From positions 496,001-560,000 of the forward strand of contig JAVKOQ020000002.1 in the NCBI GenBank assembly GCA_031835245.2: a DNA stretch of 64,000 bases. Direction: 5' to 3'. The stretch's first letter is position 1, and each line of letters opens with the position of its first letter. Made by a program: the position numbers and the translations under genes. Below are positions 1 through 64,000 of the stretch, piece by piece. The stretch is from Balamuthia mandrillaris. Lineage: Eukaryota. Below the pieces are notes generated by a model. It worked only from the letters and a program-made list of their open reading frames with translations. It made no database searches and was not told the DNA's origin.

Positions 1-12019: not shown

Positions 12020-15000
12020 CTCCTCTCTTCCCTCTTCCCTCTTCCCTCTCCCCTCTTCTCCTGGTTCTCTGCTTCTCTTCTAACTCTCCCTTGTTTAAAA
12101 CAGCTCGAGTACAGCGGAAAAAACGGATAGCGATGGCAGCCATCGCTGGTGTAATATTATTAGTTCTTGTAGGCCTAGCTACTGGCCTCTCTGTTTTCTT
12201 TACTTTGGTACCAATCTCTCTCTCGCTCTCACTCTCTCACTTACTAACTTCTTCATCTTGCATTAATTTGTTCTTCAGCCCAATGATTCTTCAAATTCCT
12301 ATATCTCTGTATCTCGGCGGAACTCTTATTCTCTGCAAATGAACAGCGGGTTGCAAGTGTTTCAGCTGCTGTTGCCGGCAGACGGTTCCACTGGAACTAC
12401 TACAAGAAAAAGAAGCAACGACAACGCTTCTCCTTCTTCTTCGCCTTATTCGAAACAAGCTCAACAGACCTTGGAAGTAATGATAGTAAGGGATGCAACA
12501 ATTGCTCCTGATCTCATTCTTGTTGAAACAACTGACTGGCGCGCGGAAGGCGAGAAGAGTACTACCACTAGCGAAACAAGCGTTATCTTCGTGGAGGGTG
12601 TGCTTTTCTTGAACATTTCGGTTTGTCATCACTTCATTCTCTCTCTCTCTCTCTCTCTCTTGTGGCTGACTAAGTACAAAATAGGGTGCCATGAACTCTG
12701 ATGATAGACCCAATGCCCGAGTGTTAGTACGTCTGCCGGAAGATATATTTTTTAATCGGTTGGTAGACTTTCGGGTTTATATCGAACGCAATGCACAGGT
12801 TTCTCATTCTCTCTTGCTCTCTCCCTCTCCCTCTTTCCGTTCTCCTCTCTCATATGCTCTCACATTCTTTTTTTATGCTTATTTTTTCTCGAACTCGAAA
12901 AAAGGTCGAAGTAGATTTAAAAAAAGTGTTCGTTGCAGAGGAAGATTCCATCATCGATAGTGAGAGCGCAAGCGATATTGATAGAGACGACTTAACACTG
13001 TGGCGCCTTCTGCCTAACTCTGGTTATTGGAAGGATGAAGCCATCGTGGAACAAGAATATCCTCCGCCTACCTTTCGTTCGGTCATTATCGACGACAACA
13101 ACAATTGGCCGGGCCTTGCTCAGAAGTCCAGCAATTCCTTAAGTCTCAGAGTACAACTCCCTCCCTCGCTCCCCGCTCCCTCTCTCTCACTCTCTCTCTC
13201 TCTCTCTCTCTCTCTCCTTTTTTTTAATTGTTACCATTAATTAACATTTTGTGTTACCATAGTTTATGCAAGCCACTAGCTACTACGTTCGTTCACGTTA
13301 TGGTTCTGTTACGATGAACGAAACTTGGATAGCACCATCTTCCTACTTTCCTCTCTTCTCCCCCGTATCAACTGACCTTTACAACAAGCAAACACTGTGC
13401 CCCATTCTTTCATGGTGGCCTCAGTCTCGTTTGGATGAGTTGCCATCGTTTCCTCCTGTCATGAACAACCATGAAACGAACGAAAGCCTTTCAAATGAAG
13501 AAGCAAAAGAGCGAGAAGGCGTAGTCACTGTTCGCGCAGGTGCTGCTATAACACTCGTCGATGTGTTGAGAGATGGCGAAGGAAGCATTGATGCTTTCAT
13601 CTATCCTCCTTCCACAACTGGCAATAACAATAACGCCCAACACAATGCTCTCCGCGACATAACCATCATCCTTAGACAAGGCGGTTTCTTTGGCAAGTTT
13701 CACTTTGACCCATCCTATCAGCAAGGCATCACTCCTGAATCAACCTCCCCCCAAGTCACTGTTTCAGCCCAAGGAGTGCTTTCCTCTTCTTCTTCCGCCT
13801 CCTCCTCACAAACCTCTTCAGGAGAAAGTTTGCACTGGACGAATGGCACCGTTGGTCGTGGCTGTCAATACATTTCTGCAGTGATCAGCAGCTCTTCCAA
13901 GTCTTCAACAAAGAAAGGAGATGGAGCACCAACAAACAACAACAATAATCCTCAAATACATCTGCAAGTAGAACGAGTCAATCCGCTGCAAGCGCTGGGT
14001 AGCGTCACACGCGCCTTAATCGTCCACAACACTACCCTTTCGAGAAAGAACCTCCTCTCTGGTAGTTGCGGTGGTAACTTTGCTCCCGAGTACGTCTCTA
14101 AGTGGCAGGCCCCCGCCGATGGCACCTACTCCTTCGACGGAGAGGGCTCCCTCTTTGATGCTACCGTTTACCTGCTTGATGCCACCAATGGACAAGAGCT
14201 GGCCTGCTCCTGGCGTAATCCTCTTCGCACGGTCCCGCTTGTGGGTGGGCAGGAGGTGTTGGTGGTGGTGGATGGGGCCTACTTGGAGGACGGGGGAGGG
14301 CCTTTTTTTCTCAGCATTCGCAACGGCAACTACGATGACTTTACTATCATGAGCGAGCTCATTTCTCGCATTAGGCTGGCCAAGACTGAGAATCGACCCT
14401 TGGATGCCTCGGTGATTGGCAACTACCAGTTGACCGCGTTGTTGAAGGAGACTACTGGCTCAGAATCACTCTACTTTTCCCCTAACTACACTCACAGCAT
14501 TAATGCCCCTGACTTAGTGGTCACCGTCACCGGACTTTCTAACACTGTTCTCAACAACGGCGTTCTGAGCTTCGCTGGCACAAGATCCACCACCACGACA
14601 AGATCCTTCCCATCCACTTCTTCTTCAGATACGAAAGCAGTACGTCAAGATGGATCTGTCCATCTAGCAGCTCTCATCTTCTGGAGAGGCAACGACGATG
14701 GGGACGATGAAGTCTTTGTCAAGACCCAAATGGGCCTGTATCTCCCCATCCCTACCTTCTCCTCCCAATTGAGCGCCCTGCAGCAAGCCTATCTCAACTT
14801 CATGTCAGATCTGCTCGAACCGGACGATGTCGCTCGCTATACTTCTGGCATCACCTTTCCCTCAGAGGGTGGCAACATTATCATCATAGCCTCCGCAGCC
14901 ACCGAGAACTCCACCGCGCCCTCTGCCTCCACTTTCTTCCCCTCAAGCTCCGCGGAGGATCTTGTTATGGATGTGGCTCGAGTTTTATTGCCTAGCTTCC

Positions 15001-16759
15001 AGGAACTGAGCACCTCCGTGAGGGGCACCCTCAGCATCACTCGTGGCTTCAACATCCTCCTCCGCATTGGCTTTACTGACAATTCCTCCTTTCTCATGTG
15101 GAACTATTTCATGGGAGATGGATGGCTCATCTCGGACAAGAACTCCGTGCTCCAGGGCAACATTCCTGACTCTCGTGCTCGATTCTCGCTTGGCACGAGC
15201 TTGTTGATTGGCATGGCGGTTGCCAAGAGGGACTGTCCCACCATTCTCTTCGAGTCTCATACCCACGAGAGCGACCAGGGGAATCATCATCACGAAGCCT
15301 TTGACTCCTCGGTGGACGGCAGATTGTTTGTGGGCACTTATGGCATATTCACACCACGATTGACCTCATTAATATCTTGGGAGAGTCGAGAGGATTACCT
15401 AAGGTTGCCTCCTCAGCCTTCCAATCTCTTTCCTTGGTATCGTGGCAACGATGTCACCAACAAGAGCAGCACTCCTCAGCTCAACACCGCTGGATGGCCT
15501 TTTAATCCTATGGGAGGCATTCCCTGGGTGCGCATTCCTGCTTACTCCGAGCTAACGCATGCCGACATTACCTCCCTGCCTTTGCCCTCTGTTCTTTCTT
15601 TCCTCACTCGCGGCTCCTTCTTCGCGAGTGGCGACTCCTCTGCTGGTGCAGCCTCCGATGTCGACGTTTGGACTTTTATGTTCGACGATACTCCCCTTCG
15701 TGACAACAGCGACCAGAATGTAATTCACTCTCAGATTATCATTTTGCCTCCGATTGGCTCGTCCTCCAGCACTGCTCTTTGGATCGACAATCCGGAAGAG
15801 ATACAACCAAGAGATGTCCTCAGCGCGCTTGGATTTGTCGGTATCTCCAACGGCTTCCTCAACTCGAGCTTCAAGTTTACCAAACCTTATCCTTTGGCCT
15901 CTATCGTCTACAAGTCTTACAGCGAGACAGCGGATGTCTTCCTCGATCAGGACGACCCAGAGATTCGCGACGGTTTGTCCGCACTCTTTGCTGCCTTTGG
16001 GCAGCGTTTGAGGAGGGAAGCGGCTGCTCGTCCCTATGCACCTATCCGCACACGCAAGGGCATCACTGTGACTCTCCAGGCTGAGTTAAAACCGAACTCA
16101 TGGATTTATCGCGGCATTGCCAACTTTTGGTCAGGGGTGGAGGCTAACGTGCCCCTCCCTCTGTCCTTTCGCTCGTTGATCGCTTTGCAGGAGACTTTGG
16201 AGTCACAAAGCGCGACCATCATTGGCATCCTTCCTAGCGAGATCAGTGCTTGTGCGGCAGCGTTATCAAGCAACAAAAGAGAACAGAGAACCAAGCAACA
16301 AGAAGCTCGTCAGACAGTTGATGAGGATGGAGAGGATGCTCTACCGAATAATTATGCTGAAGTGAACTTCCAACCACCTACTTTTGCCCGTGAGTATGGC
16401 TTCTTTTATTTCACCAACAACGAAGTCTCCTTCTTCCTGCCACCTTTGGGCAATCCTGACAACCTGGCCACAACGATACGAACGGAACTCGTGATCATGC
16501 CCCTCGAGAAAAGCCTTTGCTTCGATGGCGCAACCGTCTTTTCTTGTTCTTCTCTCGTTGCTTCTTCTGCCTCATCGTTCACCACTCGCAATGATGATTA
16601 TGAGGACACTTTCGACCATGATAAGTTCTTGGAAGCTACCATCAACTCGTCTCCGGAAGATGTGGTTATCTTCAGCCTTAAAAGCAGTTACTCTGGTGTT
16701 CCTGCCAGCATTCAACTCACCGGTTCCATGATTCCCGCCTCTTCTTCTTCTTACCCCCT

Positions 16760-16792
<33 letters not shown>

Positions 16793-17807
16793 ATGGCACC
16801 CATTTGGTTTAGGATGGTTGTCAGTGAAAGACGCCCACGTTTTGGATCTAGACCTTTTGCGGCAAGGGGCAGCCATGCAACAAGTTTTGCTCTCAGGCAA
16901 TGTGGCCATGTCCTTCTTCTCTGCTACCAGCTTTCAGGCGGATATTCAAATGGAGATCCTCAGCTTGGACTCTTGCGAGCCTCGTCCCCCTACACCACCA
17001 CCATTTTCAGCCAACGATTCACCTCTCACCGTTCATCAGAACTTTTTCCATCTCTCCGACTTTTTACCCCCAAGCAGTGGCGGGCATGGGTTTTCTTTGT
17101 CGACAGTGGTACACCACATTCTCGCGGATTGTGGAAGAGAGGACGAACGGCCGAACTTCGTGAAGAAAGTTTACCCAACGACCACCACTTTGCTCGATCT
17201 TCGTGTTACTTCGGTACCCTTTTTAGCCATTGGTAATAATAGCGGCAACGAGGGTGGAGGGCCACCAGAGCCGTTGTTTTCAGATCATTGCGACCAAGAG
17301 TTGTTGAGCAATGAGGGTACAACGAAACGAGCGGGCTTGCTGCTCTCCTTCGAAGGCACGGTTGACATAGGGGAGCTCACCGAGTTCATTCAGGCTAATG
17401 TCGATCCTTCCTGGAGCCACGCCACTGTTGCCACGTTGGAAGTGGAGGTCGCCATCTTCTCTGAGCCTTGCACCAAACGAGCGGCTCCTTCCTCTTCGTG
17501 GAGAGGAAGAGGAGGTCGTGGTCAGGATGACGATGATGACGACGATGACAATGACGACAACGACAACGATTGTGAGGAAGAAGATGGAGATTGTACGCAT
17601 AGTGATTCGAGCAGCGAAGGAGAAGAAGTGGAGCTCTTGTTTGAATGGGATGCATGCCCGGCTGATGAAGAGAGCGCCTCTTCCGCAAAGAGAAAACGGC
17701 AAGAGACCAATGAATCGCCATCGGTCACTTTGTACGTGCAGACGGGGGATGGCCTTCGCATCTCCTACCCTCAGCTCCAAATACTCGCTTCTTCTTCCTC
17801 TTCGTAG
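11028..17807 (+). CDS. Large (~2000 aa) type II single-pass membrane protein with a long ectodomain that includes a bacterial-type PPC-like beta domain (6 exons)
   Basis: Introns at about 11932-12103, 12208-12278, 12600-12684, 12799-12904 and 13151-13262 join the ORFs. TM segment IAMAAIAGVILLVLVGLATGLSVFF follows RKKR. The last exon is a 1513-aa ORF. Confidence 0.72.
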
Positions 17808-18161
17808 CACCCACCCCTCCCGAACACAAAAACCACAAGTGAGACTGCCATCTGCCCTTGGGGTTTTTTTTTGATTTTTTGTTTATTACCGCGTGTAGAT
17901 ATGCCTTTATTTATTGCAGCCACCCTGCTTTTGTTCTTTTGTGGTATTTTTTTTATTCTATGTTTAGTGTTTATTTTAAAAGAGAAAAAAAACTAAGAAC
18001 CCAAACTTCAAAATTACTTTAACGGTTCATCACGTGCCCTTCACGTTCTCCTTGTGTTTTCAACCAAGATTCGTTGGGTTCTTTCGTTTTTTGCCACAAC
18101 CAACCAAAAACAAAAGCAAAGCTGAAGAACAACAAGGACGCAACAAACAAGCACCACCACC

Positions 18162-18761
18162 ATGAAGTCATTGTCGAGGTTCGGATCTGCGCCTCGCGCA
18201 AGGCGTTGTCCCCGTGCATTCCCGTTCGCCACAACGCGCTGCATTCCATGCACGCCCGCGCTTCTTCCTCACCCAGGAAGGCACTACTCCCATGACAAAC
18301 AAAAGTACAGGCTGGAACACTTTGCCCCTCACAAAGGGGAAAGAAGGGACCAGTCCAAGACCCCCCAAGAGGAGCGCAAGGAGCAGCTTCAACACAACAA
18401 GGACAAGCACCGCAACCCGGATGAGGAGAAGGACACCGTCCTCGAGTTCTCGCTCTACCCATTCGGCACGGACGAAACCTCCCTCAGCGGCTACATCAAC
18501 AGCTCGGTCAGCATCGTGCACAAAAGGGGCCTGCGTCACGAGGTCCACTCCATGGGCACCGTGGTGGAGGGCTCCTTGGACCAGTGCTTCGAGGTCATCC
18601 GGGAGGTGGTGGAGAAGTGCGTGCGCAAGGGAGCGCCCCGCCTAGTGCTTAACTTCCGGGCGGACGTCAGCCCGGGCATGTCCGGCAACCGCCTGCACAA
18701 CAAGCAGAAGAGGATCGGGGCGGCCACCATGAACGTGGAACCCATGGATGTCGTTCTGTAG
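18162..18761 (+). CDS. MTH1187/YkoF (DUF77, Ecm15-like) thiamine-binding family protein with a presequence-like N-terminus; intronless
   Basis: EFSLYPFGTDETSLSGYI...GLRHEVHSMGTVVEGSLDQCFEVI...GAPRLV matches the family pattern. The N-terminus is Arg-rich and lacks acidic residues. Confidence 0.82.
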   Translation: MKSLSRFGSAPRARRCPRAFPFATTRCIPCTPALLPHPGRHYSHDKQKYRLEHFAPHKGERRDQSKTPQEERKEQLQHNKDKHRNPDEEKDTVLEFSLYPFGTDETSLSGYINSSVSIVHKRGLRHEVHSMGTVVEGSLDQCFEVIREVVEKCVRKGAPRLVLNFRADVSPGMSGNRLHNKQKRIGAATMNVEPMDVVL

Positions 18762-19008
18762 CGATGAAAACACTGATAAAAGTAGGAATTATCGTTGATA
18801 ATCGTTGTTTATCATCAAACAATTCTCCATATGTGGAAAAATTGTGAATATTTTGGAAGGTGGCGAGGAAACGGGGAGGAACCTCTCTTGGTTTCCAAGT
18901 TGTCCAAGATCTCGTTGTTGAAACGGTTATAAAGTGATGGTTTGTTTCAATTCTTGTGTTTGGTTACTGGTATTGTGCCCTTCGGCAAGCGAAAGAAAAC
19001 TGAAAAGA

Positions 19009-19383
19009 ATGGAAGAGGCTCAACCGCGCCATGGCCAGGCGCGAGCCCCACGCCGTCTCGCCTCTCGGAGGCTCCGCTTTGAGCAGTTACCCGACGAGGT
19101 GAAGCTGCTCGTTTTCTCGTTTCTATCCACCGTTGAGCTGCGCATCATACAGGTCGTGTGCCGGGAGTGGCTCGTGCTGGCCAATGAGCCTTCCCTTTGG
19201 AGACATAAAAACCTTCGTGCTGCCTTTCATTCCTTCTTCTTCTTTTTGCTTCTCTTCATGTCGTTTCTCTCTTCTCTTGTATCTCCCTCTCTTCTTTCTC
19301 TTCTCTGCTTCTCTGCTTCGCTGCATTGTTCACTATCCTCTTGCTTTCTCTTTCTCTTTCGTCGTTTCTCTTTCTCTATCTCT

Positions 19384-19431
<48 letters not shown>

Positions 19432-20442
19432 CGACTTTGCTGACTCCAAAAATAGAAATAATAAGAACAGCAAAAAAATTGGACGGCAAACTCCACCAGC
19501 CAACGAAACGGAACACGTCTAACAACCATCTGCCATCGCGCTATAAGGTGGTAATGGTGGGACCAGGCGGATGCGGCAGAAACGCTTTCATTGTGCGTTA
19601 CGTGAATGGCAGCTTTATAACAAAATATGACCCTGTTATTGCAGACGAGTACGTTTATTGAACGAATGTTTCTTTCATTCATCCTGACATGCTCCTTTTG
19701 ATATGCTAGGTATATGACGACAGCTGTGGTAGATGGAGTTGAGGTCATTTTGGACCTCGTGGTTACCGGCGGCCAAGAAGAATATGCAGCTCGTCAGTAC
19801 ATTCACTCCCCATTTCTCTCATCCCATGCTTGTTTTGTTCTTGCATCTCATGTAAATTCCCTTTGCTGCTTTCCAGTTCGAGAGCAATTCGAGAAAGTGG
19901 CAGATGGCATTCTCGTCTTGTACTCCATCAACTCACGTGCTTCCTTCGACTTGGTTCGCCGCTATGTGCAGAGCGTCCTCCGTTCACGCGGGTGCGACAT
20001 GAGCACATGTCCTCCCATCATCCTCCTCGCCAACAAGATCGACTGTGAGTCCGAGCGAGCGGTCTCCACAGAAGAAGGCAAGGAGCTTGCCAACTCCCTG
20101 CTTCAGTATAGATGGTCGTATTTTGGTGCCTCTCCGCCACCTAAGAAGAACCGACCGCACAACAATGAAAAAGCAGACAGAGAAACTAAAAGCGGTGACA
20201 AAGAGGAAGCTGAAGAAGCAGAAAGAAGACGCAGTGGATTTTGTTTCAGAGATAACTTTTTTGAATCCAGCGTGAAGAACAACGTGGTGGTTCCCTACGG
20301 AGGAGAGGCCGTTCAAGGTCAAGATGTTGTGGTGGAAGAAATGGTGCGACAGATCGATGAATGGAGAGTCAGAATGCAAAGCCAACAACAGACCCAACAG
20401 AACTCCAAACACGACGATACCAAACGTTGCCTTCTCATGTGA
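19009..20442 (+). CDS. F-box-Ras-like pseudo-GTPase A with CaaX (exons 19009-19216, 19456-19648, 19710-19792, 19877-20442)
   Basis: F-box FEQLPDEVKLLVFSFLS..L..IQVVCREW..LANEPSLW. Ras fold YKVVMVGPGGCGRN, YDPVIADEY, VTGGQEEY, LANKID, ESSVK, ending CLLM. Confidence 0.88.
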
Positions 20443-20549
20443 TACCCAGCAGAGAGCAACGCCAACTATTAAGTTCATGTACTACAGGAAAACAAAAAAC
20501 AACACAAAAAATAGAAAGGAAAGAGACAGCAGATCGCCATAGGCGCGAG

Positions 20550-21596
20550 CGTAATGGATACTGTGCGCCAATAATCGCTGGTCAAGCAGCCACACGTTTG
20601 GCTGGCGAAGGACACTCAGCCATGTCCATTTCACTCTTGAAAACCTTGACGATTGTGTACTTTGCGCTCACTCCTTTTGACCTCACCAAGGAAGCCTCCC
20701 AAACCCCAAAAGCAGGTGCTTCAGAGCAAGCAAGAGGGAAGCCTCCAAAGTTTGTTGAAGCAGAAGCCTTTGGGTTTTGGTAGGAGGGGCGATGAGAGAG
20801 ACAATTGGTAGATGCCTATTGGTGTAAGCTTGCTGGTCGTAATGTTGATTATTGCGGGGCTGGTTGGCAGGATTGAAAGGATTTGCGGTTCTGGAACGGG
20901 GTCTGGTTCCATGGCTATACAGGGCATCTCATGTAGGTTACGGGTTGGCATGAGCTCCGGAATAGTAGGGCGTTGGTTCGTGTTGTTGGAGGTAAGTAGT
21001 ACGTTGGGTGGTAGGGCTCTGCTTGGTTTGTTTCTCCTGTGCCTGGGCTGTGAAGGAGGCTAGGAGGGTCTTGCCCATCCCCTCCGCGGAAGACCCAACC
21101 GCCGCCAGCTCCAGAGACAGATCCATGCCTTACGGTATTTGCTTAGGATGAATCCGGTTATGTCGTGGACGTCCTCCTTGTGCGAGTTGATGGCTCGTTC
21201 CCGAGCGTCCATGGCGAGCAGTTGGTTTATCCGTATCTTTCTCCCTGATAGGCGGAGATTTCCTTCGGTTTGCAGACGTCCGTCTGGTGGAGGATACTCA
21301 GGGCGGCTGCAACGTTCCTCGGTAATTCCTGTTCCTCTTGATGGTGGTTCTGTTGGTTGTTGCTTTTTCTGTTGGTGGGCGTGGCAACGTCCAAGTTGTT
21401 CATGATCCAGTGCTTCTGGTCTGCCAAACCCAAAAGGGCGGCAAGAGGTAACGTCCAAGGCCTTGACGTCCAAAGGGCGGCAGACTGGGGCCTTGGGGCA
21501 AGGGTCTGGTTTACCGGCGACACGCGGGGGGGCGGAGGCGGAGGCGGCAGCTCTGGGGCGGTGACGGGCTGGAAGCCCTGGTTCCTGGCGGCTCAT
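20550..21596 (-). pseudogene. Possible decayed, frameshifted coding relic of unknown origin
   Basis: Protein-like segments alternate between frames (21227-21523, 21060-21596, 20938-21126) with stops. No splicing solution was found. Confidence 0.3.
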
Positions 21597-22472
21597 GGCT
21601 TCCCAAAAGGTAACCTTCGTCTTGACAGAGCCTACCTGAAAGAAGAGAATTGGAAAACTTTAAATAAAGGAATAGGGGAGTGTCGGTGAAATGGGGTCCA
21701 AGAATATCAGTCGCTGGTAAGACTGATAGCTGTTGTGTGAGGGTGGGTCACAGTGCGAGTAGAACTCGATGTGTGTTTCTCGTTGAAACTATAAATAAAT
21801 AAAAAAAAATATCGCTTTGGCGCAGTTCTAAGGGAAGCAGCGCCAAGCAGTAACGGTCAGTTTTCTTTCCAAATAGCATCTGTTTCACCAACCGCCATCC
21901 CGCCTAGAAGCTTCATTGGTCCGGCACATCCGCTCCCAACTCCGTTCCTCCCGCGCTCTCCTTTGTTTATATTCCTCTTTATCCGCGGACTCGACATCTC
22001 ATTTTTGTGCGCCATCTTCAGCTGGAGCATCTCGCATTGGTGGGGAAATTCGAAAAGGGACAAAAACCGGGGAAAGAGATGGTAAAAGGTGAAGCCATCG
22101 TTCCGCTCCGATCCAACTGCCCGTGGTCCCAATAACAAGCCGCTCAAACAAGTTCACGAAAGAATCTTATTTTTTCTTTTCAACAGAGCGATGCAGGGCG
22201 GAAAATGAAATTTCGGTCCAAACAACAACTTTCCCGCCATTTTCGGTTGTCGACACCAGACAAGCGGAAGGATTTTACGGGACGACATGATGATGTATAT
22301 GTGTCGACGGCGAAAAGAAAGAAAAAGAGGAAGGCGAAAAAAAAACGCTTTTTCCGTTTTTGTTTGTTGTTGTTGTCTCAGTCCCTCTACCCAGTGCGAC
22401 GTTGAATCTAGACGATTTCTTTGCTTTCGCTCATTTTGGCCTCTATCTCTTTTGAGACCTCAAAAAATAAAA

Positions 22473-23731
22473 ATGTCTTTTTGGTTGTTTGGACGACAAA
22501 AAACTCCCAAAGGTTTGTTTTTTTCTTTCCTCATTTGATTTTATTTTATTTTTTTTTGAAGGAAAAGAGCTAATCGAAAGAATAAACCAAATGGCTGGTT
22601 TTCCTTTGAGCAGAAATATTGCGGGAGCATCAACGTACCTTACGAAGAGCTATCCGTGATATTGACAGAGAAAGGACAAACCTGGAGCGGCAACAACAAA
22701 AACTGACCATTGACATCAAGAAAATGGCAAAAGAGGGACAAATGGTTTGTTGTTCTTGTTTTTGTTACATATTTTCGAAACCTAATCTAACCTTTTTTAT
22801 TTGAACAAAAATAAATAAAAAGGGAGCAGCAAAAATAATGGCGAAAGATCTGGTGCGAACGCGACAGCACATCACCAAGTTTTACAAGCTGCGCTCGCAC
22901 TTGCAGGCCGTTAGCCTTCGTATACAGACGCTGCAGTCGACGCAAGCCATGTCAGACGCCATGAAAGGAGCTTCGCAGGTATAATTTAGTTTCTTCTCTT
23001 CCTTCTCTTTCTTCTCTCTTCCCTCTCTTCTCTCGAACTACAATAACGCAACACCTCTCACTCCTTTTCTCTTGTTCTTATGTTCCTATGCTCTGTCTCT
23101 TATGCCTGTCTTCTTTCTTCGGCCCGTTTTCTTTTGCGTTGCAGGCAATGACAATGATGAACAGACGAATGAATATTCCAGCGATGCAAAGGGTACTACA
23201 AAACTTTGAGATGCAATCGGAACAAATGGACATGAAGCAAGAGATGATGGGAGATGCCATGGACGACCTCTTTGAGGAAGACGATGAAGAAGAACAGATG
23301 GATGACATAATCAATCAAGTGTTGGATGAGATTGGCATCAATCTTTCTGCTGAAGTACTCCTTCTTCTGCTTCTTGGGTTTCCTTGGTGTACTATCACTG
23401 ACGCCTCTCTTTTATGTTTGTTCTTTTTTTCCGTTTGCAGCTGGTGGACACACCGGGAAGTGGAGTTGGTGTACAACAAGCAAAAGCCAAAACAGCGGCT
23501 GTTCTGACCGAAGGATCCTCCGCTCCACCTCCTCCACGAAATAACAGCAACAACAACAATAATAATAACAAACCGGGAGGAAGCGGCGGTAATGGAGGAG
23601 GAGGTGGGGGAGGTGGAGGAGGCGGAGGAGGAGGTGGTGGCATGGGTGCACCTTCTTCATCCTCAGCTAGCGGAAGTGATGTAACGGATGATGAACTTCA
23701 GGCCAGACTAGATGCTCTCAAGAGAATGTAA
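22473..23731 (+). CDS. CHMP2: ESCRT-III subunit CHMP2/Vps2 (5 exons)
   Basis: MSFWLFGRQKTPK|EILREHQRTLRRAIRDIDRER...AKDLVRTR..LQAVSLRIQTL..AM..AMKG..EMMGDAMDD..QVLDEIGI, with C-terminal MIM DDELQARLDALKR. Confidence 0.95.
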
Positions 23732-23881
23732 ACCGAACATCTTCGTTTGCTTTCTTTTCTTATTTTTTTTTTGTACAAACAAATCCGATTATTTAGTCAG
23801 TTTGTCGATGATTATTGCTATTCGTGATTATTCGGTTTGTTTTTTCGATGATTCCTATTTCTTGCGATACAATCCAATTAT

Positions 23882-24648
23882 TTAGTCCGTTTTTCGATGA
23901 TTTCTGTTTCCAGCGATAAAATGGGTCACCCGAACGAGAATGGAGCGCAGATAAGACAAACACCAAACGAACTGCATGAGCAGGGTCACGTAGAGCAAAA
24001 CGTTCTGAAGGAGGACGGCCGTTTGGTACCACCACTCCTGGCTGTGCACGTTAAAGTGGACAATGATCATTCGCATCGTCCAGTTGTAGGCCAGCAGCAA
24101 AGCGGAGGTGATCATGTTGCGGATTGTGCCTTGCATCCACCTTTCTAGGTCCTTTCACCGAACAATGAATGATCAGAGAGGAAAGAAAAAAGAAAGAGCC
24201 AGAGAAAGGATAAAGCAAGATAAGAAAAAAGACAACACATAGTAGAGAGAAGGAAGAAAGGAAGAAAGAATGGAAAGGAAGGAAAGAAAGAAGAAAGGAG
24301 AAACAAAGAACATATTTGTGAGATTACTCACTCTTTGCCAGAAGAGAAGGTCGATTTCATGAAGACCAGAGGCCACACAATTGACCAACACGCACCCGAC
24401 CAACCACTTGTGTGCAGCAAAGGCATCCGATACCAAAAAGTAGGCCACGGCAGCGTAGGGGAAGAGCCATGCCAGCACCGCCATTTGCGGGGAGTCCAGA
24501 CGACGGTCCAAAGAAGAACGAAGAGAAGAAGGGAGGAGCCGGTAGTCCTCATCTTCTAGAAAACTGAGATAAAGCCAGCTCGTCCGTGGCAAACTTTTTG
24601 TTTTTGGCGTTCGTGTTTAGGTGTTGTTAAAAGAAGAGCAGAAGAGAC

Positions 24649-24695
<47 letters not shown>

Positions 24696-25038
24696 AGAGA
24701 TGCAGAACACATGAAAAGAGATAGAAAACGAGAGGAGAAGAGAGCACAGAGAACGAACGAGAAACGAGACGAGAAAATAGAAAGGGAGGAAGCCGCAGAA
24801 GAAGAACGAGAAGAAGAAGGCTAGAAGGGTACGTGAGGAAAGTGAAAGCCAAAGTGCGAGTCTTCCACTGGAGGTTATGTTGGTTGATATAGTCCTGAAA
24901 AGCGTCCCACGAGGTTGATAGCTTGTCGCCTTTGTCCCCGACAGCCTGGCTGCCAGTTGGCAACATCACCACCAACAACAAAACCACTGCCCAGCACCAA
25001 GCCGGCAGCACGCTCTTCCTCACGGTGCCACAGCGCAT
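23882..25038 (-). CDS. Uncharacterised multi-pass membrane protein with a signal-peptide-like N-terminus (3 exons)
   Basis: ORFs 24556-25038, 24173-24592 and 23882-24136 are separated by pyrimidine-rich GT-AG introns and contain several hydrophobic helices. Confidence 0.6.
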
Positions 25039-25367
25039 CTTGCTCTCTCTTTGTTTCTTTTCCTGTTGCTTTTTTTTTTCCTTCGAATTTTTTTAGTTAA
25101 ATTAAAGCGGACAATAATTTCCAAACGTAATTCTTTCAACTTTGGCTGATGTCATCATGCCCACTTTAATTTAATTAGTTGGTGATCAGATCTCAAACAT
25201 TGCGACTCTGACTAGACTTTTTGTCTCTAATTTGTGTCTAGATGCTTGGCCTTGGTGGGTAATGCATTACCCCGAAATTGGGTTCAGCTTGAATAATTTG
25301 TTTTGCTTCTTCTTCGTGGCCGCCGAGACACAAGAGAAACTGAGTCGAAGGAGGACAAACAAAAAGG

Positions 25368-26644
25368 ATGAGCGTTGACGACGAAGACTGGGAGATCGCT
25401 TCGGACGACAGCCATGACGAAGGCTACAGCTCCTCCGATGCGGAAGAGGACTCCCCTCCAGAGAAACATACTATTCCTTCCGCTCCTCCTCCAAAACTCA
25501 AAAGGACAGCACAACAAGGAGAAGGAGGAGAGATTTGGCGAAGCATAGAACTGCTTCTCACCGAGAAAGAGAAACGCTCCTTTGAACTTTCTGTGGGTGA
25601 GCTTTTGGCTCGGCGGAGAGCAGACAAATTGAAGTCCAGCTCTGCTGAGAAACTGCCTGCACCTCCGCTTTCTTCTTCTTCGGCGACGGCCACTCCAGTT
25701 GGAAGACAACACAAACAGATCAGAAACCGAATCAAAGTGGGGGATGGAGAGGAGGAAGTGGACGAGGAATTAATACTTTCCGCCATGGAAATGAGTCTTT
25801 CAGGACATGGTTCTAAAATTGAGGAAAAGGATGCTGCAGGTATGTCCTTAACCTTTCTTTCGTTCTGCCCTCTTCTTGTCTGTCTTGTTCTTGTTCTTCC
25901 TATTCTTGTTCTGCTTCTGCTTCTTTGTTCTTGTTTATTCTTTTGTTGCTGCTGCTTTCTAAACAAGTCTTATACCAGACCAAGAGACACAAAAAGAAGG
26001 AGAAGACGCTAAACAAGAAGACAACAACAAAAAAGATGATGAAAAAGAAGTCATCCGAAAGCGATTGGAACAAGCGAGGGCACTTCTTATGGAGCGCAGA
26101 CAGTCAACTCGCGCGATGAGCGGCAGTCCTCCTTCCACCTCCTCTTCGGCCGGTTCTTCTACGACCTCCTCGGCCTCTTCCTCGATGGTCCTCAAGAGAG
26201 CCAACTCTGCTCCTTCCTTCGTGAACGAGCTCGAACAACAGAGAATCCTTCAAAGGCAAAAACAGCAGCAACTCGAGTTACTCAAGGAGAAGAGCAGGAA
26301 TGAAGTGGAGGTTAATTCCTCTCGTCAAAGTTGGAAAGCGGCAGCCTCAGACAAGACTGAAAGAAAGTCGTTGCTGCTAGCTCAACAACAACTTCATCAA
26401 CAACTCCAACTTCCTTCTTCACCTCCTTCCTCATCCTCTTCCTCCACTTCTTCTGGTTCTGGTGCAGCAACGCACACCAAACGACGATCGGAGACAGTGA
26501 ACGGAAGACATTTTGTGGAGTTGCATAAGTATATCGGTCGTTGGAAGAAACGGAGGATCAGGTTCACTGTTGCCATTCCCAACCTCAACTGTGTCGTTGG
26601 GCAAGAATTGGTCATTAATGGTTTGCTATTTTCTAAAACAGGAA

Positions 26645-26681
<37 letters not shown>

Positions 26682-27710
26682 GAAAAAGAGCGAGAAGAGA
26701 GAAGAGAGAAAAGAGTTTCTTTTATCTTCTAACTTTGAGCCCTTTCAGTTGGTATCGAGAACGAATCACAAGTCATAGTACAAGCAATCCGAGCGAAGCT
26801 CTTTGCCAGAGACAAAATCGCTGTTGCAAACTCGGGTTCATTCATCGACTCTCCACAACAGCAGCAACAGCAACATCAAGAAAAAGAAAAAGAAAAGAAG
26901 AGCAAGAAGGACAAAGACGCGTTTGTTATAGGCTCTCCGACCGGTTTCCAGAAGGTCACCGATCCATCTTCACATGCTGCGACCACCATTCCAACACCAA
27001 CATCACCAACACCTTCAGGCAAAGGAACGTTTTCCAAGTCTTTTCCGAAAGCGGTAACTCGTTCGGTTCGTGGCAACAAGAGCCAAAAGAAAGAAGAGAT
27101 TGTCATCGGCTCTCCTACGGGCTTCCAAAAGCTTTCCGGCAACTCTCCTTCCTCTCCTTCTTCTCCTCCTACCTCTCTAACTCCTTCTGCTTCATCGCCA
27201 CCATCTTCTTCTTCCTCTTCCTCACAACAACCGACGTTTTCTATCAACCTTTCTCGAGGACCAAGAAAAGAAGGACCAAGGGTGAGCACAGCACGCGCTG
27301 CTAGAGCTCAACAGCAACAACAGCTGTCCACACGAACGTCATCCACTTCATCATCAACAACAACAGAGGTTCCTGATCATCTCACCCATTTAGTGTCTCC
27401 ACGTGGCACTCATTCTCTTCGTGGACGAAAAGAAGGCACAACTTCATCCCCACCTTCTCCCACGTCTGCTTCTTTAGCCCCAAGCCTTGTTTTGGCCCAA
27501 CAAGAAGTCCAGGTCGCAATGGGAGCGAGCAGTGAAGGAGGAGCAGTAGCGGCATTACAAACGGAGGTACGGTTGAAAGTGGCAGTGGATGATCCAAAAG
27601 TGAAGGCAGACAAAGAGGCGTGGTGCTTCCAGTTGCGAGTGGAATGTGTCATCCAGAAACACAAACCGATCATCGCCAAAGTACCTCTCTCCATTCGCTT
27701 CCTAAACTAA
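25368..27710 (+). CDS. Protein with an arrestin-C-like beta domain interrupted by two CRIB-like motifs (exons 25368-25839, 25979-26620, 26749-27710)
   Basis: IRFTVAIPNLNCVVGQELVIN|VGIENESQVIVQAIRAKL ... FQLRVECVIQKHKPIIAKVPLSI fits the arrestin-C pattern. VIGSPTGFQK occurs twice. Confidence 0.6.
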
Positions 27711-27726
27711 AGATGTTTTTTTAATG

Positions 27727-29173
27727 TCACATAAGAATACAACGTTTATCGTTGTTTGAGCAACGCTGCTCTGCTTTTTGTTGTTCCAGTTTCAACCCAA
27801 CATGCCATCGCCATTCGTCAATCTGTCGAACGATTTCTTCCATCACCACTGCTTCTCCTTGAATCGCTTCTCTTCCAAACGGAACGACCATGCCATCTTT
27901 CACGCTGCACTCAAAAAAGTTATCCCTGAAGCAGAATCCACCCGCTTCCTTCTTCTCTCTGGTTGTGGTTCGCCAAGACGAAGGGGTGGACGAGAACCAT
28001 TGGTACTGGAGCAGAGAGTTGGCAAGCTCTTTGCCTTGTTTCGTGGAGACCTCTCGTTGCGTGGATGCAAGGTCAATCTTGTTGGCGAGAAGGATGATGG
28101 GCGGGCATGTTGTCATGTCGCACCCGCGAGAACGGAGGATGCTCTGCACAAAGGCGCGGACGGTTTGGAAGGAAGTGCTCGAAGTGATGGAGTACAGGAG
28201 AAGAAAGCCATCTGCTGTCCTCTCGTATTGATGCCTCACTGAAGGTAGAAATGATAATTAGAGTGTTGCACTTTCAAGTAGAAGGCAGTGGGAAAGAACA
28301 AGGAGAAGAACAGCAGAGGACAGAGTACAAGCAGAATATTCTTCTTGACCGGCAGTTACCACCAAGTCCAACACGACTTCCACCCCATCCACGACTATCA
28401 TCTTCCTAAAACTGTTACGCCAGCCAACAGGAAGCATCAACTGCTGAGACAAACAAAACAAAGTAGTTGAAGGGCAACACCAACCTATCTTCAATGACGG
28501 GGTCGTATTTCTCTATGAAGCTGCCCTGCACGTAATGCACCACAAACGCGTTTCTGCCACATCCTCCGGGACCCACCATTACCACGTTATACTGCGCTAA
28601 GCGCTGCCTGTGAAGGTGGTTGTGGCTTGATTTGCGATAGGTTGGGGGCTTGTGGTGGCTATGCGAACTCCACTCTATCTTTTTGGCCGTTCTTACTGGG
28701 CCTGTTTTGTGGAACGGCAGGTTAAGAGACGTACACCGGAAACCGAACAACAGAGACGTACCGAAGTATTTGTCTTTCCACAGGGAGGCTTCTGAACCAA
28801 GCATCCGCCATTCAAGGCACACGCATTGAACCAGCCGCAGTTGAACGGCGGTAAGATATGAAAAGATAAGCAGCTTCAGTTCAATGGGCAGCTCCTCAAA
28901 GTGACACCTTTCTGTCTCTTCATCTCCCCACGAAGGGGTTTTCTTCGTTCTTTTTCGTCGCGATAGCAGACTTGTTCGTTTGCGCTGCTGTTCCCGGCAA
29001 CCGTTTTCGTCTGTGTTGCAACAGGGGAAAGCCTGTTGGTCATCATTGACGGCCGGAACGGGCGGCAATGAGGAGGAACGAGGAGGAAAGACTCTGATTG
29101 AGCGGGAGTTATGAATGGGATGGGCCGCTCCTCCGGAGGAAGAGCGCGAACGAGACCTTTGGCCGTCCTCCAT
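27727..29173 (-). CDS. F-box-Ras-like pseudo-GTPase B with CaaX (exons 29173-28762, 28701-28485, 28411-28329, 28238-27727)
   Basis: F-box FEELPIELKLLIFSYL..VQCVCLEW..SLW, then YNVVMVGPGGCGRN, YDPVIEDSF, VTAGQEEY, LANKID, ECSVK, ending CILM. The three introns have the same positions and phases as in paralog A. Confidence 0.88.
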
Positions 29174-29767
29174 GCCGTGCAGCACTCTCTTTTTGTTCTT
29201 TATTGTTAGTTCTTTTTGCGACCTAATGGCCACCCTAATGGTCTTCCAACAGGCAACTTTCGGCTGGAGGAAACGGGGCGGCGATCCTATCAGTTGCATT
29301 GTGCAGTGGCGGGACAAAACTGTTCATAAAAGATCCCTTCCCATGTTCTGCCTGGATGTGGTGAATCGGATGGAACGCCATAAAAAGGGAAACATGTCCT
29401 TTCGCTGCCCCTATCCACTCGAAAAATGTGATCACAGCGACTCGGGCATGCCCACCGTCTCCCAGCAGACCACGAAGAAAATGCGTTTGTTTTCCAGTTT
29501 GCCGAAGCCAAGCTGTGGTGTTTTTTTTTTTTTGTTTTTTGTGCGGTGTGATAACTACTCTTCCCTTTCCTGCCTCCCAGAGACCTCCCCATCAACGTGT
29601 GCATCGAACGAACGAACGAACGACCGTCAAAACACAAACTCCGCACAATCCTCTCGAGCCTCCTCCGAGACGCCTCCCTTCTAGGGTCCACCTGGAAGCG
29701 GGCCCACCCCCACCGCAAAGAAGATGAAGGCGCCAGGATACTCAGGTACTCTCAAAGGTTTGCCAAC

Positions 29768-29884
29768 AATCGAATAATCCAAATATTATTTTAAGTTTCA
29801 TCGATTTTCGAAAATATCAGAGAGGAAATCGAATGATCAAAATATTATTGTAAGTTTCGTCGAATATCGAAAATATCAGAGGGG
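29768..29884. repeat. Two imperfect tandem copies of a 59-nt AT-rich unit in a divergent intergenic region
   Basis: aatcgaataatccaaatattattttaagtttcatcgattttcgaaaatatcagagagg versus aatcgaatgatcaaaatattattgtaagtttcgtcgaatatcgaaaatatcagagggg. Confidence 0.85.
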
Positions 29885-30114
29885 TCATCCGAAATATTCG
29901 AAGATAAAGAAAGAAAGCAAGAAGAACACATTTTCCCTTCCCTTCCCTTCCCTTCCCTTCCCTTCCTTTGCTTGCTCTGCTGCTCCTCTCTCCCTTTCGC
30001 TTGGATCCGTTTTGGGGGGTTTTTTCTTTTTTGAGCGTTGGCTTTCTTTTTTATTTTGGTTTCTTGCAGCAACAACAACACGCACGCACAAACAAACAAA
30101 CAAAAAAATAAAAC

Positions 30115-30601
30115 ATGGCAGCACCAGAACCAGCGGAGCCCCTTCAGAGCATAGTGCCAGCCGAGACCAAGCAGCTGCGTGCCTGCCTGTTCTGCTCGCT
30201 GGTCAAGACGTGGGCCCAATTCGAGTTTAATGGCTGCGAGAACTGTCCTTTCCTGGAGATGGAGGAGGACCCTGAAAACATCGGAGACTGCACCAGTTCC
30301 AACTTTGATGGGTCCGTTGTTTTGTTTCTCGTCTCTCTTTCTCTCTCTCTCTCTCTCCCTCGTCCCTCTCACCATCTAATCTGTTCTTGCTTCCATCTTT
30401 TAAACAAACAGAATGGTAGCAATGATGAAACCGGACGAAAGTTGGGTGGCCAAATGGCAGGGCCTGAGAGGAACGAGAAAGTCCTTCCAACCGGGCGTCT
30501 ACGCCCTCTCCGTGACTGGCAAATTGCCACAGCACGTCATCAAGAACCTGGAAGCACAAAAGATTCGCTACGTCTCGCGGGACAGGACTCGACACACATA
30601 A
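30115..30601 (+). CDS. SPT4: Transcription elongation factor SPT4 (intron 30312-30411)
   Basis: LRACLFCSLVKT..QFE.NGCENC...CTSSNFDG|MVAMMKPDESWVAKWQ...PGVYALSVTGKLP. Confidence 0.96.
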
Positions 30602-30694
30602 TACCCTTTCCCCTCTCTTTCTTCTGTAAAACCAGCTTCCACCTCAGCGCCATCCCTTCTCTCTCTGCTTTCTGCTTTCTGCTTTCTGCTTTCT

Positions 30695-30734
<40 letters not shown>

Positions 30735-30937
30735 AGAGCTTCTCCGCCTCAGTTTTCTCGTTCTCTTTCTTCTTTCGCTCTTGTCGGCTGCTTCTCTGTT
30801 CCCTTTATCATTCGTTCTGTAGGTTGTTTTCTATGTTCTCTTTCTTCTTCTTGCTTGCTTTCTCTTTTCCATCTTTTGTTTTTTCAACTTTGTTTTTTTG
30901 GTTCAGGAGTACGTCGCGCGTGTCGTGTTTTCTTCTT

Positions 30938-31746
30938 TTAGTGGAGCTTCTTGATGAGGCCTCGTCCCCAACGAAGATAGGCGACCACACCGATGCTCAC
31001 CACCAGCAGCACTATCAGGAAGATGAGGATGATCTTGTTGGTGATCAGCTGCCGGCCCATTCCCATCGCTATCCTTCTCGTCGATCTCATGTTCTCGTTG
31101 ATCAATTCGTTCTGTTGGTTCGTTTGCGATGAGAAGTGAAGCCCTCATCGAGGTAAACAACAGGCAAAGAAAGGAACCTTGTCTCTGGCGCGACGGAGGG
31201 TGTCTCCTTGTTCGGCGAGGGTGGCTTGGATCTCACGGCCAATGTGTTCGCTCTGCAGAGCGGTCCTGTGCGTGTTCTGTAGTCGTTCGCTGTGGTCATC
31301 CACGCGTATGTTCGACTGAAGCAGCCCTGATCTTTGGTCCACGTGCAACACCTTTGGAGCAACGAAATACAAGATGAACAAGAGAAAGAAGAAGAAGAAG
31401 AAGAAGAAGAAGAAGAAGAAGAAGAAGAAGAAGAAGAAGAAGAAGAAGAACAAGAAGAAGAAGAAGAAGAACAAGAAGAAGAAGAAGAAGAACAAGAAGA
31501 AGAACAAGAAGAACAATAAGGAGAAGAAGAAGAACAAGAAGAACAATAAGGAGAAGAAGAAGAACAAGAAAAGTGAAGGAAGCAGGAGAAGAGACAAGGA
31601 GGAAAGCTTACGGCTACATCTTCGGTATCCCAGCTCCGATCCGAGCGAGAGGGGGCAAAGAGGTTGTTTCTGTCTTGTTGATAGTTGTAGGTGTTGCCAT
31701 AGGTGCTCCTTGTGCTGCCATACGAAGTCGTTGAGCTGAAAGACAT
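30938..31746 (-). CDS. VTI1: VTI1-like Qb-SNARE, tail-anchored (3 exons)
   Basis: DQRSGLL..SERLQNTHRTALQSEHIGREIQATLAEQGDTLRRARDK|NELINENMRSTRRIAMGMGRQLITNKIILIFLIVLLVVSIGVVAY. Confidence 0.85.
31378..31570. repeat. (GAA)n-rich intronic microsatellite
   Basis: Seen directly, inside the SNARE gene intron. Confidence 0.9.
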
Positions 31747-32142
31747 CTTTTTTTCCTCTCTCTCTAAACTTTTTTCTTTCTACTTCTTCCCCCTTTTTGT
31801 TTGTTTCCCACCGCAAAAGCAATCCATCCGTTCCAAAACAAAAAAGGATTAGATTACATCTTTGTTTTTTTCTAAAAAGAACCATGGTTGGTTGCGACAA
31901 GAAAGCGTACCTCTCTCTTTTGCTTTGTGGCTTGAGGCCTTGCTCGGTCAATCAATCAGTCGAACTTCTCTTTTTCGCTTTCTTCTTTATTTTTTCGAAG
32001 GAGAAGAGAGAGGACTGGATCCAAGACAGGAGACAGGTCGTCCAACGGGAAACTCCCCTTTTCAAGGGACATGAGCTAGGACTAAGGAGAAGACGTGAGA
32101 GAGCATGTCCGCAAAAATTGAGCCCACACCTCAAATAAAAAG

Positions 32143-32505
32143 ATGAGCGAAGATGAGGAGGTTCGGACGATAAGAGCGCTGCGGCTCTCTCTTCAAGGCC
32201 TCGCAGAGATGCTGCGATTCATGTATCACGTTCTTTCTCATCTTTTCTCTCTCTTTGTTTTGTTTTCTCACAAAACAAAAAAAAGGAAACAGGACATGGA
32301 AACCGTGGCAGACAATATGGAACATCTCAGCCGCCTCAACAGCGGTTGGTCCATCGTCACAGAGCCGCGATCGCAAACAAGCTCACTCATGATGGAAGGA
32401 GAAGAACAAGAACAGCTCTATCATGAAGGACACCCACCAAAGGGAGATAAGCTCTCTGCTACCACCCACCCTCTTCAGCACCTCACCCAACGCACCTTCT
32501 CTTGA
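32143..32505 (+). CDS. Small helical protein, possibly DASH/Dam1 Duo1-like (probable intron 32223-32285)
   Basis: Spliced sequence MSEDEEVRTIRALRLSLQGLAEMLRFMKQDMETVADNMEHLSRLNSGWSIVTEP...; AATAAA just after the stop. Confidence 0.6.
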   Translation: MSEDEEVRTIRALRLSLQGLAEMLRFMYHVLSHLFSLFVLFSHKTKKRKQDMETVADNMEHLSRLNSGWSIVTEPRSQTSSLMMEGEEQEQLYHEGHPPKGDKLSATTHPLQHLTQRTFS

Positions 32506-32616
32506 AACAATAAAGTACAGCTTGAAGAAGACAGAAGCAAAGAAGAAGGAAGAAGAAGAGGAAGAGGAGAGCAAGAGGAAGAAGGACAAGAATGCAAAGA
32601 AGAAAACAACAAATCA

Positions 32617-35247
32617 TCAACAAACACAACAAGTGACCAACTTATTGCCACGTACGGTGGCTGTGGTTGTTGTTGATGGTGCCGCCACCACTCCTCCAGT
32701 GATGTTGCCATTGCTGCTTCTTCCTCTTCTATTGCTTGTTGAGTATGACGACGATAAACGAGTACTTCTTCTTCTTTGTGTGAGAGATTCGCTCTTTCTT
32801 CTTGTTGCGTTTGTTTTTTTTGTAGCTGCTGTTGTTCCTTTTTTCCGCTGCGATGACTTGTTCCTCTGTGAAGCCTGCTCATCCTCTTCGGGTTCTTCTT
32901 CAACTTTGACGGAGGCTCTTTGTTGGCTGCAGTTGTTCGCTTTGTTCTTCTGTTTCTTCTTGGCAGGTTTTCGTTGTTGTTTTCCAACTGAATGCATGTT
33001 TTCCTTTTGTTTCGTTGCGTCTACTTCTCTGGTTCTCTTCTTGGAGCATAGTGGAGACACGCTGCTTTCTTCTTCCCCCTCCTCCTCCTCCTCCTGCTTT
33101 ATGGCAGAAAAGGGAAGAAGCGTCTCTACGTTCTTCACCTGTTCTCTTTCTTGTCTTGTTTCCTTCTCTTCCTCTTTCTTGTCCACCTTCCCTGTCACGT
33201 CTTCTTCACCTTTGTCGTGCGATTTCTGTTTATCCTCTTTCTCTTCTTCCATTGTCGAGGTAGAAGGAGACGTAGAAGGAGATTTAGAGGGACAGGAAGA
33301 GGGAGAGGAAGAAGCTTGATCAAAAGCAAGGATAAGGCTCTGGTCGAGGATGTTGTCGGTGGGCTCCCAAGAGTTGTACTTGGAAGAGTATCCCTCCCAC
33401 TTGACGAGGTACTCCACCACCAGCTGCCGCCGTCTTACGCGATGTCGTCTAATGCGCCTCGGTCCAAACTGCACCCAGCGCTCTCTCTTGGCCAACAGCT
33501 TTTCCACATAGTAGATATTGCCGTCTTTTTCCACTGGAGGCGGGTTCTGTGTGCCTTCTTCTTTCTCTTCCTCATCTTCTTTATTCTTCCCGTTTTCTTC
33601 GTTAACATTTTCTTTATCGTTACCTTCAGCTTTATCTCCAGCTTCATCTTCAGCTTCATCTTCATCTTTTTCTGTTTCCGTTCCTGTTTCATTTCCTCTT
33701 GCTTCTTGCTGTGCTGTCGTTGTCTCGTTGTCTTTGATAAGATTGAGATTGTCTTCGAAAGGCAAAGAAGATGGAGAAGAAGGAGAGGAGGAGCAACAAG
33801 GTGACTCGGTTCCTGGTGATGGCTCTTTATTCGCTACTTCGTTTCCATTTTCTTCTTTTTCCTCTTTTGGCTCGTTCACATTCTCTATCTCGCTCTCGCT
33901 CTCTCTTTTGTTTTCGTTAAAAGAATGTTGGGGATGATCGATGTTGAGCATTGCTTTTTCTTTCAACGCTCTCTCTATGGTAGCGAGAAGACGAGTTGGA
34001 AGAGAGGTGGCAAAGGAAGGCTGATAGTCGGACCCGCTGAAATTTTCCGAGATCTCTGCGTTCTCTATTGACCTTCTCTTTCTCTTCTGTTGCTTTTTGG
34101 TTGTGGGTTCGGTTGATGTGACAGCAGAGCTTTCAACAGGCACGTTTTTCATCCGGCGTTTTCTCTTGGCTATCCTTCTTGCGTTGTTGTTTGTCGTTGT
34201 TGTGAGTTGCTGGTTTAGCTTTTGCTGCTCTATCTGTCCTGATTGATGCAGAATCTGCTGTTCAAGTGCTGAAGAAAGGAGAGAAGGAGAAACGGGCACA
34301 CAAGGTAAAGAAGGAGATGACGAGGAAGATGAAGACGAAGAGGACGAAGAGGGAGAAGGCTTTCTCTTCAGTCTTTCCTCTGCATGAGCCTTATCCACAA
34401 GATACATGTAAAACGGAATACATTTGTCCGTCCATGAGACGCCATCGCGAGGACCTGTGAACTCGGCCCAGGGATAGTGAAACATATGGCAAGGGTCGTC
34501 CTTGAAGCGATCACTCCAAGGCCTAAACCTGGGCCTAAAGTTCCGCAGAGAAACGATGCGAGTTCCATCGCGTAGGAGTTGATGGCAACGACGGAGGGTG
34601 GCCTCCTCCAAGGCAGGAGGGAAGCAGTAGTTGTTGATGAGGATGACGGTGGCTTGTCCAAACTCAAAGGAAGGAGAGGTAAGATCGCCGCGGATGAAGC
34701 CGGTCTGTCCGGTCCTAAGTCCTCGTTTCCGTAACTTTGTGTTGAGCAAAGAAGTTGAGAAACAGAAGAACAAGAAGAAGAAGTGAAAGAAGAAGAAGAA
34801 GAAGAAGAAGAAGAAGAAGAACAAGAAGAAGAAGAACAAGAAGAACAAGAACAAGAAGAAGAACAAGAAGCGAGGAAGAGAAAATGAAGAAAAGCTAACC
34901 TCCGAAGACCAATGATCGTTCAGCTCCACAGCAATGTCATGCAGGTCTTCGCGAACCTCCACGCCAAAAGCCTTGCACCCCGTCTGCGCCGCCACCTGGT
35001 TGACCACGTTGCCCACACCCGAGCCTAGGTCAAAAAACACATCGTCCCGGCCTATCCCCGCACAATGGATGATCTCGTGAACAAAAGCAGGCAGCACCTC
35101 GCCGTAGACCTCACGGGAGCCGGTGGCGTAGCGGCGGAGCACTTTCGGCTTGTAAGCTCCCGAGCATAACTTGACGTGTTCCCACAACTGGGCACATTGT
35201 TGCCAAGTGGGAAAGTTGGTGCTCTCGCTTGATTCTTCTTCCTCCAT
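32617..35247 (-). CDS. DOT1: DOT1-family histone H3K79 methyltransferase fused to a chromodomain (intron 34735-34899)
   Basis: [56 protein letters not shown] is DOT1. [29 protein letters not shown] is a chromodomain. Confidence 0.9.
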
Positions 35248-35580
35248 CTGTATATTTTTGTTTTGTTCCCCTCCCTCCTCCCACCTCCCACAGCAGTGCT
35301 CCTTCTTCTTCTCCGTCGATCTGCTTGTCTCGCTGCCCACTACTTTTTTTCTTTGTTGTCTTCGTCTTTTTTGTCGACGTTCAATTTTTGCGGACTGAAT
35401 TCCCTCTTTAGGGCATTTCAAGATTACATGAGGGGTCATATAACGTGAAAAGGAGAATTACATATTTTCTACCAAATTTCTATCAATTTTTCTGAAATGA
35501 AGGAATGCGAAGAATTTGTCGACACAATTTGAAATCGGGGCAAAAAAACCGAAAGAGAAGAGAGAAGGGGAGAAGAGGGA

Positions 35581-36142
35581 ATGGCGGATGAGCTTCTTCA
35601 CTCCAAGCCATCCGCTGCGGCTAACAACAACGAGGAGGAGGGGGAGGAGGAGGAGGGCTCTAAGCAAACCGCAGAAAGCAACGAAGAGGGAGATTCTTCT
35701 GGTGGAGGAGACTCCTCTCCCAGATCCACGAGCAGCAGCAGCGGTGAGGATGCGTCGGAAGGGGAGGAGGTAATGGATGAGGGGGAGGCGGATGAAGGAG
35801 AGGAAGAGGGCGAGGAAGAGGGTTCAGGGGATGAAGAAGAAGAGGGGGAGGAGGAGGAGGAAGACGAAGCTGAAGGAGGAGCAGAAGAGGAGGAAGAAGA
35901 ACCAGAGGAGGAAGGAGAAGAAGAAGACGAAGAAGATGGATCAGAGGAGTCAAGCGAAGGTGAAGATGTGGACGAGGAGGAGGAAGAAGAAGAACACGAC
36001 CAAAAGGAAGAGGCAGCGAGCAAGGCTGAACGTGAACAATGGGTTCGTTTTCCCTTTTTCATCCTTTTCTTTTCTTTTCTTTTCTTTTCTTTTCTTTTCT
36101 TTTCTTTTCTTTTCTTTTCTTTTCTTTTCTTTTCTTTTCTTT

Positions 36143-36174
<32 letters not shown>

Positions 36175-39100
36175 TTCTCTCTCTCCGTGTTTTTGTTGCG
36201 TTGTGTTTTTATGTGTTTGTTACGAATTGCCTTTTTGAACGAAAAAACAAACTGTTTTTCATTCTTACTTTATTTCTTTCTCTTTCCATTATTCTCACCC
36301 ATTGGTAGAGACTGTCTCTCATGCGAAAATATGGAGTGGAAGACGAACAAGTGGCCCTTCATCGCAGCCAAAAGTATGTTCAATACTTGTTGAAGAAAGA
36401 GAGCGCTGAAGACGGAGACGAAGATGGCCAACAAGCTCCTCCAACAGCAACCGTAAAAGAAATGCTCGACCAACGACAGAAAACTAGGGCTGCCATCCGT
36501 CGTAAACATGTTTCCACTTCTTCCTCTCCTCCTTCAACACCAAATGAGGAAAAGGAGAAAGAAGTGGAAGAGAGAGAGAAAGAGAATGAATTGTTATGCC
36601 TACAACAAAGCCCAAAAGAAGAAAGAGAAAAGCGAAAAAGAGAAATGAGGGACAAGAGGAAAGCGTTCCGAGCGCCTTATACGAGAGGCAGCACTAGACT
36701 CTTTCAACAACTACAGGAGGGAGTGGCACGTATGCATCAAAACATGGAAGAGGAAGAAAAGGAGAAATCGAAAGGAAAAAGAGGAAAAGGGAAGGAAGAT
36801 GCAGAGAAACAACAATTAGTTTGGTTGGAACATATGACGATAAGTGACATGTTCGACTTAAGAAAGAAGGTGAAGGAGGAAGAGGCTGCGAAACAAAACA
36901 ATAAAGAAGATGAACAGAAAGAAGAAAAGGAAGGAAAAGCAACAGCAACAGAACAAAAGACCAAGAAGAAGAAGGAAGAAGAAGATGAACAAGAAAGAGA
37001 ACTAGCCGGAGAAGAAAGAAGAAGCAGCGTTATGATCAAAGAAACAACATTGGCAGAACTTTTGGAGCAAAGAAGAAAGGAAAAGGCAAAGCGAGAAAGA
37101 AGAGAGAAGGAAAGAGCCAAAGCTGTTAGCAGCGGTACTGTTGCCAGAAACAAGAAGAAGCAGCAGCAGAAAAAGAAAAAGAAAAGACACACGGCCAGCA
37201 AAGAGCAGAAGAAAACGACGACGACGACTACAACTACAAAGACAAACAGGACAGATATTTCAGCTTCGAGTGATGCAACAACAAAGCCGTTGAAAAAGCT
37301 GGCAACAACAACAACAAAGAAGACAAAGGAAGAGCAAGATGAAATCAAGAAAGAAACAGCAACAACAAAAACTATGACAGAAGCGGAAAGAGAACGGCAA
37401 AGAAGAAGAAGAAAGAAGAAGCGAGCAAAGAAAAGAACAAACGCAACTGTGTTAGCAGGAGAAGAATTGATAATGGAAGGCAATGGAAAGACACTCGCCC
37501 GTAAGCCACAAGTTAAATCGGTGGCTGCTGTCGCTTCCGATGAAGGCAAGAAAGAAGTAAGAAAAAGAGACAGCAACAAAGCTAACAACACCGATAAGAA
37601 AGAAGTTATAGAAAAAGACAAGGAGAAAGCGAAACATCAACACAATGCCAACAAACAAACAGCTAATTCGATGCCAGAAATGAAGTCCGCAGTAATGAAG
37701 TCCTCAACTTCAACATCTTCAAAGCAACGACCTGGGTTGGCAAAATCTCATCCAGGAATGGACCTCTCAAGCAAAGAAAGGGAGAAATCAGAGAAGGGAA
37801 AAAAGGAAAAAGAAAAGGAGGAAAAAAGACGTATTCAAATGCAAGCCCAAGAAAGTTTGGAACAGTTGAGAAAGTGGAGACAGGAGGACCAAAAGACGAA
37901 GAAACGCAACAACGAAGCTAAACAAGATGAGTTCGTGATCAGTGGGCCTGCTTCCTTTCAACACATTCGACATTTCGATCTTAGCATGGATAAGGGCAAG
38001 AAGATACTTCTCGACGTTTCTTGTAAGTATTTTTACAGCTTACTTGTTCTTTTGTTGCTAAGCATGTCCAAAAAACAAGTGATTGAAGCACGAGGATTGC
38101 CTCCGTGTGATGAAGATCATAAGATGTACTGTTCTGTTGCGCTACTGCGATCTGTACAGAGTTTTAAGTCTCGAACCATCAAAAGCTACGAGACCAATCC
38201 AGTTCTCGAACATGATTTGACCTTGTACTGTCTTCCTTCTCATCTCTTTCTGCTGTCTCCCTTCTGTTCTTTTCCTGTTCTGGTGTGCCACTTATCATTT
38301 CCGTCTTAGCACATATTACGACAAGATACTTTTAAATCCACGACTGATGGTGAGAGTTTATTGTGTAAAGCCGAGTCGTTTTGGCAAACGGGTTCGTTCA
38401 GAAATAGGAAGAGTGACGGTGGACCTTAGCCTTCTCGAAGATAAAATAGTTAATGACCTTTGGCTGGACCTAGAAAAACCCTTAAAGAAGAAAGGGAGGT
38501 GGATTGGTGTTTGCCTTCCTGATGAGGAATGCGGATTTGTCCATCTTCGCATTCAGAAGCACTGGTTGCGCAAGGTTTGTTCCTCCTTTCCTATTTCTCC
38601 GCTTCTCTCGTTCTCTCGTTCTATCTTCCTCTCTCTCTCTCTCTCTCTCTATTTGAAGTTTTCATAAAGAATTCCAATTTTAAAAACTCTATAGAAAGGA
38701 GTGTTATCTTATTATGGATGGCCTTTACAAGCCATTCCTTTACGAGTGGAAGCTGGTGATATCGTTCTCTTCAGCGACAACGACCTCGCCAAACAAGCCG
38801 TTCAATTCGCATGTCAAAGCCAGGTTCATTCTCATCTTTTTTTCCTCTCCCCTCCTCCTCCACATGTCTCCCTCTAAATGACTGGTGTTCTTATATAAAC
38901 GTTAGTGGGACCATATGGCCATGGTCATTCGCTTACGCGATAGAAAAGGGGTGTTTCTCTTTGAAGCAACGATGGCAGGAGTGGATGTTTATAAGCTGGA
39001 CCAACGCTTGGATTTGTACAGAGAAACGGCAAAACTCGGCATCCGTCGCCTTCAGTTGGAGCGTACTTCTTCAATGTTAGAAGTCATGTATGATTTTGTG

Positions 39101-39525
39101 GAAGAAGTCGTGGGCAAGCCCTATAACTCCAATTTTGTACAGGTAAGTCTTTTTCAAAAGCGCATCCGAGAGACAGAAAAGAGAGAGGAAAGAGAAAAGA
39201 AGAGAAGAGCAGAGCAGGAGAGAAGGAGAAGAATACGTTTACGTAACACATACCCTCCAACAAAAAACAAACATAACAGCTGGTTAAAGCAAAGTTTGGT
39301 GGTAACTCCAACGACGCAGATGTATCCAAGTTCTTTTGCAGCCAACTGGTGGCAGCGTGCTATCAACGAATGGGGCTTCTTTCGACGGACATCGCCGCCA
39401 CCAACTTCCTTCCAGCCCACTTTGAACCTTGCAAACGGTTGAAGCTGTTGAAAGGCAGATTAGGCGAAGTGATGGTCATACCCAAGAAAAGTACTGCTCA
39501 GCTGGGTGAAATGCTCCTCTACTAA
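35581..39525 (+). CDS. Acidic/charged N-terminus, CRIB, C2 and permuted papain-like (YiiX/YaeF, C92-type) amidase (7 exons)
   Basis: Introns 36043-36308, 38023-38079, 38225-38309, 38575-38694, 38824-38905 and 39143-39279. Motifs: ISGPASFQHIRH; IEARGLP..YC.V..KSRTI..TNP..IGRVTVDL..DLWLDL..G.VHLRI; GDIVLF..WDHMAMV..EAT..GV..GKPY..FFCSQLVAACY. Confidence 0.85.
36066..36185. repeat. (TTTTC)n/(CT)n intronic microsatellite
   Basis: Seen directly. Confidence 0.9.
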
Positions 39526-39652
39526 AACAAGCCCCAGAACCAAAGAATTTAGACGAAACGAGAGAAAGAATGTATACAACTTTGTTCAAACAAAGGAAGC
39601 GTTGTTAACACATTTACGGTGGTTGGTTTTCTATGCCTCAACGAAAGGGTAC

Positions 39653-40309
39653 TCAACACAAGATGCATCTTTCTTTGACTTTACCTCCGATTTTTTTGGT
39701 TGCTCTTACCGCCAGGTTCTTGTTCTTCTTGACGTCGTTGCTTCCACAGCAACGACGCCGATGAACGCGGATCTCTCGAACCAGCTCAAAGAACGCCTCG
39801 TGCACGTTGACTCGAGTTTTGGCGCTGGTCTCCAGGAAGCGCGCTCCCCAACTGGCGGCCAGGTCCTTCCCTTCTCCGGTGCTCACCTCCCTGCTGTTTG
39901 CCGCCAAGTCGCTCTTGTTTCCAACGAGAGTAATCGGCACATCCTCCACCTCGTTTGCGCGGAGGATAGCTTGGTGAAGGGTTGGAAGGGCCTCAAAGCT
40001 GGCTCTGCTGGTCACGTCGTAGACAATAAGGAAGCCCTCTCCAGCTCGCATGTATTGGTCCCTCATGACAGCATATTCCTCCTGTCCGGCAGTGTCGAGT
40101 ATCTCCAAGAAACTGGCCTGGGCGTCGATGATGATTTTTTGAGTGTAAAAGTCTTCTATGGTTGGGTCATAGTCGGTGGTCCACTGGCCATTCACCATTT
40201 GGATCGTTAAACAGGACTTGCCGACCCCGCCTGGTCCCATGACTACAATGGAGTAGGTGGAGTCCGCCGACCAAGTGGAACAAAGAGACGACCGCATCTG
40301 CTTCGACAT
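39653..40309 (-). CDS. ras: Canonical Ras-family GTPase, intronless
   Basis: GPGGVGKS, YDPTIED, DTAGQEEY, NKSD, ETSAK, C-terminal CILC. Confidence 0.95.
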   Translation of the reverse strand: MSKQMRSSLCSTWSADSTYSIVVMGPGGVGKSCLTIQMVNGQWTTDYDPTIEDFYTQKIIIDAQASFLEILDTAGQEEYAVMRDQYMRAGEGFLIVYDVTSRASFEALPTLHQAILRANEVEDVPITLVGNKSDLAANSREVSTGEGKDLAASWGARFLETSAKTRVNVHEAFFELVREIRVHRRRCCGSNDVKKNKNLAVRATKKIGGKVKERCILC

Positions 40310-40570
40310 GAGTGGAGATACTCCGCAGTTCGTCGGGTGGGCGCTTGTTGGCTTGTTGTCGCGTATGTGCTATAATCAGAAGAAAAGAAAAAAAAATAGT
40401 AACGTATTCATCCGTTGGAAGAAAAATTCCAGATTGACTCGAGGTTTCCCTCCGCTAGTTGCCGGAAGGGACACCAAACAGTTTGATTGGTCCATTTTTT
40501 CTGCGGAGTTTAACCCCAAAAAAAAAGTTCATGACGTCAGCCTGGTTTCCCGCCCTTTTTTTTTCCCAAA

Positions 40571-41760
40571 CTAAAAGGGCAAATGGGCAGCGCTGCCGGC
40601 AGCAGCAGTTCTTGTTCTGACTAACAAGTCGCTGCTTCCGCCGCCGCGAGGCAAAGGCATCGGCGCGGAGGCTGCCTTAGAGGGGGAGGGCACGGTAAAC
40701 AGCTCCTCTGAGCGGTGGTCGCCCCTGGGTTGCAGCTGTTGCCGTCGCCGCCTGCTCCACCGCGAAATAGCAACGGATACAAGGACTCCAGCCAGCGCTC
40801 CTCCTTTTTTTTTTTGTTGGGAGGTCAAGAAGGAGACAAAAAAAAAAGAACCTCACTCAAACAAAAAAAAAAGAACCTAACCTAAGTGAGCGATTCGATT
40901 CACATGGATGGTGGTAGGTTGGCCTTCTTCGTCATCCTGGTCGTGGTCATGGGCGACAGCAGGGAAAGCTTCCTGCACTTCGGTCGCCAGCCGGCTCAGC
41001 ACAAACTGGCCGAGAATGAAGAGCTCGATCAGGTTTCGGCACAGAAGCACCACCGCTTCGCTCACCTTTGCCGCCTTCCTTGTCTTCGGCGTCGTCGTGG
41101 TCCAACTAGAAACCCCGCGAAACAGCAGCAACAGCCGTTCCATAAGGCTGATCACGAACAAACCGAATATGCTGCCGCTCGCTCCTACACTCACTGTCTC
41201 ATACACCCTCCCTTTGAAAACAAAAAATCAATCCAGATCCCGATGAGATGAGATGAGAACACCCAAATCAAAAAAAAAAGGTAAAAGATGAAACCAGATT
41301 CGTTGACAAAGCCCTCCGAAGAGAGCAACAAAGAGGCCAAGTTGGCAAAGAGGCCGCACAACACGTAGCGAAACACAAAGCCAACGGCGCCGTCGCCGCA
41401 GCTCTCCTCCACCAAACGACCAAAGATGTAGATAAAGAAGAGGTTGGGGGAGAGGTGCTGGTAGGAGTGGTGACAAAAGATGGAGGTGAGGGGCTGCCAC
41501 CACGACGTCCTTTTGTGGTAGAGGTGCAGGGAGCGCATGAACGGCACTTGCAGGACGTTGTCGAGAAGGAAACACACCAAAGTCAAAATGATGATGAGAA
41601 ACACTCCATCAAAACTTTTAAATACAATCACTCTCTTTTCTTCTGGAGAGGAAGATGAAGAAGCAGCAAAAGGGGAAAGAATAAAGGGGGAGCGACCATC
41701 ACCACCACCGCTTCCTTCTTCTTTGTTTGAAACAGGAGGATAGTAGTTCCGCGGCAGCAT
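40571..41760 (-). CDS. Rhomboid intramembrane serine protease, RBL11/cyanobacterial-like (introns 41212-41294, 40804-40881)
   Basis: WWQPLTSIFCH..HLSPNLFFIYIFGRLVEE; catalytic GASG; LGQFV; NRIAHL|GGALAG. Confidence 0.9.
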
Positions 41761-41827
41761 CTCTTGCTGTTCTTCCTTTCTATTTTGTCTTTTTTCTTTC
41801 CGTCCTTTTGTTGTTGGAAAAAAAAGA

Positions 41828-43068
41828 TCAGGAAGACGATGAAGAAGAGCTTGGATGCTCCTCCGAAGAAGAAGCGGATGGCCGCTGTTGAGGCAGAGCA
41901 GAAACAGAAGTGGTCTGAATATCAGAAATAGAAGAAGAAGAGGAAGACGAAACAGCAGAGTAAGGCGAAGCAGGGGAGGGAGACGAGGAGAAGGTAGAAG
42001 TGCTGTTCGAAAGCGATGTGCAAGCATTTGTTGTTGAGGCAACCGAAGAAGGAGCAGAGTAAGGCGAAGCTGCTAACGTTGTTCGCGAAGAGGCTGCAGT
42101 GACGGTGATGGTGGGTGGTGCTTGTAGTTGTGTTGGAGAGCTACTATTATCTCCTTGTGAATCATGCATCATATCTTCTTGCCGTTCTTCATTTCGGTCT
42201 TGTGTTTCTGCTTCCTCTTCCTCTTCCTCTTCCTCTTCTTCGAGCCGAGAAGAAGAAGAAACACCATTCGAAAGAAGGTGACTATTGGTTGTTCCTCGAT
42301 GGTGATGAGGATAAGTGAGGGGTGAAGAAGCGGCAATGTGGGAAGCGGTCAACGGAGGTAATTTGGTGGATGGAGAAGAGAGCGAAGCAGCTCTACTGCC
42401 AGCGGTTGTCACCGTTGTGCTGCCCGTTGCTATCGGGAATAGAGAAGGAGGCCAAGAGGATGTCGTCCCCACTGAATTTTGGTTGGTCTACACATATATT
42501 TTAGAGACGTGGAAGAAGACACCATAAGAAAAGTGACTGAAAGAACAAAAAAGAAAGAAATACGAAAGATGAAAGAACAGAAATAACATAAAAAACAGCA
42601 AGAAAGTAAGAAAGAAAGAAAGACATACAGAAGGGTTCGAAGGAGAAGCGGCAGCGGTGGCGTTGTTCAGTTTCAATAAAAGGGGTTGCAAGAGTCTATT
42701 GCACTTGTCCAATTCTAAGATTACCCAAGCATACCGTTCCTGAAATCCTTCTGAAAACGGTGCATCTGCTCTCATCTACAAAGCAGGAGGGACCACATTC
42801 AATAAACATGAAAGATAAATATAACATGCAGTCAAAGGAAAATGGGGAGCAAAAGGATACCGTATGTTCAGCATGGTCGTTCATTTCTCGCAGTTGTCGC
42901 AAAAGTTTTTCTTTGGTCGTTAAATACCGTAGAAGCACTGCTATCTCCACTAATTCTTGCGGATAAGCATCTGTAGTCCCCATTGCTAATACTCCCTCCT
43001 CGTTTTCTTCTTTCTTTCCTGCTTAGTGATTTTTGTTATGCATTATTTCAATAAGAAGAGGAGAGGTC

Positions 43069-43103
<35 letters not shown>

Positions 43104-44650
43104 AGAGACGGAGAGAGAAGGAGAGAGGAGAGAAGAGAGAAAGAGGGAAGAGAGGAAGAGAGGAAGAGAAGAGAGAGAGAGAGACAGAGAGAGAGATAGA
43201 GAGAGAGGAAGCAATACCTATCAGCGGGGGAGGACTGGATAGGTTATGCAGCAAAAAGGGACTCAAAGAGGGTCGTGCAGAAGGCGATGCGGGAGAAATA
43301 CTTCCGTAACTGCTACCAACCGCATACATCGTTGGTGGCACAGCGATTTCTTGCTGTTGCTCCTGCCCAGGATAATATCGCATAGTTTCGGTGTCCATAA
43401 CCCAAAACTCGTTTTGTTCGTCATCATGATCGTCGCTCTGATGATGTTGATGGAAGCGAACCAAATAATTGTGCCCCTCTACTCGTTTTACTTCGGCTCT
43501 CTCTGGCAAGTTACTATGCGGATGAATGGCTTGCAAAGAGAGGAATTATGAAATAAGCAACAAAGCGAGGAATGCAGAGGCGAGAGAGAGAGAGAGAGAG
43601 AGAGAGAAGCTAACCAAGTACATGAGCACCAAGCATGTTAGATAGAACAGGAAGATGTGAAAGTGCTTGACTTAATGGGCTCTAAAAAGAACGAAGGATT
43701 GCATCAGTTTTTTGACCGAATTGTCCCACCAAACAAATAACGACTCATAAAACGTAAATAGAAAGAAAGGGAGGATCACATACGTGGCCAGACCGTGCAG
43801 CACGAAGATTGTTTCTGTATGTTTCCAACTTCTTCCTTTCACACTTGAGAAAGGAATCAGAGAAGCGACGAGGTTTGCCTAGAACCGTACGCACATGTCC
43901 CCATTCCACTCGAGTTAACTTGGTCACCTGGCAAAGCATTGACGTTATATTAAAACATTAGAAAGAAAAGAAAGAAAAAAACGTACAGCGCCTAAGCCAA
44001 TTTGATCAAGGCATGTTTGGAACTCGTTGTTGTGAAAGAAGGGATAGTCCAAGTCAGAGTAGAACCATTCGTACTTACACCATCTCTCTGACTTTTCCCA
44101 AAGGAATCTAGTCAGCATACGCTCCACCTGCCCCAATGCATTCAGATCTGGAGTAGTTTCTTGAAGCATTCTTGCTCGCTATGGCGTATGTGAAAGTTAG
44201 CAGAGATTAATAAAACAATATATGAAGGAGCGAGCAAGACGGGCAGAAGAGAAGAGAGCAATACAGTTGCAGAGCGGAGATTCATGCGAGCAGGAGTGCT
44301 AGGAGAATCCATCTTTCCACTATCCACTTTCGCTCGCAACTTCAATGGAAGACCCTCTGAGGACGGCGACTTTGATTTACGTTTCGATGGGCTGTCATGT
44401 CTACTGCTCTTCCGGCTGCTGGTACTGCTTGAGATCTAACCAAAAACCGTTATAAAGAGCAAAGAACAATGAACAAGAATAATAGAAAACAAACTTTGTC
44501 TTTTTCAGTCGGGGTGGTGGCTCGTTTGCTCTGGCGTTTAGATGTGGTTGTGTGTGTTGGGCTCTCTGGAAACAATCTTCGTTTACGACTGCGCTTTTGT
44601 TGTTGAGGGCTTACAACAGAGGATGCCTTTGAGTGAGTGAGTGTGAGAGA

Positions 44651-44688
<38 letters not shown>

Positions 44689-46105
44689 CATTAGAACGTT
44701 GTTACAAATAAATTAAAGGTTTGGTGAGCAGTGAACATACGTGAAGTGATTCTTGTGTGCTCTTCGCTTTTGTTGCTGAAGCTGCTTTCTTCTGATGTGA
44801 GATGAAAGTATCAGAACCCACAAGCATGAAGGGAAGAAAACAACACGAGTGAGTAAAGGTACCATGGATGTAGAAGATATTTGTTTGTTCTTGTTAACAG
44901 GAGAGGCTGGGATCGAAAGACTTGCTGATCTTGGTGGACAAGATCTTCTGCGAGAGGAAGACGAAGAAGAAAAATTGAAACTACTATCTTCTGTGACTGC
45001 ATTTGGCCAAGTTGCTACACCTGAACTAAGCTGATCGCTCCGATTAGAAATAGTTTGTTTCAAATCCTCTAATACAATCGCAATGTTAGAAAACAAGGAG
45101 AAACAGGCGGAGAAAGAAAAAACAAGGAGAAGAACAGAAATACAAGGCAAGCGAAAGTTTAACAAAAAACGAACCAGCAAGCCGTTTGGCAAAGGCGTAA
45201 TGGTCGCCAACAACCTCACTCAAAGACTGAGAATGTACAGTAGCTTGGTCGGGTCCGCTCAGAAAGCGTTGGTTCAGCGTGTAGAGCTCCTCCACCATTT
45301 CTGGCGTCCGACCCTTCAGTTCTGATGCGATCTTCTTCCATGCTGGACCATGCTGCCTTAGCCCTGGGATTGGTTTTGTTTGTTACAATGGTTGAGAGGA
45401 GAAGAGAACAGGAGCAGAGAGCAGAAAAGTAGCGACAAGCCAGAAGCCAGGGGCCAGAAGTAAAGAGAGAGAGAAAGCAGAGAAGCAGAAAAACAAGACA
45501 AAATTTTAAAAGGAAGAGAGAAAGAAAGAGCACCATTTAAAAAGATGCTAAGCTCAGCCTCGCTCCACGGCCTTCCTGGCAAGTGCCTCTCTAGCACCGC
45601 CTCGACCAGCTCACCGCCGCCAGCGTCACCACCATCCGCTGCGGCTGTGGAACCGTAAGCGCCACCGGCAGTACTTGTACTGGAGGAAGTGCCGTGCTCC
45701 CCGAAAGAAGAGGCAGAAGAAGAGGAAGAAGACGAATAGGCGCTAAAGCTGGTGTGACCACTGCTGCTGCTGCTAGAGGTGCGTTCCTTCCAGCCGTCGC
45801 TTAGGTGCTGCGACACCTTGGACCTCGTTTCGATGCGGTCCGAACGGCGGCGTAACGGGGCAACCACCTCCTCTTCTTTGGAGGAAAGAGAGTGTCAAAG
45901 CAAAAAGGAAAAGGAGAAAAACAACAACACTTTGCAAAAAATGAAAAGAAAAGAAAAGCGGCACAAGAAGCAGAGATGAGAGGATGAGCAACGCTGCTCT
46001 CCCCCAAGAAAATTATATATAATATTTAAAAAAAAAAAACAAAACGAGCAAAAAAAAACCTTTGTGCGCGTCATCATGGCTACTCACGGAGGGGTGGCTG
46101 CTCAT
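41828..46105 (-). CDS. LIN9: LIN9/ALWAYS EARLY homolog (SANT/Myb, DIRP, Tudor-like and coiled coil), MuvB/DREAM subunit; multi-exon
   Basis: [108 protein letters not shown]. Some internal exon limits are approximate. Confidence 0.9.
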
Positions 46106-46465
46106 CTCTTTTTCGTGTTGCTGTTCGATCGAGTGGTGGGCCTTTGCTGCGGGTGGTTGGGTTGAGGTGCGCCTTCCCTGCTTGCTGCTACGTTATTTTC
46201 TTGCTTTCTTTTATTTACGTGCTTGCACAAAACGAGCTCCTGGGCTGCACGATTAGTGCTCTACTTGCGAGAGAGACCGATCAGCACAAGACTTATGATT
46301 TTTGATAGGTGATTTGATATTTTAAAGCAAATCGATCTGATTGCGATCCAAGGTTTGATTTTTTATTTGCCAGTGGAATTCATTTGAAATAAAATTTATT
46401 TGTTTAGGGGGAGATTGTGTGGTAACGCAAGCACCGAACCCAGACACAAGCAAAGACCGAGACTG

Positions 46466-49400
46466 ATGTCCTGGTCTGTTTTCAGCACCCTCTCTCTTCT
46501 TCTTTGGTTTCTTCTTCTTGTGTGCCCTGCGGTACATGCCGCTCCCTTCCTTCAACAGGAGGCAATGCTGAAGCCCTCTCGGCTGGACCTCCCCGATGAC
46601 ATCCGGTTCGGGAACAGCGGCCTCTCCCTTCGCCACGACCTTTTGGCGGTGGGAGCGGAGAAGGAGAGCAGCAAGCACGAGGGGATCTATCACGGACAAG
46701 ATTTTCCCATCTCCCAGTCTCATCTCTTCTCCGCCCTGCCGGACAACGGCGGGGTTTGGCTGTTCCGCAGGAGTCCATGGGGGACGTGGAAACAGGAGGC
46801 GTTCCTCAAATCCCGAGCCACCAGCGAAGGCGATTGGTTTGGCTTTGCTGTTGAAGTGGTGGACCCGGACACGGTCATAGTCGGTGCTCCTCTCAAAGAA
46901 CATCCAGCGGAGAAGATAGACCTGGGACCCGATTTCAACGAAACCGTCATGCCAAACATGAACTACAACTATGGAGCAGCTTACATCTTTTCTCGAGACG
47001 AGAGTCTTGAATGGAGTCAAGAGGCGATAGTGGGGCCTCCGATTGCTGTTACTGCAGGACGCTTTGGTTCGTCCGTTTCTTCCACCGAACTTGACCCAAC
47101 GACTACGATAGTTGCTGTTGGAATGCCGGGAGAGGACTCGCCGCTACAAGGGAGCTTCTCCGTGGCTCGCTACCTTCAAGACTACGCTCCTGCTTTGTCT
47201 CCTTCTTCCGGCGCTGTTGTCATTTTTCGAAGAGACAGGGAAGAAGACAATCCCAAATGGAGGATGGAAGCAGTGCTGAAACCGTTCTGGGGAGAGGCAG
47301 GAGATCAGTTTGGCTATTCTGTGGCTGCTGATGGAGACTCCATCATCGGAGCTCCTTTCGAAGACTCCACTTCAGCCGACTCGCCCATCAACGATGTCCT
47401 TGTAAACGAGCCAAACAACCTTAAAACCGACTGTGGTGCGGCGTATGTCTTTCAACGCACTATAAACGAAACCAGTGGAGAGGTTGAATGGCAACAACGC
47501 TCCTTTTTTAAGCCACGAAGGTGCGTGCAAGAGTTTGGCGCTTTTGTCGCGTTGAACGGAGATACTGCCGTTGTGAGCAATGGCGAGCAGTCGACCGCCG
47601 AAGAAGCATGGATCTTCGTTCGCGAGCCCTCAAGCCAACAGTGGAGCTCAAAACAACATATGACTCCAACGCTCACACAAGTGGCCGAAGGCGAAGTGCC
47701 CGTTGTGAATTTCGCAAAGCAAGTCGCAATGCAAGGAGATGTGATGCTATGCGGTTCTCCAGCAGAGAGAAGCAGTCGAGCCGGTATCCTCCTCAATGAA
47801 AGCTCGATCTACAATGCTACCAATGAGCCTTCAGGGGGAGTGTTTCTCTTCGTCCGAGAGGCACAAAAGGACTTCGTGGAAACGGCGATATTGAAAGCAT
47901 CGAATGCGGACCCTGCTATAGGTGCTCACATGGGCATTACGGTGAGTTACGATAGAGGCCTTGTTGCCGCAGGAGCTCCGTTCGATCAAAGCGATGAAAA
48001 GGGAGTTACTCATGGCTTTCCTTCTTCTTCGGGTTCTTCTCCAAGAATAGGAGCTGTATTTGTCTTCGCAAGTGACTTGTTTGGAGGATGCGGAGAAGCG
48101 GGCGAGTTTATGGAAGAAAGGGGAGGAAAATGTGTGAATGAAAGATGGCTATTGTTCAGCGATGAAGAAGTGGGAGGAGACGAAGTTTGGAGGGTGGAAG
48201 CGAACAAAAGAGGAGTGGCAGTGAAGGGTTCACTTGTTTTGGAGAAAGGAGGAAGGATCGAGTTTGTTTTGGATGGTGAACAGTTGGAGCGGGAGGAACC
48301 TCTTATATATGTTCGAGACTGTGCCTTGTTGAATGGTTTGTTCTCTGTTGTCACCCACTTATCGCTCTTCTCTCACTCTCACGTTTCTTTGACTTGTAGG
48401 TACTATCCAAGTGGAGTTAACCAACGTTGAGCTCAAGACACAAGTAACATTACCTCTCATCTACGAAGAAAAAGAGTTAACTATCGCTACCGTATGCTCC
48501 TTCGAAGGAGCCATCATCGAAGCAACGTTCTCATCATCAAAGAGAAGACAACAATCCATTCAAGCCTTTCTGCAGCGAAACGGAAAGTTGTTAGAAGCTG
48601 TTCTTATTCCAGACGACGTTCCTCCTCCCGATTCTGCTTCTGCATCTTCCTCTTCATCCTCTTCATCAACGGAAACTGAAAAAGAGGACTCCGAAGAGAC
48701 CAATGTTGTCGTTCCAGCCGTCGTATCAGTTCTGGTTTTCTTGTTGCTCGTTCTAGTTGCTATCTCGGCTGCATTCTTCTTTGTTCGCCGTCAGAAACAA
48801 ATCAAGGGAATAAAGGCTTTCGACGATTCGACTCTGGTAGACGAAACCGAGATGGAGGAAGGAGCCTATTTACGTCAAAGCAAGAAAGAACATGAAACAG
48901 AGGAAAAGGACGATACAGACGAGAAGAGGGACGAAGGAGAAGTAAACGAAGACGATGCTGAACACGAAGAAGGAGATGATGATGAAGTCTATTCAGTTCC
49001 AACAATCCGAAGAGAAGACGTGGAATACACAAAAGATCCCGTTGCAAGTGGAGCTTTTGGGGTAGTATTCAAAGGAATATGGAAAGGAAAGGAATGTGCG
49101 GTGAAGGTTTGCAGCGCTATTATGGTTGACGCACAAATGAGAGATGAGTTCATCCGAGAAGCAGAAATGATGCAGTGCGTTATCTCTTTCTGTTTTTTCT
49201 TTTTTGATCACTTGTCTAATGTTCTTCTTCTTCTTCTTCTTCTTCTTCTTCTTCTTCCTCTTTTCCTTCTTCTTCGTTTTGAAATCAAAGTCAGTTGGGA
49301 GGAAAAGAGAACTACTGCACGACTTTATATGGAGTGATGAAGAAAGGTAATCGTATGTGTCTCATCACGGAATGGGCGGAACATGGATCGGCCTTTGACC

Positions 49401-49944
49401 TTCTGATCAACCCAAAGACGCGAAGAGAAGACGTTCCTTGGTTGGTGGTGGTGAAGATTGCGCGTAATGCAGCCAGAGGCCTTCGTTATCTTCATTCCTT
49501 GAATGTCGTTCATCGAGGTATGTTCGCTTTTTTTAAAAAAAACCGTTCTTCTTCTTCGCCTTTTGAGGCCTGAAAGATCTGTTCTATTCTCTCCGTCGCA
49601 ACAGATGTTGCTGCAAGAAACATTTTGGTTTGTCGAAACTATAGGGCAGTTCTTGGAGACTTTGGGATGTCCAGAGTATTAGAGAAAATGTACCAAACTA
49701 CCAAAAGCAATGTCGGAGCTGTAAAGGTACAGTTCATTCATTCCTTCTATTATGCCCAAAAATGTTTATTTAAAGCTGTGTCATACAGTGGATGGCTCCA
49801 GAAGCGTTTAAGAACCATGAGTACAGCAAAGAAACGGACAGCTTTTCCTTTGGTGTCTTCTTGTGGGAGCTTTGTACCAGACAACAACCATGGCAAGACA
49901 AAGATGTCAATTATGTTGCCCATAAAGTTCTTAACGAAAGTACG

Positions 49945-49982
<38 letters not shown>

Positions 49983-50340
49983 GAAACAGTGAAACTCAAA
50001 TAACTGCAGATGAGCGTTTGCCAATACGAGAGAACGAAGATGAGGTTATGAAGGATCTGCTTATTCGCTGTTGGCAATCGGATCCAAAACTGAGGTTCGT
50101 TTCTCTCTCCCTCTCTCCCTATCTATCTCTACTCTCTCTTCTTTATCTCTGTTTCCGCTTATTCACCTTTGAAATAAATAACTACAAAGACCAAGTCTGG
50201 TGGAGATGTGCGACATTCTCGATGAGTACTATCAAACTTTGAAAAAGGAAGCACTCGAAGACACTCAGCAGAATCAGTTGCGATGCCTCTCCTCTTTTTT
50301 CTCCGATTCCTCCCGGTCCCTCCTTGTGGTGTTGTGCTGA

Positions 50341-50371
<31 letters not shown>

Positions 50372-50418
50372 TGTTCCTCTCTCCGAACAGGGTGGTCGGT
50401 TACATGCAAGCCTCTTAA
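46466..50418 (+). CDS. Receptor kinase: signal peptide, FG-GAP (integrin-alpha-like) beta-propeller ectodomain, TM and tyrosine-kinase-type domain
   Basis: GDWFGFAV..VIVGAP, GRFGSSVS, GDQFGYSVA..IIGAPFED repeats; TM VVVPAVVSVLVFLLLVLVAISAAFFFV; SGAFGVV, CAVK, HR|DVAARN, DFG, VK|WMAPE. The last exon is uncertain (stop at 50340 or 50418). Confidence 0.88.
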
Positions 50419-50621
50419 CAGCAAACACGACAACAAAGGGGGAAAGCAAAGGAACAAAAAACATTAAAGCAGAACAGAATGGAGAACGCAAGTGTATGAA
50501 TAATAGAGAAAAATAAATAAGGTTATTTTTTTTCATTTCTTGTCTGTTGTTCTTCGTCTGCTTCTCCTCTCTTTCCCAATCTTCTCTTCTCTTTTTCTCC
50601 TCTTTTTTTTAAAGTGTTTCT

Positions 50622-51575
50622 CTAAACCTGAGACGCCGGTTTCGCAAACTGTTTGCCTCCCAAGAACATCGCGCAGATGACAAACGGCACATAAGCAATG
50701 GTCGCCACGAAGAACTGCTTGGCCGTCCTTCTCTCCGTCGGCTCCCTCCGGAACCTCTGCGCAAAGCCCAACAACGCCACATGCGCTCCCACCAGGAAAG
50801 GCACTGCCACCGGTCGCACCAACTCTAAGGACCAGCTCAAGGGGAAGCACATGGCCACGGTGAAGCCGAGCGCAATGTCGGCGGCTGCTCGAGCGTCCTG
50901 TTGCACGGGCAGCACTTGAAAGTGTCCGCGATGGTAGTCTTCGAGGTTCTTCACGCAGACGGCCATGGTGTGGGGAATCTGCCAGAGGTACATTAACGTT
51001 GGGAGGATGAAGGCCGAAGCGGGGAGGTTGTTTTGAGGGAGGGACGGGGCGAGCGAAGTGGAGGAGGAAGAAGAAGAGGGATAAGAAGGATGAGAAGTCC
51101 AGCCGATGAGAGGAGGGATGGCGCCGACGATGGCGCCCCACCAAGTGCTGCTGGGAGCGCGTTGCTTCATGGGAGTGTAAATGCCGGCGTAGATGAAGAT
51201 GTTGGCGGCGGCGAGGATGGCCGACACCGGCTGCACCCGGTAGAGCATGCCGAAGCCGGCCACGGCCGTCGCCAGCGAGAAGCAAGCGGCGTGGGCGGGG
51301 GAGATACGGCCCGAGGGCAAGGCACGGCCGCAGGTTCGCACCATCGCGCGGTCGTTCTCCACCTCCAGGATCCTGTTGAGGCAGCTGGCGGAGCAGGAGG
51401 TCAGCCAGGTGCCGGCGCAGACAATCCAAAACTCTCCCTGAAGGAGCTCGGAGAGGAGGCTGGAGGAGTTGCTGGCGGCGAGAAGGCGCCCTCCCGCTGC
51501 GGTGAGGACCACCGAGCCGGTCAGATGCGGGTTGGAGAGCTCGTAGTAGTCCTTCAGCGTTTGTAACAGCCCCAT
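50622..51575 (-). CDS. COX10: Protoheme IX farnesyltransferase (heme O synthase), intronless
   Basis: LNRILEVENDRAMVRTCGRALPSGRIS; YTPMK..TWWGAIVGAIPPLIGW; WQIPH..DY..G. Confidence 0.9.
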   Translation of the reverse strand: MGLLQTLKDYYELSNPHLTGSVVLTAAGGRLLAASNSSSLLSELLQGEFWIVCAGTWLTSCSASCLNRILEVENDRAMVRTCGRALPSGRISPAHAACFSLATAVAGFGMLYRVQPVSAILAAANIFIYAGIYTPMKQRAPSSTWWGAIVGAIPPLIGWTSHPSYPSSSSSSTSLAPSLPQNNLPASAFILPTLMYLWQIPHTMAVCVKNLEDYHRGHFQVLPVQQDARAAADIALGFTVAMCFPLSWSLELVRPVAVPFLVGAHVALLGFAQRFRREPTERRTAKQFFVATIAYVPFVICAMFLGGKQFAKPASQV

Positions 51576-51818
51576 CTTGTGTTGTTGTTTTTTTTTAACT
51601 GTTTCACTCACTCAACTTTTTTTAGCCGATCAAAGAATCATCTAAAGAAGAAAGACGAGAAGGAGGAGAAAAAGAAGAAAGGATTGGACGAGGAGCAGCG
51701 CAGCGACCTCCTCTAGACTTAATCTTTTCTTTTCTTTTTTTTCTTCGAAGCGCATTTAATGTCGACAATGCTGTACGACTTGTGCAGCAGTTGTTGAGGA
51801 GCGAAAGTCGACAGTTTA

Positions 51819-53278
51819 TCATTTATTGTTTGAGGAGCCATTGGAGCGGAGTTGGTGGCGCAACCCCTCCAGGTACTCCTGGGAGGCAGCATTCCCTCCG
51901 CAGACGATCACCAGCACCGGCCGTTGTGGTTGTGGTTGTGGCTCCGGTTCCTCTTCTTCGTTCCTCTGCTTCTTGTTCATAAAGTCCAAAAGCTGTGGAT
52001 GCTTGTTGTAGACCACAGCTAATCCGGCTGCAAAGGAGAAACAACAACAAGTCGTTAGTTCCTGCTGATATATGTATGTCTCTCTATGTCTTTCTGTTCT
52101 GTCTCTGTTTGTTGCTATCCAACAAGGAAGAGAAAGCAAATACCTCCGCAAGATGGTTCTACGTAAAGTTGGTGGTCCCTGTAAAAGTCGATGCACGCCT
52201 CCACGGCCTGAGCATCGGAGACAACGCAAGATTGAATGGGATGCTCGGACGCCCATTCGAATGCTCGTTGCGCCACTTGTAATGCTCCTAATGTCTTTGC
52301 CACGCTTGTTATCTCTGTCAAGCTCACCAATTGTCCTTTTGTTGGCAAAACAAATAAGAGAAGGAGAAGGAGAAGGAGGAGAAGAAGAAGAAGGAGACGA
52401 AAAAACAACAGTAACCACAACATGTCGTTTACCTGCAGTGACAGCTGCATGAAAGGAGTGGGCTCCTTGTGTCTCTACGGCCAAGATAGGGACGTCCTTC
52501 CACCCAGCCTTTTGCAATCCTTCTGCGACTCCACACAACAGACCACCTCCTATTATACCACAAACAGCAGAACAATGATGAGAGGGAGAAGGAGTGAATG
52601 AAAGTTGAGCATTCAACCTCCAACCACGCAAACAACGACAGCAGGCTTGGGAATGTTGTGCCGTAGGAAGTCATCACGTATTTCCTCCACAATGCTGCTG
52701 TGGCCCTCCCAAATGTCAGGCAGATCAAATGGAGGTATGTACGCTGTGTCCTCTTTCTTGGCCATCTCTCTCGCCACTGCATCTGCTTCGTTCCACACCT
52801 TGCCTGTTCGTTTGTTCTGTTCTTGTTAGTCCCTGTCTCTTTCTCATGGGTGGAGAGAGAAACGAAGGAAGACATAATGGAGAGAAACAGCTAGAAACGG
52901 AGCAAGCGAACGAGAGGACAAGAGACAGAGGAGAATGAGAGAACAAGAGAAGAGAACAAAGCACATAGCACTCAACAAAACCAGAAAGAGAGAGAAATGA
53001 GAACCATGCACGACGACGGTAGCTTCTTGCTGTCTGATCTTGTCCATCATGAAGGCGGGTGTGGAGGAAGGGACCACTACCGTAACCGGCACGCCCAACA
53101 ACCTTCCAGCATACGCCACCGCATAACTGTTTTTTTTAACAAAAAGTAAGTTCGTTACAAGCACCGCCTTCTCTCCGGCATAAAAGACGGATGTAAACGA
53201 ACCCAGCGTTGCCTCCCGATGAACAAACCAACGTTTTCGCACCCCTCTCTACCGCTCTACTGCATGCAAGTCCTTTTG

Positions 53279-53320
<42 letters not shown>

Positions 53321-53524
53321 GAAGAGATGAGCGATCAAGAGGAAATGATTGACAAACAGCGAAAGAGGAGGGAAAAAACCGATGCCGCGGATCTTGAAGG
53401 ACCCGGAAGGCTGGAGAGCGTCCATCTTCAACCAGACGGGGGAGGCGAGGAGCTGCGACAGTGGCTCCGACTGAACCAACGGCGTGTTCTCGTGGAATAC
53501 GCGTGAGCCTTTCGTTTCTTCCAT
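51819..53524 (-). CDS. SDS: L-serine dehydratase/L-threonine deaminase, PLP fold type II; multi-exon
   Basis: TPL..S..VWLKMDALQPSGSFKIRGI; SSGGNAG; IPPFD.PDIWEGH; VG|GGGLLCG; VEPSCG; VIVCGG. Confidence 0.92.
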
Positions 53525-53560
53525 TTCTTTTTATTTCTTTCTCAACCAAAAAAAAAAACT

Positions 53561-53700
53561 AAGAAGAAGAAGAAGAAGAATAACAAGAAGAACAACAACA
53601 AGAAGAAGAAGGAGAAGAAGAAGAAGAAGAAGAAGAAGAAGAAGAAGAAGAAGAAGAAGAAGAAGCACAAGAAGAAGAAGAACAAGAAGAAGGATAGAAG
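53561..53700. repeat. (GAA)n microsatellite, intergenic
   Basis: Seen directly. Confidence 0.9.
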
Positions 53701-53760
53701 GAAGAGAGAAATGAAAGCAAGCAGAGAATAATCCTATATAAACAAGCATTGAAAACACCT

Positions 53761-55360
53761 TTACAAGAGCTGATCAAAAGCGCGTTTAAAGTCGCCCTTA
53801 AACGTCTGCACCCTCTTAAACTCGTACGTACAATACTTGTCGCCAGCGACCCTCAATGAGGTGGGCGTGTCCACCCGCAGGTTGTGCTTCTGGCTGTCAA
53901 CGATGCTCTTCCAGTCTTGGCCCCATTGGCAGAGGAGGGGCGTTAGGAAGGCCGCTTGGTTCTGTTGGCAGAAGCTGTGGAAGAAGCATTTCTTGACTAG
54001 CATCGCCACATAGTATTCTTGTTGAGGGTCTTCCTCGATTTCTGAGGATAGAATGAAAGTAAGGTTACAACATAGAAAGAGAAACAATGAAGAAGGAAGA
54101 ATGGAGAATGAAGAAAAAGCTGGAGGAGACAAACAAGAAGAAGACAAAGAAGAAGAAAACAAAAACAGAATGAAGAGAAAATACCTATTGAAAAAGAGTT
54201 GCCAAGTATACGGGCACGTTTCTTAGAGAAGTCACAAAAAAAAAGTTACATTAACACAAGAAAGAGACAAGAGAGGATAACGAAGGTATACACACTTTAA
54301 AGGAGGCTGACAAGACAGGGAGTGGATTAGGAGCGAAGAGAGGTACTTCCATGCATGCTTTCTTCAACTGGTTTCTTCCTTTCTCCTGCACGAAACATTC
54401 CTTCAAGATGTCTATCAAAACGGCGTGATCGTTTACTATCGGGTACAACACACGATATCCAGCCAACAGCACTGCGCTCATTTGCAGGAAGCCTGTTGTT
54501 CAATGGTTAATAAAGTGTCTACTGTCTTCTTCATTTCCCTTTCTCCTTTCTTCTTTCTCCTTTCTTCATTCTTCATTCTTCTTTTTTTGCTTCTTGCTTC
54601 TTGCTTCTTGCTTCTTCTTGTTCCGTTGCTTTCTCGTTCTCCTCGCCACCCTCTCCCTCTCATAGGCAGGTAAATGCGAGAAGTTACCAGCAGATTGCTT
54701 GTCAGAGACAAGGTTCTGGTTCTCCTTGACAATCTTCTCCGTCTCCAGCTTGATCTCCGGCAGCACCTTGGACTTTAGCACATGGGAGGGCACCGCCAAC
54801 TGGCGCAGCAGGGTGGGGTTGTTCCTCACGTTTTGGAGGAACTGCTGCGGGATGGTCTTCTTGGTGAGGTGGGTCATGGCCGCGGCCAAGGCCTTCTCCA
54901 CCAAGCCCACCGGTCGGTTGTGTTTTGGCGAGGGTGGTGGTGGAGGAGTAGGAGGAGAGAACGAAGGAGGAGTGTTGGTGCCGCTGCTGCCGCTGCCAAT
55001 GAATGAGGAAGAGGAGAGTGTTGACGCCGAGGAGCAGGTAGCAGGAGGAGCGTGCTCCAGTGGAGAAGAGAGGACCAAAGAAGGAGTGGCAACAGAGAGA
55101 GGAGGAGAGGGTGCATGCATGGAAGTGTGTGCGTTGGAAGGATCAGCAAAGGGGCTGAAATGAAGGGAAGGAGGAGTTGGAGGAGCAGAGGAGGAGCAGC
55201 AACAAGAGGGGGAAGAACAAGTAGTGCGAAGCTGAAGCGAAGGTTCACGTAGGCCAAACGGTCTTGCATAGGAAAGCAAAAGAGGAGTGCGAGCTGCCCT
55301 CACAGGCGATGGCTTGCAGCTGGAGGCCACCAACAACACCAGCGTTCCGCCCTTTCTCAT
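53761..55360 (-). CDS. ATC-hydrolase (L-2-amino-thiazoline-4-carboxylate hydrolase)-family protein with a presequence-like N-terminus (4 exons)
   Basis: C-terminal VKKCFFHSFC....AFLTPLLCQW...W..IVD..KHNLRV..PTSL..AGDKYCTYEFKR fits the three-Cys pattern of the family. Confidence 0.65.
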
Positions 55361-55635
55361 CCTTTTGTTTGTTTGTTTTTTGTTTTTTTGCTTCTGGCTA
55401 CTAAACTCGTGTCGACACGGATAATTAAGAGGTACAATTTGTCGACATAAACAATGCAAGGAAAAAGGGCAGCAAAACAGTCTTTTTCGGAAAAGTCCTG
55501 TGTATCCCTCCTCCGAGCACATAAAAGAAGACAAAGACAGACAAAGGGCCGAAGGGGCGAGGAGAAAGAAGAGCTCCGCGTTTCGAAAAATTCTACTGAG
55601 TTCAAGTGCACAAAAAAACAAATAAACAAGGGTAT

Positions 55636-57598
55636 TTAAGGAACAAGGGTGGCCAAGGACTTGCTGAAGAGAGGGAAGTTGACGGAGCCCCATCCGGTCA
55701 AAGGATCCCATCCAGCGGTGGCGTTGAAGCCCAAGGGGCAGCAGACCTGTTGGCCAGGGTTGCCAGCGCAGCAGTTGTTCTCTCCGATCTTGACGTCATT
55801 GAAAGCGGGGGACTTCTGGTAGCCCAACTGGTAGAGGGTGGGATTGATGAAGCCCAAGGGACCCTTGCCGTTGTTGAAGCGCATGTCGTTGATGAGGGTG
55901 ATCATGCCGGCAAAGACGGGGCTGGAAGCAGAGGTGCCGCTAAGCACGTAGCTCTGGCCGCCGATCACCACAACGTAGTTGTGTCCAAGGAGGGCCACGT
56001 CGGGGTAACCACGGCCCTTGCTGTTGAACTTGCTGAGAGGAGGCAGGTTGGGGGCAGTCTTGAAGTAGGTCTGCACGGCCTGGTCCTGGTAGCTGGGGCG
56101 GTTAAAGTGGATGGAGAAGCCACCGCCGGTAGTGATGAGGCCACCAGCGTTGGACATGCAGGCAATCTCTGGGTGACCGAACTCGGGGCCTTGAGTGGCA
56201 CCCACAGCGACGACGTAGGGAGAGGTAGCGGGGAAAGAGGGGCTGAAACCGCACATGGAGGGGTCATCACGGGCCTCGAAGTTAGCCACACCGTCATCTC
56301 CAGATGAGACCATGATGGTCAAACCCTGAAGGCCGAGCTTGCAGACGTCCGTGTTGAAGCGTTGGACATCCTCGTCGGGATCCTCAGCAGCCAGGGAGCC
56401 GTAGCTGATGGAGTGGACAAGAGGAGGGTTGGAGGTTTTGTAGAGAGCGAGGATCCAGTCCAGGAAGGGGTCCTGGGCGGACGCGTCGATAGACCAGTAA
56501 GTGGTGGTGGCCTCTTGGGCAATGGCCATCATGTACTGCACGTCCAAGTTGGCCTCAGCGCAGGTGTCCGGGTCGGACTCGCAAGCGTTGGGGTTGTTGG
56601 GGCCGATGACCTTGTCCACGGCTTTCTGTTTAAGGCCAAACTGCTTCTGGAAGGTGGTGAGATCCTTGGGAGAGAAGTCCTGGCCCAAAGCCTCGAAGAG
56701 GGATTGAGTTGCCTTGGGGCTGGTGACGATGGTGTTGCTGATGCCGTAGAACTTGGTGATGTCCTGAGGGGTGATGGTACCCTTGGCCCTGCTGTTAACC
56801 TTGTGGGACATGAAGTTCATCTTTTGGCTGGGGGGGAAGTAGATGGTGTTGCCCACAAAGTCTACCTTGTCGGCAACCTAACAAGAAGGATGGGGTAAAT
56901 CAGCAAAGGCAAAGGTCGAGTTCGACGGTGACAAGGGTTGAATTTACCTCCTTGGGAAGGGAGAAGTAGGGAGTCCTCATGATGGAACGACCATGGTGGG
57001 GGGAGCGGAAGGTGTGGAACTGAGCACCGAGCAAGTCCTCCAATTCCTCAATGGTGGCATCCACACTGACGTAGTCACCATTGATGGTGGTGGTGAAGCT
57101 GAAGCCCTTGCTGGCCAACCAGTCCTCAACAGCCTTTGGTTTGAATGAGAACAAGATTTCAAGAAATCAGTGTGAGATTTCTTGTGAAAGACAGAAAGAA
57201 AAAGAGGAAGAGTAAAAAAATCTCACTCATTGAGTGAGAAAAGATGGAGGGTAGTGTACCTTGGTGTATTCAGGCACAGAGAACAGCTCTCCAACCTCTT
57301 GGACAGTTAGGTGCTTGCCCCTCCTCTCAGAGATGGAGAGAGGGTTGGAGATCTCGTCCAACAGCGAGTCGCAAGAGTCGGCGGCGCCCTCCTTGTTCTT
57401 CACGGCAAAGACAACGGTGTGGAACTGCTCAGCGGGGGTCTTGCCCACCAAGGTCCAGCCCTTGGGGTTACAGAAGCCCTCGTAGGCGCAGAGGGCGGTC
57501 TTGGGGGCGGTGAAGGCAGAGATGTGAGGGTCTTTGGCCGAGCAGGCGGCCACAAAGCAGAGCGCGGCAACAGCCACAACCGCAGTGAGGGTCCTCAT
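55636..57598 (-). CDS. TPP1: Sedolisin/tripeptidyl-peptidase I (S53) preproprotease (3 exons)
   Basis: Signal peptide and prodomain, then EANLDVQY, SISYG, SSGDDG, FPATSPYVVAVGAT, GRGYPDVA, SGTSASSP, GWDPLTGWG. Confidence 0.93.
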
Positions 57599-57900
57599 TA
57601 TTCGTGTGTGTAGTGCAGTCAGTGCGACGCGGGAAAAAAAAAGTGAGGGTGCTGAAAGAACTACACTTAATTTTTTTTGACGATTTTATAAGTGGCGATC
57701 TAGGCATGAAAATGGAAAATGCTGGCGTATTAGGATATGAAGCGATAGGGCGGAAAAGTTGACGGAAGAGGCGTGGGCGAGGGGTCCTTAAACTGAATTT
57801 TCGCGTAATTCTACCCCAATAAGGAAAGTAATTTCGTTGCCACAGCCAATCGGCATTCTTATCGGAGGTTTTTGTGTTTTACATGGGGTAAAAAAAAAGC

Positions 57901-58313
57901 TCATACAAGAAAGTCGTTCGCTTGGTCGTCCGGATGATGAGAATTGGAAGAAGAGGATTCAAGATGGACGCAATGCCGCTCATACTCACGGAGTTGCTGC
58001 TCGAAATGAGGGTTGGGCTTTATGGTGGGCCGTTTCTCTTGGGCGAAACGCAAGGCGTCATCGTAGGTCATCCCGCGAGAAGCCATTAGATAGGCCAACA
58101 CAATGGATCCGCTGCGCGACCGCCCCTGTACACTGTCAATCAAAAAAAAAAAAAAACACACACACACAATAACCGAGTCAGACAGAAAGAAAGGTCGAAT
58201 AACATAGGAAGAAAGTTGAGGAGAGAAGGGTACCAATGAACAAGCACTCTTTCGCTAGCAGAAAGAGCTTTGACGAAAAGAGGTGAGAAACTTCAAAGAA
58301 AGAAAGAAACGAC

Positions 58314-58353
<40 letters not shown>

Positions 58354-58448
58354 AACGACAAGAAAGAAAGAAAGAAAGAAAGAAAGAAACGACAAGAAAG
58401 AAGAAAAGAAAGAAAGAAAGAAAGAAAAGAAAGAAAGAAAGAAACGAC

Positions 58449-58499
<51 letters not shown>

Positions 58500-58500
58500 A

Positions 58501-58556
<56 letters not shown>

Positions 58557-60622
58557 AACGACAAGAAAGAAAGAAAGAAACGACAAGAAAGAAAGAAAGG
58601 AGTGTAGAAAACCTAAATCTATAAACTGTTTACACTCGTCGAAATGTTGCGATATATTATACCCATCGGTGTCCTCTGCGGGGACAACCTTGTACTTCAA
58701 TTTCTGGTCGACAAAAGAAAAACGTGAGCTCGTTTCCGTCAAACAACAAAAGAACGAAAAAAAAAACTTACCTTTGGGAAAGGAGGTTGACTGCACTGGC
58801 TGGCCACAGAAAGTACGTGCGTGATGCCTCTCTTCCGCAGTGCCAACCAATTCGAGGCGGCCCCACTAGACCCCAAAAACAGGTTCGGCAGTATTTCGTC
58901 GGGGATATCCCAATAGAATGCGTTGTAATGGCCTGACCGCCCCATCACCATCAGCTCATCATCAATATCCACGATCAAGTTGTTTCGAAGGTCCAACTAT
59001 GAAATGAAGAGATGAGACAGAAAGAAGGAAACAAAAGGAGAAGCAGAAAAGGAGGACAAACAAGAAAGAAATGGAAAGAGAGAGGCGAAGAGAGAACGAG
59101 AACTAGAGAAGCATAGAGATAGGGAGAGAGATAGAGAGATGTGTTCAATTACAATCTTCAAGTTCTGTAGTTGAGTCAAATGGCGAGGAACCTGTTGGAT
59201 TTTGTTTCCACTGAGATGAAGCTTCTGCAGCGTGGTTACTTGGCACAGCTCCTATTTTATCGCACCAAACGTTAAAGACAAGAAGGTAAGGATATACGAG
59301 CGCTGTACTCCTGTTCTCTTCTCATCTCTTCTTTCTCTTTTGTAACAAAATGAGGTACCTCCGGTATGAAAGATAGGGCGTTGTTTTGGGCGTAGAGAAC
59401 GGATAGAGAAGAAAGAAGGTCCAGCGAAGGGGGCAATGCAGTCAGGCGATTGTCCGAAAGATTGAGGGAAACCAAGCAACTCCTGAGACAGAAGCAAAAA
59501 GTTCCAGGCAGAGCTTCGATGCGATTGAAGCTCAGGTCAAGGCTCTCGAGGTTGGTAACATTCCGAAAGAAATTTTTCTGATAGTTGCTTAAGAGACCGT
59601 TTCTTTGCTTTGTATTACTGTTCGTCTTTTCTTCTCCTTCTCTATATGACTCGATTTTATCATCACCATCACCGTTGTGCATAGTAGAATGAGAAGGTGT
59701 AGAAGTAGACGGAAAGAGTTGTAAAGCGTTCTTTGCCAACATCAACCGTTTCAAGCTGCGAAATCCGTGAAAAGTGAATCCTTCCTCTTCCGCTGCCAAC
59801 GTTCCTTCATCAGCTCCGTGATTTTCGTCATCCTTCTCCTGTCTCAAACTCGCCCATGAAGAAGCAGTGCATGAAAGCAAGCAAAGCTTATTGTCGTAGA
59901 GACCCAACACCTGCAAACCATCCTTCAAGCCAACCATCATGGTGGCAGGCAACCTTCTTAGCCGGTTGCCCGACAGCTCCAGCTCTCTTAGCTGCTTCAT
60001 GTGCAGCCAACACCGCTCCGGCAGCCGTTGCAAGGCATTAAAGCCAACGTTCAAGTTGGTCAACGCCGTCAGCCGATCCATCTCCGGCAGCTCCGTCAAA
60101 GCGTTGTAGCTGAGGGTGAGGCTCTGCAGCCGGTCGAGAGAGTTGAGGCCCTCTTCCGAGAGAGCGGTGAGCCGGTTGCCGCTGAGGTTCAGCCGGGTGA
60201 GCGAGTGTTGCAGCCGGGCCACTTGAGCGGGCAGCGAGGCGAGGCGGTTGTGAGAGAGGTCCAGATCCGTCAAATGTGTCAGGGAGTCGAAGAGGGAGAG
60301 CGGCACGCGGTCGAGAGTGGAGGAGATGAAACGAAAGGAAAGCAGGGCGGAAGCCTTCAAAAGGGAGAAAAAGAGGTTCAGTAAGCAACAGTTCAAAAGG
60401 AAAAAAAAAAACACTAAAGATGACAACCTTTTCTTCAGCGGAGGGAGAGGAGGAGAGCTGCTGTTGTCGTCCTTCCTGTTCGGCCACCCATGCTTCAGCC
60501 GCTGCTCGGAGCTGTTCGCTGAACTTTTTCCAATCCTTTTCGGTGGTTCTTCCCCTCTCATTCTCTTGACCTCCTGTTTCTGCCCCCGCTGCTGCCTCCA
60601 GCCCAGTTTGAGCGTTCCCCAT
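57901..60622 (-). CDS. LRR-containing dual-specificity (MAPK) phosphatase with a possible N-myristoylation signal (MGNAQT)
   Basis: Many LxxLxLxxN repeats; PDEILPNLFLGS; a small exon near 58234-58267 restores RVLVHC|VQGRSRS; AYLM..KPNPHF. Confidence 0.88.
58295..58598. repeat. (AAGA)n intronic microsatellite
   Basis: Seen directly. Confidence 0.95.
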
Positions 60623-60698
60623 TGCTGTTCCCCTTTTCTCCTCCTCCTCGTCTCCGTTCTTACGTCCTTTTCTCTCTTTGTCTTGGCTTAATAAGTCG

Positions 60699-60755
60699 TT
60701 TCGTGTCGTCACGAATTTCTCACGACGACACGGGAATACCCGTGACGACACGAAA
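60699..60755. repeat. Perfect 15-bp inverted repeat with a 27-nt spacer
   Basis: tttcgtgtcgtcacg (60699-60713) and cgtgacgacacgaaa (60741-60755). Confidence 0.85.
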
Positions 60756-60806
60756 AATTGTATCGGGACGACATGAACAATTTTTTACACATCTCGTGAC
60801 GAAGAA

Positions 60807-62684
<1,878 letters not shown>

Positions 62685-63678
62685 TCCTCCTGTTATTCTT
62701 GCTGACCTTTTTGCTGTAACGCTCTACCAATAGAATAGAAACGAAAGGGGGGCCTTCACCACCCTGCAAAGGTGAACCCATAGACATTCCTTGTACCTAT
62801 CCGAAGCGTACAAAATAAAAGAAATGCGTCGGCAAAAATTAGAATTCAATATTCCCAATATGGGTGAAAAGAAATGGCAAGGGAAAAAGGGGGAGCAAAG
62901 TTGTCCCTGCGCTTCCCTGCTAATAAATGCGAGGAACATTAGTGTCGACAAGGACGGCTGCCAAACCTAACCATTGCGCGTTGGTCATATTTCTATGAGA
63001 AAACGACATGGAGAATGGGCAACCCAACAGCGAAACAAAAGCGTGTGGCCAAGTGGGGGCCTCGTTTCCCGATGATCCCACACAACCGGGAGAGGAGAAG
63101 GGAGCCGCCTTCGCGCTACCTTGAGGCACGGAGGGCAGCAGAACGAAACGCTAGAGGATCCTCTCCATCTCTCCTCGTTTTTTGGAACTGACCCCATCCG
63201 CCAAGGGTGCTGCCCACACCTTCCAACAGGTTATGGGCCACTGCAAAGAAACAAGATTGCGTGATAACCATGGAGGTAGTGTTAATGTGAAGGATACATC
63301 TCGGCTGATGATGACTCTGTTAGTTATGGGAAGGAGGAAGGGGCACCTCAGAAGAAAAGACCTGTCTCATAAAAAATCCAAACCCTGCCGGGGGCTGGCA
63401 CACGCTTTCTTTCGTTAGAGCTGGTTCATTCTGCAAGCCTTTCTTCCTCCTCTTCTTTGAATTGAATGATGGTGGTTGGTATGCTCTCCTCCAAGGGCTG
63501 CCTCAGCTCTTCCTTCAGCTGGGAGTCCGGGCTTGGAATGTAAGTAGCTCTTGGGCAGGCTTTTGCCCCAAAGCTTCTGCTTGTCGCAATCTATAACTCG
63601 GGAGAACTGCATGTGGGAAGGCAAACATCTCGCCTGGACCTCCTCCTCCAAAGACCTTTTGCCACACCGAACGAACGA

Positions 63679-63716
<38 letters not shown>

Positions 63717-63774
63717 GGGCTGGCTCAAGAGAGGGACATCAAAATTTTTATTTACGACAAGAGCAAGCACAAAG

Positions 63775-64000
63775 ATGGAAGAAACGACGACCCAAGAGAC
63801 GTCGGCGGTGAGTGCCACCCTCTACGACCCGGAGCACCTCCGCCAACCGCAGACCGTCACGCTGGTCGGGGCGTTCCCCCACCAGGTGGCCGGGCACGGC
63901 GCCATCCTCAAGGCCAAAGGGCACAAGATTTGTAAACCGTTGTCCCCAAGGGAGGCATGGTTCTACCAAACCCTCAACAAGAGGCAGCCTTCTTCCTCTT
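63775..64000 (+). CDS. Inositol polyphosphate kinase (IP6K/IPMK family) N-terminus, truncated by the window end
   Basis: MEETTTQ...AFPHQVAGHGAILKAKGHKICKPLSPREAWFYQTL matches the HQVGGH..CKP..RE..FY motif. Absent from the ORF track. Confidence 0.8.
   Translation, partial: MEETTTQETSAVSATLYDPEHLRQPQTVTLVGAFPHQVAGHGAILKAKGHKICKPLSPREAWFYQTLNKRQPSSS

Follow-up and report, generated by a model that had tools for sequence, protein, structure and literature searches.

The window analysed here is a stretch of 64,000 nucleotides from Balamuthia mandrillaris (contig JAVKOQ020000002.1). Gene models built from it contain two genes, A and B, that each join an F-box, a Ras domain and a C-terminal CaaX motif. 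A lies on the forward strand at 19009..20442 and encodes 349 residues in four exons (19009-19216, 19456-19648, 19710-19792 and 19877-20442), ending in CLLM (20428..20439). B lies on the reverse strand at 27727..29173 and encodes 407 residues, also in four exons (29173-28762, 28701-28485, 28411-28329 and 28238-27727), ending in CILM (27730..27741). The F-box of A spans residues 24-65 (19078..19203; Pfam PF12937, E 4.3e-13; best PDB match the Skp2 F-box, E 2.8e-6), and that of B residues 92-134 (28772..28900; Pfam match). The F-box-like and Ras Pfam scores are above the cut-offs in both, with 44.8 and 111.5 bits for A (NCBI model P0003) and 38.5 and 119.1 bits for B (P0001). For the F-box family PF00646, A is above the cut-off (29.3) and B is just under it (18.9 vs 20.5). 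The gene models and these scores bear out the claim of an earlier note on this DNA that both genes are intact.

Each gene has three GT-AG introns, at identical codons and in identical phases (1, 2, 1). The first intron of B is 60 nt long, in frame and free of stops, so the F-box and G1 of B share a single open frame. Our model of B is identical letter for letter to P0001, while exon 2 of A is 5 residues longer than in P0003, and an RNA-type contig backs the longer junction. The earlier note described the genes as a pair. They are indeed paralogs, but they are not adjacent: about 7.3 kb separates them, they are convergent, and unrelated genes lie between. A profile scan of 43 ORFs in the window found thiamine-binding, Snf7, Spt4, DOT1, rhomboid and other neighbours, and no match to a RasGEF family or to Skp1.

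The window also contains a canonical Ras, a single-exon gene on the reverse strand (39653..40309; gene model and Pfam). As the earlier note had it, this protein retains GKS, T35 and DTAGQ; further, it has NKSD and SAK and ends in CILC. It serves as a control only: the AU test rejects a clade of A and B with it (p 0.0002), and with that their origin by its local duplication.

S17, T35 and D57 are the Ras residues that hold Mg2+. In A, G1 reads GPGGCGRN (19560..19583; K16R, S17N), switch I YDPVI (19626..19640; T35V), G3 DLVVTGGQ (19753..19776; D57V and A59G, with G60 and Q61 retained), G4 NKID (20032..20043; intact) and G5 SVK (20269..20277; A146V), followed by a clade-specific insertion that has high confidence in the predicted structure. 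The gene model of B shows the same K16R, S17N, T35V, D57V and A146V and the same intact G4, in GPGGCGRN (28550..28573), YDPVI (28493..28507), DLVVTAGQ (28345..28368), NKID (28072..28083) and SVK (27898..27906). All the motifs listed in the earlier note are present. The canonical G1 GxxxxGK[S/T], Thr35 and DxxG are absent from both proteins, and the canonical G4 NKxD and a C-terminal CaaX are there. A and B thus show what marks a pseudoGTPase, a fold of the GTPase type whose G motifs are changed non-conservatively.

The signature was counted in the G domains of database-search matches with all four positions aligned. K16R occurs in none of 149 domains not listed as F-box proteins vs 8 of 23 F-box carriers; for T35V and for D57V the numbers are 0/149 vs 6/23. 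The signature shared by A and B is not chance. Its conserved core is K16R, T35V and D57V. Position 17 varies: it is N in A, A', B, B' and P0005, and T, M and L in P0007, P0023 and P0077, respectively. The only change common to all eight signature proteins with G1 in view is R16. A metagenome search with the D57V pattern gave five loci, of which four match by chance in non-Ras frames; in viral sequences the pattern gave no locus.

Between A and B dN/dS is 0.23 (bootstrap 0.15-0.32), with 0.14 for the F-box and 0.22 for the G domain. The ratio of about 0.2 is far from the value near 1 that the earlier note had named as a refutation, and A and B are under purifying selection. In one contig, which comes from a probable RNA run, an A allele is spliced at each of the three predicted junctions, so that its F-box stands in one spliced form with its Ras exons. 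For B no junction was seen in RNA; three raw runs gave 2, 2 and 0 reads, and there is one last-exon contig. Two raw runs gave 10 and 8 reads on A, with no joints, which says nothing on level or strand, and no record carrying A is listed as RNA.

It is barely credible, and largely refuted, that A and B are duplicates in decay or that a gene model was mis-joined. A does differ more from its copy on a second contig (90.8% identity) than B does (94.6%), and the canonical Ras protein is the same on both contigs. However, neither gene has stops or frameshifts, the introns are conserved, and the dN/dS, the spliced contig, the single open frame of B and the existence of an Acanthamoeba orthologue all argue against decay or mis-joining. 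The earlier note held that the changes look selected rather than decayed because two genes share them. That argument falls, since the lesions were inherited from one common ancestor; the conclusion itself is supported by the intact genes, the purifying selection, the spliced form and conservation beyond the two genes.

A and B belong to a Centramoebida subfamily with three more Balamuthia paralogs, a lower bound as these come from protein databases only, and an Acanthamoeba orthologue, in which the loss of Mg-site residues is seen in part. This subfamily is nested in a wider amoebozoan group of F-box–Ras proteins, including those of Endostelium and Protostelium, that keep K16, S/T17, T35 and D57. 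Support for the pseudo clade is 92/94 and does not reach the starred level; G1 is missing from the Acanthamoeba rows of the tree. P0077 falls within the clade in a quick tree (SH 82), has no support either way in a careful tree, and is not rejected as a member by the AU test (p-AU 0.29). Word-index searches with the first ORF of B and with alignment A1 found three Balamuthia proteins each and missed P0005, and are thus uninformative on range. Among the members that conserve the switches identity is 32-45%. P0007 and P0023 are without switch I, G3 and switch II and retain the F-box (below the cut-off in P0023), R16, G4, SVK and CaaX. Q61 is absent in 9 of the 15 intact-site relatives. These losses indicate that the family tolerates loss of the GTPase cycle.

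The ancestry of the G domain is clearly Ras-family. The best 60 PDB sequence matches are all Ras-family (M-Ras, E 1e-31), and in a tree without Rab or Rho rows both are nested among Ras-type proteins. An AF2 model (pLDDT 82) has a Ras fold and matches M-Ras with Z 24.1 and an rmsd of 1.5 A over 166 residues.

F-box and Skp1 are a textbook pair. The F-box scores and the Skp2 match support reading A and B as SCF receptors, and their F-boxes would bind Skp1, while a CaaX ending in Met would be farnesylated and anchor the proteins to membranes. The Ras domain would have neither Mg-dependent hydrolysis nor a classical effector-binding ON state, and the kept G4/G5 pocket may allow weak or Mg-free occupancy by a guanine nucleotide, most likely GDP. 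The loss of the Mg-holding residues, the F-box docking module and the partial sharing with Acanthamoeba together make it likely that A and B work as adaptors anchored to the membrane, whose switch is frozen and which mark partners for destruction. We lean, with some reserve, towards the reading that both are prenylated substrate receptors of the SCF, and that their Ras fold, likely non-cycling and OFF-like, serves to dock a dedicated partner that is to be ubiquitinated. The prenylated SCF adaptor with a pseudo-GTPase that the earlier note suggested is in this sense retained, on sequence grounds. The docking surface may consist of the conserved D33-P34-V35-I36 and T58-G60-Q61-E62-E63 and the clade-specific hairpin after G5. 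The substrate need not be a GEF, and the working mode could be like that of FBXO4. Some observations go against the favoured reading: A, B and C all retain G12, G13, G60 and Q61, though a docking fold that is purely passive could do without these four; to these are added the missing RNA junction of B and the clade support given above.

It is improbable that the F-box mainly sets how fast the proteins themselves are turned over or keeps Skp1 at membranes, with the pseudo-Ras as a scaffold without a ubiquitinated substrate. Such a non-degradative role fits every sequence result here, and the paralogs with eroded switches retain F-box and CaaX. However, the usual layout of F-box proteins, with the F-box at the N-terminus and the binding domain at the C-terminus, favours substrate recruitment, as does the precedent of FBXO4, and the switch residues are conserved at 32-45% identity.

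Ras S17N sequesters GEFs, and SOS is anchored by Y32, Y40, Y64, M67 and Y71 of Ras. The earlier note proposed that A and B trap RasGEFs like this dominant-negative Ras, whose Asn17 is also found in A, B and P0005. Val35 and Val57 would fill the empty Mg site, Arg16 would pair with Glu62, and the nucleotide-poor shape would hold CDC25-type RasGEFs and deliver them to the SCF. We consider this unlikely. A, B and P0005 do keep N17 and the GEF face (Y32, Y64, E62, E63, R68 and an aromatic residue at 71), and D33-P34-V35-I36 is fixed while E37, D38 and S39 vary. Further, in GEF complexes an Ala of switch II moves into the Mg site, and a Glu of switch II forms a bridge to the P-loop Lys (PMC6767298). 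In A and B, unlike in the dominant-negative Ras, K16R, T35V and D57V accompany Asn17. However, position 17 varies in the clade between N, T, M and L, the Acanthamoeba orthologue has Y64F, R68L, Q70P and Y71V in switch II, switch II is lost in P0007 and P0023, and none of the 43 window ORFs scanned matches a RasGEF family. It is likewise doubtful that three coordinated changes, Arg16, Val35 and Val57, turned an ancient Ras lineage of amoebozoans into a Mg-free bait, opened in advance, which retains RasGEFs at the membrane and passes them to the SCF. Such a protein would be a dominant-negative Ras degrader of natural origin, encoded in the genome; it may be older than Centramoebida or have evolved twice (P0077).

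A mutational scan of KRAS (PMC10866706, Table S5) gives values for these substitutions as single mutants of the human protein, not the four combined in the Balamuthia scaffold. Each leaves the fold intact and weakens effector and SOS1 binding. For K16R, S17N, T35V and D57V the folding ddG is +0.20, +0.03, +0.40 and -0.36 kcal/mol, and the binding ddG is +1.56, +3.04, +2.33 and +2.10 for RAF1, +1.45, +2.71, +1.60 and +1.53 for the GTP-state binder K55, and -1.10, +1.96, -0.72 and +0.90 for the GDP-state binder K27. These values are part of the evidence for the favoured reading, but two of the four substitutions, S17N and D57V, also weaken the GDP-state binder, which goes against it. All four weaken PIK3CG and RALGDS too, and each costs 1.0-1.9 kcal/mol in SOS1 binding, where K16N is a gain of 0.29 kcal/mol. 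The SOS1 losses speak against a GEF trap; however, S17N itself is scored as a loss there, so this assay cannot refute trapping.

PseudoGTPases are classed as binding no nucleotide (i), binding it (ii) or hydrolysing it (iii) (PMC5593906, Table 2). A lock in the ON state would place A and B in class ii: Arg16 would replace Lys16 and Mg2+, GTP would stay bound and unhydrolysed, and effectors or GAPs would be recruited constitutively for ubiquitination. This too is improbable. R16 is common to the signature proteins, G60, Q61, F28 and G4 are retained in A, B and C, and in septin Cdc11 docking brought the Arg of G1 onto the beta and gamma phosphates. However, in the apo crystal this Arg is reported to clash with phosphate (both PMC10731463), and K16R and T35V improve binding of the GDP-state binder in KRAS, while all four substitutions weaken RAF1, PIK3CG, RALGDS and the GTP-state binder (PMC10866706).

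The small GTPases RhoBTB and Rab40 are linked to cullin adaptor function, and the GTPase-type domain of FBXO4 is nucleotide-free and far more diverged than that of A and B. Fusions of an F-box with a small GTPase are already in print, for FBXO4 and for Naegleria Rab, Rho and Ran. FBXO4 (Fbx4), an animal SCF receptor that degrades TRF1 (PMC7086354), likewise has an F-box followed by a small-GTPase-type substrate domain, a layout that A and B share on architecture alone, FBXO4 being absent from the trees. In contrast to FBXO4, the domain of A and B is recent and clearly Ras-family, with an intact G4 and a CaaX end. In the PDB search only the F-box of FBXO4 matched, weakly (E 0.09), and the nearest sequences and folds are Ras-family; FBXO4 is absent among the best 50 matches listed in either fold search, which excludes nothing. 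In Naegleria, F-box fusions with Rab, Rho, Ran as well as G-alpha form a lineage-specific expansion, one Rab-like subgroup has a CaaX, and a link to ubiquitination was proposed (Herman et al. 2021, PMC8296547). By the 60 best PDB matches and the tree, which has no Rab or Rho rows, the GTPase domain of A and B belongs to none of these four families. RhoBTB, Rab40 with its SOCS box and F-box/BTB–Arf fusions (PMC8358228) also tie a small-GTPase domain to a cullin adaptor motif, but use another cullin or another GTPase family. Other pseudoGTPases (p190RhoGAP pG1, AAGAB, Rnd, RGK, septin Cdc11) share the fold and the non-conservative G-motif changes, and Cdc11 also the G1 Arg (PMC10731463). In A and B, however, only the Mg/phosphate side of the pocket is lost, while G4, F28, G60 and Q61 remain, and an F-box and a CaaX are fused.

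Our literature search found no paper on a Ras-family amoebozoan F-box clade or on the K16R/S17N/T35V/D57V signature. This is apparently an undescribed Ras-family branch of F-box proteins that spans three amoebozoan phyla, and within it lies a conserved pseudo-GTPase with a clean signature. Endostelium and Protostelium, with intact sites, and the eroded P0007 and P0023 form a natural series from a switch towards a pure docking module, which makes it testable how FBXO4-like receptors and Mg-independent nucleotide pockets arose. With an orthologue in A. castellanii Neff, an amoeba kept in laboratories, the substrate should be findable. FBXO4 gives the top feature look-alikes of A and B in the Atlas (score 0.80), which is a lead only, and a SOCS-box Ras cluster is also among the look-alikes.

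The anatomy that the earlier note had read for the two Balamuthia mandrillaris paralogs, A and B, was right: gene models and Pfam agree on an N-terminal F-box, then a Ras domain with substituted G motifs and a C-terminal CaaX. Built from the window, gene A (19009-20442, forward strand) encodes 349 residues and gene B (29173-27727, reverse strand) 407, each in four exons with no stops or frameshifts; the proteins are 60-62% identical. The three introns of each gene are GT-AG, with identical codon positions and phases. Both proteins carry GPGGCGRN, YDPVI, DLVVT(G/A)GQ, NKID and SVK; in Ras numbering the signature is K16R, S17N, T35V, D57V and A146V, and G12, G13, F28, Y32, G60, Q61, N116, K117, D119 and K147 are retained. 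B is identical to NCBI KAL6080144, and A equals KAL6080139 except for 5 linker residues; exon 2 of KAL6080139 starts 15 nt downstream of the start seen in an RNA-type contig. The database names look wrong: KAL6080139 is labelled 'tRNA A64-2'-O-ribosylphosphate transferase' and the further paralog P0007 'activation of store-operated calcium channel'. A CDMxxC motif upstream of G4 (19990-20012; 28124-28102) is common to the Balamuthia members and absent from Acanthamoeba.

The F-box–pseudo-Ras subfamily is real, selected and spliced. Between A and B, dN/dS (NG86) is 0.14 for the F-box (bootstrap 0.07-0.43, with 1372 of 2000 resamples unsaturated) and 0.22 for the G domain (0.14-0.34), in line with the suggestion that these genes are selected. 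Further, the F-box and Ras exons share one transcript in an A allele: an 832-base contig of run X1 (presumed RNA) spans 19033-20223 and lacks all three introns at the predicted junctions. In 40 listed of its 63 differences from A, 17 of 17 non-synonymous codons agree with P0002, the second-contig copy, and 21 codons are synonymous; therefore an A allele is spliced from the F-box through the Ras domain. Run X2 retains the A introns. No B splice junction was seen in the 2, 2 and 0 reads of three raw RNA runs or in one last-exon contig. A intron 3 (84 nt, 19793-19876) and B intron 1 (60 nt, 28761-28702) are in frame and stop-free, so their retention would insert residues without breaking the frame, and the F-box and G1 of B lie within one open frame.

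The second contig, likely another haplotype, carries copies of A, B and the intronless canonical Ras (40309-39653, reverse strand). Across 19009-40309 the canonical Ras protein is the same in both, B is 94.6% and A 90.8% identical (P0094, P0004 and P0002), an uneven divergence; the signature residues are unchanged.

A profile of the four A and B proteins gave 31,170 matches at E 0.001, and the best 150 were examined. With a small F-box profile 152 proteins were screened, and 38 chosen ones were scanned with Pfam: 23 had an F-box match (21 above the curated cut-off), a lower bound since the small profile missed three carriers. The architecture is found in Discosea, Evosea and Tubulinea, represented by three intact-site species checked for taxonomy. 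Position 16 is Arg in 8 of the 23: both copies of A and B, three further Balamuthia paralogs, of which P0005 has the complete signature and P0007 and P0023 have eroded switch regions, and P0077 (R16, L17, V35, V57). In the other 15, K16, S/T17, T35 and D57 are intact, among them proteins of Endostelium zonatum, Protostelium nocturnum, Planoprotostelium fungivorum, Copromyxa protea and Nematostelium gracile (two proteins, one with Kelch repeats). The latter, P0075, joins a Kelch/LZTR1-like propeller, an F-box and an intact Ras. Nine of these 15 (P0009, P0012, P0013 and P0021 among them) lack Gln61, replaced by Pro, Met, Val, Ala or Thr; such changes may lock the switch in the opposite, GTP state.

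Scanning for the D57V motif gave five loci, one genuine: a metagenome locus with V35, V57, NKLD, SVK, CaaX and the same second intron, its G1 lying beyond the contig. Its last exon retrieved P0160 of Acanthamoeba castellanii Neff and 4 environmental pieces. The P0160 model has a partial F-box at its start and jumps directly to the strand preceding G3, leaving G1 and switch I outside. Balamuthia and Acanthamoeba both belong to Centramoebida.

An unrooted, thinly sampled tree was built from 35 rows and 161 of 450 columns, without columns 16, 17, 35, 57 and 146 and without 13 plain Ras rows and P0158. In it, seven Balamuthia rows group with two Acanthamoeba-type rows in a pseudo branch with support 92/94. 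A wider 90/80 group adds Endostelium, Nematostelium, Protostelium, Planoprotostelium, two environmental proteins with intact sites and P0077; the AU test does not reject a union of P0077 with the pseudo branch (p-AU 0.29). Five other F-box–Ras proteins lie on the opposite side of the tree, so the fusion may have had more than one origin. An origin of A and B from the canonical Ras of the window is rejected (p-AU 0.0002).

The AF2 model of A (P0003, 50-row alignment; pLDDT 82, pTM 0.71) has an F-box of three helices, joined by a loose linker to a complete Ras fold, with insertions after helix 4 (low-confidence) and after G5 (confident); its best fold matches are Ras-superfamily. In Ras, S17, T35 and D57 hold Mg and K16 contacts the phosphates. 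In a KRAS deep scan (PMC10866706), K16R, S17N, T35V and D57V singly keep folding near wild type and each weakens three effectors, a GTP-state binder and SOS1; a GDP-state binder is favoured by K16R and T35V and weakened by S17N and D57V. The residues V57, T58, G60, Q61, E62, E63, K117, D119, S145 and K147 are invariant in A, B, P0005, P0077 and P0160.

The earlier note had proposed the proteins as candidate S17N-type decoys that may capture RasGEFs or other Ras partners for SCF ubiquitination, and the GEF face is indeed kept in A, B and P0005; however, Asn17 varies across the clade and the switch II helix of Acanthamoeba differs, leaving the GEF trap a rather unlikely minority reading. A GTP lock with an arginine in place of Mg is less likely still. 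We lean towards a folded, non-cycling, OFF-like Ras domain that keeps its guanine pocket and provides a membrane SCF receptor with its docking domain. Such a receptor would be farnesylated at its CaaX-Met, bind Skp1 and recruit a substrate. GTPase-fold SCF receptors are already known as a kind, of which the A/B subfamily would be a variant: PMC7086354 describes FBXO4 degrading TRF1 via an atypical small GTPase domain, F-box/BTB–Arf fusions are noted in PMC8358228, and Herman et al. 2021 (PMC8296547) treat Naegleria fusions of an F-box with Rab, Rho, Ran or G-alpha domains. Like FBXO4, A and B carry a GTPase-fold domain on an F-box protein; in A and B it would dock the substrate. Among the titles that a literature search on amoebal F-box and Ras proteins listed, none describes an amoebozoan F-box–Ras clade or the signature; subscription journals and the Acanthamoeba and Balamuthia genome supplements, which may list the genes, were outside its scope.

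Among the neighbours, several open frames of 110-200 residues downstream of A (20700-21700) had no Pfam match, nor had two forward-strand genes, 25344-27710 and 36309-38306. The former ends 17 bases from the B stop and has two IGSPTGFQK copies, and the latter contains ISGPASFQH; we take both motifs to resemble the CRIB type. A single long open frame at 32620-35457 (reverse strand) encodes two domains that pass the Pfam cut-off, a DOT1 histone methyltransferase domain and a chromodomain. At 46388-50242 (forward strand), FG-GAP repeats occur together with a probable transmembrane segment and the beginning of a kinase, which marks a predicted receptor-type kinase.

Follow-up and report, generated by a model that had tools for sequence, protein, structure and literature searches.

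A gene of seven exons was located on the forward strand of the window, the 64-kb stretch of Balamuthia mandrillaris DNA that was analysed, with its start codon at 35581 and its stop at 39525. Every intron is GT-AG and splicing leaves a single open frame, the 1065-aa product of which matches NCBI B. mandrillaris protein P0002 letter for letter. A gene model with an additional intron at 38350 was rejected, as the open frame was lost. The features of the gene are as follows.

35581..39525, + strand: whole gene, 7 exons, 1065 aa (P0002)
35581-36042, 36309-38022, 38080-38224, 38310-38574, 38695-38823, 38906-39142, 39280-39525, + strand: exons
35581..37937, + strand: N-terminal part of about 697 aa, low complexity, includes intron 1
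37938..37976, + strand: CRIB-like motif, aa 698-710, ISGPASFQHIRHF, 6/8 core residues
38001..38562, + strand: C2 domain, about aa 719-858, exons 2-4
38746..39480, + strand: YaeF/YiiX (Peptidase_C92) permuted papain-like domain, about aa 880-1051, exons 5-7
38912..38914, + strand: catalytic His908 (WDH), aligned with His49 of BcPPNE, H in 116/121 alignment rows
38963..38965, + strand: third triad residue Glu925 (after PMC3142127), E in 112/121 rows
39122..39124, + strand: signature Tyr978 (after PMC3142127), Y in 108/121 rows
39337..39339, + strand: catalytic Cys1004 (FFCS), aligned with the catalytic Cys of BcPPNE, C in 117/121 rows

Upstream and divergent (32617-35457, − strand) lies a gene for a DOT1 histone methyltransferase (E 4e-36) with a chromo domain (E 2e-13), a single stop-to-stop frame of 946 aa. 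On the other side, an intronless gene for a Ras-family GTPase ending in CILC (39653-40369, − strand) is placed tail to tail, 127 bases from the stop of the gene. This GTPase was considered as a partner for the CRIB-like motif and rejected on its effector loop, YDPTIEDF, which we take to be of the Ras type; no Rho effector-loop pattern was found within the 64-kb window. Further along, at 40877-41608 (− strand), exons with H-x-x-x-N and GASG motifs were seen, presumably those of a rhomboid-family membrane protease.

With exon 6 as the query, two NCBI B. mandrillaris proteins were retrieved, P0002 and P0001 (1078 aa), the latter an allele of the gene without differences from P0002 from aa 500 onward. 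Both records are annotated with PF05708 and PF00168, yet they are titled BOP1 and CENP-B; these names are wrong, as is that of cGMP-dependent kinase given to a paralogue. The N-terminal part, in which a Pfam scan at E≤10 found no domain, is acidic at first and then Lys/Glu-rich with basic runs, and it changes fast between alleles. Counted on 40 listed variant sites, with 11 further sites outside the counts, codon differences before aa 690 were 9 synonymous against 18 replacement, and from aa 690 on 9 synonymous against 1 replacement. Three copies of a pattern T-[VIL]-x-[ED]-[ML]-[LF]-[DE]-x-R were observed in this disordered tail (36450-37090, + strand; aa 202, 331 and 401 of P0002). They are kept in the allele, and none of 5000 shuffles held one, the pattern having been drawn from the copies themselves.

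The gene is expressed as a spliced message. A contig of 1517 letters from run X1, the RNA status of which is the tool's guess, covers 37561-39551 with introns 2-6 precisely removed. All five joints were seen again, each in one or two raw RNA reads of runs X5 or X6, which carry the same species label. For intron 1, the evidence consists of loose ends at 36308, seen in X1, X5 and X6, which agree with the end of exon 1. Coverage in run X2 was restricted to exons 6-7, and long contigs of X3 and X4 read through the introns, no joints being listed for them. The RNA joints confirm that the CRIB-like motif, the C2 domain and the enzyme domain are carried by one message. Since they cross introns 2-6, the possibility raised in the earlier note, that the C-terminal exons belong to a separate transcript, was ruled out.

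The C-terminal domain was assigned to the YaeF/YiiX-like permuted NlpC/P60 enzymes (PPNE) by its profile score, its residue order and its fold. Pfam Peptidase_C92 (PF05708) matched aa 880-1016 with 45.8 bits against a cut-off of 27, and the scan at E≤10 found only this domain and C2 in the 1065-aa protein. The His (38912) precedes the Cys (39337), which bears out the permuted papain domain first noticed behind the C2 domain. His908, Glu925, Tyr978 and Cys1004, equivalent to the Cys/His/Glu/Tyr catalytic set named by Xu et al. (PMC3142127), are all present, and 92 of the 121 aligned rows hold the full set. The nearest PDB sequences were BcPPNE (3kw0) and YiiX (2if6). A structure model, proposed earlier as a check on the spliced protein, folded confidently for aa 690-1065 when built with the 121-row alignment (pLDDT 87.2, pTM 0.87); the fold made without an alignment reached a pLDDT of 32.4. 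Structural alignment with VIA-align gave a Z of 15.3 with YiiX (rmsd 2.6, 149 residues aligned) and of 14.6 with BcPPNE (rmsd 3.2, 165 residues), and Foldseek concurred. A search of the ESM Atlas gave no usable match.

With YiiX and BcPPNE the domain thus shares its fold, the His-before-Cys order, the GD motif and the catalytic set, at about 20% identity. Unlike these enzymes it is eukaryotic and intron-bearing, and fused to a C2 domain and a charged tail of 700 aa that includes the CRIB-like motif. Within the broader family proposed in the earlier note, which extended to LRAT-like enzymes and isopeptidases, the domain is of the YiiX/BcPPNE type. LRAT and PPPDE gave no Pfam match and were absent among the structure matches listed, though these were filled by C2 chains. 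LRAT/HRASLS, LnsA and Tox-Act1 have the permuted NlpC/P60 fold and acyl-thioester chemistry in common with the domain and are a likely working model. They are separate families, and none of them was among the sequence or structure matches listed. No measured activity for close YaeF/YiiX members was found in the literature examined.

The C2 domain was recognized by profile (PF00168, aa 722-828, 34.5 bits against a cut-off of 22) and by its eight-stranded fold, which aligned with C2A of E-Syt (7atp) with a Z of 15.8 (rmsd 2.1, 126 residues). Most of the Ca2+-binding aspartates, of which a Ca2+-binding C2 domain has five in loops 1 and 3, are absent. In a comparison by eye through the family profile, loop 3 reads YCVKPSRFGKRVRSEIG against FDEDPDKDDFLG in C2A of E-Syt2, and the SDPY aspartate is missing. 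Since the third loop (aa 794-803) is basic in place of the aspartates of E-Syt2 C2A, we infer that the domain would bind anionic lipid independently of Ca2+, with this loop as the contact.

A full HMMER search returned 1546 relatives at E≤0.001. The best 150 of these were listed and 78 of the longer ones scanned for domains. C2 was present in 28 of the 78 (23 above the cut-off), PH in 16 (13 above the cut-off), PX in eight and SH3 in seven; RasGEF and LIM were each found in a single protein, as were a weak RA-like and a weak F-box match. PBD was found in none of the 78. Twenty were looked up for their source, and Stenamoeba, Phalansterium, Clydonella, Pellita and Balamuthia are among the names obtained. 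Identity to protist C2-C92 proteins, among the best 150 of the 1546, reached 44% over both domains. Three metagenome loci (L001, L071 and L072) encode C2 and the enzyme in exons, their sequences starting inside C2. A quick tree was made of 116 rows, five of the 121 being omitted for gaps. In a careful tree, restricted to 33 selected rows, the protein fell into one group (support 96/95) with two Balamuthia paralogues, P0012 and P0018, and with the fragment P0003.

The C2-C92 core is conserved among these protist proteins and common to the Balamuthia protein; around it they add PH, PX, SH3, RasGEF, LIM or nothing. Five of them (P0056, P0014, P0047, P0066 and P0023) carry a RasGEF, a weak RA-like domain, twin SH3 domains, or PH and PX. 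By their predicted domains, these fusions repeatedly connect the family with membrane signalling and with signalling by small GTPases. The Balamuthia protein is an expressed member, with intact catalytic residues, of a widespread, domain-shuffling protist family.

The combination of C2 with a permuted papain domain is not new and is common in protists. It has been in print since 2011 (PMC3142127), where Xu et al. describe many permuted enzymes fused to lipoprotein signals, PH or C2, and a C92 protein of Plasmodium is mentioned elsewhere, with no function given in the part of the text available (10.1101/2021.01.22.427784). The earlier view that the whole architecture is unfamiliar thus holds for the addition of the CRIB, the only new part, and fails for C2-C92. 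No CRIB-C2-C92 protein was found in the literature searched, which was chiefly non-subscription and covered as main texts without supplements. The Acanthamoeba list in the available part of PMC8847673 holds no fusion of a CRIB to a cysteine enzyme, and Table S1 of that paper may list more amoebozoan CRIB architectures.

The CRIB core consensus is I-S-x-P-x(2-4)-F-x-H-x-x-H-V-G (PMC8847673). ISGPASFQHIRHF has six of the eight core residues, the core V being replaced by F and the core G by D, and so stays within the one or two changes with which, according to the same source, cores are still able to bind. The bare motif is said there to be insufficient for high affinity. The rest of the GTPase-binding domain of the PAK/WASP type is missing, because only eight residues separate the motif from the first C2 strand. 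Pfam PBD (PF00786) gave no match at E≤10 with the whole protein and three short stretches, in a program whose filters drop weak matches, and a PDB sequence search with the CRIB stretch gave nothing relevant. Of the full CRIB that had been reported immediately before C2, what stands is a motif in that position with a 6/8 core and no PBD match. The protein resembles the CRIB/PBD effectors (PAK, WASP and the amoebozoan ones) in these core residues and in the predicted disorder of the segment, and differs from PAK and WASP in lacking the PBD extension. The segment aa 691-711, which includes the motif, was predicted as coil with a model confidence below 50, few alignment rows being available there.

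At least five of the seven scored CRIB positions were matched by the two alleles of the gene and by none of the 153 other proteins in the set of 155. P0012 and P0018, the closest relatives, are among the latter and are free of the motif although their N-termini are long. In 40 aligned homologues, of which 33 have at least 40 residues before the C2 column, no CRIB was found there. Since it is missing from all 153 other proteins, the motif is without conservation support. No true orthologue was found that extends upstream of C2, the metagenome loci L001, L071 and L072 beginning inside that domain. Six 5/7 matches to the CRIB core occurred in 80 metagenome loci, none of them in L001, L002, L071 or L072. 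Among the sequences that could be seen, at least, the motif thus appears to have been acquired by this gene. Directly before it, at about 37860-37910 (+ strand, aa 669-683 of P0002), a helix-like motif (ESL..LR[KE]WR.EQ-like) was observed, which recurs twice in the N-terminus of P0012 and otherwise, among the fetched proteins, only in their alleles. The two proteins may share it as a regulatory element.

The reading that we favour, while giving it a little less than an even chance, is that of a C2 domain and a YiiX-type acyl-lipid enzyme working at membranes, to which a lineage-specific CRIB-like motif would add recruitment through active Rac. C2 and enzyme would pack as one rigid unit and present the active site to the membrane. 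Cys1004 would take up the acyl group of a fatty-acyl ester or amide as a thioester, the candidate donors being phospholipids, N-acyl lipids and lipidated proteins, and the group would then be hydrolysed or passed on. A lipid substrate is proposed because a fatty acid sits in the hydrophobic S1 pocket of YiiX (PMC3142127), because LnsA is a permuted acyltransferase (PMC13559823, PMC7387801) and Tox-Act1 a permuted phospholipase (PMC12994826), and because the homologues carry the lipid-binding domains C2, PH and PX. The segments equivalent to the YiiX S1 pocket are hydrophobic in the Balamuthia protein too, as judged from sequence. Rac-GTP would contact the motif weakly and act jointly with lipid binding, the two setting where the enzyme acts; recruitment is favoured over the switching on of catalysis. 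The gains of SH3, RasGEF and LIM in the family are counted in favour of the CRIB reading. The motif is predicted to bind Rac, and a Rac-guided lipid enzyme is a candidate function. A more specific version, in which a papain-fold acyl-hydrolase or acyltransferase would be a direct effector of Rac-GTP, with CRIB and a Ca2+-independent C2 as a coincidence detector, we regard as possible but rather doubtful. Such a detector of Rac plus lipid would place the enzyme, and perhaps switch it on, at the membranes of pseudopods or phagocytic cups.

The main alternative is an ordinary C2-YiiX lipid enzyme in which the CRIB-like stretch, a chance or vestigial product of a fast-evolving disordered tail, binds no GTPase. 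The missing PBD match, the want of a second case in the 153 other proteins and the motif-free paralogues speak for it, as does the expectation of about 1.3 matches of at least 6/7 per 10 million residues, or about one in a proteome-sized text. On the other hand, the rare F, H and H are among the six residues matched, and these same six are expected about 0.1 times per 10 million residues; the motif lies in predicted coil adjoining a membrane-binding domain; and both alleles retain it, the lone variant within it being silent, an observation of little power. In 2000 shuffles each, a score of at least 6/7 came up once for aa 690-1065 and never for the whole protein. Given this low chance rate and the 9-14 CRIB proteins present in each amoebozoan genome (PMC8847673), chance would be the less likely origin of the motif, and on balance we consider this alternative somewhat unlikely.

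A membrane-bound peptidase or isopeptidase acting on ubiquitin-like or other proteins, instead of a lipid enzyme, would be in line with the link of PPPDE permuted papain folds to ubiquitin signalling, with the lysine bound in S1' of BcPPNE (PMC3142127) and with the weak F-box match in one homologue. The nearest structures are nevertheless YiiX and BcPPNE, and according to PMC3142127 the S1 pocket of YiiX, being hydrophobic, does not suit a peptide. The partner domains are moreover mainly lipid-binding, and a peptidase is considered improbable. Least probable is a true allosteric switch, in which the CRIB or the charged tail would inhibit the C2-enzyme unit until Rac-GTP bound: in PAK and WASP, autoinhibition is as a rule released through the CRIB, and binding could be transmitted since the motif abuts C2 and C2 and enzyme form a single confident unit, but an inhibitory-switch segment is absent after the motif, aa 691-711 are unordered in the model (though at a place with few alignment rows), and the paralogues work without the motif.

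If the motif works as recruitment through Rac would require, a cysteine enzyme that remodels acyl lipids would be tied directly to Rho-family signalling, and this in an amoeba which feeds by phagocytosis and is the cause of a fatal encephalitis. The motif would also give a first GTPase handle on a family of protist enzymes that is unstudied and whose other members bear PH, PX, SH3 and RasGEF. The wider result may matter more, namely a large protist family in which YiiX-type enzymes are joined to membrane and signalling modules. No measured substrate for these fusion enzymes was found in the literature examined, and the Balamuthia member, expressed and catalytically intact by its residues, makes a workable entry point to the family.

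Intronless Rac-like genes were also observed on viral contigs (L081:808-1383, L082:257-841, L084:460-1020 and L085:475-1020). Their switch regions are intact and they have CaaX-like ends; the gene beside one of them is presumably ribonucleotide-reductase-like.
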